NCBI GenBank assembly: GCA_000146045.2
Contig: BK006941.2
Location: 640,001-704,000, forward strand
Reading direction: 5' to 3'
Source of the DNA: TPA_inf: Saccharomyces
Lineage: Eukaryota
Length of the DNA stretch: 64,000 nt
The notes under the pieces are model-generated. The model was not told where the DNA came from. It worked only from the letters and a program-made list of their open reading frames with translations, and made no database searches. Positions 1-64,000 of this stretch are shown here, piece by piece. Within the stretch, counting starts at the first letter, position 1. Each line of letters opens with the position of its first letter. The position numbers and the translations under genes are program-made.

Positions 1-371
1 AGCCACAACCCAACTTTCAAATCCGCCCGATCTTCCGGTATATCAACCTGAGCCTTTGTGTAGAGCGTGTCGTTCAATTGGTAGTGCAACAGGATAGGTT
101 CATCGCTCTCATCGCCCTCGTCGCTGTGATTGCGCAGACTTTGGCATATTTTTAATGTGTTTTCCAAGTCCGGGATTCTAGTCTTCAGCTGCTTTATCGT
201 AGCCAATTTAGATTCCTGCATAAATTTGTACTTAGAAAGCCGTTCTTGGAACTTATTGAAGCACAATTCGAAGTCGCTTGGGTCCTTAATTATTTCGTTG
301 ACATTTTCGATGAATGGAGCCTGCGGTATGCCTCTGGCATTCTTTTCCGTGGAGTTGAACAGTGTGTCCAT
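1..371 (-). CDS. PAC10: PAC10/GIM2 prefoldin subunit, N-terminal part only (the gene continues past the left edge of the window)
   Basis: The minus-strand translation from the CAT at 369-371 reads MDTLFNSTEKNARGIPQAPFIENVNEIIKDPSDFELCFNKFQERLSKYKF..., which I recognise as PAC10. It sits where YGR078C belongs, next to YGR079W. Confidence 0.8.
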   Translation of the reverse strand, partial: MDTLFNSTEKNARGIPQAPFIENVNEIIKDPSDFELCFNKFQERLSKYKFMQESKLATIKQLKTRIPDLENTLKICQSLRNHSDEGDESDEPILLHYQLNDTLYTKAQVDIPEDRADLKVGLW

Positions 372-617
372 AATAACCGTAGTATCTGTTATATATGTGC
401 GTACAGTTTTCTGCAGTAAATGTTGTCTACAATTTATAGCCTCTACAATAGTGTTAAACTAGATTTTTTCACTTTCTTTTCTGACCAGTTCTGCAAAATG
501 ATCGAAGAAACGAAACAAATCATGTGTTACCCGTCCTGCACAATCATGAGTGCCTGCGGTTTCCATATTGGAACGGCACCTTCCTTTTTTGGAAGTCACG
601 TTCCTGCAGCGCGTTTC

Positions 618-641
618 TTTTTTTTTTTTTTTTTTTTTTTT
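618..641. repeat. 24-nt homopolymeric poly(dT:dA) tract
   Basis: The tract was read directly from the sequence. It is about 80 bp upstream of the YGR079W ATG, in the region between PAC10 and YGR079W. Confidence 0.95.
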
Positions 642-719
642 ATTTTTCGGTTTTTTTCGCACGTTTCTTTTTGGTGAGCGAGAAAGCTCGTTGCCTCCTA
701 ATATAAAGGATGAGATGAG

Positions 720-1832
720 ATGAGCAGTGCCGCAAATGAGGGATGTGTTTATTTGTTCATTGTCGTTTTGCGATTATCTTCGTTTTCATGTGTTAACTCA
801 TTCATTCATTCATTTACTCGTTCACGCACACGCAGCAGTTATTCCCTCGACGAGCGTTCACTTGTATCATATAGCATAGTTTACGTAGCAATGAATAAAA
901 GCAGCAAGGCATTTCAGGTACCGAATAAGGTCATCACCAAGGAGGATATTACTCCCTTGTCCAGATCGCACACAAAGAAAGCGGACACTCGCGGGACAGC
1001 AGATGGTAAAAACACCACAGCCAGTGCAGTCGAGGCCACCCCAATCATCATCACCACTGCTCGTTCGATAGATACTGCCGGTTCACTATCTGAGAACGCC
1101 ACCGAGGACGATGGCACCCAAAACGGAGATTTACACGATGATGACGATGATGACGACCTCGAAAGTACGCTCGGCTATAGTTCTGAGCCTGATCCTCTCT
1201 TCTCCCCATGCCACCAGCCTTCCTTCACCAACAGCACATTTAGTTACAGTGCGGACAATGAACTACCCATGGAGGAAAATCACAACAAGAATAATTTCCA
1301 CGATAGCAGCGAGAGCAGTATCTTTCTACCACAGATACAGCAATCATTCTTTTTCGGCGACAATAGCAAGAGTGACGCAAATAATACGGACTTCTGGAAG
1401 GAAGTAAATGGCACTGCAGAAGAGGCCATTTGCCTGCAGGAGACAAGACAAAGAAAATGCTCCCTCGTGGCTCTGCATCCAGGCGACGCCACCACGAGTT
1501 CGAACGACACATTGGGAATAGAGGACTTCATCAAAGATGATATCAACAGTGCTGAAGCCATGGAACCCTCCCCATCTTCATCACCATCTTCCTCCCTTCT
1601 TGATAATTTGGACTACAATATCAAGTTATTGTGCTACAGAGACAATGAGGGCAAGTTCACCTTGAAAAAAAGGAAGTTTTTGAAGAATTCCCTGCGCTCA
1701 TCCTCTGCAATTTCTAAAAAGTGGAAACCCTTGTCTAAAAGAGATAAGCTGTTGAAGAGGGCCATAAGAAGAAAGAGTGGTGTTTGCCAGACGTTATCAG
1801 CTGGTTTTGGTATCGGTGAATTCATGTTGTAA
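720..1832 (+). CDS. Uncharacterised Ser/Asp-rich protein, 370 aa (YGR079W by position)
   Basis: The ORF starts at an ATG at 720, with an in-frame TGA stop at 711-713 just upstream. It is 370 aa, matching YGR079W. It is low-complexity, with a DDDDDDD run. Codon usage is coding-like, but I do not recognise the protein. Confidence 0.7.
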   Translation: MSSAANEGCVYLFIVVLRLSSFSCVNSFIHSFTRSRTRSSYSLDERSLVSYSIVYVAMNKSSKAFQVPNKVITKEDITPLSRSHTKKADTRGTADGKNTTASAVEATPIIITTARSIDTAGSLSENATEDDGTQNGDLHDDDDDDDLESTLGYSSEPDPLFSPCHQPSFTNSTFSYSADNELPMEENHNKNNFHDSSESSIFLPQIQQSFFFGDNSKSDANNTDFWKEVNGTAEEAICLQETRQRKCSLVALHPGDATTSSNDTLGIEDFIKDDINSAEAMEPSPSSSPSSSLLDNLDYNIKLLCYRDNEGKFTLKKRKFLKNSLRSSSAISKKWKPLSKRDKLLKRAIRRKSGVCQTLSAGFGIGEFML

Positions 1833-2009
1833 TAACAGTACTATTAACAGTACAATAAATAGATTCTTTTTATACAGTGTTAGGGTAACTTGTTTTTGTA
1901 GGATTTGAAAAATATGTCATTATAAGATCTATATCTTTTACTATTTGGACAAGTTGGCTAATTTGATAGGCAATTGAATAAGAAGGAACTCTGTATCTCA
2001 ACACATCAC

Positions 2010-3008
2010 ATGTCTACTCAATCCGGTATAGTCGCAGAACAAGCCTTGCTGCATTCTCTGAATGAAAATCTTTCAGCAGATGGCATCGTCATCATTATAG
2101 CCAAAATTTCCCCTGATTCTACCTCGGTACATCAAACGCAAGTCGCACGTAGCTTCGAGGAGCTGGTACAGTTGGCATCACAAGAAAGAGAACCGTTGTA
2201 CATCTTCTATAAGCCGGAAGGGCTTGATAAGTACTTCTTTGTGTCATTCATCCCCGATGGTTCTCCGGTAAGATCAAGAATGCTTTATGCCTCGACGAAG
2301 AACACTCTGGCAAGACAGGTAGGTTCAAACTCTTTATCCACCGAACAGCCATTGATCACAGATGCACAGGACTTGGTGGATTTGAAAAATTTTGATAGTG
2401 CCCGTCCTGCTGGCCAGAATAAGCCCTTGACACATGATGAAGAAATGCAAATCGAAATCAATAAGCAACAGGCACTTTTAAGGAAAAACACATCCGTCAA
2501 GTTGGTTTCTCAGGACAGTGCTTCGCCTTTATCGTTAACTTTCAGGGTCAATTCTGAGAAACCTATCAATGAAATACTGGATAGCGAGGGTAAAAATTTA
2601 ATCATATTTCAAATCGATCCCTCGAACGAAACCATCCAGATCGTGCAATCTGATACATGTCCCTCCGTAGATGAACTGTACATTGACTTGCCCGGGCCAA
2701 GTTACACGATTTTCAGGCAGGGTGATTCAAGTTTCTTTATCTACTCTTGTCCCTCTGGCAGCAAAGTCAAAGATAGAATGATATATGCTTCTAACAAGAA
2801 TGGATTTATCAACTACTTGAAAAATGATCAAAAAATCGCATTTAGTAAAGTGGTAGAAATTGGCGATTTTGTGGAACTAGACAAGTCCTTACTTATGGCA
2901 ACAAATAAAGAAGATAGCCTCGATCATGGATCCAATCCAGATCTCCCAAACAAAAGCAATTTGAAATTCAACAAACCAAAGGGCCCATTGAGGAAAAGAA
3001 GAACATAG
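2010..3008 (+). CDS. TWF1: Twinfilin, actin-monomer sequestering protein, 332 aa
   Basis: The track ORF begins at a TTG at 1974; the first ATG is at 2010 and gives 332 aa. The sequence MSTQSGIVAEQALLHSLNEN... is recognisable as twinfilin with two ADF-H repeats, and the gene sits at the YGR080W position. Confidence 0.9.
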   Translation: MSTQSGIVAEQALLHSLNENLSADGIVIIIAKISPDSTSVHQTQVARSFEELVQLASQEREPLYIFYKPEGLDKYFFVSFIPDGSPVRSRMLYASTKNTLARQVGSNSLSTEQPLITDAQDLVDLKNFDSARPAGQNKPLTHDEEMQIEINKQQALLRKNTSVKLVSQDSASPLSLTFRVNSEKPINEILDSEGKNLIIFQIDPSNETIQIVQSDTCPSVDELYIDLPGPSYTIFRQGDSSFFIYSCPSGSKVKDRMIYASNKNGFINYLKNDQKIAFSKVVEIGDFVELDKSLLMATNKEDSLDHGSNPDLPNKSNLKFNKPKGPLRKRRT

Positions 3009-3147
3009 AGATAGAAATGGCATCTATATATGTGTGACCAACAATACATACGTTTTTATTCTTCTAAATATGAAACTGAATGTTTTTCTAGGTTTGCTGG
3101 AATATATATTACACTGGCAAAAATTGTTATGCTATGCTATTTAATGT

Positions 3148-3780
3148 TCATTGTTTTTGCAGCTTGATAACCTCTCTTAAGGCGCCAAATGGATTTTTTT
3201 GGAAATCTTGATTGGTTAGGACCTGATTGAATCTTGCAGTTTCGTTAGCAGCCAATGCCTTTGCACCCTTTTGGTTCCTGATATTTGGCTGATTCTTTTT
3301 TATCCTAACAGAACCAGGTTCTATCTTTTTCAAGTTCATTTCCTTTGTGTCCACAAACCTTATTTTAGAATCCATGTCGATGTCATCATCGTTATTCATG
3401 TCTTTGCTACTATTTTCAATAATGCCCCGTAAATCCTTTTCTTGCTCCAAAGAAGTGAGCAGATCTTGCATTCTTGGTTTTAGTTCTTCTCTTAGCTTTC
3501 TTTTCCTACGTCTAATGGAAGATTTAGAAATACCATCAAAATTGGCAGCTATGCCATCGTTAAGTGTGGATTTCCCCTTCAAGTTAGATAAGAAAGTATT
3601 CTGTCTGTTAAGTAGCTTTTCCTTTTTAGTTTCTTTAGGTTGGTGCAGAAAGGCCCTTGGATCAGATTCTATGTCATAACTCTCGTCCAGAATGCCATTG
3701 TTCGCTACGTCTGGTCCAAAATTTTGACTATTTCTTGCACTTACTTTGCTTCTAAGCGTGTTTCTCTTCTTAGCAACCAT
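3148..3780 (-). CDS. SLX9: Slx9, pre-ribosomal (90S/pre-40S) factor, 210 aa
   Basis: The minus-strand ORF starts at the CAT at 3778-3780 and is 210 aa. It is at the YGR081C position, oriented divergently from TOM20. Confidence 0.85.
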   Translation of the reverse strand: MVAKKRNTLRSKVSARNSQNFGPDVANNGILDESYDIESDPRAFLHQPKETKKEKLLNRQNTFLSNLKGKSTLNDGIAANFDGISKSSIRRRKRKLREELKPRMQDLLTSLEQEKDLRGIIENSSKDMNNDDDIDMDSKIRFVDTKEMNLKKIEPGSVRIKKNQPNIRNQKGAKALAANETARFNQVLTNQDFQKNPFGALREVIKLQKQ

Positions 3781-4043
3781 TATCGCTTATCTATGCTTCT
3801 ATATTCAATGGATTTCCTGTCTCTTATCTCTGCTCATCGAGTCTGTAATGCTTGAGTATGTAAAACATGAAAAATTTGCAGTGCGTCACCCCGTTCAGTT
3901 TCTCGCGCCGAATAACATTTTTTATACAGGAATATTTCACCTTGATAATGGCCGACATTTACGTTATTTACCTATTGTCCCTTCGCCTAGACCTACAAGA
4001 AACATTGCCTCAAGTGCCACCTTCATAAAGTTTATTTTCTATT

Positions 4044-4595
4044 ATGTCCCAGTCGAACCCTATCTTACGTGGCCTCGCTATTACAACAGCCATAGCAGCT
4101 CTATCAGCCACCGGTTATGCTATCTACTTTGACTATCAAAGAAGAAATAGCCCGCAATTCAGGAAAGTGTTGAGACAAAGGGCCAAAGAGCAGGCCAAGA
4201 TGGAAGAACAAGCTAAAACTCATGCTAAGGAAGTGAAGCTGCAAAAGGTTACCGAATTCTTATCCATGGAATTAGCCAAGGACCCCATCCCTAGTGATCC
4301 CTCCGAAAGAGAAGCTACATTTACCACCAACGTAGAAAATGGTGAAAGATTATCCATGCAACAAGGTAAGGAACTGGAAGCAGCCTCTAAGTTTTATAAA
4401 GCATTGACTGTATACCCTCAGCCAGCCGATTTATTGGGAATTTACCAAAGATCCATTCCTGAAGCCATTTACGAATATATTATATTAATGATTGCCATCT
4501 TGCCTCCTGCTAATGTGGCTTCTTTCGTTAAAGGAGTTGTTGGAAGCAAGGCCGAATCTGATGCGGTTGCTGAAGCTAACGATATCGATGACTGA
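4044..4595 (+). CDS. TOM20: Tom20 mitochondrial outer-membrane import receptor, 183 aa
   Basis: The ATG is at 4044 and the ORF is 183 aa. The sequence MSQSNPILRGLAITTAIAALSATGYAIYFDYQRRNSPQFRK... shows the N-terminal transmembrane anchor and the TPR-like segment, which I recognise as TOM20. Confidence 0.95.
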   Translation: MSQSNPILRGLAITTAIAALSATGYAIYFDYQRRNSPQFRKVLRQRAKEQAKMEEQAKTHAKEVKLQKVTEFLSMELAKDPIPSDPSEREATFTTNVENGERLSMQQGKELEAASKFYKALTVYPQPADLLGIYQRSIPEAIYEYIILMIAILPPANVASFVKGVVGSKAESDAVAEANDIDD

Positions 4596-4771
4596 GAGTA
4601 ACATTTTGCTTGCTTTTTTTCTCCGTTTTTGTTTCTTTTACTCTGTATATAGCCCTATATAATTACATCATTTCTCTAGCCTAAATCTTGTTATATATAC
4701 CAAGCTTTTTGGAAAGCTAAGGATAAAAACAATTCTTTTCATTAGATGTATTTTTTCATCGTATTAGGTGT

Positions 4772-4772
4772 A

Positions 4773-4805
<33 letters not shown>

Positions 4806-4817
4806 TAATATATATGT
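4772..4817. repeat. (TA)n dinucleotide microsatellite, slightly interrupted
   Basis: The sequence is taatatatatatatatgtatatatatatatatatataatatatatg. It lies between the convergent 3' ends of TOM20 and GCD2. Confidence 0.9.
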
Positions 4818-4859
4818 AGTATACACACGTGGACGACCATTAACGAATGTTGTATATGC

Positions 4860-6815
4860 TTATGCGGAACCTTTGTACTCTCTTAAAATAACAGGGACAG
4901 ATGAAGGTGGCAAAGCGCCGAATTCAGTGATCACTTTTTTAATATATTCTGGTGGTGTTAAATCGTATAAGATGTTGACAATATTTAACGAAGGTAACTC
5001 TTGCCAACCATCCAAAATATTTTTGCTGTTGCTGTCTTCTTCATTACTGGCGTCCTTGCTTTCTCCTTCAGATCCTTTCTTACCGCCAATTTTATTACCC
5101 TTTGGCTTATTCTCCATTGCTAGCTTTTTCTTTTCAAATTTTCTTTCTTTGATAAATTGGTTTAATAACGCACCTTTATTACCGCGTCTCTCGACTGGAT
5201 TTTCGTAATCTATATTAACCAGGTCATTTGGATCTGCCAGTTCATTAAATGTGACACTATCCAATTGTACTCTTTGTGAAAACTTCAAACTTTCGCAGCA
5301 GACTAATACAGGTATATTTCTTCTCTTAGCGCTCATAGCCAACATTGCTGTCCCAGCTCTTGAATATAGGAACCCATTAGATAGGATAGAATGGGCTCCT
5401 AAAAACACATAGTCCACATCCATATTGAATATCGTATCCAAACTTGTAATAAGTGCATACATAACATTGACACCAGCATTTCTTAAAGTTTCTGCCATTT
5501 TCCGCCCTTCAAATAGTGGTCTCGAATCGACGACAATCACTTTGATGTTTTTCTTTAAACTGATTGCATTATGCAGTAACAGTTCAGTTAGAACCTTTGA
5601 TGAACCATATGTCACAATAGTAGTAGATTCTTCAATTTGTGTAGAGGCATTGTCTATAATTAGTTGATCAGCCAGTTCGATTTTTTCTTTAGCAAACTGC
5701 CCAATTTTCTCACAAAGGTCTTTTTTGGCGGCTTTGTCGGGGGTAGATGGGTCAATTAATGAAATTTCTTGCTTTAACCATCTGATAGCATTACCCATAG
5801 TAACACTTAAAGGTCTAGCTTTTTTCAAAAGATCAATCTGGTGTGACAAATAACTTGTTAAGTTACGTGACAAGGTAGTTCCCTTAGGTGTTTGATAGTC
5901 TTTGATAACAATTTGGAAAACCTCTAGCATGGCTATGCAACGTGGGATGGATCCCACGATTTTATAGTGTGCTAGATGAGAAGTTAATAATAATATCGAC
6001 GGATGGATAAGGTCTTTATTCAATAAAAGTTCCTTAACAGACGATATCAAGCTGGAGTTGTCAAATGATTGTTCTAACACGGTAGGGATCACTGACGATA
6101 TACCGGGAATGACATTAAACTCACCAGCCTCTAACGAGATAGATGCCAATGTCTTGGCAACATCAGAAGCGTTTGATGAAGCAATCTCTTGTTGTATAGC
6201 TGTTGGAGTATTTGTTGACGCAGAACTGGTACCGGCAGAGAGTGCTGCAGAAGAGGCAGGAAGAGTCGTTGTTGTTGAAGCTGGAGCTGATGCAGATACA
6301 GTAGACGACGCGTTTGGACCCACGGGCATCAAGGAAGAAGCCGTTAATACGTTAGATCCTGATAATGCACTAGCCACCACGGGGACCATCAACCCAGCAG
6401 CGGTGATTCGCGAAGTTTTTGGAGATGATACTGCACTGGTTAAAGCTAAAATTGTCGCTCTTCTTTCTTCAGTAGTTTCCAGATGACCAAAAAGTGTGCT
6501 CTTTTTCACGTTTCGTTCATTTTGTTTTTTTTTATTGGCATTTTTTTGCTTTTGCTCTCTTTTCTGTTGTTGCTCACGTTGTAGTTGTTTCTTCTCTTTT
6601 TTCATTTGTGCTTGTTGTTGCTGTTGTTCAATGGATATACCATTAGCCTGCTTCATTGCAGCTCTCTTTGCAGCTTTTTCTTGTTTCTTTAGTTCTTTTA
6701 GCTCCTTGTTTGTTAATTTCTTTTCTCCATTAGCTGCAGCTGTAGTTGTTGGAGTAGCTTGTTTAGCTTTACTTGGCGGTGTAGCCGACCTAGATTTGGC
6801 TTCCGATTCGCTCAT
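4860..6815 (-). CDS. GCD2: eIF2B delta subunit, 651 aa
   Basis: The minus-strand ORF starts at the CAT at 6813-6815 and is 651 aa. It has a K/Q-rich N-terminal low-complexity region and an eIF2B alpha/beta/delta-family C-terminal domain. It is at the YGR083C position. Confidence 0.9.
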   Translation of the reverse strand: MSESEAKSRSATPPSKAKQATPTTTAAANGEKKLTNKELKELKKQEKAAKRAAMKQANGISIEQQQQQAQMKKEKKQLQREQQQKREQKQKNANKKKQNERNVKKSTLFGHLETTEERRATILALTSAVSSPKTSRITAAGLMVPVVASALSGSNVLTASSLMPVGPNASSTVSASAPASTTTTLPASSAALSAGTSSASTNTPTAIQQEIASSNASDVAKTLASISLEAGEFNVIPGISSVIPTVLEQSFDNSSLISSVKELLLNKDLIHPSILLLTSHLAHYKIVGSIPRCIAMLEVFQIVIKDYQTPKGTTLSRNLTSYLSHQIDLLKKARPLSVTMGNAIRWLKQEISLIDPSTPDKAAKKDLCEKIGQFAKEKIELADQLIIDNASTQIEESTTIVTYGSSKVLTELLLHNAISLKKNIKVIVVDSRPLFEGRKMAETLRNAGVNVMYALITSLDTIFNMDVDYVFLGAHSILSNGFLYSRAGTAMLAMSAKRRNIPVLVCCESLKFSQRVQLDSVTFNELADPNDLVNIDYENPVERRGNKGALLNQFIKERKFEKKKLAMENKPKGNKIGGKKGSEGESKDASNEEDSNSKNILDGWQELPSLNIVNILYDLTPPEYIKKVITEFGALPPSSVPVILREYKGSA

Positions 6816-7122
6816 AGCAATTTGATTATCGACGCTTCTTTGACAACGTATTTCTTACGTGGTGAAAATAAGATCTTATGCACTTACGCTGATTATCTAT
6901 AGCTGGTGATGCCTTGTTGTAGAATACTCATTTTCACTAAACTCGAAAAAAAAAAATTGAAAAATTGGAAAAAAGCGAGAGGTACTGAAAATTGTGAAGA
7001 GATTCCCGGGTAAATATAAACATAATTAATACAATAATAGCAATATATGTGACGAACTGTGTTCTACTTTTTAGTATTTACAGGTATGTTTATTTATATA
7101 TTTCCTATGGGGTGTTTTGGTA

Positions 7123-8160
<1,038 letters not shown>

Positions 8161-8382
8161 TTAGCTTTTTTTCAGCACATTTTCTATTACCCTGCATGGT
8201 GAGTATCAAATAAGTGCCAATAAATTGGGTATGAATACAACTAAATACATTGACAAAGTGTTCACAACGCATCGAAGCGCTAGACTTGCAAATGTGATGA
8301 GGATATATGATATTTTTGGGATATTTTATTTGTTCTTATATATTAAGTAGTTGATGTTGTCACTGACTATACCGAGACCAAA

Positions 8383-8907
8383 TTATTTATCGAGCACATC
8401 AGCGTCGTACTTTTGCTTGAACCAAGAGACGGTGTCTTCCTTAGTTGTCTTGTGGGAGTTACCAACAGTACCCTTACATCTCTTTCTTCTAGTGACTCTA
8501 GCACCTGGTCTGTTCATGACGACATAGAAATCCATACCGAAAATACCGATGGATGGGTCATACTTGATACCCAAGTCAATGTGTTCGTCAATACCGAAAC
8601 CGAAGTTACCGGTAGCAGAGAAGTTTCTGTCTCTCAATTGGTATTCCTTGACCTTCAAACCTCTTTCCAAAATTTCTTCAGCCTTTGGACCTCTGACGGT
8701 AACGTGAACAGCAATTTTTTCGTTTCTTCTGATACCGAAAGTTCTGACAGTGTATCTGGCCTTGGATTGAACTGGAGTTTGACCAGATAATTGTTCTAAA
8801 ACCTTGGAGGCTCTGGTTAATCTGTCACCAGATTCACCAACGGAGATGTTCAAGACCAATTTCTCGATCTTCAAATCACGCATAGGGTTTTGGGCTTTAG
8901 TAGACAT
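8383..8907 (-). CDS. RPL11B: Ribosomal protein L11 (uL5), 174 aa
   Basis: The track ORF begins at a TTG at 8943. The real ATG is the CAT at 8905-8907 and gives [40 protein letters not shown]..., an exact L11 signature. Tandem Rap1-like sites lie upstream. It is called RPL11B because it sits next to PIL1 and PDC6. Confidence 0.95.
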
Positions 8908-9134
8908 CTTGGACGCGTATTTTTGTATATGTTGGGCTTTCAAGGGTAACTGATGCTAAACGTTATAATACACGAAATGAATGCCTCTCTTAACAGTATA
9001 CTTCTTTAATGATGAGTTATGTCCAAGTTTCAATTTGGTATCCTAGCTTCGCTATTCGCAGAGCGGGTTCCAAAAGATCTTCGGATAAAAATAAAAAGAA
9101 GGCGGTGAAAACAAAAAGAATATTAAAAAAAGTA

Positions 9135-9161
9135 ATGTATGGGTTCTCGTTGTACGGATGT
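9135..9161 (-). promoter_or_regulatory. Two adjacent Rap1-like sites upstream of RPL11B
   Basis: On the minus strand, AACCCATACAT lies at 9135-9145 and ACATCCGTACA at 9151-9161. Both fit the ACAYCCRTACAY consensus. They sit about 230-255 bp upstream of the RPL11B ATG, the typical ribosomal-protein promoter architecture. Confidence 0.65.
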
Positions 9162-9597
9162 TTAAAATGTCCTGAAAAATACCAATTAGACGGTTCTGTG
9201 CTTGTTATATATAGATGTCTATACGACTCAACATATGTATGTTGCTGCATTTTAGAAAAAAATTAGGCATTAAACATTAGGCTACACAGGAAATAATGTT
9301 TCCTATCAAAAGAGTTCTAACTTGAATTGTTCCTTCACAATTAAAAAAAATAAAAGAGTACATATTTAGGAGGGGGAAGAGATATTGATAATAGACTAAA
9401 GTAAGGAGTGAGGAGAGGGCAAAATACAATAATAGATGAAAAAAAAAATAGGAAAATAAAACAATTTTTTCAGAGTGAGGGAACAGAAATGATTATCTGT
9501 CCACGCATTAATTAAAAGAGATTAATTAGTATGGTAACTTGTTCTTTTCTGCTGGTTTTTTTTTTTTTGTTTCTAATAGATTGTTGATTTATTTTGA

Positions 9598-10617
9598 TTA
9601 AGCTGTTGTTTGTTGGGGAAGAGACTCACTTTGCTGGTGTCCGACTTGTTCATGTTCTTCAACAGCACCTTCTTCTTCTTGTTCAGGTTCTTCAATTTGT
9701 CCATCTTCTTGTTCGTCTTCGGACCACCTGCCTTGACCGTCTTCCTCTTCCTCTTCTTCGCCTTCTTCAGGTTCGAAGTCTTCGTAATCCTGCTTGAAAC
9801 TTAAAGTAGGCTTGACTTGGGCAGAGTCTAGTGTCCATTCATTCAGTGCGCTTTCAGCATCAATAATGATTTGTTTAGAGGCTTCATACCCATCGTAAGC
9901 AGGCCTGGTTTCACCTGGAGTGACAGGAGAGTCGTCCAATAGTTCCAAGAGAGCCTTACCGTAACCAGCGATTAAAGCAATTTTCTCTGAATGTTCGATG
10001 ATGGAGTCAAATTGGTAGTTGAAAGCAGCTCTCAACTTTGACCTTGTGATATTAGATAATTGAGCTTCAGCGACCAAAGATTCAGCCTCAGCACGCACCA
10101 ATTCTTGTTCCAAGACCTCAATCTTAGGTGATTGAGGATCTTTGTATTTCAAGTAGGCGATTTTGTCGGTGATCTTGTCCTTACGGTCTCTAGATGGTTG
10201 AACAGAACCTTCGATATCTCTGATGGACTTTAGAGTCAATCTGTATTGGTCATAACGATCGATAAATTGGTCGTCTAATTCACTAACTTCATAGATCAAG
10301 ACACCTAATTTATCAGTGATGTCGGAAACATCGTCATCGTTTTCCAACCCCCAAATAGACAATTGCTTAGCAGCGTCACGTCTTTCGTTGGCTGTCAATT
10401 CCATGGACCTCAAAACATTCTTTTCAATCTTAACCAATTGAGACAACTTTCTGGATAATTCTGGGCCAAAAGCTCCAGCAGCACTTCTCCTAAAGCTGTA
10501 AGCTAGACCACCCTTCCCAAAGAATCTACCTTTGGTTGTAGATGGTGGTGGCGGTGGGTTCTGTAATTGAGAGGCGGTAGGTGCCCTGGAATTTCTTAAA
10601 GAGTAAGTTCTGTGCAT
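9598..10617 (-). CDS. PIL1: Pil1 eisosome BAR-domain protein, 339 aa
   Basis: The minus-strand ORF starts at the CAT at 10615-10617. MHRTYSLRNSRAPTASQLQNPPPPPSTTKGRFFGKGGLAYSFRR... is recognisable as PIL1, and the C-terminal tail is acidic with an E-run. Confidence 0.95.
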   Translation of the reverse strand: MHRTYSLRNSRAPTASQLQNPPPPPSTTKGRFFGKGGLAYSFRRSAAGAFGPELSRKLSQLVKIEKNVLRSMELTANERRDAAKQLSIWGLENDDDVSDITDKLGVLIYEVSELDDQFIDRYDQYRLTLKSIRDIEGSVQPSRDRKDKITDKIAYLKYKDPQSPKIEVLEQELVRAEAESLVAEAQLSNITRSKLRAAFNYQFDSIIEHSEKIALIAGYGKALLELLDDSPVTPGETRPAYDGYEASKQIIIDAESALNEWTLDSAQVKPTLSFKQDYEDFEPEEGEEEEEEDGQGRWSEDEQEDGQIEEPEQEEEGAVEEHEQVGHQQSESLPQQTTA

Positions 10618-10814
10618 ACTATATACTTGATGCTGATATATTCTTCACTTTGCAATACTGCTAACAATGGAAAAGTATAGGTAAATAAATGTGCAGATGC
10701 AGATGTGAGACAAATTTTCTTTCTTGGGTTGGGATAATCAACGCATTGTACCCAAACGACGGGAAACAAGGAAGGATGCAGAATGAGCACTTGTTATTTA
10801 TAAAAAGACACGGG

Positions 10815-11075
10815 AGGGGGAATCCCGTCTTTCGTCCGTCGGAGCCAAAGAGATGAGCCAAAGCAGAAAAACAGGGGACGCCGCCCTTCTTCCGTCCCGT
10901 GCGTGAGGGGGGCGCGGCCATTCGGTTTTTGCAATATGACCTGTGGGCCAAAAATCGAAAAAAAAAAAAATAAGAGGCGGCTGCGGAATTTTATAAGACA
11001 AGCGCAGGGCCAAAGAAAAAATAATAATTGACGTGGCTGAACAACAGTCTCTCCCCACCCCTTTCCAAAAAGGGG
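10815..11075. promoter_or_regulatory. GC-rich island with five STRE cores upstream of PIL1 (AGGGG at 10815, 10873, 10906 and 11071; CCCCT at 11058)
   Basis: The motifs were read directly from the sequence. The region is 200-460 bp upstream of the minus-strand PIL1 ATG and is unusually GC-rich for yeast intergenic DNA. Confidence 0.5.
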
Positions 11076-11289
11076 AATGAAATACGAGTTCTTTTTCCCA
11101 ATTGGTAAATATTCAACAAGAGACGCGCAGTACGTAACATGCGAATTGCGTAATTCACGGCGATAACGTAGTATTTAGATTTAGTATAATTTGAACCGAT
11201 GTATTTATTTGTCTGATTGATTTATGTATTCAAACTGTGTAAGTTTATTTATTTGCAACAATAATTCGTTTGAGTACACTACTAATGGC

Positions 11290-12981
11290 TTATTGTTTGG
11301 CATTTGTAGCGGCAGTCAATTGCGCTTGTTTGATCAAACTTTCCGGAGCATCAAAGACGGGCAGTTTCAGTTCAATTAGTCTGATCACCGAGTTTTTCTG
11401 GAACTCTGAATCAGTGGTTAAGGCATCCCACTCACCCGTAGTGGCGATCTTGTGATTTTCGTACTTTTTCGCACCAAATGCGGGCAACAGGGCGAGGTGA
11501 TCCCAGGTCTGGATTTCGTTGTACTCTGCGTGAGGCCCATGAATCAGCTTTTCGATAGTGTAGCCGTCGTTGTTAAGGACAAAAAGATACGGCTTTAACC
11601 CCCATCTGATCATGGTGGAGATTTCTTGGACGGTTAACTGCAAAGACCCGTCACCTATGAATAAGATGACTCTCTTGTTGGGGTCAATCTCCTCAGCGGC
11701 AAAGGCAGCACCTAAAGTTGCTCCTGTTGTAAAACCGATGGACCCCCACAACACCTGCGAGATACCGTAGGCGTCCTTAGGAAAGATAGTTTGATTGATA
11801 CCGAAGGCAGACGTGCCGGTCTCGGAAATGATAACATCACCTTCTTGCAAGAATTTGGACAATTCGTTCCACAACCACTCTTGTTTCAAGGGCGTGCTAG
11901 CAGGTACACCTTTGTTTGCGGGAGTTTTGGTTGGTACGGGAACGCTCTTGTAGCCCTTAACAACATCGGGAATAACCTTCAGTAAGTTTTGTAGTGCAAA
12001 TTTCATTTGTACACCGAGGAACGTAGCGTTCTTCACCTTTACGTAATCGGAATGAAACTCCACTACATTTTTAGTCTTGTAGGAGTAGGAAAACGAACCT
12101 GTGTTAAAATCAGAGAGCAAAGCACCGACCGAAAGGATCAAATCAGCCGACTCAACGGCCTGTTTCACGTCTTGTTTGGACAGCGTTCCCACATAAACAC
12201 CGCCATATCTGGGATGCTGTTCATCTATTGACCCTTTACCTAGAGGTGTCACAAAAGCTGGGAATTGCGTCAAATCAATTAACTTCTGGGTTTCTTTTTT
12301 AACGTTGTGCCTAGAAGCACAGGCATCCGATAGTATAACAGGGTTTTTCGAATTCTGGATCAATTCTAGTACGGTATCAATAACTTCCTTTTCAGCTTCG
12401 GGATCGTTAGGTTTTAATGATAGATCAATCGGTTTTTCCAAAAGAGAACCAGGAACCTTTAGATCTACCAAATTCGCTGGCAACCCCAAGTAGCTAGGCC
12501 TTTGTGTTATAAATGTTGTCCTGATCAACCTATCGATTTCTGAAGGGGCTGTAGCAATGTCTGTAATCATTGATGTAGTTTCTGAGATATTGGCGGACAT
12601 TCTGTGAAAAACGGTAAAATCACCGTTACCCAAGGTATGATGCAACAACAATTGCTTAGCCTGAGCGGAGATAGAGGGGACACCAACAACATGCAGTACA
12701 CCGACGTGTTCTGCATACGATCCTGCAATACCATTCAAGGCGGATAATTCACCTACGCCAAAAGTAGTTACCAGCACAGATAAACCCTTGATGCGTGCGT
12801 AACCATCGGCGGCATAGGCGGCGTTCAGCTCATTTGCATTACCAGCCCATCTCAATCCATCTACCTCGTAAATCTTGTCCAATAGGGACAAGTTGAAGTC
12901 GCCTGGTAGCCCAAAAATGGTGTTAACATTAACTTGCTTCAATCTTTCAAATAAGTATTTTCCAAGAGTAATTTCAGACAT
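11290..12981 (-). CDS. PDC6: Pyruvate decarboxylase, minor isozyme Pdc6, 563 aa
   Basis: The minus-strand ORF starts at the CAT at 12979-12981. MSEITLGKYLFERLKQVNVNTIFGLPGDFNLSLLDKIYEVDGLRWAGN... matches PDC6 rather than PDC1 or PDC5: it has IFG, YEVDGLRW, and GLSVLVTT where PDC1 and PDC5 have GMSCIITT. The protein has a TPP-binding fold. Confidence 0.95.
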   Translation of the reverse strand: MSEITLGKYLFERLKQVNVNTIFGLPGDFNLSLLDKIYEVDGLRWAGNANELNAAYAADGYARIKGLSVLVTTFGVGELSALNGIAGSYAEHVGVLHVVGVPSISAQAKQLLLHHTLGNGDFTVFHRMSANISETTSMITDIATAPSEIDRLIRTTFITQRPSYLGLPANLVDLKVPGSLLEKPIDLSLKPNDPEAEKEVIDTVLELIQNSKNPVILSDACASRHNVKKETQKLIDLTQFPAFVTPLGKGSIDEQHPRYGGVYVGTLSKQDVKQAVESADLILSVGALLSDFNTGSFSYSYKTKNVVEFHSDYVKVKNATFLGVQMKFALQNLLKVIPDVVKGYKSVPVPTKTPANKGVPASTPLKQEWLWNELSKFLQEGDVIISETGTSAFGINQTIFPKDAYGISQVLWGSIGFTTGATLGAAFAAEEIDPNKRVILFIGDGSLQLTVQEISTMIRWGLKPYLFVLNNDGYTIEKLIHGPHAEYNEIQTWDHLALLPAFGAKKYENHKIATTGEWDALTTDSEFQKNSVIRLIELKLPVFDAPESLIKQAQLTAATNAKQ

Positions 12982-14042
12982 TTTGTTGGCAATATGTTTT
13001 TGCTATATTACGTGGGTTTTTTATTTATACTGTATATAAAAGAGGACTGCAATAGCACAAGATTAAGATAGAATGGCTTCAAACAGCCGCCTTTTATACA
13101 TATTGGTAAAAGCTCGCGAATCGCACCATATCCCTTATCCTGTAATCAAATCGATCTAGGTGCAGATACAGATCAATTCATAAAAAGAAATTGAAGCACC
13201 AGTTTATCACTACTACACTATCTTTTTCTTTTTTTTTTTTTTTTGCGAAGTTTCGCCCTTTGTTCAATATCACTTGATAAGTTGTGGGCTTTTTCTGTCA
13301 CTCATTCGGCTTAAAAAGTATTCGTTCTTTTGTGTTTTATGAAAAGGGAACGTGATATAAAAAAACATCCTTTGGTGTGGGACATGGGCTTTTGTTTAGA
13401 GAATGGTTATCACTACCGCCCCCACCCTTGAAAGCCACAGAAAATGAAAAAGTATGTGAATAAGGTGTGAACTCTATAACATTTTGGCCAAATGCCACAG
13501 CCGATCTGCATATTCCAATGGACATAATGCAACAACAATTGATGTCACATTCTCTTACACACTTCGATTGGTCCGTACGTAGTACTTTTTACATAACTGA
13601 CTCAGGCGTTTCCTTCATTGAAATGCTCATCTATTGCCAAGTACATAGAATCCACAGTGCATAGGTTTATGAGATGCTTGGAAGATGTACGATCGCCTGC
13701 ACTATATTAGTATATTTTTTCAGGCTTTACAAAACCAGAAAGAAATTACCGACTGTAATACTTAATTTCCATGATTTTAATCGTATGGTCCGTGAGGAAA
13801 GAGGAATTTTAGGTAAAAAAAAACCTTTGTCTATCAAAACATAAAAGAAAAGAAAAAAATTAAATTGAATAAGTCAGCTTTTTAGCATGACCACAGTAAT
13901 AATAGTAATACGATATCAGCATGAGCTGCTAAACATTAAGAATTTTTGAATTGTGTTCGCTGGTAAGAGAAAATAGGGTAGCATTAGTTGCGAGATGGAA
14001 AATTAAAATATGCGTCATAAGGTATTTTCGACGTTGAAGATT

Positions 14043-14275
14043 AGGGGTTGCAAGTCCGAGAACTAAACTGCCTTCACGACGTCAAACTTATTGTATGGTG
14101 ACAATAAAACGAATTCAAGAAGCCAGAGATGATGAGGAACCGATGACGAGGCACATGGGGATAGAACCTCCGTTATCTCCATTCCGCGTTGAGCAGCTCT
14201 CCTGCGTGCTTTCACAGAGACCCTAAGCCAAGACCGCGGACGGCCCTCTTTTTCAAGGGGATCACCGGTAAGGGG
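14043..14275. promoter_or_regulatory. Three STRE cores (AGGGG) upstream of CTT1, at 14043-14047, 14256-14260 and 14271-14275
   Basis: The motifs were read directly from the sequence. They lie at about -591, -378 and -363 relative to the CTT1 ATG. CTT1 is the classic Msn2/4 STRE-driven gene. Confidence 0.7.
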
Positions 14276-14633
14276 CCAAGCGGTGAAATTGCGTATTGTT
14301 TCCTCCTATCAATGATGAGTACGTCGCCGATCCAGAAGGGTTATTATTGTCATTGCCAGTACTATTCGTATGCTGAAAAAGTATAGTTCACTTCACCCTC
14401 TGGCTGCAGGCTAGCCTAGCCGATAATGCCCCCGACTCCCTCAACAGGTAGAATTTGTAAGGATTCGACGTAGCCTGGACACATTGTGCATTTATCGTAT
14501 CCCCTACTGCTACACGTATAAGAAGTCGTTGCTTTACCTCTATTCCAGAACTCAATCTTGTCGTTACTTGCCCTTATTAAAAAAATCCTTCTCTTGTCTC
14601 ATGCCAATAAGATCAATCAGCTCAGCTTCACAA

Positions 14634-16322
14634 ATGAACGTGTTCGGTAAAAAAGAAGAAAAGCAAGAAAAAGTTTACTCTCTACAAAACGGTTTTCCGT
14701 ACTCTCATCACCCATACGCTTCTCAATACTCAAGACCAGACGGCCCTATCTTACTGCAAGACTTCCATCTGCTGGAAAATATTGCAAGTTTCGATAGAGA
14801 AAGAGTTCCGGAGCGTGTAGTCCATGCCAAAGGTGGTGGTTGTAGACTGGAGTTCGAACTAACAGATTCTTTGAGTGATATTACATACGCCGCTCCATAC
14901 CAGAATGTGGGTTACAAATGTCCTGGTCTTGTTCGTTTTTCCACCGTTGGTGGTGAAAGTGGTACACCAGACACTGCAAGAGACCCAAGAGGTGTTTCTT
15001 TTAAATTCTATACCGAGTGGGGGAACCATGACTGGGTCTTCAACAATACTCCCGTCTTCTTCCTCAGAGACGCTATTAAGTTTCCCGTATTTATTCATTC
15101 GCAAAAGAGAGACCCTCAGTCTCATCTGAATCAGTTTCAGGACACTACCATATACTGGGATTATCTAACATTGAATCCGGAATCAATCCATCAAATAACT
15201 TACATGTTTGGTGATAGAGGTACTCCTGCTTCGTGGGCTAGTATGAACGCGTACTCTGGTCATTCCTTCATCATGGTCAACAAAGAAGGTAAGGACACAT
15301 ATGTGCAATTCCACGTCTTGTCGGATACTGGTTTTGAAACCTTGACTGGAGATAAGGCTGCTGAACTGTCAGGCTCCCACCCTGATTATAATCAGGCAAA
15401 GCTGTTCACTCAATTGCAAAATGGCGAAAAGCCAAAATTTAACTGTTATGTGCAAACAATGACACCCGAACAAGCAACTAAGTTCAGGTATTCGGTAAAT
15501 GACCTAACGAAAATATGGCCACACAAGGAATTCCCTTTGAGAAAATTTGGTACCATCACCCTAACGGAGAATGTTGACAATTATTTCCAAGAAATTGAAC
15601 AAGTTGCATTCAGTCCAACGAACACTTGTATCCCAGGTATTAAGCCTTCTAATGATTCCGTTCTACAAGCCAGACTTTTCTCCTATCCAGACACTCAACG
15701 TCATAGATTGGGAGCCAACTATCAGCAATTGCCCGTCAACAGACCAAGAAACTTGGGATGTCCATACTCCAAAGGTGATTCCCAATACACTGCCGAACAG
15801 TGTCCATTTAAAGCAGTGAACTTCCAAAGGGACGGCCCAATGAGTTACTACAATTTCGGTCCTGAGCCAAATTATATTTCCAGTTTACCAAATCAAACTC
15901 TGAAATTCAAAAATGAAGACAACGACGAAGTATCTGATAAGTTCAAAGGGATAGTTCTTGACGAAGTAACAGAAGTTTCTGTGAGAAAACAGGAACAAGA
16001 CCAAATCAGAAACGAGCATATTGTTGATGCCAAAATTAATCAATATTACTACGTTTATGGTATTAGTCCACTAGACTTCGAACAGCCAAGAGCTCTATAT
16101 GAAAAGGTATACAACGATGAACAGAAGAAATTATTCGTTCATAACGTTGTTTGCCACGCTTGTAAGATCAAAGATCCTAAAGTCAAAAAGAGAGTTACGC
16201 AATACTTTGGTTTGCTAAACGAAGATTTGGGTAAAGTCATTGCAGAATGCTTGGGAGTTCCTTGGGAACCTGTTGACCTTGAAGGTTATGCCAAGACTTG
16301 GTCCATTGCAAGTGCCAATTAA
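14634..16322 (+). CDS. CTT1: Cytosolic catalase T, 562 aa
   Basis: The track ORF begins at a TTG at 14484; the first ATG is at 14634 and gives 562 aa. MNVFGKKEEKQEKVYSLQNGFPYSHHPYASQYSRPDGPILLQDFHLLE... contains the catalase core motifs. Three AGGGG STREs lie upstream. Confidence 0.95.
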   Translation: MNVFGKKEEKQEKVYSLQNGFPYSHHPYASQYSRPDGPILLQDFHLLENIASFDRERVPERVVHAKGGGCRLEFELTDSLSDITYAAPYQNVGYKCPGLVRFSTVGGESGTPDTARDPRGVSFKFYTEWGNHDWVFNNTPVFFLRDAIKFPVFIHSQKRDPQSHLNQFQDTTIYWDYLTLNPESIHQITYMFGDRGTPASWASMNAYSGHSFIMVNKEGKDTYVQFHVLSDTGFETLTGDKAAELSGSHPDYNQAKLFTQLQNGEKPKFNCYVQTMTPEQATKFRYSVNDLTKIWPHKEFPLRKFGTITLTENVDNYFQEIEQVAFSPTNTCIPGIKPSNDSVLQARLFSYPDTQRHRLGANYQQLPVNRPRNLGCPYSKGDSQYTAEQCPFKAVNFQRDGPMSYYNFGPEPNYISSLPNQTLKFKNEDNDEVSDKFKGIVLDEVTEVSVRKQEQDQIRNEHIVDAKINQYYYVYGISPLDFEQPRALYEKVYNDEQKKLFVHNVVCHACKIKDPKVKKRVTQYFGLLNEDLGKVIAECLGVPWEPVDLEGYAKTWSIASAN

Positions 16323-16959
16323 GGCAGCACTATTTATTCATAATTATTCGTAATTATATCTCCATAATTATTTATTCATAAGTTTTCTTTAAGTTTATTC
16401 TCTACATCACTAGTTATTACAAATTGGTCGTATGTACAAGCACTAATATTTCATACTTATCGTACTTCATACATAGCAAATCCTGTTAGGAAAAATATGG
16501 CAGCAAAACAGATTGGCTGCCTACTTTTGACACATTTTTTTCTAATTCGGTACTTAGATCGGCATGAACTCAACGATTATCGCATTATACGGACAATCTG
16601 AAAAAAAAAAGTAGCCTAACTTATGCAGTTGTGTGTTTATAACGTTGAATTCCTAAACCTCTTGAAGGTGTAATATAACAAGTAACATAACTAGGTTTTC
16701 ACAACTCGTTAGTTTCTATTAAAAGAGGAATAAACAAATTTTATTAGGACTAAGAGGATTATACAGAGTACCAGCAGAGAAAACTTTAAATTCTTTCTGT
16801 TATAATAATATCTTACCAAAGTTTTTTGTTTTCTATCTCCACATTTTTCGTACCATCTCTTTAGGTAATCACTCTGAATAACTTTTATTCATATACACCC
16901 CAATATTTTTTAAGATTCCACCTATCTCCGTTACATAAAAGGATCCATGCACAATTTTC

Positions 16960-19770
16960 ATGGAGGAACAATTTACTAATCAGAAGAAAGTATCACATCT
17001 ACAGTCATTAATGAACACTAAAAGGAGTGAACAGCCCACCGAATTTGCCAAAAAACATAGGTTTAAAGATACGCTTGCATTGTTCCTGGTTTTTTTGAGT
17101 TTTAACCACTTCACTTCCCTATGTTTATTGGTTTCCTTTATTGTTGCTACCAAATGCAAAGATTTTCTGGCAAATTGTTTTATTATACTTTTCCTATCGA
17201 AAAAACCTTCCCGCCATATCGGTGAAGTGGCGCACATAGATATAAGTACTTCCAAAGTGACCAATGGTAGTTCAAACCGAAAATCTAATTCACGATTTTT
17301 TGGCAATTCAAAAAATAGCTTCGTCATTCCGATCCCCGTATTAATTTGTGAAATTTTATTTGCAATGTTACTAAAGATTTACGGTGGCGATTATTTTGTT
17401 AAGCCAATAAAAAATCTGGCAATTTCTATTATTGCCTCATTTTTGATCAATGATCCAAGCGATTGCTTAAGCTATGCAACTTCATGCTCAGTATTGTATG
17501 CTGTGTCAACTAACACTTTTCAAAGAGTGTCACACTTCTTTGACATTATACAGTTATTTGATATGTCTTTACGAGGAACCGGCCAATCAATTAAATTATT
17601 CACGGTTTTTCGCAAGTATTCACAGTTTTTCAAAAAGCTTTTCTCTCTATTTTTGCCAATGCCTTTCAAGATGCTTGGCAAACATTCAGACAGTATGATT
17701 TATTATCTATCCTTTCACATCCTTTTTTTCTCATTTGCTTCAAGTTTATTACACCCTCATAGACAAACAGCGGAAAACAAGCCATTGAAAAAGGGTTTCA
17801 ATTCAACTAAACCAGATGTAGCCCGTGTTCAAGGTCTGCAAAAGATGAGAATTTCTTCTTCTTCTTCCGTTTCTGCCGATTCGAACACTTTAGAGGACCA
17901 AAGTCCTATGATACCGAACGATCCAGGTGGACTTAGCAGCAGCAATCAAACTATCCATCCATCCCAACAAAATAACTCGCCAGTTCCCCTATCATCACAC
18001 AGTAATATTTTGAACCCTGCCGCCTCTTATCCTACTGATGCTACTTCTAGTTTTCCCTATTTCACTTCTATGGTCAAGGAATATAAGTCATATCAGCCAT
18101 CGGTAATCTCTGCTGAAGGAAGCAATTCTCAAGCCGTTACTACTACTACCAGTACAACAACCTCTCCTACAACGTTCAACTTTTCTGGTGATAACACTAG
18201 TTTGTCAAATGAAATCTCTCTATCTGATTCCTCGAATGGAAATTCGAAAAAGGATTCTGATTTCTTTTCCCCTTCCAATGACAAGTATACTAACCAACTG
18301 TTTGAACTGAATGTTGATTTTGGGAACATGTTTTCTTCTAGCAAATTATCTTCAGACATATCTGTTACATCAAACTTGGAAAATTTTATCCGTCTTCTAT
18401 TCAGAAGAAAGAATCAACACTTGATTGCACCTCTTTGGTCTATGGTAGTTACATTAAAAACAACGAATTTTGAAAAAAAATACTTACAAGAAACCTCTGA
18501 AAATTCACTAACACCAACAAATTCGAATACTTCATACGTCAGTAATCAGGAAAAACATGACAAAGATTTGGACACGATTAATACACATTCAGTTTCATCA
18601 AGAATTAGTTTCACCCATGCCGGAAAGTTTAAGAAGAGCGTGTTTAACAATTTCGAACCTTCAAATACTATGGCCCTGATTGCAAAGACAACATCTGATG
18701 ACTACAATCTTTTAAATTTAGTTTCCACCAATGAAAATATTTTCAATAGAAATGATAATGACTACAAAGTTTGCATTATTGATATTAGCACAAACTCTAT
18801 TACATTCCATATTGAAAATTTACATGATGGCGAACTCATTGTTTTAGTAAACGGTGTTATCTGGTCAGAAGTTTCTTGCGCTTTAATTTTAGAGCATGTA
18901 GGCGAAGAATACGTTGTCGTTAACGGATTAGTCCCTTCTTGTTCTTATGATATTCAATTCATCAACAGACTAAATCACCGAGATGATTATTTGGTTTCTG
19001 ATTTAATTGTAAGGACTTGTGGGAATAACAATGCGATTGCCGGAAAATTTGAAAACCTTGATTTCAGCTTCCCTTCATACTACCATAGGAAATTCTTATC
19101 TCCGTTGCTAACTCTGAAGCATTCCGTGCTAACTACAAACGCAAATTTGTCCGATGAAAGGACAAAATTGAAAAAGACAAAAAAGGAATTCAGCAAGAAG
19201 TTAAGTCTTTTGAGACAAGAAATTGATTATTTTAAAGGCAGGATTTCACAGAACGCAACACATGACGAAAAGAGCACTTTAAAAGTCGAAAATTTGAAGG
19301 TTGCCCTACAGCAAAGTGAGACTGCGGTAAATAAGTTAGAGATGCAATTGAAAACTCTCACTGAAAAAGAGCTTGAATTAGAAGAGGAATACTTGAAAAA
19401 GAAAGATCTACACTTGAAAAATCAATTAGAGTTCAGTAAGTTAGAAGAAAGCTTATCGAAAGACCTGAAAAACTCAGAAGGGAGGTTCCAAAAGGTCAAT
19501 CAAGAATTAGTTCAACTAGGCTCTAAACTGGACAAATTGAACGCGAGAAACGAGAAGTTACAAAAGGAGGTCGATCAGAACGCAGAAGAGATAGAAAAGT
19601 TCAGTACTCAATTTTTGAGTAAAAGAGAAAAGGATAGATTTAGAAGAAAGGAGTACAGGATACGCGAAGCCAATAAATTTGAATTGACTATAAAGGGGTT
19701 AGAGCAAGATATCAACAGATTAGAAAATGAGAATGAAAATATACATAGTCTAATTGGTAATAGTTACTGA
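16960..19770 (+). CDS. NNF2: Nnf2, 936-aa protein with an N-terminal hydrophobic region and C-terminal coiled coil
   Basis: The ATG is at 16960 and the ORF is 936 aa, at the YGR089W position. The Ser/Thr/Asn-rich middle and the KLKKTKKEFSKKLSLLRQEIDYFKG coiled-coil tail are consistent with NNF2. The call rests mainly on position and length. Confidence 0.75.
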   Translation: MEEQFTNQKKVSHLQSLMNTKRSEQPTEFAKKHRFKDTLALFLVFLSFNHFTSLCLLVSFIVATKCKDFLANCFIILFLSKKPSRHIGEVAHIDISTSKVTNGSSNRKSNSRFFGNSKNSFVIPIPVLICEILFAMLLKIYGGDYFVKPIKNLAISIIASFLINDPSDCLSYATSCSVLYAVSTNTFQRVSHFFDIIQLFDMSLRGTGQSIKLFTVFRKYSQFFKKLFSLFLPMPFKMLGKHSDSMIYYLSFHILFFSFASSLLHPHRQTAENKPLKKGFNSTKPDVARVQGLQKMRISSSSSVSADSNTLEDQSPMIPNDPGGLSSSNQTIHPSQQNNSPVPLSSHSNILNPAASYPTDATSSFPYFTSMVKEYKSYQPSVISAEGSNSQAVTTTTSTTTSPTTFNFSGDNTSLSNEISLSDSSNGNSKKDSDFFSPSNDKYTNQLFELNVDFGNMFSSSKLSSDISVTSNLENFIRLLFRRKNQHLIAPLWSMVVTLKTTNFEKKYLQETSENSLTPTNSNTSYVSNQEKHDKDLDTINTHSVSSRISFTHAGKFKKSVFNNFEPSNTMALIAKTTSDDYNLLNLVSTNENIFNRNDNDYKVCIIDISTNSITFHIENLHDGELIVLVNGVIWSEVSCALILEHVGEEYVVVNGLVPSCSYDIQFINRLNHRDDYLVSDLIVRTCGNNNAIAGKFENLDFSFPSYYHRKFLSPLLTLKHSVLTTNANLSDERTKLKKTKKEFSKKLSLLRQEIDYFKGRISQNATHDEKSTLKVENLKVALQQSETAVNKLEMQLKTLTEKELELEEEYLKKKDLHLKNQLEFSKLEESLSKDLKNSEGRFQKVNQELVQLGSKLDKLNARNEKLQKEVDQNAEEIEKFSTQFLSKREKDRFRRKEYRIREANKFELTIKGLEQDINRLENENENIHSLIGNSY

Positions 19771-19987
19771 TGGAAGATTAGAAAACAAAGATAGATAAGA
19801 ATTCGTTTTGTAGCATCCTAAAATTTACTTCTATTGAATATATACATGTATTTATTACTTGGACGTTCTACTTTAAATGTAGTCAGTCGTTTTTTTCTCG
19901 ATATTGTTTTTTTATTGTTTCCTAATAACTTCATTTGTTACTTTTTTGCCTTTTGTTATTTATGGAAATAATGCAGGTTAACATAAG

Positions 19988-19998
19988 TAAACATAAAA
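19988..19998 (-). promoter_or_regulatory. Candidate ARS consensus sequence: TTTTATGTTTA on the minus strand is an 11/11 match to the consensus, and a 16/17 match to the extended consensus ATATTTTATGTTTACTT
   Basis: The motif was read directly from the sequence. It is 220 bp past the NNF2 stop, inside the 2 kb gene-free interval. It is the only perfect consensus match I found among the intergenic regions I scanned by eye. Confidence 0.35.
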
Positions 19999-21748
19999 TA
20001 TGAGAAAAACTAAGAATGTTTGCTGATGTATTGAACAGTTCACATCGTTGTGTCTACTATTAACACTAAGTTGTTGATCAAAACATTCCCTAATTAATAG
20101 CTGCCCCAGGACTTGGAAGGCCACACTACTCTCCATGACATCAAAGATACGGCCCAAATAATCTGTATCCTCGATATGAACTTAGGACCACATATTTGGA
20201 GCTTGTCCAAAATACTAAAATGGCAGATAACAATTAGATGGTTCCAATTCAAATACATTACAAGCTACGAAAACTAATATTCTATAATTTATACTAAGTT
20301 CATGGAAAGAATTGCAATGGATTGAGGTTTCTAACGAGGTTATCACTACCGCAAATATAGAGAGTAAGTTGGTAATATACAACAATAGAATTTAATCAAT
20401 AACCAATCTCAACATTATTGTATCGTATTTTAACTTATAATTGTGCTCATATCAAGTTTTCTAGGTTACAATTACGACCAATTCTCAGGTTGTTTTGCAA
20501 AATTGGCGAAGAGATGGAGGCCTACCACATATTATCACGATTTGATAGGGATAATCTGAGTAACGATTAGTTATTGACGAATCCCTTTAATATAGTTTCC
20601 ACACGAGAATAGGCGCCTACTAAAGAATTGATGAATCTGCTGGTAATTTCTAGGTTTCCATTATTCGGTAAAATATACGGAATGTATTAGGGGTTCTTCA
20701 TGACGATCAAAGATCCATGAATGGAGATCGGTATTTTTAAGTAATAGTGCTACTATTTTTTTCCTTTTTGCATTCTGTCGTTCAATATCCTGTTACATTA
20801 TTAATCTTAGTTTCGGATTCCACTGAAATCAATAACTATATCCCATGGCTTGGGCCTTAATTCTTGTGTCATATACAATAATATGCTAGTGCCGTGAACA
20901 CTAGCCAATGAAGAAATGATCGTTTTCCAACACATACCGGACGTGGCTCTGATAGTGCTCGACGATGGAAATTTCAGCATGCATACTGATGTATGTCAAG
21001 ATAACAACTACAGTCCTATCGTCGTGATTATAGGGAATCGACCGCGCCACTGCTATGACAACGGAAAGTTTATCCATGGCCTGCTGATTTTGATGCTGCT
21101 GTGGACACGAGAATACCAACACCTGTTCACATCTTCATGTGGATGAACGTAACGAAGTGGATATTTAGGCTCGGTAGCGAATCTTTTGCCGTACCTCCAA
21201 ATTTATCTTGTATCGATTTTTCCGTCTAGTTGAAACTGTTATTATCCGCCCCTCCAATTTTCTGTAAAGCATAGGTGCTTCTTCAAAGTATCCAATGTAT
21301 TTCTTAAGCTTATCAAGAAATAACATACTTCGAATACGTCCCAAGTTTTCTGATAACTTTATCATATTCTTTTGGCTAATTGGCGATCGTTTATATACCC
21401 CAGTGATTTTGGTTATAAATTTATAATATAGTTCAAACTATCCTTCCTTTAGAACAACTGTAAGCTTTAATTTTGAGCAAGCGCTACCATTTGATATATA
21501 GCAAACTAACCAAAATGCTAAGACATCTTCTAGTCTAAAAGTAACTCTTTTTCTGTGTATCTAATTCACATTGTGAATTTGAAAAGTACCCTTATTTGTA
21601 TATATGTTGGTTTTGATGGTAGGTGACCTCACTTTTCTTTAGAAAATTTGCAATTATAGTTTTAGACAATCCCTTTATGTTTCATGTGCGTATTCATTAT
21701 TTTTAACAAATTCCTAGTTCTCAAATCTGAGTCTCTTGGTAAAAATTT

Positions 21749-21820
21749 GCCTCCTTAGCTTAGTGGTAGAGCGTTGCACTTGTAATGCAAAGGTCGTTAG
21801 TTCAATTCTGACAGGTGGCA
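21749..21820 (+). tRNA. tT(UGU)G1: tRNA-Thr, anticodon UGU, 72 nt, no intron
   Basis: I folded the cloverleaf by eye. The acceptor stem is GCCTCCT paired with AGGTGGC, with one U:U mismatch at the 4:69 position. The D-arm is GCTT/GAGC with a 7-nt loop. The anticodon stem is TTGCA/TGCAA with loop C-T-TGT-A-A. The T-arm is GTTAG-TTCAATT-CTGAC, and the discriminator is A. A T7 terminator follows at 21836-21843. Confidence 0.85.
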
Positions 21821-22357
21821 TAATTTTATATATCTCTTTTTTTGCTTGTTGTACGGAAGTTCTGTCCATCCGGTGGGCGACCGGTATAGAATTATCGCGC
21901 CATCCATGAAGGTTGGCCCAGGGCCGAGTAAAGATTTAGGCAGGACCGGTGGTGGCCACTGCCTGGGAACGTCGGCCTACGGCTCGCTGCATGCCGTTGA
22001 AAAATTTCAATTGTAATTTGGAAAATTTAACCAAATGATAATTTCAATATGTACCACTAGCACTTTACGTCAAGAATCTCAAGCAAACCAAAGGGTTTTA
22101 ATCTTATACTTTTCCATTCTATTTTTTAATAGAATTTAAATCGGCAGCTCTTATACTTGGAAACAGGACGTTTTCATTTTGCTTTTTTGAAGGCCAGATA
22201 TTTGCTTTCACTTTAAGAACCAACTCCAAGAAATCTTCAAAGTTTCCTTTGTTAGATTTATCCTCTGATTGAATTATTGAAACCACAGGTATAATCACTT
22301 TGGGGTAGAACATTATAGTTTTCATAGAAATTTTACAAAGGATCTCCTTCATATACC

Positions 22358-25300
22358 ATGGCTACAAGTGTTAAAAGAAAAGCATCTGAGACTTCTGACC
22401 AGAATATTGTTAAAGTGCAAAAGAAACATTCCACACAGGACAGCACAACTGACAACGGATCCAAAGAAAATGATCACAGTAGTCAAGCCATCAACGAGCG
22501 TACCGTGCCCGAGCAAGAAAACGACGAAAGCGATACTTCACCTGAAAGTAACGAGGTCGCTACTAACACTGCTGCGACTCGCCACAATGGAAAGGTTACT
22601 GCAACAGAGTCCTATGATATTCACATAGCTAGAGAAACGGCTGAATTATTCAAGTCTAATATTTTCAAGTTACAAATTGACGAATTACTGGAGCAAGTGA
22701 AGTTAAAACAAAAACATGTTCTGAAAGTCGAAAAATTTCTACACAAGTTATATGATATTCTCCAGGAAATTCCTGATTGGGAGGAAAAGTCATTAGCTGA
22801 AGTGGACTCCTTCTTCAAAAACAAGATTGTTTCTGTTCCATTTGTTGACCCCAAACCTATTCCTCAAAATACTAATTATAAATTCAATTACAAGAAACCA
22901 GACATCTCCTTAATTGGCTCCTTTGCTCTTAAAGCTGGAATTTATCAACCTAACGGCTCTTCCATTGATACTTTACTAACAATGCCAAAGGAGTTGTTCG
23001 AAAAAAAAGATTTCTTAAATTTCAGGTGCTTACACAAGAGGAGCGTTTATTTAGCATACCTAACCCACCACCTATTGATATTATTGAAAAAAGATAAATT
23101 AGACTCATTTTTGCAACTCGAGTATTCTTATTTTGATAATGATCCGCTTTTACCAATTTTAAGAATTAGTTGTTCCAAACCAACGGGTGATTCTCTTTCT
23201 GATTATAACTTTTACAAGACCAGATTCTCTATCAACTTGCTTATTGGTTTCCCATACAAAGTCTTTGAACCAAAAAAACTGTTACCCAATAGAAACTGTA
23301 TTAGAATAGCACAAGAAAGCAAAGAGCAATCTTTACCAGCCACTCCTCTTTACAATTTTTCAGTGTTATCTTCTTCAACACATGAAAACTACCTGAAGTA
23401 TTTATACAAGACGAAGAAACAAACAGAATCTTTTGTTGAAGCTACTGTTTTAGGTAGATTATGGCTGCAGCAACGTGGGTTTTCATCCAATATGTCGCAT
23501 TCTGGTTCATTGGGTGGATTCGGTACTTTTGAATTTACTATCTTGATGGCAGCGTTATTAAACGGTGGTGGTATAAATAGTAACAAGATATTACTTCACG
23601 GGTTTTCATCATACCAATTGTTTAAAGGTGTAATAAAATACTTAGCCACTATGGATTTGTGCCACGACGGCCATTTACAATTTCATTCTAATCCAGAGAA
23701 TTCCTCCAGTTCACCAGCTTCTAAATATATTGATGAGGGTTTCCAAACTCCAACCTTATTTGATAAGTCAACCAAGGTCAATATTCTTACAAAAATGACT
23801 GTTTCTTCTTATCAAATTTTGAAAGAATATGCCGGTGAAACATTGAGAATGCTAAACAACGTTGTTCAAGACCAATTCTCAAATATTTTTTTGACTAATA
23901 TTAGCCGTTTTGACAATTTGAAGTACGATCTGTGTTACGATGTACAGTTACCTTTGGGTAAGTACAATAATTTAGAAACTTCTTTAGCTGCTACATTTGG
24001 GTCAATGGAAAGAGTAAAATTTATTACTCTGGAGAATTTCCTCGCCCACAAGATTACAAATGTTGCAAGGTATGCATTGGGCGATAGAATCAAATATATC
24101 CAAATTGAAATGGTTGGTCAAAAGTCCGATTTTCCAATCACCAAAAGAAAAGTGTACTCTAACACAGGAGGTAACCATTTCAACTTTGATTTTGTAAGAG
24201 TAAAATTGATTGTTAACCCCTCTGAATGTGACAAATTAGTCACCAAGGGCCCTGCTCATTCTGAAACTATGTCTACAGAAGCAGCCGTTTTTAAGAATTT
24301 TTGGGGAATTAAATCTTCCTTAAGAAGATTCAAGGATGGCTCCATCACCCATTGTTGTGTTTGGTCTACATCCTCATCAGAGCCCATCATTTCCTCAATT
24401 GTTAACTTTGCATTGCAGAAACATGTTTCAAAAAAGGCACAAATATCAAATGAGACTATCAAGAAGTTTCATAATTTCCTACCGTTGCCAAACTTACCCT
24501 CAAGTGCTAAAACATCAGTTTTGAACTTGAGCAGCTTTTTCAACTTAAAGAAATCCTTTGACGATTTATACAAAATAATTTTCCAAATGAAGTTACCGCT
24601 TTCTGTAAAATCAATCTTACCGGTTGGCTCTGCATTTAGATACACTTCCTTATGCCAACCAGTACCATTCGCATACTCTGATCCAGATTTCTTTCAAGAC
24701 GTCATTTTGGAATTTGAAACCTCACCTAAATGGCCAGATGAAATTACTTCCTTAGAAAAGGCTAAAACAGCTTTTCTTCTCAAAATTCAAGAAGAATTAA
24801 GCGCTAACTCTTCAACTTATAGGTCGTTTTTCAGCAGAGATGAATCCATCCCATACAATTTAGAAATTGTAACCTTGAACATCTTGACACCTGAAGGTTA
24901 TGGATTCAAATTCAGAGTTCTAACTGAACGTGACGAAATCCTTTATTTAAGAGCTATAGCGAATGCTAGGAATGAGTTGAAACCAGAATTGGAGGCCACA
25001 TTCCTAAAATTTACTGCAAAATATCTGGCTTCCGTAAGACATACTCGTACTTTGGAGAATATATCTCATTCGTATCAATTCTACTCCCCTGTGGTAAGAC
25101 TATTCAAAAGATGGTTGGACACTCATTTATTACTAGGTCATATAACGGACGAATTAGCAGAGTTGATTGCCATTAAACCTTTTGTTGATCCTGCACCATA
25201 TTTCATTCCAGGTTCTCTTGAAAACGGTTTCCTCAAAGTGCTTAAGTTTATAAGTCAATGGAACTGGAAAGATGATCCATTGATTTTAGATCTAGTAAAA

Positions 25301-26071
25301 CCAGAAGATGATATAAGAGATACATTTGAAACAAGTATTGGAGCTGGCTCAGAGCTAGACTCCAAAACGATGAAAAAGCTTTCTGAAAGATTAACCCTAG
25401 CACAATATAAGGGCATTCAAATGAACTTCACGAACTTGAGGAACAGTGATCCCAACGGTACACATTTGCAATTTTTTGTTGCCTCTAAGAACGATCCAAG
25501 CGGTATTCTTTATTCATCAGGTATCCCACTACCCATTGCTACAAGGCTTACAGCATTAGCTAAAGTAGCCGTGAATCTTTTACAGACACACGGTTTAAAC
25601 CAGCAAACTATCAATCTTTTATTCACGCCTGGATTAAAAGATTACGATTTTGTCGTTGATTTGAGGACACCAATAGGTTTGAAATCATCCTGTGGTATAC
25701 TTTCAGCCACAGAGTTCAAGAATATAACTAACGATCAAGCCCCATCGAACTTTCCAGAGAATTTGAATGATTTAAGTGAAAAAATGGATCCAACATACCA
25801 GTTAGTGAAGTATTTGAACTTGAAGTACAAGAATAGTTTGATTTTATCAAGCCGCAAGTATATAGGTGTGAATGGTGGAGAGAAAGGAGATAAAAATGTC
25901 ATCACAGGGCTAATAAAGCCACTCTTCAAGGGAGCCCACAAATTTAGAGTAAACTTGGATTGCAACGTTAAACCAGTGGATGATGAGAATGTGATTTTAA
26001 ATAAAGAAGCCATATTTCATGAGATTGCTGCATTCGGGAATGACATGGTTATAAATTTTGAGACAGATTAG
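22358..26071 (+). CDS. UTP22: Utp22, SSU processome / UTP-C subunit, 1237 aa
   Basis: The ATG is at 22358 and the ORF is 1237 aa, matching YGR090W in position and length. An RRPE-like TGAAAAATTTC lies at 21997-22007 in the upstream region. Confidence 0.85.
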   Translation: MATSVKRKASETSDQNIVKVQKKHSTQDSTTDNGSKENDHSSQAINERTVPEQENDESDTSPESNEVATNTAATRHNGKVTATESYDIHIARETAELFKSNIFKLQIDELLEQVKLKQKHVLKVEKFLHKLYDILQEIPDWEEKSLAEVDSFFKNKIVSVPFVDPKPIPQNTNYKFNYKKPDISLIGSFALKAGIYQPNGSSIDTLLTMPKELFEKKDFLNFRCLHKRSVYLAYLTHHLLILLKKDKLDSFLQLEYSYFDNDPLLPILRISCSKPTGDSLSDYNFYKTRFSINLLIGFPYKVFEPKKLLPNRNCIRIAQESKEQSLPATPLYNFSVLSSSTHENYLKYLYKTKKQTESFVEATVLGRLWLQQRGFSSNMSHSGSLGGFGTFEFTILMAALLNGGGINSNKILLHGFSSYQLFKGVIKYLATMDLCHDGHLQFHSNPENSSSSPASKYIDEGFQTPTLFDKSTKVNILTKMTVSSYQILKEYAGETLRMLNNVVQDQFSNIFLTNISRFDNLKYDLCYDVQLPLGKYNNLETSLAATFGSMERVKFITLENFLAHKITNVARYALGDRIKYIQIEMVGQKSDFPITKRKVYSNTGGNHFNFDFVRVKLIVNPSECDKLVTKGPAHSETMSTEAAVFKNFWGIKSSLRRFKDGSITHCCVWSTSSSEPIISSIVNFALQKHVSKKAQISNETIKKFHNFLPLPNLPSSAKTSVLNLSSFFNLKKSFDDLYKIIFQMKLPLSVKSILPVGSAFRYTSLCQPVPFAYSDPDFFQDVILEFETSPKWPDEITSLEKAKTAFLLKIQEELSANSSTYRSFFSRDESIPYNLEIVTLNILTPEGYGFKFRVLTERDEILYLRAIANARNELKPELEATFLKFTAKYLASVRHTRTLENISHSYQFYSPVVRLFKRWLDTHLLLGHITDELAELIAIKPFVDPAPYFIPGSLENGFLKVLKFISQWNWKDDPLILDLVKPEDDIRDTFETSIGAGSELDSKTMKKLSERLTLAQYKGIQMNFTNLRNSDPNGTHLQFFVASKNDPSGILYSSGIPLPIATRLTALAKVAVNLLQTHGLNQQTINLLFTPGLKDYDFVVDLRTPIGLKSSCGILSATEFKNITNDQAPSNFPENLNDLSEKMDPTYQLVKYLNLKYKNSLILSSRKYIGVNGGEKGDKNVITGLIKPLFKGAHKFRVNLDCNVKPVDDENVILNKEAIFHEIAAFGNDMVINFETD

Positions 26072-26340
26072 AATAAACAACAAAATCATAACTTTTAGAA
26101 GTATCTGTATAATATTAAATAATTAAAGCAGCCGGCAGTTTACATAAAGAATATTTTTCTTTAATTCTTTTTTTTAGATGTGGTCCTTTCGGCGATTTGG
26201 CACAAGTTAACTTAGTATTTTTAAAAGTTTTGAATAGTACTGCTGTGGCGACGCTCAGAATAAAGCTAGGTAAACGATTTGAACGCCTCAACTAGCACTA
26301 TTTGATAGCATTTTGGCTGCAGAAAATATACAAAGACCTT

Positions 26341-27825
26341 ATGAGCTCTGAAGAGGACTATTTCGATGAGCTCGAATATGACCTTGCCGATGAAGTTAAT
26401 GAGGAAAAAGAAGACATACAAACTAAAAAGCTCACTACGGTAAATTGTCAAACAGAAAAATTCAATCCATTCGAAATTCTTCCGGAAAGTATAGAATTAT
26501 TCAGGACGTTGGCACTCATCAGTCCTGATAGGTTATCTCTATCAGAGACAGCACAGATTTTACCAAAAATTGTCGATTTAAAAAGAATCCTTCAACAACA
26601 AGAAATAGATTTCATTAAACTGTTACCGTTTTTTAACGAAATCATCCCCCTCATCAAGAGCAATATAAAATTAATGCACAATTTTCTAATCTCACTGTAC
26701 AGTAGACGTTTTCCAGAACTATCTTCATTGATACCATCACCATTACAATACTCAAAAGTGATAAGCATACTGGAAAATGAAAATTATTCAAAAAACGAAA
26801 GTGATGAACTATTTTTCCACTTGGAAAATAAAGCAAAATTGACCAGAGAGCAGATCCTCGTTTTAACAATGTCCATGAAGACGTCTTTCAAAAACAAAGA
26901 GCCATTGGACATCAAAACGAGGACGCAAATTTTAGAAGCAAATAGCATATTGGAAAATTTATGGAAACTACAAGAAGATATAGGTCAATACATAGCCTCA
27001 AAGATATCAATAATTGCCCCTAACGTGTGTTTCTTGGTAGGCCCGGAGATAGCAGCCCAATTAATAGCACATGCTGGAGGGGTTTTGGAGTTCAGTCGCA
27101 TTCCCAGTTGCAACATTGCGTCCATTGGGAAGAATAAGCACCTCTCACATGAGTTACATACATTAGAGAGTGGAGTACGACAAGAAGGATATCTATTTGC
27201 TTCTGACATGATTCAGAAATTTCCCGTTTCTGTCCATAAACAAATGCTTAGGATGCTTTGTGCAAAAGTATCACTAGCCGCAAGAGTTGATGCTGGCCAG
27301 AAAAACGGTGATAGAAATACAGTTTTAGCTCATAAATGGAAAGCCGAACTATCGAAGAAAGCTAGAAAGCTATCAGAAGCCCCGAGCATTTCTGAAACGA
27401 AGGCTCTACCTATTCCGGAGGACCAACCCAAAAAGAAAAGAGCTGGGAGAAAATTTAGGAAGTACAAGGAAAAATTCAGACTATCGCATGTCAGACAATT
27501 ACAAAATAGGATGGAATTTGGCAAGCAAGAACAAACTGTTCTTGATTCCTATGGTGAAGAAGTTGGTTTGGGTATGTCTAATACTTCTTTACAACAAGCA
27601 GTAGGAGCTACATCAGGTTCCAGAAGATCTGCTGGTAATCAAGCCAAGCTAACAAAGGTAATGAAGCACAGGATTTCTGAGGCTAATCAGCAAGCTGACG
27701 AATTCCTAATCTCCTTGGGTCATAATACAGAGCAACCGAATCTGTCGCCAGAGATGGTTCAAATGCACAAGAAACAGCATACTAACCCAGAAGAAGAGAC
27801 CAATTGGTTTTCCGGTCATGGTTAG
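26341..27825 (+). CDS. PRP31: Prp31, U4/U6.U5 tri-snRNP splicing factor, 494 aa
   Basis: The track ORF begins at a TTG at 26302; the ATG at 26341 gives 494 aa, starting MSSEEDYFDELEYDL.... The Nop-domain-like centre (APNVCFLVGPEIAAQLIAHAGGVLEFSRIPSCNIASIGK) fits the Prp31 family. It is at the YGR091W position. Confidence 0.85.
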   Translation: MSSEEDYFDELEYDLADEVNEEKEDIQTKKLTTVNCQTEKFNPFEILPESIELFRTLALISPDRLSLSETAQILPKIVDLKRILQQQEIDFIKLLPFFNEIIPLIKSNIKLMHNFLISLYSRRFPELSSLIPSPLQYSKVISILENENYSKNESDELFFHLENKAKLTREQILVLTMSMKTSFKNKEPLDIKTRTQILEANSILENLWKLQEDIGQYIASKISIIAPNVCFLVGPEIAAQLIAHAGGVLEFSRIPSCNIASIGKNKHLSHELHTLESGVRQEGYLFASDMIQKFPVSVHKQMLRMLCAKVSLAARVDAGQKNGDRNTVLAHKWKAELSKKARKLSEAPSISETKALPIPEDQPKKKRAGRKFRKYKEKFRLSHVRQLQNRMEFGKQEQTVLDSYGEEVGLGMSNTSLQQAVGATSGSRRSAGNQAKLTKVMKHRISEANQQADEFLISLGHNTEQPNLSPEMVQMHKKQHTNPEEETNWFSGHG

Positions 27826-27942
27826 GGCTCTTCTACATACTTGATAATATTTAAAAAGATATTATATAGTAGTGACCGGCGAGAGCGTTTTCGCTCATAA
27901 ATTTCGTAAAAAGCCAAACACCACACGCTGCAACCCAGATGC

Positions 27943-27978
27943 CCTTTTTAGGAAATGTAATTATTCAAAAAGTAAACA
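27943..27978 (+). promoter_or_regulatory. Mcm1 P-box core CCTTTTTAGG (27943-27952) with Forkhead site GTAAACA (27972-27978) upstream of DBF2
   Basis: The motifs were read directly from the sequence, about 210-245 bp upstream of the DBF2 ATG. The two sites are spaced about 20 bp apart, as in SFF/Mcm1-Fkh2 G2/M promoters. Confidence 0.55.
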
Positions 27979-28188
27979 ATGACATGTTTCATTCCTCAAT
28001 CTAAATCATTCGAAGCTACCTTGATGTTGAAGCCCTCCGCTTGTTGTTTATTTAAAAATAAATACAAGGAGGCAATTCGTCCAAGTAAATTATTGTAAGA
28101 TAGAAACCTTGCTAAAGATAGAAACTAATATACCAGAAAAATTCAAGCAACATCTACAGTATTCCTTGCTAAAGAAAAATTCTTTAAT

Positions 28189-29907
28189 ATGCTATCAAAA
28201 TCAGAAAAAAATGTCGACCTCTTGGCAGGCAATATGAGCAATTTGAGTTTCGATGGGCATGGGACTCCTGGGGGCACTGGACTATTTCCTAACCAAAATA
28301 TAACAAAGAGGAGGACAAGGCCTGCGGGTATCAATGATTCACCTTCGCCGGTAAAACCATCCTTTTTTCCTTACGAAGATACTTCCAACATGGACATAGA
28401 CGAAGTATCTCAACCTGATATGGATGTCTCGAACTCTCCCAAGAAGCTTCCACCAAAGTTTTACGAAAGAGCAACTTCAAATAAAACACAGAGAGTTGTT
28501 AGTGTTTGCAAAATGTACTTTCTAGAACATTACTGTGATATGTTTGACTATGTAATTAGTAGAAGACAACGCACGAAGCAAGTTCTAGAATACCTGCAAC
28601 AGCAAAGCCAACTTCCGAATTCTGACCAGATTAAACTCAACGAAGAGTGGTCCTCTTACTTACAAAGGGAACATCAGGTTTTGAGAAAAAGAAGGTTGAA
28701 ACCAAAAAATAGGGATTTTGAAATGATCACACAAGTAGGTCAAGGTGGTTATGGGCAAGTTTATTTAGCCAGAAAGAAAGACACAAAAGAGGTGTGTGCT
28801 TTGAAAATTTTGAACAAAAAACTATTGTTTAAGCTCAACGAGACAAAACACGTTTTAACTGAAAGAGATATCCTAACCACGACAAGGTCTGAATGGTTAG
28901 TAAAACTTCTGTATGCATTCCAAGACCTACAAAGTTTATACCTGGCTATGGAATTTGTACCAGGCGGTGATTTTCGTACATTATTAATAAATACTAGATG
29001 CTTGAAAAGTGGCCATGCGAGATTTTACATCAGTGAAATGTTTTGCGCTGTTAATGCGTTACATGATTTAGGCTATACACATAGAGATTTAAAGCCGGAA
29101 AACTTCTTAATCGATGCCAAGGGACATATAAAATTAACAGATTTTGGTTTGGCTGCTGGTACGATTTCTAATGAAAGAATTGAAAGTATGAAGATAAGGT
29201 TAGAAAAAATCAAGGACCTGGAATTTCCAGCGTTTACAGAGAAATCTATAGAAGATAGAAGAAAAATGTACAACCAGTTGAGGGAGAAGGAAATTAATTA
29301 TGCGAACTCCATGGTTGGGTCTCCGGATTATATGGCTTTGGAGGTTTTAGAAGGAAAGAAATATGACTTTACTGTGGATTACTGGTCGTTGGGTTGTATG
29401 CTGTTCGAAAGTTTAGTTGGTTATACACCATTTAGTGGATCATCGACTAATGAGACCTATGACAACTTAAGGCGCTGGAAACAAACTTTAAGAAGACCGA
29501 GACAATCTGATGGGAGGGCAGCATTCTCCGATAGAACTTGGGATTTAATAACAAGATTGATTGCCGATCCAATCAATCGATTAAGATCCTTCGAACATGT
29601 TAAACGCATGTCTTATTTTGCAGATATAAACTTTAGTACTTTGAGGTCAATGATCCCGCCTTTTACACCCCAACTAGACAGCGAAACTGATGCCGGTTAT
29701 TTTGATGACTTCACCAGTGAGGCTGACATGGCCAAATATGCTGATGTTTTCAAAAGACAAGACAAATTAACGGCTATGGTAGATGACTCGGCAGTATCAT
29801 CAAAACTTGTTGGGTTCACTTTCCGACATAGAAATGGTAAACAGGGTTCCAGTGGCATCTTATTCAACGGACTGGAACACTCAGACCCCTTTTCAACCTT
29901 TTACTAG
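28189..29907 (+). CDS. DBF2: Dbf2, NDR/LATS-family Ser/Thr kinase of the mitotic exit network, 572 aa
   Basis: The ATG is at 28189 and the ORF is 572 aa. Kinase motifs are present: GQGGYGQVY, HRDLKPENFLID, DFGLA and SPDYMALEV. An Mcm1 plus Fkh element pair lies upstream. Confidence 0.95.
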   Translation: MLSKSEKNVDLLAGNMSNLSFDGHGTPGGTGLFPNQNITKRRTRPAGINDSPSPVKPSFFPYEDTSNMDIDEVSQPDMDVSNSPKKLPPKFYERATSNKTQRVVSVCKMYFLEHYCDMFDYVISRRQRTKQVLEYLQQQSQLPNSDQIKLNEEWSSYLQREHQVLRKRRLKPKNRDFEMITQVGQGGYGQVYLARKKDTKEVCALKILNKKLLFKLNETKHVLTERDILTTTRSEWLVKLLYAFQDLQSLYLAMEFVPGGDFRTLLINTRCLKSGHARFYISEMFCAVNALHDLGYTHRDLKPENFLIDAKGHIKLTDFGLAAGTISNERIESMKIRLEKIKDLEFPAFTEKSIEDRRKMYNQLREKEINYANSMVGSPDYMALEVLEGKKYDFTVDYWSLGCMLFESLVGYTPFSGSSTNETYDNLRRWKQTLRRPRQSDGRAAFSDRTWDLITRLIADPINRLRSFEHVKRMSYFADINFSTLRSMIPPFTPQLDSETDAGYFDDFTSEADMAKYADVFKRQDKLTAMVDDSAVSSKLVGFTFRHRNGKQGSSGILFNGLEHSDPFSTFY

Positions 29908-30387
29908 CGTAAAAATGAATTCTTGTCTTGCATTCGCCGCGATATAATTAGCTTTAACGAGCTTCATGCAAACTTTTCAACTAGCACCTATGAACGCTTT
30001 TTTCATAAATATACATATATATATATATAGTTGTGCATTACTTAGGACTTCAAGCCCATTGTTTAAAATCTCAGTTCACGGTAACGGTCCATCCCATGAC
30101 CGTTTTGAACTAAACTTAAGCATTCATGTTGGGAGCGGCGAAACTTGGTAATGTTTTACAGGAAAACAGCAATGACCACTATTAATCGAAAATCTGCAAA
30201 AAATGAAAAGGAATGGGTGTTAACATCAATTGTTTTTTCAATGATAATTACAAATTGGACTGATACTACATTGCTAGATGTACAAAAAACGCAAGGTAGC
30301 TCTCTTAGAAGGATCCATAATATATAAAAAAGGGCTTATGGTTTACTGATATCTTTTTCACTTCAAAAACTTACATATAAAAATAGG

Positions 30388-31911
30388 ATGACAAATGCAA
30401 AGATTTTAGTAGCTCATATAAGTGAAAGCGATGCCGATGAGGCTATCAGAAAGATCAAGAAAGTGAATGAAAAATCAGGGCCCTTTGATCTAATAATTAT
30501 ATTCAGTAACTCGTATGATGAAAATTTTGAGCTGAATACTGATGGGTTACCTCAACTAATACTACTATCGTGTGATAAGGCTAACAATTCGAAATCCAAA
30601 AAGATAAATGAAAATGTAACATTGCTGCATAATATGGGTACTTATAAATTAGCAAATGGAATCACTCTTTCATATTTTATTTATCCGGATGATACTCTTC
30701 AAGGGGAGAAAAAAAGCATACTGGACGAATTTGGCAAAAGTGAGGATCAGGTAGACATTCTCCTTACAAAAGAATGGGGCCTTTCGATCTCTGAGAGATG
30801 TGGAAGGTTGTCTGGAAGTGAAGTTGTTGATGAATTGGCGAAAAAGTTACAAGCAAGGTACCATTTTGCCTTTTCAGATGAAATAAACTTTTACGAATTA
30901 GAGCCTTTCCAGTGGGAAAGAGAGCGCTTATCGAGGTTCCTCAATATTCCAAAATATGGATCTGGAAAGAAATGGGCCTATGCATTCAATATGCCAATAG
31001 GGGACAACGAACTAAAGGATGAACCTGAACCGCCCAACTTGATAGCTAACCCGTATAATAGCGTGGTTACAAACAGCAATAAAAGGCCACTAGAAACAGA
31101 AACAGAGAATTCGTTCGATGGAGACAAACAGGTACTTGCTAATAGAGAAAAGAATGAAAATAAAAAAATTCGAACGATTTTGCCGTCAAGTTGTCATTTC
31201 TGCTTTTCAAATCCAAACCTCGAGGATCATATGATAATATCAATCGGCAAACTAGTGTATTTAACCACAGCGAAGGGACCTTTAAGTGTTCCTAAGGGTG
31301 ATATGGATATCTCAGGCCATTGCCTCATTATTCCCATTGAACATATTCCGAAATTAGATCCAAGCAAGAACGCAGAGTTGACACAGAGTATTTTGGCTTA
31401 TGAAGCTAGTCTTGTGAAGATGAACTACATAAAATTTGATATGTGCACGATTGTCTTCGAAATACAGTCTGAACGTTCTATTCATTTCCACAAACAAGTT
31501 ATTCCCGTTCCAAAATACCTCGTTCTAAAGTTCTGCAGTGCCTTAGATAGACAGGTTCATTTCAATAACGAAAAATTCACAAGAAATGCTAAGCTAGAGT
31601 TCCAATGTTACGATTCACACTCTTCCAAACAATATGTGGATGTAATTAACAACCAATCCAATAATTATTTACAATTTACCGTCTACGAGACTCCTGAAGC
31701 GGACCCAAAGATATATTTGGCCACATTTAATGCCAGTGAGACAATAGATCTGCAGTTTGGACGACGTGTACTAGCCTTTTTACTTAACTTGCCACGCAGG
31801 GTGAAATGGAATTCTTCAACCTGTTTACAAACTAAGCAACAAGAGACTATAGAGGCTGAAAAGTTTCAAAAGGCCTACAGGACCTATGACATTTCTCTCA
31901 CAGAAAACTAA
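30388..31911 (+). CDS. DRN1: Drn1, CwfJ-family debranching-associated protein, 507 aa
   Basis: The ATG is at 30388 and the ORF is 507 aa, at the YGR093W position. It has a HIT-like or CwfJ-like C-terminal region (CHFCFSNPNLEDHMIISIGK...HCLIIPIEH). Confidence 0.8.
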   Translation: MTNAKILVAHISESDADEAIRKIKKVNEKSGPFDLIIIFSNSYDENFELNTDGLPQLILLSCDKANNSKSKKINENVTLLHNMGTYKLANGITLSYFIYPDDTLQGEKKSILDEFGKSEDQVDILLTKEWGLSISERCGRLSGSEVVDELAKKLQARYHFAFSDEINFYELEPFQWERERLSRFLNIPKYGSGKKWAYAFNMPIGDNELKDEPEPPNLIANPYNSVVTNSNKRPLETETENSFDGDKQVLANREKNENKKIRTILPSSCHFCFSNPNLEDHMIISIGKLVYLTTAKGPLSVPKGDMDISGHCLIIPIEHIPKLDPSKNAELTQSILAYEASLVKMNYIKFDMCTIVFEIQSERSIHFHKQVIPVPKYLVLKFCSALDRQVHFNNEKFTRNAKLEFQCYDSHSSKQYVDVINNQSNNYLQFTVYETPEADPKIYLATFNASETIDLQFGRRVLAFLLNLPRRVKWNSSTCLQTKQQETIEAEKFQKAYRTYDISLTEN

Positions 31912-32185
31912 ACTAAAACTATTTCATTTAGAATTTCAAATATATCCAAATATATGTATATATATGTAGAATACTAAGTCATGCTACCTCTGAACGTTTA
32001 AGAGACCTAGCAACTCAGAGGTGATGAATTAAAAGAAAAACCGGGTAAAGTTCTTCGAGAGACCGCGCTGAAAAAATTTTTTTAGAAGAGTCACCCATAC
32101 AGCCTACTGGTGTTCTCTGTGTGTGCTACCACTGGCTGTCATCGTTGTTGTATGTCCTTCAGATTTATGGAATTACTTAGATGGT

Positions 32186-35100
32186 ATGAATAAGTGGTTA
32201 AACACATTATCTAAGACATTCACTTTTCGGCTTTTGAACTGTCATTATAGGCGATCATTACCACTTTGTCAAAACTTTTCTCTGAAGAAGTCGTTAACTC
32301 ATAATCAAGTCAGGTTCTTTAAAATGAGCGATCTTGATAATTTGCCTCCAGTTGACCCAAAGACTGGTGAGGTCATCATTAATCCGTTAAAGGAAGATGG
32401 CTCTCCAAAGACTCCTAAGGAAATTGAAAAAGAGAAGAAAAAGGCTGAAAAACTGTTAAAGTTCGCTGCCAAACAAGCTAAAAAAAATGCTGCTGCCACC
32501 ACAGGTGCATCTCAAAAGAAACCTAAGAAAAAGAAGGAAGTTGAGCCAATCCCTGAATTTATTGACAAAACTGTTCCAGGTGAGAAAAAAATCTTAGTAT
32601 CCTTGGATGATCCGGCTTTAAAAGCTTATAACCCTGCTAACGTTGAAAGTTCTTGGTATGACTGGTGGATCAAGACTGGTGTTTTTGAACCTGAGTTTAC
32701 CGCTGATGGTAAGGTTAAACCAGAAGGTGTATTTTGCATTCCAGCACCTCCACCAAACGTCACTGGTGCCTTACATATTGGTCATGCTTTGACTATTGCT
32801 ATCCAAGATTCTTTGATCAGATATAACAGAATGAAAGGTAAAACTGTCTTATTCTTGCCAGGTTTCGACCATGCTGGTATTGCTACTCAGTCCGTTGTGG
32901 AGAAGCAAATCTGGGCTAAGGACAGAAAGACTAGACATGACTATGGAAGAGAAGCTTTTGTTGGTAAGGTCTGGGAATGGAAAGAGGAATACCATAGCAG
33001 AATTAAGAACCAAATTCAAAAATTGGGGGCTTCTTATGATTGGAGCCGCGAAGCTTTCACTTTGAGTCCAGAATTGACCAAGTCTGTTGAAGAAGCTTTT
33101 GTTAGACTACATGATGAAGGTGTTATTTATCGTGCGTCCAGATTAGTTAATTGGTCTGTTAAATTGAATACCGCTATCTCTAATTTGGAAGTCGAAAATA
33201 AGGACGTTAAAAGTAGAACGCTTTTATCAGTCCCAGGCTATGATGAAAAGGTTGAATTTGGTGTTTTAACATCATTTGCTTATCCAGTTATCGGTAGCGA
33301 TGAAAAACTGATCATTGCTACAACTAGACCTGAAACTATATTTGGTGATACTGCCGTTGCAGTTCATCCTGATGATGACCGTTACAAACACTTGCATGGT
33401 AAGTTCATCCAACATCCTTTCTTACCAAGAAAAATTCCAATTATCACCGACAAGGAAGCTGTTGACATGGAATTCGGTACTGGTGCCGTTAAGATCACTC
33501 CAGCCCATGACCAAAACGATTACAATACCGGTAAGCGTCACAATTTGGAATTCATCAATATTTTGACTGACGATGGTTTATTAAACGAGGAGTGTGGTCC
33601 AGAGTGGCAAGGCATGAAGAGGTTTGATGCCAGAAAGAAGGTCATTGAGCAGCTGAAGGAAAAGAACCTATACGTTGGCCAAGAAGATAATGAAATGACC
33701 ATTCCAACTTGTTCCAGATCTGGTGACATTATTGAACCTTTATTGAAACCTCAATGGTGGGTTTCTCAAAGTGAAATGGCCAAAGATGCTATTAAGGTTG
33801 TTAGGGATGGTCAAATTACCATCACCCCCAAATCTTCTGAGGCTGAATATTTCCATTGGTTGGGTAACATCCAAGATTGGTGTATTTCCAGACAATTATG
33901 GTGGGGTCATCGTTGTCCAGTTTACTTTATTAATATCGAAGGCGAAGAACACGATAGAATTGATGGTGACTATTGGGTTGCTGGTAGGAGCATGGAGGAA
34001 GCTGAAAAGAAGGCTGCTGCCAAATACCCTAATTCCAAATTTACTCTGGAACAAGATGAAGATGTTTTAGACACCTGGTTCTCGTCCGGTTTGTGGCCTT
34101 TCTCCACTTTGGGTTGGCCAGAGAAGACTAAAGACATGGAAACTTTTTACCCCTTTTCTATGTTGGAAACTGGTTGGGATATTCTTTTCTTCTGGGTTAC
34201 TAGAATGATTCTATTGGGCTTAAAATTGACCGGTTCAGTTCCATTCAAGGAAGTTTTCTGCCACTCTTTAGTCCGTGACGCTCAAGGTCGTAAGATGTCT
34301 AAATCTTTAGGTAATGTTATTGACCCACTAGACGTTATTACTGGTATTAAGTTGGATGATTTGCATGCAAAATTATTACAAGGTAACTTAGATCCAAGAG
34401 AAGTTGAAAAAGCTAAGATCGGTCAAAAGGAATCCTACCCTAACGGTATTCCTCAATGTGGTACCGATGCTATGAGGTTTGCATTATGTGCTTATACCAC
34501 TGGTGGTCGTGATATTAACTTAGATATCTTACGTGTCGAAGGTTACAGAAAGTTCTGTAACAAAATCTACCAAGCTACCAAGTTTGCATTGATGAGACTC
34601 GGTGACGATTATCAACCACCTGCCACTGAAGGTCTATCAGGTAACGAATCCTTGGTTGAAAAATGGATCTTGCACAAGCTGACTGAAACCTCGAAAATTG
34701 TCAATGAAGCTCTAGATAAACGTGACTTCTTGACGTCCACTAGCAGTATTTACGAATTCTGGTATTTGATTTGTGATGTTTACATCGAGAACTCTAAATA
34801 CTTGATTCAAGAAGGCTCTGCTATTGAAAAGAAGTCCGCAAAGGATACATTGTATATCTTGCTGGACAACGCTTTGAAATTAATCCATCCATTCATGCCA
34901 TTCATTTCTGAAGAAATGTGGCAAAGACTTCCAAAGCGTTCCACTGAGAAGGCTGCCTCAATTGTAAAAGCTTCTTATCCAGTTTACGTATCTGAGTACG
35001 ATGATGTCAAATCGGCCAATGCTTACGACTTGGTCTTGAACATTACCAAAGAAGCTCGTTCCTTGTTATCTGAGTACAATATTTTGAAGAATGGTAAGGT

Positions 35101-35500
35101 TTTCGTTGAATCTAACCACGAGGAATACTTCAAAACTGCTGAAGATCAGAAAGATTCTATTGTCTCGTTGATCAAGGCCATCGACGAAGTCACTGTTGTT
35201 CGTGATGCTTCCGAAATTCCAGAAGGTTGCGTATTGCAATCTGTTAACCCAGAAGTCAATGTACATCTTCTCGTCAAGGGACACGTTGATATTGATGCTG
35301 AAATTGCGAAAGTTCAAAAGAAACTTGAAAAGGCTAAAAAATCCAAGAACGGTATTGAACAAACCATTAACAGTAAGGATTACGAAACAAAGGCTAATAC
35401 ACAGGCCAAGGAAGCCAATAAAAGCAAGCTGGATAACACTGTTGCCGAAATCGAAGGTTTGGAAGCTACTATTGAAAACTTGAAGCGTTTGAAATTGTAG
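32186..35500 (+). CDS. VAS1: Valyl-tRNA synthetase, 1104 aa from the first ATG, with a second in-frame ATG at 32324
   Basis: The track ORF begins at a GTG at 32123; the first ATG is at 32186 (MNKWLNTLSKTFTFRLLNCHYRRSL..., a presequence-like stretch). A second in-frame ATG at 32324 begins MSDLDNLPPVDPKTGE.... Class I motifs are present (PPPNVTGALHIGH and KMSKS at KMSKSLGN). Confidence 0.95.
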   Translation: MNKWLNTLSKTFTFRLLNCHYRRSLPLCQNFSLKKSLTHNQVRFFKMSDLDNLPPVDPKTGEVIINPLKEDGSPKTPKEIEKEKKKAEKLLKFAAKQAKKNAAATTGASQKKPKKKKEVEPIPEFIDKTVPGEKKILVSLDDPALKAYNPANVESSWYDWWIKTGVFEPEFTADGKVKPEGVFCIPAPPPNVTGALHIGHALTIAIQDSLIRYNRMKGKTVLFLPGFDHAGIATQSVVEKQIWAKDRKTRHDYGREAFVGKVWEWKEEYHSRIKNQIQKLGASYDWSREAFTLSPELTKSVEEAFVRLHDEGVIYRASRLVNWSVKLNTAISNLEVENKDVKSRTLLSVPGYDEKVEFGVLTSFAYPVIGSDEKLIIATTRPETIFGDTAVAVHPDDDRYKHLHGKFIQHPFLPRKIPIITDKEAVDMEFGTGAVKITPAHDQNDYNTGKRHNLEFINILTDDGLLNEECGPEWQGMKRFDARKKVIEQLKEKNLYVGQEDNEMTIPTCSRSGDIIEPLLKPQWWVSQSEMAKDAIKVVRDGQITITPKSSEAEYFHWLGNIQDWCISRQLWWGHRCPVYFINIEGEEHDRIDGDYWVAGRSMEEAEKKAAAKYPNSKFTLEQDEDVLDTWFSSGLWPFSTLGWPEKTKDMETFYPFSMLETGWDILFFWVTRMILLGLKLTGSVPFKEVFCHSLVRDAQGRKMSKSLGNVIDPLDVITGIKLDDLHAKLLQGNLDPREVEKAKIGQKESYPNGIPQCGTDAMRFALCAYTTGGRDINLDILRVEGYRKFCNKIYQATKFALMRLGDDYQPPATEGLSGNESLVEKWILHKLTETSKIVNEALDKRDFLTSTSSIYEFWYLICDVYIENSKYLIQEGSAIEKKSAKDTLYILLDNALKLIHPFMPFISEEMWQRLPKRSTEKAASIVKASYPVYVSEYDDVKSANAYDLVLNITKEARSLLSEYNILKNGKVFVESNHEEYFKTAEDQKDSIVSLIKAIDEVTVVRDASEIPEGCVLQSVNPEVNVHLLVKGHVDIDAEIAKVQKKLEKAKKSKNGIEQTINSKDYETKANTQAKEANKSKLDNTVAEIEGLEATIENLKRLKL

Positions 35501-35670
35501 ATTGAAGGTAGATAAAAATTAATGTAATATATATATATATATATGCTATGTATATGTAACAACGAAAATGTTAAGAATTTTAGAACATTGAATAATAACT
35601 ATTTCCAAATATAAGAGGTAGTCTCCGGCATACGACATAGCATGTTGTGGTATATTATAATCTATAATGG

Positions 35671-36342
35671 CTATACAACTAGACGAGGTGATATATTGTC
35701 CTGTATTATTCTTCTTATATTTGTGACAAGTTCTTGACACTTTTGCTCACCCAGCTCCAGTAAACTGAACAATTGATCTTCATTAAAATCACCATTGCTG
35801 TCTAACAATAAAACGTTTTTCACGACTTTACCGCCATTGACGAACTCCAGAGCTAAAGTGTGGACAGAGAGCGAAATCTTCAATTGCTCGGCAGTGGGAT
35901 CGACAATGATATCACTAGTGTCTTTGATTATTGCAATAGGGATGCTTGCGCACATACTATTTAAGGCAATTCCTGCATCAACTAAAGCCAAAAATGCCGC
36001 ATTTATACAACAACTTAGCTCTCTCAGGGAGAATTCGGCTTCATCTTCACCAGATTCCAGAATTTGACAAGTTATCTGGCAGAGCTGTCTTGGGTAACAA
36101 TGACGAGTGATGAGTGGGGTCAGAACTGCCCGTAATTTATCTTCGAGTACCTTCTCTCTTGTTGTGGCCACCCCTTTCGCGGGACGTACAATAATTTCTA
36201 ATGCTAATTGTGTAGGCAGTTCTTGTCTTGCTTTTGGTTCAATAGGGCCTGTTACAGAACAAATAACCTTGGTGTCTTGTGATACGAATTCAGATGAACC
36301 ATCTACATGATCTAATATCCCTATTTCTGCTTGGACGCTCAT
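35671..36342 (-). CDS. RRP46: Rrp46 exosome subunit (RNase PH-like), 223 aa
   Basis: The track ORF extends further upstream to the CAT at 36439-36441 (256 aa). The CAT at 36340-36342 gives MSVQAEIGILDHVDGSSEF... and 223 aa, the length I recall for Rrp46, so this downstream start is chosen. It is at the YGR095C position. Confidence 0.8.
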   Translation of the reverse strand: MSVQAEIGILDHVDGSSEFVSQDTKVICSVTGPIEPKARQELPTQLALEIIVRPAKGVATTREKVLEDKLRAVLTPLITRHCYPRQLCQITCQILESGEDEAEFSLRELSCCINAAFLALVDAGIALNSMCASIPIAIIKDTSDIIVDPTAEQLKISLSVHTLALEFVNGGKVVKNVLLLDSNGDFNEDQLFSLLELGEQKCQELVTNIRRIIQDNISPRLVV

Positions 36343-36620
36343 TTTTTTTTTTTTTTCAGCAGAATCTAATCTATTCTTGGTATTGGGCTCCTTGTTATTA
36401 CCATATATGCAGAGATATTTTATGCATCTTAACTGGTTCATCTAACAAATTTTCCACTCTTTTTTCCACAATCCGATGCGCTTAAAAGGAAAAAAAAAGT
36501 AGTAAAAAGAAAAAGAGAGGTACATAATAGTCTTTATGAAGAAAAGGCGCTATTTTGTCACCTTTAACTTGGCATAGTCTGGAGCTTTATATAAACCATT
36601 CAAAGTACATAAATGTTGAT

Positions 36621-37565
36621 ATGTTCAAAGAGGAGGACTCGTTAAGAAAAGGGCAAAATGTGGCCGCGTGGAAAACTTTGTTGGCTGGCGCCGTATCCGG
36701 GCTGCTTGCCCGTAGCATAACTGCTCCCATGGATACCATTAAGATCAGATTGCAATTGACCCCTGCAAATGGGCTGAAGCCCTTCGGAAGTCAGGTCATG
36801 GAGGTGGCCAGAAGCATGATAAAGAACGAAGGCATCCGGTCCTTTTGGAAGGGTAACATACCCGGTTCTTTGCTGTACGTTACCTATGGCTCAGCGCAGT
36901 TTAGTTCATACTCCCTTTTTAATAGATATTTAACTCCATTTGGACTAGAGGCGCGCTTACATAGTCTTGTTGTCGGAGCCTTTGCTGGCATAACCAGTTC
37001 CATCGTTTCCTACCCGTTCGATGTTTTACGGACCCGACTAGTTGCCAACAACCAGATGCACTCAATGAGCATCACGAGAGAAGTGCGTGATATCTGGAAA
37101 CTAGAAGGTCTCCCCGGATTTTTCAAGGGCTCCATCGCGTCAATGACAACCATAACTCTAACCGCATCTATAATGTTCGGAACATACGAAACAATCAGGA
37201 TATACTGTGACGAAAACGAAAAAACGACCGCCGCGCATAAAAAATGGGAACTGGCTACTTTAAATCACAGCGCTGGTACCATTGGCGGCGTCATTGCTAA
37301 GATCATTACTTTCCCCCTCGAAACGATCCGTAGGCGAATGCAGTTCATGAATTCGAAGCATCTGGAAAAGTTCTCCCGTCATTCGTCTGTATACGGTTCT
37401 TATAAAGGGTACGGATTCGCAAGAATCGGTTTACAGATTTTGAAACAAGAAGGTGTGAGTTCGCTTTACAGAGGTATTCTGGTGGCCCTTTCCAAGACAA
37501 TACCCACCACTTTTGTGAGTTTCTGGGGGTATGAAACTGCCATCCATTATTTGCGGATGTACTAA
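36621..37565 (+). CDS. TPC1: Mitochondrial thiamine pyrophosphate carrier, 314 aa
   Basis: The track ORF begins at a TTG at 36555; the ATG at 36621 gives MFKEEDSLRKGQNVAAWKTLLAGAVSG... and 314 aa. Three mitochondrial-carrier repeats are present (PMDTIKIRLQ, PFDVLRTRL, PLETIRRRMQ). Confidence 0.85.
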   Translation: MFKEEDSLRKGQNVAAWKTLLAGAVSGLLARSITAPMDTIKIRLQLTPANGLKPFGSQVMEVARSMIKNEGIRSFWKGNIPGSLLYVTYGSAQFSSYSLFNRYLTPFGLEARLHSLVVGAFAGITSSIVSYPFDVLRTRLVANNQMHSMSITREVRDIWKLEGLPGFFKGSIASMTTITLTASIMFGTYETIRIYCDENEKTTAAHKKWELATLNHSAGTIGGVIAKIITFPLETIRRRMQFMNSKHLEKFSRHSSVYGSYKGYGFARIGLQILKQEGVSSLYRGILVALSKTIPTTFVSFWGYETAIHYLRMY

Positions 37566-38060
37566 AGTTTCCAATCTTTTTTGTCACATGTACACACTCA
37601 TATACATATACGAAATCATCATATCTTATATTCTTCACTGACAAAGATCGGTAGCCGCCCGGTTTTCCATTCCGATTACGGCCTGACTCAGTCGCGCCGT
37701 CTTCCTCTAATAACAAAAAATCGAAAAAAAAAGAGGAATCTCGTTGCTAGCGATCTGACGCCAACCCTTTTTCCGGTTTTTCTTAGTTGCCTGCTGCCCC
37801 GCACCGGTTTTTCTTCTTTTTTTTATCTTTTTTTCCGCTCAGTCAGCGGGGAAGGGAGAGAAGGAAACAATGAATCGGATCTTCCGATGGAACCAGCGTC
37901 AGGGACCACTACATCTGCTTGTTGTTTCAACACAACTTACATCTGCGCAAGCACACGGACTAGGAGTAACAAGAAGTAGTAAAATTGAAGAAAGCAAGGA
38001 CTGCTGCAATCTCTGCACCCTTGTGGTAGCCACCCTTCTTAGATGTGGCATACTTACACT

Positions 38061-38088
38061 TTTTTTTTTCTTTTTTTTTTTTTTTTTT
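38061..38088. repeat. 28-nt poly(dT) tract with one C at 38070
   Basis: The tract was read directly from the sequence. It lies in the 1.1 kb region 5' of ASK10, about 600 bp upstream of the ATG. Confidence 0.95.
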
Positions 38089-38694
38089 CGCCTTTTCTCA
38101 TTTCTTGGCTCCTTAATAGCCAAGAAATGAGAAACGTGGGAGATGTTCAACCTCGCCTGATCCTACCAAAAAAAAAAATCGCAAAAATAAGCGGGAAAAA
38201 ATGTCAGATTCTAAGTTTCAAACCTCCGGAGATGATTCATCATCACCATCACCGCCGATTTGTTGGATTGCGTGTTTACGATCCATCATTTTTCTTGTAA
38301 GCGTTTAGCTTTCTGTCATCTCTTTATCTTTTTTCCTATTTTTTTTTTTCACTAGTTTTTGCACTGAATAACACCTCCCCTTACTCATAAATGTGCTAGC
38401 TGAATCCATATTTCCTAGTCTTGCATTCCCTTTCCCTTCAAACAGCGCTGCCCTTCTTCATCTTCATTGTCGAAAATAACCATTCTTCTCCTATCTTGAA
38501 ATCTAAAAATAACGCTACTACAGAAAGCTTTTTTCACAGGAACTAGGGCGAAGCGTACAAGAATAAGGAAAGACAGCGTAGTTACAAACTAAACTATCTA
38601 TACTATAACGACCGAAAATTTCTGTTTTTTAACACCTCTTCTACCAAACACAACGAGAGTGCATTAGAAATAGGACAAAACTGGGCTCAAACTA

Positions 38695-41600
38695 ATGTCT
38701 GATTACTTTAGTTCCAGACCTTCGCAAACGCTCACGCCGATGGGCAATAAGCCATCTGGCGGTGGTGGCGGCGATGACGCCTCCTCCATCCACTCGAAGA
38801 GCTCGCAGTACTTGATGGACATCTTACCTGATTCGATGACCTTGAACGAAAGTGTTTCCTCCATAGTGGCAAACAATCAGGCAAAGGAGTTTATTTTGCC
38901 TGAAACAGATGAGAGATCTCCCTACTTCATAAACGTCCCTATACCAAAGGCTCAGCCAACCTCTACTACGGAAACGAAGAAGCCCCTTGCAGGTGATGAA
39001 GCTATCGATGGGCAGTTTGTTAAGGAGTATCCCACCGACATCCTTGTAGACAGGTTTTATAAATGGAAAAAAATTCTGAAAGGGTTAGTGATTTACTTGA
39101 GGGAAGTCGCGTATGCGCAAGAACAGTTCGCACGGATCAATTACCAACTGAAAGGATCTGTGAAATTTCCATTTTTGACTGATATTGATGAAACCACAAA
39201 TACCATTACGGATCCATTCACAACGGCTCCTAGAGGCCCTAAGAAAGCGCAGCCTGCGCAGAAGAAAGTTGGCCTGACTGACAGCGAACAATTTCAGATG
39301 CAAATGCAACAGGAACAGCAGGAAAATGCAGTGCAGGCTCCCACAGATGAAAGTAAAATGAGTTTGGCGCCTCATGAATACAAGCCTGTCCAGACCACAG
39401 AGTCGGACAATACATCTGCCGCATCCGGTTTTGTTAAGTTCGGTTCAGGCTCGATTCAAGACATCCAGGTCATTTTGAAGAAGTACCATCTTTCGTTGGC
39501 TAACCAGCAATTTAAGATCTCTAAAGAGATTACGTCCACCGTCATTCCTAAATTGGAGGAATTGAGAAAAGATTTAAGATATAAAATTACGGAAATTAAG
39601 GACCTTCATGGTGATTTCAAAACAAACATCGGAGCACATATTCAGCTAACAAGTCAACTATTGAAAAAATACATCGCAGCTGTAAAATTCATGAACGCGC
39701 ATGGTATTGGCAACGATAGAGCATCTCCTACTAATAAGAAGCCACATAAATTGGATCCAAAACATGATCCATATCTTTTGAAACTGCAACTAGACTTACA
39801 ACTCAAACGTCAAGTTGCCGAAGAAACTTACTTGCAAGAAGCGTTCATCAATTTACAGAGTTCAGGTTTGCAATTAGAAAAAATTATATACACCAAAATC
39901 CAGCATGCTTTGTTGCGTTATTCTGCTTTAATTGACTCCGAAGCTCGTCTAATGATCAAAAATATGTGCCAAGAACTACAACATGGTATAATATCAAAGC
40001 CTCCTGCATTTGAATGGGATAATTTTGTCACACAGCATCCGTCCTGTCTACTCAATTGGAAATCCAACGATCCTATACCACCACCAAGAAAAGTTTCCGA
40101 CGTTATTTATCCCCACATGAAATCCCCACTGGCCAAGTGTATTAAGGCAGGTTATTTTTTGAAGAAATCGGAATTGTTGCCCACTTACCACCAAGGATAT
40201 TTTGTTCTAACATCAAACTATATTCATGAATTCCAGAGTAGCGATTTTTATAACCTATCTTCTTCTACCCCTAACTCCACGAAGTCTTCAGCTTATTCTT
40301 CTTCCGTTTCCATTGCAGACACTTATGCCAATGCTAATAATGCCAAAGCTAACAATCATCATCGCCAGGCTAGTGATGTACATAACAGCAGTACGACAAC
40401 TGGTGGTACAGCTGGTGCAAATGGTATTCGCGGTATTCGCAAAAAGAGCTATTTGGCACCGATTATGAGTATTCCGCTAAATGATTGTACCTTAAAGGAT
40501 GCATCTTCCACCAAATTTGTTCTTGTAGGTAAACCCACTCTTAATGAAAACGCTGATGTTAGAAAATCTAGCTCTAGCACTTATTTATCTGGCTCTTCAC
40601 AAGCGTCTTTACCAAAATATGGCCACGAGACTGCAAAAATATTTTCAAAAGCCCCATTCCACAAGTTTTTGAAGGGAAGTAAGCCCAAAAATAAGAATAC
40701 GAAATCAAGTGAACTGGACCAATTTTACGCTGCAGCTCAAAAGGAATCGAACAATTATGTGACTTGGACCTTTAAAATAGTATCTCCAGAGCCTTCTGAA
40801 GAGGAATTGAAACATTTTAAACGTTGGGTCCAAGATTTGAAAAATTTAACGAGCTTCAATGACACTAAAGATAGAATTAAGTTTATCGAAGACCGTGTGA
40901 TGAAATCACACCGATTCAAGGCGGGACATATGTCAAGAAACAGCGTGAACATAGGTTCCCATACACCTTGTTTAACAGATAGCACATTCACATTACAAGA
41001 CGGTACTACGACGTCCGTCAACCTAAAGGGCAGGGCGGAGAAACCTCAGTATATTCATATTCAGAACAATTCACTAGCAGATTTTGATGGAAATGGTTTT
41101 AGATCCAAGGTTAATACACCTGCTATTGACGATTATGGCAATTTGATTACGGTGGAAAGAAGACCTGCACAATCTCCGCACCAATACTCTGACTACATGG
41201 CCACTTCAGGTAACACAACTCCTTCTTATTCATCGGGCTCAAGACCTCAAAGCATGTATAATGGGTATAACCCGGCTGTATCAATAACGAGTAATGGGAT
41301 GATGCTCCAACAATCAACAGCAAATAATAATACTAATCCAACAACTAATTTGCGCCACCAAAGAAATATTTCACAAACAAGTTCCCTACCTGGATTTTCA
41401 TACACATCCCTATCCCTACCAGTGAATTCTCCAGGTAGCTCTAATTCAGAATCCAGCTCAGGCGGTTATTTTGCCATTCCGCTTCATGGGAACAACAACA
41501 ATAATAATTACACCCAGAGAAACTCTGAAGGCTCTAGCCCATGTTATAATGACGACCAAATACGACAACAACAGCAACCTTTACAAATGCAACCTTTATC

Positions 41601-42135
41601 AAGAACTTCAAGTTCAAGTGTTAATGTCACAGCGATGAGAAGTACATCTGCAGGTAATTCAATTACAGCGAACGCTCCCGTTGTACCTAAGGTGATGGTC
41701 AATAACCAAAATGTTAAAACTGTTGCTGCCGATCAGTCTGCTACAGCACCTTCTTCACCTACCATGAATTCGTCCGTCACAACGATCAACCGCGAATCAC
41801 CATACCAAACCTTAAAGAAAACGAACAGCACAGGCAATGTTCCTTGTTTGACTGCTGAAAAGACTCATGCGCACCCTGCTTTCTATAAACGGGGCAATAA
41901 TAGCGCCCAAAATTTGACTACCTCTAGTTCAACAGCTTCTAGGGTGCATCCTATCCGAAAGCACAAGAAAAACGTATCATTTAGTTCTTTGAATAGTTTA
42001 ATGTTTTCAAAAAAGGGTGCAAATCACGGTGGTAATCTAATGACTAACCAATTTATGAGTGGTGGAATTCAAGAAGATGATGGTGATTCAACTAATAATG
42101 ATACTATAAAGCTAAACCAGTCGATTTATTCTTAA
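38695..42135 (+). CDS. ASK10: Ask10/Rgc2, regulator of the glycerol channel Fps1, 1146 aa
   Basis: The ATG is at 38695 and the ORF is 1146 aa, at the YGR097W position. The C-terminal half is a long Ser/Asn-rich low-complexity region. Confidence 0.85.
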   Translation: MSDYFSSRPSQTLTPMGNKPSGGGGGDDASSIHSKSSQYLMDILPDSMTLNESVSSIVANNQAKEFILPETDERSPYFINVPIPKAQPTSTTETKKPLAGDEAIDGQFVKEYPTDILVDRFYKWKKILKGLVIYLREVAYAQEQFARINYQLKGSVKFPFLTDIDETTNTITDPFTTAPRGPKKAQPAQKKVGLTDSEQFQMQMQQEQQENAVQAPTDESKMSLAPHEYKPVQTTESDNTSAASGFVKFGSGSIQDIQVILKKYHLSLANQQFKISKEITSTVIPKLEELRKDLRYKITEIKDLHGDFKTNIGAHIQLTSQLLKKYIAAVKFMNAHGIGNDRASPTNKKPHKLDPKHDPYLLKLQLDLQLKRQVAEETYLQEAFINLQSSGLQLEKIIYTKIQHALLRYSALIDSEARLMIKNMCQELQHGIISKPPAFEWDNFVTQHPSCLLNWKSNDPIPPPRKVSDVIYPHMKSPLAKCIKAGYFLKKSELLPTYHQGYFVLTSNYIHEFQSSDFYNLSSSTPNSTKSSAYSSSVSIADTYANANNAKANNHHRQASDVHNSSTTTGGTAGANGIRGIRKKSYLAPIMSIPLNDCTLKDASSTKFVLVGKPTLNENADVRKSSSSTYLSGSSQASLPKYGHETAKIFSKAPFHKFLKGSKPKNKNTKSSELDQFYAAAQKESNNYVTWTFKIVSPEPSEEELKHFKRWVQDLKNLTSFNDTKDRIKFIEDRVMKSHRFKAGHMSRNSVNIGSHTPCLTDSTFTLQDGTTTSVNLKGRAEKPQYIHIQNNSLADFDGNGFRSKVNTPAIDDYGNLITVERRPAQSPHQYSDYMATSGNTTPSYSSGSRPQSMYNGYNPAVSITSNGMMLQQSTANNNTNPTTNLRHQRNISQTSSLPGFSYTSLSLPVNSPGSSNSESSSGGYFAIPLHGNNNNNNYTQRNSEGSSPCYNDDQIRQQQQPLQMQPLSRTSSSSVNVTAMRSTSAGNSITANAPVVPKVMVNNQNVKTVAADQSATAPSSPTMNSSVTTINRESPYQTLKKTNSTGNVPCLTAEKTHAHPAFYKRGNNSAQNLTTSSSTASRVHPIRKHKKNVSFSSLNSLMFSKKGANHGGNLMTNQFMSGGIQEDDGDSTNNDTIKLNQSIYS

Positions 42136-42565
42136 TTGTTACGCCTTAACTTTTGTTCTCTTTTGAGAAACAGCCTGTATGGTTCGCCGTTTATTTTCTA
42201 AGCACCGTTTTTTATTCATATTTTTATAATGCAACTCCTATAGAATATAGATGTTTCGTGTTTTTAATTCCTGCTATGACTTTGTGTCAATGGTATGTGA
42301 ACTAACAACTGTGTGGTAGTTTGGGATGGTACGTAAAGGTGTTCGTGATTATATAAGCAATCTTAAAATATTTGTATCGCACCATGAGGTGCCCAATAAT
42401 GAAATGAAAATTACTATTATGAACTATACTAAAAAGATGAAACTTTTTTATCAATCCCAGGTTCTTTTACTTATTATTTTTGGATATAAGAACAAAATCG
42501 GATTTCCCATGCTTTTTCTCAATGCCTATATGAAATCTTTTCGAAACAGCCAGTACATGTAACAA

Positions 42566-45500
42566 TTATGATACGAACTTGATCGGTAACCCATAAATAA
42601 CAGGAGCTGCGCCGTTCAAGTAACGTAGATGGCATACACCTCTAGATTTAGAGACGGCATATGAAACAGATAGGCTATTACCATTCAAATCGTCAGTATT
42701 ACAGCGAAATCCCATCTTTTCAAAAAGTTCCTCGCTAAATTTATCAATATCTTTGTCAGTTACATCCCACAGATTACCTAGTACCATAGGGCATCCTCCC
42801 AGCAAATAAGTATAGATTGTTCCAGTAGGTTCTAACTTGCCGTAATATTTCATCGCTGCTGAAGAGCAGCCCAGTAAAAAGCTGGGGGCAATTTTGGTGC
42901 ATTTCTTAATCTCCTTACTCCTTACATATTGTTCACCTCCGCCATGCCCTATATAAACGAATAAGTTAGAATTTTGCAGCATTTTCAAAAGTGTTTCCTC
43001 TTCCGGCTTCTCGTTCATCACTAATTGAGAGGAAGGTTTTGCATCGATTATTTTTTGGAACATACCCTTGAATTTAGATTCAGTCCTGGACAAATCTCCG
43101 TTCGGATTTAATATCATACTAATGTTGTCCTCAATAGTTACTTGAAGGGGTAGTTGGTAATGGAAACGCGATAAAAGTTTATTCAGACAAACATAGGACG
43201 GAACACGTGTGATAGACAAATCTTTCAAAAATGAAAGACACTCCCAAGGGAATAAATGGCATGAACTGCTAACGACTAAAAATGTATGAAATATACTATT
43301 AGTTGTCATAGTTGCCCTATATTTCTTTATTTGCTCTTCTAACTGCACGTGAAGCATGCTGAAATCAATTTCGTCGTAAGCATTTTCTTCACCATGGAAG
43401 AGAAGAATATCAAGAACAAAGTATATCAGGTCTTCCATCTTCGAAAGAAAATCGATTTCTTGCGGATTAAGTTTCAAGAACAATTCGATTACCCAATCTT
43501 CAACTTTTATAAACATTGCCGGATTGCCATAGAGTTTTCTGGAAGGAAGATTTTGATGCAGAATTTCGTAAAATTTATCTTTAAATTTTTCAAATAACGA
43601 GTTGTCGACTACTTCAGGGCTAAAAAACCCTTGAACGCCATTGAACCAACTATTTTCAATGTTATTCAACAATTGTTGCATTCTTTTATCCAAATCATAT
43701 CTTGTGGTCCACCAAGATTTTCTTTCTTCTCTTGTTTTAATCTTGTTGGTAACTTCCACTGACGTCGTTTGGTTGCTTTCATTGATAATAGAAAGTAGTT
43801 TTTTTGTAGCCTCCGGAAATGAGAGATGAACTTCGTCGAGGTCTCTTGAATTAGATCGTATTAGCGGTAGCCTTAAATGCGTCCTTCTCTTACGTCGCGG
43901 TTCTAATTTGGATAGAAGTAAATTTCCAGTTATGGGACAGAAGTCAATAGTTATAACATTAATATTAAGGTTGCTCTCCATTAAGTCCTTCTGGGCGGCA
44001 GATACTCTAATACTCTCTGTAATTGTGGATATATTGTTCGGAGCTATTAGTGATGAAACGCGAAATTCTCGGTAATTTTTATTATCAATATTATTCAATA
44101 CCTTATCGAATAACAAAGGCATATGCCTTGGCAAGTCAGTTAGCGAAAAATTAGTTATCAAACTACTCTCAGCATTATGGATACTAGTTATGTTTGAAAG
44201 GATAGTCAGAGTTAATGAAGAAAGGGAGGAAATTTTGGACAGTTCGTGATTATCTAATGTGTCTAGTTTCAAACTCTCCAAAAGTTCTTTCATCTGTTTT
44301 AATTTACTAATAGCAGCAATTCTATCAAATTTCTGTCTTATATTCTTACCTCTAGGCGTCATGCTCGACGATCTTGGTGAATCGCAAAGCTTCAATCCTG
44401 TACTATGCTTGGAAGGAGTTTTTAAAATGTTGTTGGGCATCGTGCTAGGAATAACAGGCAGAGAAGAGGGAATCCCAAGGGTAGATTCAAACATACCTTT
44501 GAAGAAAGGATCTTCCTCCAATTGGCTCATTACTTTTTGCCACATATTGTGTACTCTATTGATTACATTTTTGGGCATATATTCGGACAGACAAATGCTG
44601 TCGTCAATATCCTTACCCAAGTGAAGCTTCCACAAATTAGGTAGGAATGTTTTTTCTAGCTGGTCACCGAAATATAGGACCAACGACTGCTCTAACTTTA
44701 CAAATTCCTTATTATCATACAGAAACATTGTCAAACTTGTAATGTCTGCCTCAGCATCAAGATAATCAAATGCCTTATTGGCTTTTCCCAAAGTTATATT
44801 TTGAAGACAGGTTTGCTCTGTAATCATATAGTATCTGTGAAGAAAATGCAGACATCTGTAGACGATAATAGGTTCCTCTAAGTCAGAAATAATTCTAGAC
44901 AGTTCTTTACTGTAGAACTCACAGTCTCTGGCAGAACCAATGCGTATATGTATTTTAATGAGTTGGAAAAAACTAAACGATAGACTTTTTAGTAATGCTA
45001 GCCTGGATCCTTGTGACAATTTGTTCTTCTTTTTGAGCAACGATAATGCTAAATTTTGTGCTTTTCTACAATCAATTACTGCGGATATAACATTACCAGC
45101 TTTAATATTTAATTTCGCGCTTTCATTAAAAATTTTTATGTTCAAAAGTATGACTTTGATGTAAAGTGACATGGGTAGGTTGTGGTCGTTATTGATATCA
45201 AATAATTCAGGCTTCATAGCAGGCAGTGTTTTTCCAAAATATATTTGAAACGCTGTCAAGTCAGAGTCCCACAAGTGGACATTTATTAAAGAACTTGCAT
45301 GTAATAACGCCTGCTCTATTTTCGCCGTTGATAAATTCATTGTTTTTTGTAGTTGATTCTTCATCATGAGGGCATCATCAATCATATATAAGCTCAGATA
45401 AGCCTCTAGCAAATAATTGTCGGCATAAGGCACAATACTGGAGTAATACTTTTCTTTTGATTTAATACAGAGTGAAAGTTCAATGGATAACTTATCAAAA

Positions 45501-47458
45501 TTATTAAAGTTCAAGTAGCACAATAGCATTTTAACGAAGTCCATTTCAAATGACGATATTCTCTCGGCCTTTTCATCTGATTTTTGTAGCCATTTGTTTA
45601 TGTACAGCTTAGTTATTTTCGATAGATTCGTTGTCAGGTGTTTACTCATGTCCAGGTTCAATAGGTACACTATTCGTATTAATAGCTCATATTTGTTGAG
45701 CAAGTGTAATTTATCAAACGTATTATTTAGCTCTAAAGGATCCAAATCAAAGATACCCCTCAGTGAGCAAAATATCATTCTGCTTAGTTGTGACCAATTT
45801 TCGGAAGGAATGTTTTCGATAGATGAATTTCCATACAGTACTGAAAGCATAATTTCTGAACTGTTTGAAAACTCGATGAATTTTGTGATTTTTAGGCGTG
45901 TAAAGCAATGAATGAATGCATTTTGGCAAAAGTCAAAAACAAATGATAGCGTATCATTTCGTAGCATGCAATATACATTGAACAAACAGGAAAAGATTTC
46001 AATTTTTTTCTGGGCACTCTGAGCACTAGATATAAATTTTTCAAATTTCAGTATAGTACGATGAGATGTTTTTGAATCATTACTGATTAAAACATTTGAG
46101 ATTTCCAAATTAGCAGTCTTTAACAAAAACGAATGACTCTTAAATAAAACAGAAGCATTGAAAAGGACACTGATAATATTTGACAGTCGTTTAGGCTCTT
46201 TATAATCGATACAAATTTCTGATAAAACTCCCAGAAGTTCGGATAATAATGCCGCCGCAGATTCGTCATTAATGGATTTAATATTTGAGTTGATATAAAT
46301 AACAGTACAATCAAACTGCCTCAATATATCCTTATTTTTAGGTAATCCCTCTAGGCGAATAGTAGACCAAAGACAGACTAAACATTTTAATGTTGCGGAT
46401 ATATGTTTCCCTTTATTTTGTAGAAAATTCGTTGCATTTTCGAGTATTACGTTCAAATCATCGACAGATATACAGGACCAGAGAAGACGGTTTTCACTCA
46501 TGTTGCAGTATTCATTGAATTCTTTTTTACTTTTTATCGCTCTTTGTACCTCAGTAGTTTCTTCGTAACTTAAAATGTCTAGAAGCATTATTTTATCCAA
46601 TCCATCGTACAGCATGGAATAGGATAAGTAAAATGAATTTAAATATATTTTATTAGGTCCCATCTCCAAATAATTTTTATGAAGAAGGTTTTTGCTAAAA
46701 CACTCGACGGTAATGTTGCTAATGAACTTTTTAAAAGGTAATTTGAACTGTTTGATATATTGTAGAAATTTTAGCCCGAATAGAACTTTGCAACTCGTCG
46801 TGACAGAAAAAAAGCTCAGCACGATTTTTGTGAGAGCGTGAGCTTTGAGGTTAGGGTCTTTCAAAAGATATCTTTTATCATGGGAAAATAGTTCTAATAT
46901 ATGCGGTAAGTATTCGTCTACTAGCTTTCTTTTCAGTATAATCTGCAGCGCTAATATTTTCAGATTTGAAAGATAGTAGTCGTTCCACGTACTGAAGTCT
47001 GCTAGAAGAATGTTTTTCAGACTATGAGCTTGAAATAAATTCGTTTCATTGAAAAGAAAAATAATTTCAGAGGAGGCCAATCCTAATGCGTTATTATTTA
47101 TTAGTTTAACAATTATCATCAAATGTTGTTTAACAGTGGAGTTTATATGGCCCCACATGTGATGGCTCTTCAATAGGCTATATATTGAATTTAATGAATG
47201 GTCAACAGTGGTAATATCCTCAATGGCTAAGTCTATGTTATTGCTTGCAATTTTTGTAAAGTCACGTATTATGTTATTATGCATTGCTAGTATGCCAATA
47301 GAATTGGATGAGGCGTCTCCAGACAACACCGAGGTCAGTGGTCTAGTTTGGCCACTATGATGTACTTTCGAAAGCGTGTCGTTTAAAAGGTAGGACTTGC
47401 TAGTCATCGGAGTATTCGGACTAATCTCATTCAGCGGTTCCTCCTGTTTTACCATCAT
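42566..47458 (-). CDS. ESP1: Separase, 1630 aa
   Basis: The minus-strand ORF starts at the CAT at 47456-47458 and is 1630 aa. A caspase-like C-terminal protease region is present (...YIGHGGGEQY...LLGCSSAA...), which I recognise as ESP1. Confidence 0.95.
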   Translation of the reverse strand: MMVKQEEPLNEISPNTPMTSKSYLLNDTLSKVHHSGQTRPLTSVLSGDASSNSIGILAMHNNIIRDFTKIASNNIDLAIEDITTVDHSLNSIYSLLKSHHMWGHINSTVKQHLMIIVKLINNNALGLASSEIIFLFNETNLFQAHSLKNILLADFSTWNDYYLSNLKILALQIILKRKLVDEYLPHILELFSHDKRYLLKDPNLKAHALTKIVLSFFSVTTSCKVLFGLKFLQYIKQFKLPFKKFISNITVECFSKNLLHKNYLEMGPNKIYLNSFYLSYSMLYDGLDKIMLLDILSYEETTEVQRAIKSKKEFNEYCNMSENRLLWSCISVDDLNVILENATNFLQNKGKHISATLKCLVCLWSTIRLEGLPKNKDILRQFDCTVIYINSNIKSINDESAAALLSELLGVLSEICIDYKEPKRLSNIISVLFNASVLFKSHSFLLKTANLEISNVLISNDSKTSHRTILKFEKFISSAQSAQKKIEIFSCLFNVYCMLRNDTLSFVFDFCQNAFIHCFTRLKITKFIEFSNSSEIMLSVLYGNSSIENIPSENWSQLSRMIFCSLRGIFDLDPLELNNTFDKLHLLNKYELLIRIVYLLNLDMSKHLTTNLSKITKLYINKWLQKSDEKAERISSFEMDFVKMLLCYLNFNNFDKLSIELSLCIKSKEKYYSSIVPYADNYLLEAYLSLYMIDDALMMKNQLQKTMNLSTAKIEQALLHASSLINVHLWDSDLTAFQIYFGKTLPAMKPELFDINNDHNLPMSLYIKVILLNIKIFNESAKLNIKAGNVISAVIDCRKAQNLALSLLKKKNKLSQGSRLALLKSLSFSFFQLIKIHIRIGSARDCEFYSKELSRIISDLEEPIIVYRCLHFLHRYYMITEQTCLQNITLGKANKAFDYLDAEADITSLTMFLYDNKEFVKLEQSLVLYFGDQLEKTFLPNLWKLHLGKDIDDSICLSEYMPKNVINRVHNMWQKVMSQLEEDPFFKGMFESTLGIPSSLPVIPSTMPNNILKTPSKHSTGLKLCDSPRSSSMTPRGKNIRQKFDRIAAISKLKQMKELLESLKLDTLDNHELSKISSLSSLTLTILSNITSIHNAESSLITNFSLTDLPRHMPLLFDKVLNNIDNKNYREFRVSSLIAPNNISTITESIRVSAAQKDLMESNLNINVITIDFCPITGNLLLSKLEPRRKRRTHLRLPLIRSNSRDLDEVHLSFPEATKKLLSIINESNQTTSVEVTNKIKTREERKSWWTTRYDLDKRMQQLLNNIENSWFNGVQGFFSPEVVDNSLFEKFKDKFYEILHQNLPSRKLYGNPAMFIKVEDWVIELFLKLNPQEIDFLSKMEDLIYFVLDILLFHGEENAYDEIDFSMLHVQLEEQIKKYRATMTTNSIFHTFLVVSSSCHLFPWECLSFLKDLSITRVPSYVCLNKLLSRFHYQLPLQVTIEDNISMILNPNGDLSRTESKFKGMFQKIIDAKPSSQLVMNEKPEEETLLKMLQNSNLFVYIGHGGGEQYVRSKEIKKCTKIAPSFLLGCSSAAMKYYGKLEPTGTIYTYLLGGCPMVLGNLWDVTDKDIDKFSEELFEKMGFRCNTDDLNGNSLSVSYAVSKSRGVCHLRYLNGAAPVIYGLPIKFVS

Positions 47459-47898
47459 TCCTTAATTTATAAGCACTTCGTGCCTAGGTTAAATTATTAC
47501 TAGGTTAGCCTCAAAAATGTTGGGTTTAGGTCAACTTTTTACTATGCTCGCAGTTAGAAGGAAAAGAAAAATATGCTATAGCCAGATGCTCCTGTGAAAC
47601 GTGTCCTAACTAAAATAATTCGGATGTTTCTGATGATAGAGTGTCTATATTCCTCCAAAAGGAATTTAACTAATTGTGGTAAGCTTCTCGCTTCAAATGC
47701 GCAATGTTACGTGGATGGGCTTTGTATCCATGTTCTTGTTTTTGTTTGTTTACCTCTTTTCTGTAAAGACCCGTGAAGTTTGAAAAGAAAGAAAATAAAA
47801 ACAAACACCAAGAAATGCAGACAATAAGTACTTGTGGACAGGTTGCCGCTAATAGAACGTGAATCGAGCTACTTTATACGCATTTAATTCCTCATGAA

Positions 47899-49965
47899 AT
47901 GGTTTTAGAAACGCTGAAACAAGGGCTTGACAGCAGTCAAATACATGAAGCTTTAATACAACTAGATTCCTATCCTCGCGAACCGGTGGATCTAGATGCC
48001 TCGATGGTTCTCATAAAATTCGTAATTCCAGTTTATCCATCACTACCAGAAAGATCGAAGGTGATATTGAGACGGCTAGCTTCTAAATCGTTTACATTTT
48101 TATGCCAAATTGTCACCTTCTCAAGGACAATAAGTGGCCGCGATGGACTGCAAGAGATACGCATATACCAAGAAATTTTAGAAGACATCATCAGTTTTGA
48201 ACCGGGATGTTTGACTTTTTATTTAAAGGCAAGCACTACTAGCAAAGCAGACCGTGATAGCATTAAGGCCCTTTTCTTTGGGAGCAAGTTATTTAATGTG
48301 TTGGCCAACCGAATTGATATGGCGAAATATTTGGGATACCTTCGGCTTCAGTGGAAATTTCTACTTGAGAGTAATGAAACAGATCCACCTGGGTTTTTAG
48401 GGGAATGGTTAGTTTCATCATTTTTGCTTAACCCAGTGCTAGCGGCAGATATGTTATTAGGCGAATTATTTTTATTGAAAGAGTCGTATTTCTTTTCTTT
48501 TCAGAAAATCATATCTGCTAGTAGTCTGATAGATCAAAAGAGGCTGATTGCTAAGTTTTTATTACCATATATTCAAGTTATCGTGACTTTAGAAAATTTG
48601 AACGATGTTAGGAAAATTCTGCGGCGGTTTGATCTCGATAAAATCATAAGTCTGTCCGTATTATTTGAAATACAGTCGCTGCCATTGAAGGAAGTGATAG
48701 TACGTCTGATGAGCAACCACTCTTCCACGAAGTTTGTTAGCGCTTTGGTAAGTAAATTTGCTGATTTTACAGATGAGGAAGTAGACACAAAGACATGTGA
48801 ATTGCTTGTACTCTTTGCAGTGCACAATCTCAATCATTCCCAGAGAGAGGAAATAGCACACGATGAGCGGTTTTTGAATGGCGTGACCAAACATTTAGGT
48901 AGCAATGAACGTGAGGCAAGGGAGCGTGCGATGTTTATTGCCAAGCTTTTATCAGGCGGTCATCTGAAGTACGAAAGTGATTTTAAAATCAATATACCGA
49001 ATGTCAAATTCGAAAGCAATAGCGATGATAAAATCATTGATTTCCAATCTTTAAAAAATCCATCCATATGCAATACCCAAACTGATGTGGGTAAGGATAA
49101 GATTACTGAGGTCTCGGGTCATGTTCAAAGCCTTACATTGGACTGCAGTGATAGCGATGATGAAGATGAGAACGATGAGCGGGAGATTGTTAAACGAATT
49201 GTATTTTTAAAAGATTTAATGAAAGAATACGAAAAAACTGGGGAATCTCGAAAAGCTCCATTGATACCACTTCTGAAGCAAACAGTGAAATTGATACGGC
49301 AAAAGGCGGATTTTCAGTTAGAGGTTGGCTATTATGCACAAGGTATTCTGTCAAGCATTGTGTGCTTGAATAATGAATTTGATGAACCGCTTTTCGAGCA
49401 GTGGAGAATAAACGCTCTAACAAGCATACTGGTCGTCCTTCCAGAGAAGGTGAATGGCGCTATAAATATTCTATTCAATTCAGAACTGTCGTTACAGCAA
49501 AGGATGTCACTATTGTCGGCTCTGGGTCTTTCTGCAAGAGAGTTGAGAGGGCTTGATGATCCTACTATTGTCAAGCCCAAGTTTGATTTTCCAACAAATC
49601 GTTTACCGTGGGATGATCAAAGCCATCATAATAGTAGGCTTGTTGAAGTTCAAGAGTCAACAAGTATGATAAAGAAGACGAAAACAGTATGGAAATCTAG
49701 AAAACTAGGCAAGGATCGAGAAAAAGGAACGCAAAACCGCTTTAGAAAATATGCTGGTCTATTCTTCTATCCGCTAGCACACGGTTGGCTTAATGGAATT
49801 GACGTAGGCACATACAATCAGCTTTTTAAGTCGCATTATTTAACAACACTGCGTATCATATACTCTTGCGCTAACCCGGTCCACGATTTTGAATCCATGA
49901 CGGAGTTGATGAATCATATAATTAGTTCAGCCATAGAGGAAGGAATTTCTCTCAATAAAGGTTAG
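47899..49965 (+). CDS. TEL2: Tel2, TTT-complex and telomere-length protein, 688 aa
   Basis: The ATG is at 47899 and the ORF is 688 aa, matching YGR099W in position and length. It is oriented divergently from ESP1. Confidence 0.9.
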   Translation: MVLETLKQGLDSSQIHEALIQLDSYPREPVDLDASMVLIKFVIPVYPSLPERSKVILRRLASKSFTFLCQIVTFSRTISGRDGLQEIRIYQEILEDIISFEPGCLTFYLKASTTSKADRDSIKALFFGSKLFNVLANRIDMAKYLGYLRLQWKFLLESNETDPPGFLGEWLVSSFLLNPVLAADMLLGELFLLKESYFFSFQKIISASSLIDQKRLIAKFLLPYIQVIVTLENLNDVRKILRRFDLDKIISLSVLFEIQSLPLKEVIVRLMSNHSSTKFVSALVSKFADFTDEEVDTKTCELLVLFAVHNLNHSQREEIAHDERFLNGVTKHLGSNEREARERAMFIAKLLSGGHLKYESDFKINIPNVKFESNSDDKIIDFQSLKNPSICNTQTDVGKDKITEVSGHVQSLTLDCSDSDDEDENDEREIVKRIVFLKDLMKEYEKTGESRKAPLIPLLKQTVKLIRQKADFQLEVGYYAQGILSSIVCLNNEFDEPLFEQWRINALTSILVVLPEKVNGAINILFNSELSLQQRMSLLSALGLSARELRGLDDPTIVKPKFDFPTNRLPWDDQSHHNSRLVEVQESTSMIKKTKTVWKSRKLGKDREKGTQNRFRKYAGLFFYPLAHGWLNGIDVGTYNQLFKSHYLTTLRIIYSCANPVHDFESMTELMNHIISSAIEEGISLNKG

Positions 49966-50244
49966 TAGCATAGTTATTTGTACCAATCTTATGATACATA
50001 TTTGAATAAATTTAGTGCGTTCTCTGTCAGCGTCGTTAGTATTTAATGCACAGCATATTATTTCAGAAGGTCGGCCGACTCCTGCAACTGGGAAAAAGAA
50101 CTTCAATAAGAAAAGGCCTGAACAAATCTGCTTGGTAAGGGCCCAACAACATTTAAGAAATTGTACATTTTGAAAGCACTGATCCATCAATTAAAGCACC
50201 GAACAACCTCAGAGTTGATACAATTATTAGTTAAAGGATAGGAT

Positions 50245-53097
50245 ATGTCATTTTTTGATTCTTTACGTCAAAAGGCACCCTTTTTGGATAAACTGGCAGA
50301 CAGTTTCACTCCAACATTAACCAGAGATGAGAAATTCAGATTAAAATATAAACTTCCAGCTAATGAAAACATTTTGGAAGATACGAATGCAGAAGTTTCA
50401 TTTGCAACTTCCATTAAAGATGGAAAAGGGCATTCTGATAGAGTGAACAATAAAGGGAGAAAAACTGCTTATGTGTATTCCGGGAGATTGTTTTTAACAC
50501 CTCATTTTCTGGTATTTCGAGATGCATTTGATCATTCATCGTGCGTACTAATACTGAATATTTCTACCATTAAACGTGTAGAGAGGTCGCCATCCGAATC
50601 ATATGAATTTGCTCTTCTAGTAACTTTGTACACAGGAGCAAAGGTTCTGATTCAATTTATCGGTATACGTTATAGATCGGAGCAGTTTTGTGACAAATTG
50701 AAACTAAATTTGAAAGAAAATATTCCTAATGCCAAAACTTTACCTGCTTTTCTAGAAACCTCATATTCGGAGTTCTTAATTGCTAAAAATATTCTAGGTA
50801 AAAAGGACATAACTGTACCCAGGGCAGGTCTAGGACAACATTTCAAGTATCCCGGTAATCCTACTATGGTAAAAGAAAAGGCTAAATTGAGGCTATGGTT
50901 CGATTATTTCAGAGAGAATGGAAGGAATTTGGCAGTTGTGCAAACTCCTATGTTCCGAAAGTTAATCAGAATCGGTGTTCCAAATCGAATGAGAGGTGAA
51001 ATTTGGGAACTATGTTCAGGTGCAATGTATATGCGTTATGCAAATTCTGGGGAGTACGAAAGGATATTAAACGAGAATGCTGGTAAAACATCGCAAGCTA
51101 TCGACGAAATTGAGAAGGATTTGAAGAGATCGCTGCCCGAATACTCAGCATACCAGACTGAAGAAGGTATTCAAAGGTTGAGAAATGTTCTGACAGCTTA
51201 TTCGTGGAAGAACCCTGATGTTGGATATTGCCAGGCCATGAATATAGTTGTTGCAGGATTTTTAATCTTTATGTCTGAAGAGCAGGCTTTTTGGTGCTTG
51301 TGTAATCTATGTGACATCTATGTTCCAGGTTATTACTCAAAGACGATGTACGGTACATTGTTAGACCAACGAGTGTTCGAGTCTTTTGTAGAGGACAGAA
51401 TGCCGGTTCTTTGGGAATACATTTTACAGCATGATATTCAACTATCTGTGGTGTCTTTACCTTGGTTTTTGTCTTTGTTTTTCACTTCAATGCCTCTAGA
51501 ATATGCTGTTAGAATAATGGATATTTTTTTTATGAACGGTTCTATTACTCTATTTCAGGTGGCATTAGCAGTTCTGAAGATAAATGCAGATGATATCTTA
51601 CAAGCCGATGATGATGGAATGTTCATTGCCATAATTAAGCACTATTTCCAAACTCTGGGACAAAGTGCTCACCCAGATTCAAGCGATATAAAATATAGAC
51701 AAATCACGAAATTTCAAGAGCTGTTAGTTACGGCTTTCAAAGAGTTTAGTGTCATCAGCGAGGAAATGGCAATGCATGCAAGACACAAATATGAGAAAGG
51801 TATTTTTCAAAACATTGAGACTTTCATGAAAAGAACGCAACTGCGCCATATGCCAAAAACTTTCAACCTGTCCAGTGATGACTTGTCCAATATCTATGAC
51901 ATGTTTTACCAAAGTATAGAAACCTACAAAATTAGTATGGGAACGGGATCATCTAATATGGGTTTCGAAGTATTCATTCAGTTCTTGAGTAAATTCTGTG
52001 ACTCCTGTAGACCGTGTGAAAAGGACAAAGATCCAGCTTTCCGGAAACAAAAAAGGAATTTTCTGCAAAGGTTATTTGATAACTGGGATTCTGCTCATAT
52101 CGGCGAGTTGACATTGAACGATGTGGTAACAGGCTTGGATAAACTGGTAACTGTTGATCTTTTACAAGCTATAAACTATTTTTTCTCTTTATATGATACA
52201 GATGGCGATGGTGAATTGCATAGAGAAGAAGTGCTACAGTTGTCGGAAGGGCTGCTACTGCTAACGGAACCTTGGAAGAGCGGTAGATATGTAGATCTGT
52301 TAACTAAAAAGCGCATTGAAGATGATATTGCTGAAAACATCATCAAGGAAAGCGGTGGAGAGATAGCCACTATGAACCAAATCGAGTTACCAACTGGGGT
52401 TACTATTGATGAGGAAAAATATAAAGTTGAACAAGCAGAAAGATACCTAAAAGCTGCAAGCAATTTCCTACAAAGATCTTTTGAATATGCTAAAGCAGTT
52501 GATCTCGCGGAGGAGGTAAACTTGATTGACTTGTCTGATGATGAAGGCGAAGAAAAGCGAACGGTAAAACAAAAACAACTGGAAAGCATAAAGGCAAATG
52601 CAGCCCTAGATCCCACCCATCCAAAAGTAATAGATTTGCCAACATTTAGAATGATCATCCTCGCAGATGAAACTTACGAGCTTTTCTTTTCTAATACTTT
52701 ACGATCATCTGTTCACGTCGACGAACATGTCAACATTGATAACAAAAATAAAGTCCTCAGAAGTATGTTTGACGGTATATTGGCAGACGGCAAAAGAGTT
52801 GCTGAGCAAGTTCGTCGTCGTGTCGATTCGGTGGCAACTAGGAGCAGCATTGCTTCTGTAGAGAGTACGCCAACAGCCGCTGCAAGTTCAATAACTACCA
52901 AAGAAGAAAAGTACGATGATCTAGATGATTTCACGTCAGAGCATCAACCCGAGAATGAAGAGTTATTACAAAGTTCCTGGTTTGAGATCGACGATGCCAA
53001 TGAAACTAGCACTAAAGCCATACAAGAAAGGTCTTTTGAGCCTTTGTCGGCAAATTCCTCGGAAGAGAAGTCCAACCTTATTGAATTTGAAGCATGA
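50245..53097 (+). CDS. MDR1: Mdr1, TBC-domain Rab GTPase-activating protein, 950 aa
   Basis: The ATG is at 50245 and the ORF is 950 aa. It has TBC-domain motifs ([19 protein letters not shown] with the arginine finger, and YCQAMNIV with the glutamine finger), an N-terminal GRAM-like region and a C-terminal EF-hand-like [12 protein letters not shown]. Confidence 0.85.
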
Positions 53098-53362
53098 AAT
53101 CGTGCTTATCAATTTTATGTCACCCTAAAACATCTGTACGTGTTTATATAGATATTTAAAGCAATATTTGCCAGGATTTGGTGAAGATCCCTCATATAAC
53201 TCTCATAAATGCGGATTTTCGGAGCGAAAAAAGCCTAAATTCTTGTCTGGAAGTATAATTGGCGGTGAAATAGAAAAGGTGGCAATCACGACTGAAAAGG
53301 GTACAGCTTTCGCAACTGACATATACAGACAGTGAAAAGTAATAAATTGCCCAAGTGTGAAC

Positions 53363-54403
53363 ATGTCAGGTGTAAGCTCTGTTATGCTCGGTCTTCGACC
53401 TGCTACAAGAATTTTTTTCCGCAGTAATATTTCGGTTTCACCTTCGAGGACTTTTGTATCATATATTGGAAGATCCCAGAGCACGTCGATACTCAAAAAT
53501 GCTCCCAACTTAGAGGACAATGTCACAAATCTTCAGAAAATTATACCGAAACGGTTCTTTTCTCAAACATCAATTTTGAAATCAAGGTGGAAGCCTATAT
53601 TCAATGAAGAAACTACTAATCGATACGTACGTTTGAACAGGTTTCAGCAGTACCAGCAGCAGAGAAGCGGCGGCAATCCTCTGGGCTCTATGACTATTTT
53701 GGGGCTCTCTTTAATGGCAGGAATATATTTTGGCTCCCCTTATTTGTTCGAGCACGTTCCACCCTTTACGTATTTTAAGACGCATCCAAAGAATCTGGTA
53801 TACGCGTTATTAGGCATCAATGTTGCCGTATTTGGACTATGGCAGCTACCCAAATGCTGGAGGTTTCTACAGAAGTACATGTTGCTGCAAAAGGATTACG
53901 TAACTAGCAAAATTTCGATAATCGGAAGTGCGTTTTCACATCAAGAATTCTGGCACTTAGGTATGAACATGCTAGCGTTGTGGTCCTTTGGTACTTCACT
54001 CGCAACAATGTTGGGAGCATCCAATTTTTTCTCCTTATATATGAATAGTGCCATTGCAGGTTCTTTGTTTTCGTTATGGTATCCAAAACTGGCACGCCTA
54101 GCCATTGTCGGACCTAGCTTGGGTGCCAGTGGAGCGCTATTTGGGGTTTTAGGATGTTTTTCATATCTATTCCCACACGCTAAAATTTTGCTGTTTGTTT
54201 TCCCAGTCCCAGGTGGGGCTTGGGTAGCATTCTTGGCTTCAGTGGCATGGAATGCAGCTGGTTGTGCTTTAAGATGGGGGTCATTTGATTACGCTGCGCA
54301 TTTAGGTGGCTCTATGATGGGGGTCTTGTACGGATGGTATATAAGTAAAGCTGTAGAGAAACAAAGGCAGCGTCGCCTTCAGGCTGCTGGTAGGTGGTTT
54401 TAA
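53363..54403 (+). CDS. PCP1: Pcp1, mitochondrial rhomboid protease, 346 aa
   Basis: The track ORF begins at a GTG at 53357; the ATG at 53363 gives MSGVSSVMLG... and 346 aa. The multi-TM protein has the rhomboid catalytic motifs (GASGALFG and the downstream AAHLGG). Confidence 0.85.
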   Translation: MSGVSSVMLGLRPATRIFFRSNISVSPSRTFVSYIGRSQSTSILKNAPNLEDNVTNLQKIIPKRFFSQTSILKSRWKPIFNEETTNRYVRLNRFQQYQQQRSGGNPLGSMTILGLSLMAGIYFGSPYLFEHVPPFTYFKTHPKNLVYALLGINVAVFGLWQLPKCWRFLQKYMLLQKDYVTSKISIIGSAFSHQEFWHLGMNMLALWSFGTSLATMLGASNFFSLYMNSAIAGSLFSLWYPKLARLAIVGPSLGASGALFGVLGCFSYLFPHAKILLFVFPVPGGAWVAFLASVAWNAAGCALRWGSFDYAAHLGGSMMGVLYGWYISKAVEKQRQRRLQAAGRWF

Positions 54404-54583
54404 TCACTTAAAAAAAGACACATTCTCATTCGAAATATTGTAAATACTGCTATGTCTTCTATGTACTTAATCTTATTTATGCATTTGAAAAATATTTCAG
54501 CCTTATCGTGGTGGTACATGTACAAGAAAATTCATAGGCAAAAGAATATATAGAATAGAGCGTATGTGTTACTTTTCTAAGTC

Positions 54584-55135
54584 TTACTTCCTGTTTTTGA
54601 GTAGTCCCTCTTTGACAACAAAATATGCATTTTTGGATTCCGCGGCAAGTCCAGTTGCTTTCCAAGATCCGCTAACTTCTCCTAGCTCAGCATCCTGCTT
54701 TTGGTGGCTGATGCCTTCAAGTAGCTTTGTGTAGTTCAGCTGTTTCGTATTTCTTTGCACCAACCGAGCATCATATTCCTTGGTGTGCTTTTCACCTTCG
54801 ACAGGTATGTTATGGAGTTTGTTGATGAATGATAATTGCTTGGCAAGTCGCATTTGAATTTCTTTAATATCTGCTCCTTCCAAGGGAAGACCTGATAACC
54901 GCAACAATTTTTTTACAGCTTCAGCAGACGGTGGCTCTAGTTTTTCCTCTTTAGTGTTTATGCCTAAATATTCGTGGACGGACCATACAGGTCTTGATAA
55001 ATAATCCCTTATTTGATTCATATTTTCAAATTTTTTACCAATCTTTGCCCCTCCCGTAGATACGAACCGATGACTTCCATCATGGCATAACCCACCCACT
55101 GTATGTGTTCTGCATAGACGCCATGTTTTGTACAT
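54584..55135 (-). CDS. GTF1: Gtf1, GatF subunit of the mitochondrial Glu-tRNA(Gln) amidotransferase, 183 aa
   Basis: The minus-strand ORF starts at the CAT at 55133-55135 and is 183 aa, at the YGR102C position, divergent from NOP7. The call is by position and length. Confidence 0.75.
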   Translation of the reverse strand: MYKTWRLCRTHTVGGLCHDGSHRFVSTGGAKIGKKFENMNQIRDYLSRPVWSVHEYLGINTKEEKLEPPSAEAVKKLLRLSGLPLEGADIKEIQMRLAKQLSFINKLHNIPVEGEKHTKEYDARLVQRNTKQLNYTKLLEGISHQKQDAELGEVSGSWKATGLAAESKNAYFVVKEGLLKNRK

Positions 55136-55273
55136 CGTTCTAGCACTATGGGTAAGTGCAAATAGTTCGATCTAAAAGCCTAAATGCTAGTCACTATTAC
55201 CTCCTTGATGTTATATTTACAGAATAATGTCATGTCGTCTGTGGTGACTATTATTATTGCCTGAAAAAATTAA

Positions 55274-55320
55274 AGAAAATTTTTTGCGATGAGATGAGAT
55301 GAGAAAAAATGAAAAATTTT
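55274..55320. promoter_or_regulatory. PAC (GCGATGAG at 55286-55293, followed by ATGAGATGAG) and RRPE (TGAAAAATTTT at 55310-55320, plus AGAAAATTTTTT at 55274-55285) in the shared GTF1-NOP7 promoter
   Basis: The motifs were read directly from the sequence, about 100-130 bp upstream of the NOP7 ATG. PAC and RRPE are the hallmark elements of ribosome-biogenesis regulon promoters. Confidence 0.7.
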
Positions 55321-55416
55321 GGAAGGTTAATTAGAGATGTGTAGTAAATCCTGCTGGTGGAATACATTTTATTCCTGTAGAAAATAGTATAGTAACAGCG
55401 GTATCCTACTTATACA

Positions 55417-57234
55417 ATGAGAATCAAGAAGAAAAACACCAGAGGTAACGCAAGAAACTTTATTACCAGATCTCAAGCTGTGAGAAAATTACAGGTTTCT
55501 CTTGCTGATTTCAGAAGATTATGTATATTCAAAGGTATCTATCCTAGAGAGCCAAGAAATAAAAAGAAGGCAAACAAGGGCTCTACTGCACCAACTACTT
55601 TTTACTATGCTAAGGATATTCAATATCTAATGCATGAGCCCGTTTTGGCTAAATTTAGAGAACACAAGACTTTTGCTAGGAAACTAACAAGGGCTTTGGG
55701 TAGGGGAGAAGTCTCTTCTGCTAAAAGGTTAGAGGAAAACAGAGATAGTTATACTTTAGACCATATTATCAAGGAGCGTTATCCAAGTTTCCCAGATGCT
55801 ATAAGGGATATTGATGATGCTTTGAATATGTTATTTCTTTTCTCTAATTTGCCCTCTACCAACCAGGTTTCCTCGAAAATTATCAATGATGCTCAGAAAA
55901 TCTGTAATCAATGGTTAGCCTATGTTGCCAAGGAACGCTTGGTTCGTAAAGTGTTTGTATCCATTAAAGGTGTTTATTATCAAGCCAATATTAAGGGTGA
56001 AGAAGTTAGATGGTTAGTTCCATTCAAGTTTCCAGAAAACATCCCCAGTGACGTTGATTTCAGAATTATGTTGACCTTCTTAGAATTCTACTCGACTCTA
56101 TTGCATTTCGTCCTATATAAGTTATACACCGATAGTGGGTTGATTTATCCGCCAAAATTGGATCTTAAAAAGGATAAAATCATAAGTGGTTTGTCATCAT
56201 ATATTCTAGAATCCAGACAAGAAGACAGCCTACTAAAACTTGACCCAACTGAGATTGAGGAAGACGTAAAAGTTGAAAGTTTGGACGCATCGACATTAAA
56301 GTCTGCCTTGAATGCCGATGAGGCAAATACTGATGAAACAGAAAAGGAGGAAGAACAAGAAAAGAAACAAGAAAAGGAACAAGAAAAGGAACAAAATGAG
56401 GAAACGGAACTAGATACTTTCGAGGATAACAATAAGAACAAGGGTGACATCTTAATACAGCCAAGTAAGTACGATTCTCCTGTTGCTTCTTTGTTTTCTG
56501 CATTTGTTTTTTACGTTAGCAGAGAAGTTCCGATCGATATTCTTGAGTTCTTGATCTTATCTTGTGGTGGTAATGTCATCAGTGAAGCTGCTATGGACCA
56601 AATTGAAAATAAGAAGGATATTGACATGTCCAAGGTCACTCATCAAATTGTTGACAGGCCAGTTTTGAAAAACAAGGTAGCTGGCAGAACGTATATTCAG
56701 CCACAGTGGATATTTGATTGTATCAATAAAGGCGAATTGGTACCTGCCAACAAATATCTTCCAGGGGAGGCTCTTCCACCTCACTTAAGCCCATGGGGTG
56801 ATGCTATTGGTTACGATCCAACTGCTCCTGTCGAAGAAGGCGAAGAAGAAGAAAGTGAAAGTGAAAGTGAAAGTGAAGATCAAGTTGAGGAGGAAGATCA
56901 AGAAGTTGTTGCTGGAGAAGAAGATGATGACGATGACGAAGAGCTACAAGCTCAAAAAGAGCTTGAATTGGAAGCACAAGGTATCAAATATTCTGAAACT
57001 TCAGAAGCTGATAAGGATGTCAATAAGTCAAAGAACAAAAAGAGAAAGGTGGATGAAGAAGAAGAAGAAAAGAAATTGAAAATGATAATGATGAGTAACA
57101 AACAAAAGAAACTTTACAAAAAAATGAAGTATTCTAATGCTAAAAAGGAGGAACAAGCTGAGAACTTAAAAAAGAAAAAGAAGCAAATTGCCAAACAAAA
57201 AGCTAAACTGAATAAACTAGATTCCAAGAAATAG
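55417..57234 (+). CDS. NOP7: Nop7, pescadillo homolog and 60S biogenesis factor, 605 aa
   Basis: The ATG is at 55417 and the ORF is 605 aa. [46 protein letters not shown]... is the pescadillo N-terminal domain. There is a BRCT-like middle and acidic/lysine-rich C-terminal repeats. PAC and RRPE motifs lie upstream. Confidence 0.9.
56842..56874 (+). repeat. Coding GAA-rich tract containing (GAAAGT)x4, inside NOP7; encodes ...[10 protein letters not shown]...
   Basis: The perfect hexamer repeat at 56851-56874 was read directly from the sequence. A second coding repeat, (CAAGAAAAGGAA)x2, lies at about 56367-56394. Confidence 0.85.
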
Positions 57235-57444
57235 TTTTCTCTTCTTTTCCAATAGCCTCTCAAAAATTTTGTCTTTTAATTTAACATCTTTATTACTTTA
57301 TAATTCCTCGGTATAGCAACATTAGATATATAACTACACATTTTTGTTTGTAGATATAGAAATACCTGTACATTAAAAGTGGTTACTGTTGTTCTGTATA
57401 ACTATATGAGTGAATTTTGTAAAAATATGCCCAGGTGCCAATGA

Positions 57445-58368
57445 TTATATTAGAATATTTCCATGTGCTACCCTCGAGTCCATTGACTGTCTATCGGGTA
57501 CACTTAACTCTATATAGCCTTGTAGTTCCTTTTTTAAGTTCATCAAGGCAGTCTCTGTATAGTTTATACGATCGATATCGGTCCCCCTACTAACATTGAT
57601 GTATGCTTTTAAAAGGAACCCTCCGCTTGTTATTTGTGAATTGCCTGCTTCTTCTATTTGCCAAATTTTTTGTAACTCAAGTATTAAACCATGCTTCATA
57701 AAAAATTTCACACCAATTGTAAGATACTGAAATTCGAATACATAACCCAATCCGTTCATGAGCGAGGATACTGAAGAGTTTTTGCCAGCTGAAGATAATA
57801 TGATAGTCTCAGCTATCGTTTGCATTGAAACACTTCTATTGTTTCCTGCAGCAGGAATATCTGAAATTTGCAATGACCAAGGGGAACATGACTCGTTTGA
57901 AGGGGCGGGACTTGCATCCATGTCGACATCTATGATGTCATCGCTGTTTCGACTTTCATTTACAGTATCTTCTGTATGCTTACTGTTGTTTTGATCTTCG
58001 TTTGTGCTGTTGAAGTTGGTGACTTGCGGAACTGTGTTGTGCAAGATATTCCGTGTCATAGCATAGTTAAGCGGGATTTTATCGTTTGTAAAAGATTTCA
58101 AGATTCTAAAGTTTAATGGCTTATCCATCATTGTTTCATCGATCAGGTAAGAAAATGGCACCTCTTTGGAAAGTTTTATTCTATTTGGTTCAACCAATTG
58201 GTTTCTAGAGTTCACGTTCTCGACGTCGTAAGATGGATTTGGTTTCCAGACAGTGCATAAACTGTTATACAGTAGCGGAGGATTACCTGATATTGTGGTC
58301 AAAGTTGAAATTAGTAAATCGTAGCCGTCATCACCAATAGATCCAAAAAGGCTTAGTTGCTGAACCAT
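57445..58368 (-). CDS. SRB5: Srb5/Med18, Mediator head subunit, 307 aa
   Basis: The minus-strand ORF starts at the CAT at 58366-58368 and is 307 aa, at the YGR104C position. Confidence 0.85.
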   Translation of the reverse strand: MVQQLSLFGSIGDDGYDLLISTLTTISGNPPLLYNSLCTVWKPNPSYDVENVNSRNQLVEPNRIKLSKEVPFSYLIDETMMDKPLNFRILKSFTNDKIPLNYAMTRNILHNTVPQVTNFNSTNEDQNNSKHTEDTVNESRNSDDIIDVDMDASPAPSNESCSPWSLQISDIPAAGNNRSVSMQTIAETIILSSAGKNSSVSSLMNGLGYVFEFQYLTIGVKFFMKHGLILELQKIWQIEEAGNSQITSGGFLLKAYINVSRGTDIDRINYTETALMNLKKELQGYIELSVPDRQSMDSRVAHGNILI

Positions 58369-58598
58369 CTTTTCTTCTTAATATGGAATACCTTGGCTGG
58401 AAAATTCAATTTTCTACCTTTTTTTTTATTTTGGTTGTTTGTCTTCGATATTTGATAATTTTCTAGGTTATTTTATTTTTTTCAAATAAAAGAAAGGCAA
58501 AAGAGCTCTCACTATATATTACTAACCTGCAAGCTAAAATGAACGCAATACTGGAAAGCAATAGTAGAAACTAACCAAGACTTCAAAAGAATCAAATA

Positions 58599-58832
58599 AT
58601 GGCTGTAGATGTTCCTCGTGCGGTGATTAATAAACTTATGCTGTTTACTGCAGCGATGGTGGTACTGCCCGTACTCACTTTTTTCATTATTCAGCAATTT
58701 ACGCCAAATACCTTAATTAGTGGAGGTTTAGCTGCTGCAATGGCCAATGTTGTTCTAATCGTTTACATTGTTGTAGCGTTCCGCGAGGATACTGAAGATC
58801 ACAAAGTTGATGGTAATAAAAAGGAAGACTGA
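58599..58832 (+). CDS. VMA21: Vma21, V-ATPase assembly factor, 77 aa, two TM helices, C-terminal KKED
   Basis: The ATG is at 58599 and the ORF is 77 aa. [34 protein letters not shown]... contains two hydrophobic helices, and the protein ends ...DGNKKED with a dilysine ER-retrieval motif. Confidence 0.9.
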
Positions 58833-58988
58833 TTGAGTAGTATATGTTGCTAGAAGAGAATATACAAGAAAAATAGTAGAGGCTAAATAAAAAAAAAGTA
58901 GCATTAAATGTTATGGATGATTGGGATATATATGCAAATAACCCAATCTTACATATGTTTCTTTCAAATATATGAGTATATATAACGA

Positions 58989-59786
58989 TTAATTGTTTTT
59001 TTTTATTGGGTTTGTTGATTTTTCCAACGCACCATATGTGATATCCAAATTAGATATCCAAGAAAGTGCAACAATCAAAATGAACAATAGCAACGCAGAA
59101 ACTATTAAACACATTAGTAGTCCTTCAGTCCAGATGGAGCTTAAAATATCATCGTCGCCTTCTTTACCCTTGTTGTTATCATGATGGCTCAAAGTCTCTT
59201 CTGTTGCATATTCATCGTCACCATCTTCATCTTCAAAAGCCCAACCAAGAGAGTTAATAACCACAGTCAAATTGTCGCCAGATTTATCTTCCAAAAACGA
59301 TAAGCAAGAATCAATAAATTCATCTAATTTTTTCAAATCGTAGGCATCCGAGGTAAACTTGAACAAAACGATGCTTTTATCATCTAAGGAGTATTCATAT
59401 AGTAAGTCAGAGGCACTTTCAGGTAATTCATCCACAGTAAATTGTTCCATAATGGGAGATAATGATTGAGAGATGTTCAAAGGCGAATCGTCATGAACAG
59501 TTAAACTGACATCATTGGCAAAGAATCTATTGAAGAATGGGTATTCTTCGTCAATCATCAAGTTGTCCAATAATGAGAAATTGTCAAATTCAAAAACAGC
59601 GATAGCACTGTCAACGGATGATATAACATCTGCCGTTGAAGATATAGTGCTGATGGTATCCCAGTTACTCTCTTTGTCGAACGAAATAAAGGAAGAGCTT
59701 TCCTTGGATGAATCTGCTTGCACAGTTTTGGAAATACAACATGATAACGTGAAGATGAAAAGGGCATACAGCTGACCGAACACCAT
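58989..59786 (-). CDS. VOA1: Voa1, V0 assembly protein, 265 aa
   Basis: The minus-strand ORF starts at the CAT at 59784-59786 and is 265 aa. It has a signal peptide, a single C-terminal transmembrane segment, and ends ...KKNN with a dilysine motif. It is at the YGR106C position. Confidence 0.85.
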   Translation of the reverse strand: MVFGQLYALFIFTLSCCISKTVQADSSKESSSFISFDKESNWDTISTISSTADVISSVDSAIAVFEFDNFSLLDNLMIDEEYPFFNRFFANDVSLTVHDDSPLNISQSLSPIMEQFTVDELPESASDLLYEYSLDDKSIVLFKFTSDAYDLKKLDEFIDSCLSFLEDKSGDNLTVVINSLGWAFEDEDGDDEYATEETLSHHDNNKGKEGDDDILSSIWTEGLLMCLIVSALLLFILIVALSWISNLDITYGALEKSTNPIKKNN

Positions 59787-60000
59787 TGCTTTAACTTTAC
59801 AGTTCGATTCTTATTATATATAGTCACAGCAGTGGTTATTATCAATGACTTTTTACCCTTTTTATTCTTGCTATAAACTTATCAACAGTTTGCTCTTATA
59901 AGAAATAGCGTTCTTTCTTTCTTTCGTGTAATGTGACACAATTTTGCTATTGCGGAAACTGCAGCATAGTCAGTGTAATAATCGTACTGTTGCTTTTTCA

Positions 60001-60023
60001 TTTTTTTTTTTTTTTTTTTTTTT
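60001..60023. repeat. 23-nt poly(dT) tract
   Basis: The tract was read directly from the sequence. It is 215 bp upstream of the VOA1 start on the other strand, in the promoter region, and 650 bp upstream of tL(GAG). Confidence 0.95.
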
Positions 60024-60672
60024 CTCATATAGAAAAACTGTTATTGAATGTTTTGACTAGTCTCATGAAATAAACATTAATAGTTACTAAAGGGTTCACA
60101 GCAACTATGAGAGGAACAAAGGTCACACAAATGATATCCCTTGTGTTCAATTGCTGCTAATTATCCGTGGCGGTTTCACTTGTATTATAACAACGAAGCG
60201 TATCTCAGACAGAAGTTATCGTACTGTTCTCATAATAATGATGAGGTGCGTTCTTTCTGACGCTCCGTACAAAGTGGTAATGTTGCACCAATTGTTCAAA
60301 CGTTTCTTTCGTTTATAAAAAGAATTTCTTAACAATTCAGAGATAATTGAAATAGCGACATGAAGTTATGAGCTTCCTTCAATCTCATTTTTCGTGTTTT
60401 ATTCCTTTCAAGAGATGGTTCGGACACACCTCATTTATCAATAGAGATGCCTCAGATATGAAAATACTTGTGGATTTTGTAAAGATTCAACCTGTATGGT
60501 CTGCGTGGATTGCCACTTATAGGGCTTTTCAAATTAGTATTTTAAAGGAGTTAGATCGGTTTCAAAAGGTCATGCTCCGGAGTAATTGACTTGATTTTGC
60601 AAAGCTTCACTTAAATGGCGTATCTTCCTTTTATAAATTGCGTTTGCTTTATTCCCTTACCCAACAGATGAA

Positions 60673-60756
60673 TTGGTACTCTGGCCGAGTGGTCTAAGGC
60701 GTCAGGTCGAGGTCCTGATCTCTTCGGAGGCGCGGGTTCAAACCCCGCGGGTATCA
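60673..60756 (+). tRNA. tL(GAG)G: tRNA-Leu, anticodon GAG, 84 nt with a long variable arm, no intron
   Basis: The sequence begins GGTACTCTGGCCGAGTGGTCTAAGGCG. The anticodon stem-loop is TCAGG-TCGAGGT-CCTGA, giving anticodon GAG. The long extra arm is TCTCTTCGGAGGC. The T-arm is GCGGG-TTCAAAC-CCCGC. The acceptor 3' strand is GGGTATC with discriminator A, followed by a T-run. Confidence 0.85.
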
Positions 60757-60952
60757 ATATTTTTTTGAATCTACGCACTTCAATAAGAATTAGGCTGTTA
60801 GGATAGCATTTTTTTTCTATGTACCAAAAGTATTCATACGTGGCTCCTTGTTACCCCACAAAACTTTTTTAGACTTGAGTGAGCTGAAAGACACCTAAAA
60901 GGAAGGACATTCCATTGATGGCTATTGTAGCCAAAAAATTAAAAAAGAAGAA

Positions 60953-61048
60953 CTCCTCATAGGGGGCTCGAACCCCTGACATTTCGGTATCCTTGCTTAA
61001 GCAAATACGCTTAAAAGCCGAACGCTCTACCAACTGAGCTAACAAGGA
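60953..61048 (-). tRNA. tK(UUU): tRNA-Lys, anticodon UUU, 96 nt including a 23-nt intron (intron at + coordinates 60988-61010)
   Basis: The reverse complement reads TCCTTGTTAGCTCAGTTGGTAGAGCGTTCGGCTTTTAA, then the intron gcgtatttgcttaagcaaggata, then CCGAAATGTCAGGGGTTCGAGCCCCCTATGAGGAG. The anticodon loop is C-T-TTT-A-A, and the intron sits at the canonical position between nucleotides 37 and 38. An oligo-T terminator is on the minus strand at 60940-60950. Confidence 0.9.
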
Positions 61049-61094
61049 TGAGTTCTTCATTTTTTCTGTAGTACTCTCTTGTACTTGCTATCTA

Positions 61095-61353
61095 GTAAAA
61101 GATAAAGATTGAGAAACAGTCACTAAATTTAATAGAAGCTAAGATGCAAGGATTGATACTGTATTAGGATAATGTAATATATAAAACGGAAGGAGAAATA
61201 ATCGCAATATTATTATGTAGAAATACTGATTCCATTTTGAGAATTCCTATATCCTGGAGGAGAACTTCTAGTATATTATGTATATACCTAGTATAATAGC
61301 GTTTACCAATACTGGAATCTCAATGATTATCAGATTACTCACGAATTTCTTTA
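61095..61353 (+). mobile_element. Ty1/Ty2 delta solo-LTR fragment, about 260 bp, 5'-truncated, lying 50-300 bp upstream of tK(UUU)
   Basis: The fragment aligns by eye to the canonical delta. It runs from ...GATGAGAAATAGTCATCTAAATTAGTGGAAGCTGAAACGCAAGGATTGATAATG through ACGGAATGAGGAATAATCGTAATATTAGTATGTAGAAATATAGATTCCATTTTGAGGATTCCTATATCCTCGAGGAGAACTTCTAGTATAT to the GGAATCCCAACAATTA...TCTTCA end. The window has the blocks TTGAGAAACAGTCACTAAATTTAATAGAAGCTAAGATGCAAGGATTGATACTG, ACGGAAGGAGAAATAATCGCAATATTATTATGTAGAAATACTGATTCCATTTTGAGAATTCCTATATCCTGGAGGAGAACTTCTAGTATAT and GGAATCTCAATGATTA. The first ~85 bp of a full delta are missing or degenerate. Confidence 0.75.
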
Positions 61354-63007
61354 ATAGAATAATGAATGATACCATACAAAATGGAAAAATAAAAATTATA
61401 AAATTTTCATGTACAATTACAGATTCCTTTTTGGGGATTTCTATATTCTCGAGGAGGAATTTTAATGCATTCCGTATGCCCATTAATATGGCATTTGATA
61501 ACAATGAATCCCAAAAACTGTTCCAAGATTCATATATTTCTCGCACCCGTTCCCCTAAACTTTATCCCATCTTAGCGGGTTGAATCCACGTTAACGTTCC
61601 ACTAGTAGATTTTCCACTTCTGTTACACTTACTGCGCAAGTGGCTCGTTTATCGTTTATTTACTTTGAAACAGTGCGACGGCACTACAAAGGAGCGCGTA
61701 ACAAACGTTACTATCCCGTTTCATTGTTTCAGATTATCACCATAGTTACATATGTAGGGAATGGCAACCAACCTGTTCCAACATTCTATTCAGACCGAGA
61801 AAATCCAGTAGGACTTAACGGTGGTTCCGAAATTCTATTTATATCATTGCTATTAGCTTTATGTATATTGGCAATTGAAGCGGTTCTTCTTCATGACATA
61901 ATAGTCCATCAACTGTTCGTGCAATTGATACAAATTAATTTTGAAGGCAATATTTAAGTTTGGTTTTCTTACGCAGAATACTTTTTAAAGTATCAACTTT
62001 CGTGCATCAGCTTCTGTCAGGTTCAATGATTGTTTAATTCTGGTCTTCAGGTCATATAATTTCACACCATTTTTTATCATCGCTTCTTGAAAATTCGATG
62101 TAAGGTAAATAATAGCTTCAGTTTGTTGCATGAGTAATATGCGGAAGATAACTGATTGTTATTTTAGCAGAAATCAATCAAGATGAAAATATCCACTACT
62201 TCGAAAATACGTAGCAAGCCAAGTTCAATCGGTAATCTATAGGTTCGGCAAGAGACTTTGCAATGCTAATGTTTACATTTCCTTGCCACAGTTCTCGTTG
62301 GAAACAAGCCTAATGTTAACGTATTTTCACCCGCATTAAACTACAATTGTTTTGGACGTAAGAATTTACAGCGCAATTGTTCTTTTCTATTTTATCATTA
62401 CGATTGTTCCAAGAGCTTCTTGCGTTATTTACCATATATTCTTGATCTATGAATGATAATAAACAAGAGTAAATGAATGTTTTATATGTTCATAATGACA
62501 ACAACTGGGGGGGAAATGAAAATATTTATCTTCTATTCATAGTAAAAATAATCTTAAAATTGAAACTAACGCTGAAAACTGCAACAGTTACGGCATTTTT
62601 TATTGATGCGTAAAAGCATTGTCTTTGTCAATTTTTGAACTATCGAATTGCTCCATAATATCATTCATGGTGTTATCCAATTATTTAGTAAGCTTCGCTT
62701 GTACTCAGTCATTTTTTTTTTTTGCATCCAATTTTATTGAAAGTCCGCCCGCTCTGTTAAAAAAGGCGTTTCTTCCAAATTTGAATAGGACACGATCGAG
62801 ATTCCCTCCGATTAATTATGTGCTACTGGCTCCTCTTTCGTCGTATTGCAAGTGGACTTTTCAACGAGGCTATGCATGCCCAGTGTCATTCTTGAAGCAG
62901 GCACACACAGACGCGCTTCAATTAGTTTTCTTTACTAGATGCATCATTTGGGCGGTTTTTCACTACCGTTTTCGAGTAGGGGCTCTCACAAAACGGGCAC
63001 GACCTTT

Positions 63008-63029
63008 TGTTTACAACCGCCCAAAGAGG
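63008..63029. promoter_or_regulatory. Forkhead core TGTTTAC (63008-63014) abutting an Mcm1-like CCCAAAGAGG (63020-63029) upstream of CLB1
   Basis: The motifs were read directly from the sequence, about 610 bp upstream of the CLB1 ATG. Further Fkh-like cores lie at 62105-62111, 62270-62276 and 62456-62462. CLB1 is a known CLB2-cluster gene. Confidence 0.45.
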
Positions 63030-63635
63030 AAAAACATCAACAATCAAGAAGCGGACACAAAATATAGAAGCACCATAAAACTCACGTCAACGGTAACTTT
63101 AAATTTGTTGTATTAATTAATCATTTTCAACTTGCATTTTTACAGCATCATTTATGGGTATCCTGCAAGTTAGGTGCGGAACGTACATAACATATTACTT
63201 CAATTTGCGTTCCGCATACGGTCTGCCCAATTTGTTTTGTTTGTGATTTCCTCATTCGTCTTCCTCTGCAGAAACGGGTTTGATCCTTCTTTTATGAATA
63301 CGGCGTGTAGTTATATATATTAAGTAATAGAAGTTATTGCACTTCTGTGTAAGAAGAAGATACTAGGGTGATCTATTCTAGGCAATTTTGGTTGTATTGT
63401 GTTTTTTACATTCGGCCAAACTTGAGCAGGCTGCAATTTTAGTGTCTTCGGTTTTTCCAGCGACAGTTTTACTTGTGGCTCTTGGTATAGTTTCTTAAAA
63501 CTATTAAAGTTGCTAACTGGTGCAGCTGTTTAGATCACAAAAGCGTAATTAAGAATAAGATCTACCAACAAGAACAGAGCCAAAATATTTTCGTCCGTTA
63601 TATCAACCATCAAAGGAAGCTTTAATCTTCTCATA

Positions 63636-64000
63636 ATGTCACGATCCCTTTTGGTAGAGAATAGTAGAACCATTAATAGTAATGAAGAGAAGGGGGTAAA
63701 CGAAAGTCAATATATCTTACAAAAGAGAAACGTCCCAAGGACCATTCTCGGTAATGTCACAAATAATGCAAATATCCTGCAAGAGATTTCTATGAACAGA
63801 AAAATTGGGATGAAGAACTTCTCAAAATTGAACAACTTCTTTCCTTTAAAGGATGATGTTTCGAGAGCCGATGACTTCACCTCCTCTTTTAATGACAGTA
63901 GACAGGGGGTGAAACAAGAAGTACTAAACAATAAGGAAAATATTCCTGAATATGGATATTCCGAGCAAGAAAAGCAGCAGTGCTCAAATGATGACTCTTT
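63636..64000 (+). CDS. CLB1: B-type cyclin Clb1, N-terminal 121 codons (the gene continues past the right edge of the window)
   Basis: The ATG is at 63636. The translation MSRSLLVENSRTINSNEEKGVNESQYILQKRNVPRTILGNVTNNANILQEISMNRKIGMKNF... is recognisable as CLB1 and includes the destruction-box-like RTILGNVTN. The ORF is open to the end of the window. Confidence 0.9.
   Translation, partial: MSRSLLVENSRTINSNEEKGVNESQYILQKRNVPRTILGNVTNNANILQEISMNRKIGMKNFSKLNNFFPLKDDVSRADDFTSSFNDSRQGVKQEVLNNKENIPEYGYSEQEKQQCSNDDS

Follow-up and report, generated by a model that had tools for sequence, protein, structure and literature searches.

Downstream of the tRNA-Thr(UGU) gene on chromosome VII of Saccharomyces cerevisiae lies a short stretch of G+C-rich DNA, and the question raised by this locus is whether that stretch encodes an RNA or serves as a site at which proteins assemble. 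A sequence-only reading had described it as a hairpin-rich block, and had offered two readings of it, as a strong platform for protein binding or as the source of a small non-coding RNA. Here, we analyzed the block within a window of 64,000 nucleotides of S. cerevisiae chrVII (offset 640,000; positions are those of the window unless given as chrVII) and compared it with the orthologous loci of other yeasts. The block is very probably the upstream activating region of UTP22, of the type found in Hmo1-enriched (category I) ribosomal protein (RP) gene promoters. The protein occupancy, the release of Ifh1, and the rapamycin response of the mRNA on which this conclusion rests were reported by others; the mapping of the primers, the motifs, the conservation, and the lack of RNA-gene features come from the present analysis.

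RESULTS

A G+C-rich block occupies the spacer between the tRNA-Thr gene and UTP22

The spacer from the tRNA-Thr gene to the start codon of UTP22 measures 536 bp and contains the block (Table 1). The name of the tRNA gene, tT(UGU)G1, and its position at chrVII 661749-661820 are given in the supplement of Parker et al. 2017. A block of roughly 150 bp and 60% GC directly after this gene had been claimed, and it is real: G+C content is 60.1% at 21851-21998 and 61.7% over the 133 bp at 21867-21999, compared to 37.8% for the whole window. The highest GC value of any 132-bp segment in all 64 kb, coding sequence included, falls within the block (0.621, with the 99.9th percentile at 0.583). The sequence quoted in the sequence-only reading corresponds to 21866-21999, and TTGAAAAATTTC lies directly 3' of it. 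The Pol III terminator of the tRNA gene had been placed at 21836-21843; the run of T residues is there, but it consists of seven T and starts one base further downstream. In the alignments, at least five T are also present at this position in the other four Saccharomyces species. The next T6 run 3' of the block, at about 22123, is not conserved in the alignments.

We considered whether the block could be a coding relic, given that six-frame translation left an open frame. No frame survives the 2-nt indel present in S. eubayanus and S. uvarum, which excludes a coding reading and agrees with the earlier statement that no ORF explains the block. Foreign or mobile DNA was rejected as well, with no match to plasmids or phages by blastn. 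The block is orthologous in all Saccharomyces species and is therefore not a recent insertion. A scan for LTR ends in the 2 kb preceding the tRNA gene gave no sign of a Ty LTR, and a repeat search within 19700-22400 returned only short matches of the kind that chance would give.

Table 1. Features of the NNF2-UTP22 interval, in window coordinates
Feature	Position	Strand	Basis and remarks
Nnf2 ORF	16960-19770		upstream neighbour
tRNA-Thr(UGU) gene tT(UGU)G1	21748-21821	+	ARAGORN and Rfam; upstream of the block; 95% invariant columns in five Saccharomyces species
T7 run, Pol III terminator of the tRNA-Thr gene	21837-21843	+	sequence and alignments
ChIP amplicon UTP22 Up1	21855-21951	unstranded	primers from the supplement of bioRxiv 10.1101/2021.01.04.425249
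G+C-rich block	21866-21999 (chrVII 661,866-661,999)	unstranded	about 61% GC; embeds the predicted IFHL motifs
CGCGC	21896-21900	unstranded	motif scan; in S. cerevisiae, S. arboricola and S. eubayanus only
Predicted IFHL motif 1, TAGGCAG	21937-21943	+	kept in 5/5 Saccharomyces species (TAGGCGG in S. uvarum)
(GGY)n repeat CCGGTGGTGGC	21946-21956	+	invariant in five species; between predicted IFHL motifs 1 and 2
Predicted IFHL motif 2, CAGGCAG (CTGCCTG on the + strand)	21959-21965	-	inverted relative to motif 1
Third, weaker IFHL-like site, TAGGCCG	21973-21979	-	fits the GGCNG core; inside conserved GTCGGCCTACGGCTC
RRPE-like or Sfp1-like element TGAAAAATTTC	21998-22008	+	invariant in five species
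Second A/T element GGAAAATTTAA	22020-22030	+	one change, in S. kudriavzevii
Segment with the two A/T elements	22000-22035		78% invariant columns in five Saccharomyces species
Rest of the promoter	22036-22357		45% invariant columns in five Saccharomyces species
UTP22 (YGR090W) ORF	22358-26071	+	100% identity to S. cerevisiae Utp22

Motifs in the block match the IFHL motif of RP gene promoters

Two heptamers in the 3' half of the block, TAGGCAG and CAGGCAG, match the IFHL motif and are predicted to be IFHL sites. The motif is known from RP gene promoters, where the IFHL core is GGCNG and the sites lie in G+C-rich DNA that mirrors the binding of Hmo1 and Fhl1/Ifh1/Sfp1 (Reja 2015, PMC4579351). 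An oligonucleotide with an IFHL site has the sequence CTCTAGGCAGAG, and the duplex used for measurements of Hmo1 binding is ACTACGCTCTAGGCAGAGTTCACC (PMC11430298). The two heptamers are 22 bp apart, centre to centre. Among the 11 YAGGCRG 7-mers in the 64-kb window, the only pair within 40 bp is that at 21937(+)/21959(-).

Relative to the UTP22 ATG, the two motifs are located at -421 and -399, and the corresponding motifs of most species fall between -215 and -430. IFHL motifs of RP genes are mostly found from -400 to -150 and are often duplicated (PMC2585575); of the two UTP22 motifs, one sits on the distal limit of this zone and the other slightly beyond it. The sites proposed for Hmo1 are the IFHL motif and GGY(n) repeats (Kasahara 2011, PMC3105432), and both are present here. 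According to the literature, one IFHL motif on its own adds little to the binding of Hmo1 or Fhl1, and which protein reads the motif directly is still debated. Downstream of the pair, the A/T elements resemble the RRPE (AAAAATTTT-like) at about -360 and -335 from the UTP22 ATG, and the sequence AAAAWTTTT has been tied to Sfp1 (PMC4579351).

Other readers of these sequences were considered and set aside. By eye, matches to Rim101 (GCCAAG), a Gal4-type CGG-N11-CCG at 21980-21996, and URS1 were not conserved in spacing or sequence. Mot3, whose motif is HAGGYA, suits TAGGCA but not the TAGGCG variants, and the literature was uninformative on this point; we preferred IFHL. In the 5' half of the block, the CGCGC at 21896-21900 is a putative match to the nucleosome-excluding motif of Rsc3.

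Published ChIP primers map onto the block

An IFHL site upstream of UTP22 was predicted by Kumar, Mashkoor, Balamurugan and Grove (bioRxiv 10.1101/2021.01.04.425249), who detected by ChIP Ifh1 near this site and Crf1 at it, as well as Hmo1 and Fhl1 signal at "the respective sites". The primers of that study place this evidence on the block. UTP22 Up1F and Up1R match exactly at 21855-21874(+) and 21932-21951(-), and the resulting amplicon lies in the block and ends on predicted IFHL motif 1; given that the study is a preprint using qPCR amplicons and fragments of about 300 bp, it resolves the block and its neighbours, including the tRNA gene, rather than individual bases. The study also used control amplicons, one of which lies far upstream, at 20502, and another within the ORF, at 23027. 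The expectation of a strong protein-binding platform is supported, with IFHL motifs in G+C-rich DNA and published ChIP primers that map onto it.

The same preprint followed the factors at UTP22 upon rapamycin treatment: Ifh1 was gone within 30 min, Crf1 increased, Hmo1 was gone by 2 h, and Fhl1 stayed (bioRxiv 10.1101/2021.01.04.425249). A response of UTP22 mRNA to rapamycin has been reported by others. According to a review from the same group, Fhl1-Ifh1 has very few targets outside the RP genes, HMO1, UTP22, and RRP7 among them, and their regulation differs from that of other ribosome-biogenesis (RiBi) genes (PMC8688861). According to a 2026 paper that cites it, the published version, Kumar et al. 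2024, has UTP22 as a Crf1 target.

A conserved core lies within an unevenly conserved spacer

Orthologous loci were fetched through the Utp22 and Nnf2 proteins in 12 yeasts including S. cerevisiae. The Saccharomyces species compared with it were S. eubayanus, S. arboricola, S. uvarum, and S. kudriavzevii; the other genera were represented by Nakaseomyces bracarensis, Kazachstania naganishii, K. africana, Torulaspora globosa, Zygosaccharomyces rouxii, Lachancea thermotolerans, and Vanderwaltozyma polyspora. Throughout Saccharomyces, the stretch from the tRNA gene to the ATG can be aligned, and its conservation is very uneven. The 3' half of the block (21935-21999) has 71% invariant columns across the five species, and the core formed by this half and the A/T elements (21935-22035) has 71-78%, compared to 31-45% in the flanks. 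The sequence-only reading had allowed that the block might simply be the upstream region of UTP22 with an unremarkable phylogenetic footprint; the first part of that statement is essentially right, and the second is not.

The 5' half (21867-21934) is G+C rich yet poorly conserved, with 31% invariant columns. High GC content that persists while the sequence drifts is what would be expected if the block were passively G+C-rich promoter DNA, favouring nucleosomes or a "fragile nucleosome" through its composition rather than its motifs. Kasahara 2011 speculates along similar lines that Hmo1 may recognise relatively high GC as such (PMC3105432). We give this explanation very little probability, given that composition alone predicts neither the invariance of the 3' half nor the recurrence of the same 7-mer across genera at a regular spacing, as described below.

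The motif cluster recurs in distant genera

The UTP22 upstream regions of the distant genera do not align with that of S. cerevisiae. Nevertheless, YAGGCRG or its complement CYGCCTR occurs upstream of UTP22 in 11 of the 12 yeasts, and in 10 its enrichment over shuffled sequence is significant (p<0.05). The species differ in how many copies they have and in how these are oriented and spaced: Z. rouxii has six copies in about 130 bp, T. globosa and V. polyspora have three each, K. naganishii and K. africana two each, and N. bracarensis one. Two of the copies in T. globosa form a perfect 9-bp palindromic hairpin. Such variation in the number, orientation, and spacing of one short motif points to a cluster of transcription factor sites and not to a conserved RNA fold. 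In most species, the cluster coincides with a local GC maximum; the two occur together in S. kudriavzevii, K. naganishii, T. globosa, Z. rouxii, and V. polyspora. Across five lineages and whatever the orientation, eight of ten close gaps between neighbouring motifs measure 19-24 bp (with a crude uniform null, the binomial P is about 1e-8). The RRPE-like A/T elements are conserved throughout the five Saccharomyces species, and most of the other yeasts examined have such elements as well. On the basis of these sequence comparisons, the IFHL cluster upstream of UTP22 is old and reaches across the Saccharomycetaceae sampled.

The tRNA-Thr(UGU) gene is also a long-standing neighbour, syntenic upstream of UTP22 in 10 of the 12 yeasts. 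Its 3' end lies 111-123 bp from the first IFHL motif in Saccharomyces and 119 bp from it in N. bracarensis, though the UTP22 ATG of the latter is 839 bp away. We considered, given this proximity, that the block might serve the tRNA gene rather than UTP22, as a chromatin boundary, an extra TFIIIC site, or a site of condensin or cohesin loading. This strikes us as very unlikely. K. naganishii has lost the tRNA gene and keeps a G+C-rich IFHL cluster, at -357 and -334 from UTP22, whereas L. thermotolerans keeps the tRNA gene and an RRPE with no IFHL motif upstream of UTP22; the coupling of the tRNA gene to the IFHL cluster is thus not obligatory. Moreover, the block contains no B-box-like sequence, and the factors reported at it are the RP-gene set.

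An RNA gene is not supported

A small non-coding RNA was the other explanation that the sequence-only reading had put forward. Such an RNA would be structured, encoded on the + strand, and transcribed either under a promoter of its own or as a read-through product of the tRNA gene, and we consider it highly improbable. Some of our results pointed toward it. The conservation of the core equals that of many RNA genes, and RNAalifold drew a long irregular + strand hairpin with several alternations of G.U with G-C or A-U between species. One stem position, read by eye, is A-U in S. cerevisiae, G-C in S. uvarum, and A.C in S. eubayanus; in the RNAalifold alignment, this position is gapped and scored as unpaired. 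Measured against 500 column shuffles, however, the real value was reached by 58 for paired cells, by 212 for pairs changed on both sides, and by 65 for the covariation score, which was 0.160 compared to 0.146 in the shuffles, a comparison of limited power with only five close species. The fold comparison across Saccharomyces that had been proposed therefore found a conserved sequence core and base-pair covariation no higher than in shuffles.

Folding of the single sequence gave a similar picture. On the + strand, the block did not fold better than dinucleotide shuffles, either by itself (z -0.43) or with its flanks (z -1.08), and the - strand folded modestly better than shuffles (z -2.2 to -2.6). 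In the UTP22 upstream regions of Z. rouxii and T. globosa, neither strand has a clear advantage in folding over the other, which is what an inverted repeat at the DNA level would be expected to produce. In these and the other distant genera, no fold is kept, and copies of the motif are all that the unalignable regions have in common with S. cerevisiae. The block had been called hairpin-rich, and the short hairpins do exist, even though the + strand has no fold beyond that of shuffles. The CCGGT..ACCGG hairpin at 21870-21884 is not conserved in the other Saccharomyces species; the CAGG..CCTG hairpin is conserved and is the inverted IFHL motif pair itself. The hairpins arise incidentally, from a single motif that is present in both orientations within G+C-rich DNA, where inverted copies pair with each other.

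Signals of transcription by Pol III were likewise absent. No B-box was found within two mismatches at 21822-22301, in agreement with the sequence-only reading, and a terminator scan found no terminator-like site in the block region. The conserved T7 terminator stands between the tRNA gene and the block. Rfam 15 returned nothing over 21822-22010, whether at gathering scores or at E<=10. In SNR52 and RPR1, which have tRNA-like leader promoters, and in plant dicistronic tRNA-snoRNA genes, a structured G+C-rich segment lies 3' of a tRNA-type promoter on the same strand. The block of UTP22 has only this layout in common with them; unlike them, it follows a strong and conserved T7, matches no RNA family, and has no significant fold, covariation, or downstream terminator.

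Named yeast ncRNAs were also considered, and literature on RUF20/RUF21 led only to Kavanaugh & Dietrich 2009. A literature search on YGR089W/YGR090W and on exact strings from the block found nothing relevant, and the table of the ncRNA deletion collection lists tT(UGU)G1 alone at chrVII 6617xx-6620xx. The Kavanaugh and Dietrich screen is said to have covered chromosome VI. Taken together, Rfam, folding, covariation, Pol III signals, and the distant genera do not support an RNA gene in the block.

Sites for Rap1 and PAC elements are absent

At category I RP promoters, Hmo1 and Fhl1 are considered to need Rap1 in order to bind strongly. With one mismatch allowed, the Rap1 site RMACCCANNCAYY had no match at 16258-22894, and the Rap1 cores ACCCANNCA and CAYCCRTRCA are absent from the NNF2-UTP22 spacer in 12 of 12 species. 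An RPL11B-like promoter within the window served as a positive control; it has tandem Rap1 sites near 9134-9160 and no G+C-rich IFHL block. The PAC element (GATGAG) was found on neither strand between the tRNA gene and the ATG in the five Saccharomyces species, so that the UTP22 region is not a canonical RiBi promoter.

DISCUSSION

Among known systems, the region upstream of UTP22 most invites comparison with the category I, or Hmo1-enriched, RP promoters (Knight 2014; Reja 2015). Both have IFHL motifs with a GGCNG core (TCTGCCTAG-like), often duplicated, within a broad G+C-rich region, the motifs of UTP22 being at about -400 from the ATG, and both have reported occupancy by Hmo1, Fhl1, Ifh1, and Crf1 with TORC1-dependent release of Ifh1. 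The likeness is not complete. Category I promoters usually have two upstream Rap1 sites, whereas UTP22 has none and a tRNA gene takes their place; UTP22 encodes a ribosome assembly factor instead of a ribosomal protein; and RRPE-like elements lie 3' of its IFHL cluster. At 61%, the GC content of the block also exceeds the average of 48.6% for Hmo1-enriched intervening regions, which itself compares to 36.1% for Hmo1-limited ones (Kasahara 2011, PMC3105432).

According to the literature, the promoters of HMO1 and RRP7 resemble that of UTP22: each has an IFHL site, predicted or confirmed, that lies several hundred bp upstream (about 605 bp in the case of HMO1), ChIP finds the same factors there, and rapamycin represses the genes. 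The HMO1 promoter differs in that it binds Tor1, which UTP22 does not, and has Reb1 sites. With the canonical RiBi promoters, in which PAC and RRPE are combined, UTP22 shares RRPE-like elements and its function as a RiBi gene, but not the PAC element, which is missing from its spacer in Saccharomyces.

We propose that the activating region of UTP22 is a broad G+C-rich stretch in which two IFHL motifs in opposite orientation flank a (GGY)n repeat and are joined by a weaker third site. Hmo1, an HMG-box protein, and Fhl1, a forkhead-like protein, would occupy the block, with Fhl1 carrying the co-activator Ifh1. Once TORC1 is inhibited, Ifh1 would leave, its paralogue Crf1 would accumulate, and UTP22 transcription would fall. 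Hmo1 may read the IFHL motifs and the GGY-rich DNA and help Fhl1 to bind, as has been proposed for RP genes; the assignment of particular bases to Hmo1 and Fhl1 is likewise tentative. The RRPE-like pair probably adds the usual ribosome-biogenesis input through Stb3 or Sfp1. Several observations weigh against this model: the missing Rap1 sites, the small contribution to binding that is credited to one IFHL motif, the coarse resolution of the ChIP data, and the lack of an IFHL motif in L. thermotolerans.

That UTP22, a non-RP gene, has an RP-gene-type activating region is already known and has been described as the IFHL region of the UTP22 promoter. Smaller points are possibly new, namely that no species examined has a Rap1 site in this spacer, that the upstream tRNA gene is conserved, and that the motifs are spaced by about 22 bp. 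These points allow a further reading, which we regard as unlikely although worth stating. The UTP22 region could be a Rap1-less RP-type promoter in which the constitutively nucleosome-free tRNA-Thr gene, bound by TFIIIC and TFIIIB, opens the chromatin for Hmo1 and Fhl1 and so takes on the pioneer role of Rap1, with an IFHL array phased at about two helical turns (19-24 bp). The absence of Rap1 sites, the syntenic tRNA gene, the constant distance from this gene to the IFHL motifs, and the regular spacing of the motifs are what led us to consider it. The order of tRNA-Thr gene, IFHL cluster, RRPE, and UTP22 is kept from Zygosaccharomyces and Torulaspora to Saccharomyces. If this reading were true, a Pol III gene would here contribute positively to the architecture of a Pol II promoter, in an arrangement that has been conserved.

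In summary, the upstream activating region proposed here for UTP22 illustrates that a G+C-rich, "hairpin-rich" block that catches the eye beside a Pol III gene can turn out to be a regulatory platform of the ordinary Pol II kind. UTP22 is one of the very few non-RP genes on the Fhl1/Ifh1 switch, and its product titrates Ifh1 off RP promoters. Given that Utp22 itself sequesters Ifh1 in the CURI complex (PMC8688861), Ifh1-dependent transcription of UTP22 would close a feedback loop between rRNA processing and RP transcription, and the block would be the physical site at which rRNA processing and RP synthesis are linked.

Results

The IFHL-like 7-mers upstream of UTP22 are regularly spaced, with 8 of the 10 close gaps between adjacent motifs measuring 19-24 bp centre to centre across five lineages. 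This spacing, which corresponds to approximately two helical turns, is independent of the orientation of the motifs. All 12 species compared lack a Rap1 site between NNF2 and UTP22 (window 19771-22357 and its orthologues in the fetched sequences L001-L012). In the place of a Rap1 site, 9 of the 12 species carry a syntenic tRNA-Thr(UGU) gene 56-210 bp 5' of the first IFHL motif; in Saccharomyces the two are 111-123 bp apart, and in N. bracarensis they are separated by 119 bp. More conserved elements, including a palindrome, are located 3' of the GC-rich block in the UTP22 promoter.

Features of the window and of orthologous NNF2-UTP22 loci (L007-L012, fetched sequences from other yeasts)
Feature	Position	Strand	Remarks
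Neighbouring IFHL-like 7-mers	window 21937/21959; L007 3644/3667; L008 3674-3738; L009 2613-2734; L012 641/664
Palindrome ATTCTATT..AATAGAAT	among elements at 22114-22139 / 22183-22212		UTP22 promoter
Stretch TTGAAGGCCAnATATTTGCTTTC	among elements at 22114-22139 / 22183-22212		UTP22 promoter; 73% invariant
Tandem Rap1 sites ACATCCGTACAAC + GAACCCATACATT	9134-9160	-	5' of RPL11B-like ORF 8383-8943(-)
GC-rich patch	10800-10960		between ORFs 9598-10617(-) and 11290-12981(-)
GC-rich patch	14145-14285		5' of ORF 14484-16322(+); holds AGGGG / CCCCT-type sequences
Intron-containing tRNA gene	60953-61048	-	Rfam, 52.9 bits; 24-nt insert after anticodon loop

The stretch from the tRNA gene to UTP22 aligns well with S. 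arboricola, S. eubayanus, and S. uvarum, unlike the NNF2-tRNA spacer (window 19771-21733, approximately 2 kb), for which blastn returned no alignment to these three species. In S. cerevisiae, this spacer is longer by approximately 1 kb and includes a stretch of 42-47% GC (approximately 20850-21200) with overlapping ORFs of 73 and 76 aa; a pattern search for Ty LTR ends in it was negative. The ChIP primer UTP22 Up2R (ATTGGCTAGTGTTACGGCA) of Kumar et al. (bioRxiv 10.1101/2021.01.04.425249) had no match in the window at ≤1 mismatch. Given that the genome at approximately 20880-20900 reads, by eye, TGCCGTGAACACTAGCCAAT, the primer as printed appears to lack one base.

Besides the block, the two GC-richest patches of the window (GC of 0.61 and 0.58, in table order) are each intergenic, and paired IFHL motifs were absent from both. 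Elsewhere, the intron-containing tRNA gene, which adjoins tRNA-Leu(GAG) (60674-60757, +), was not reported by ARAGORN even though it was matched by Rfam.

Discussion

The window also holds a second promoter with which that of UTP22 can be compared. The RPL11B-like promoter has tandem Rap1 sites and no GC-rich IFHL block, with a local GC of approximately 0.34, and represents a contrast case to UTP22 within one window.
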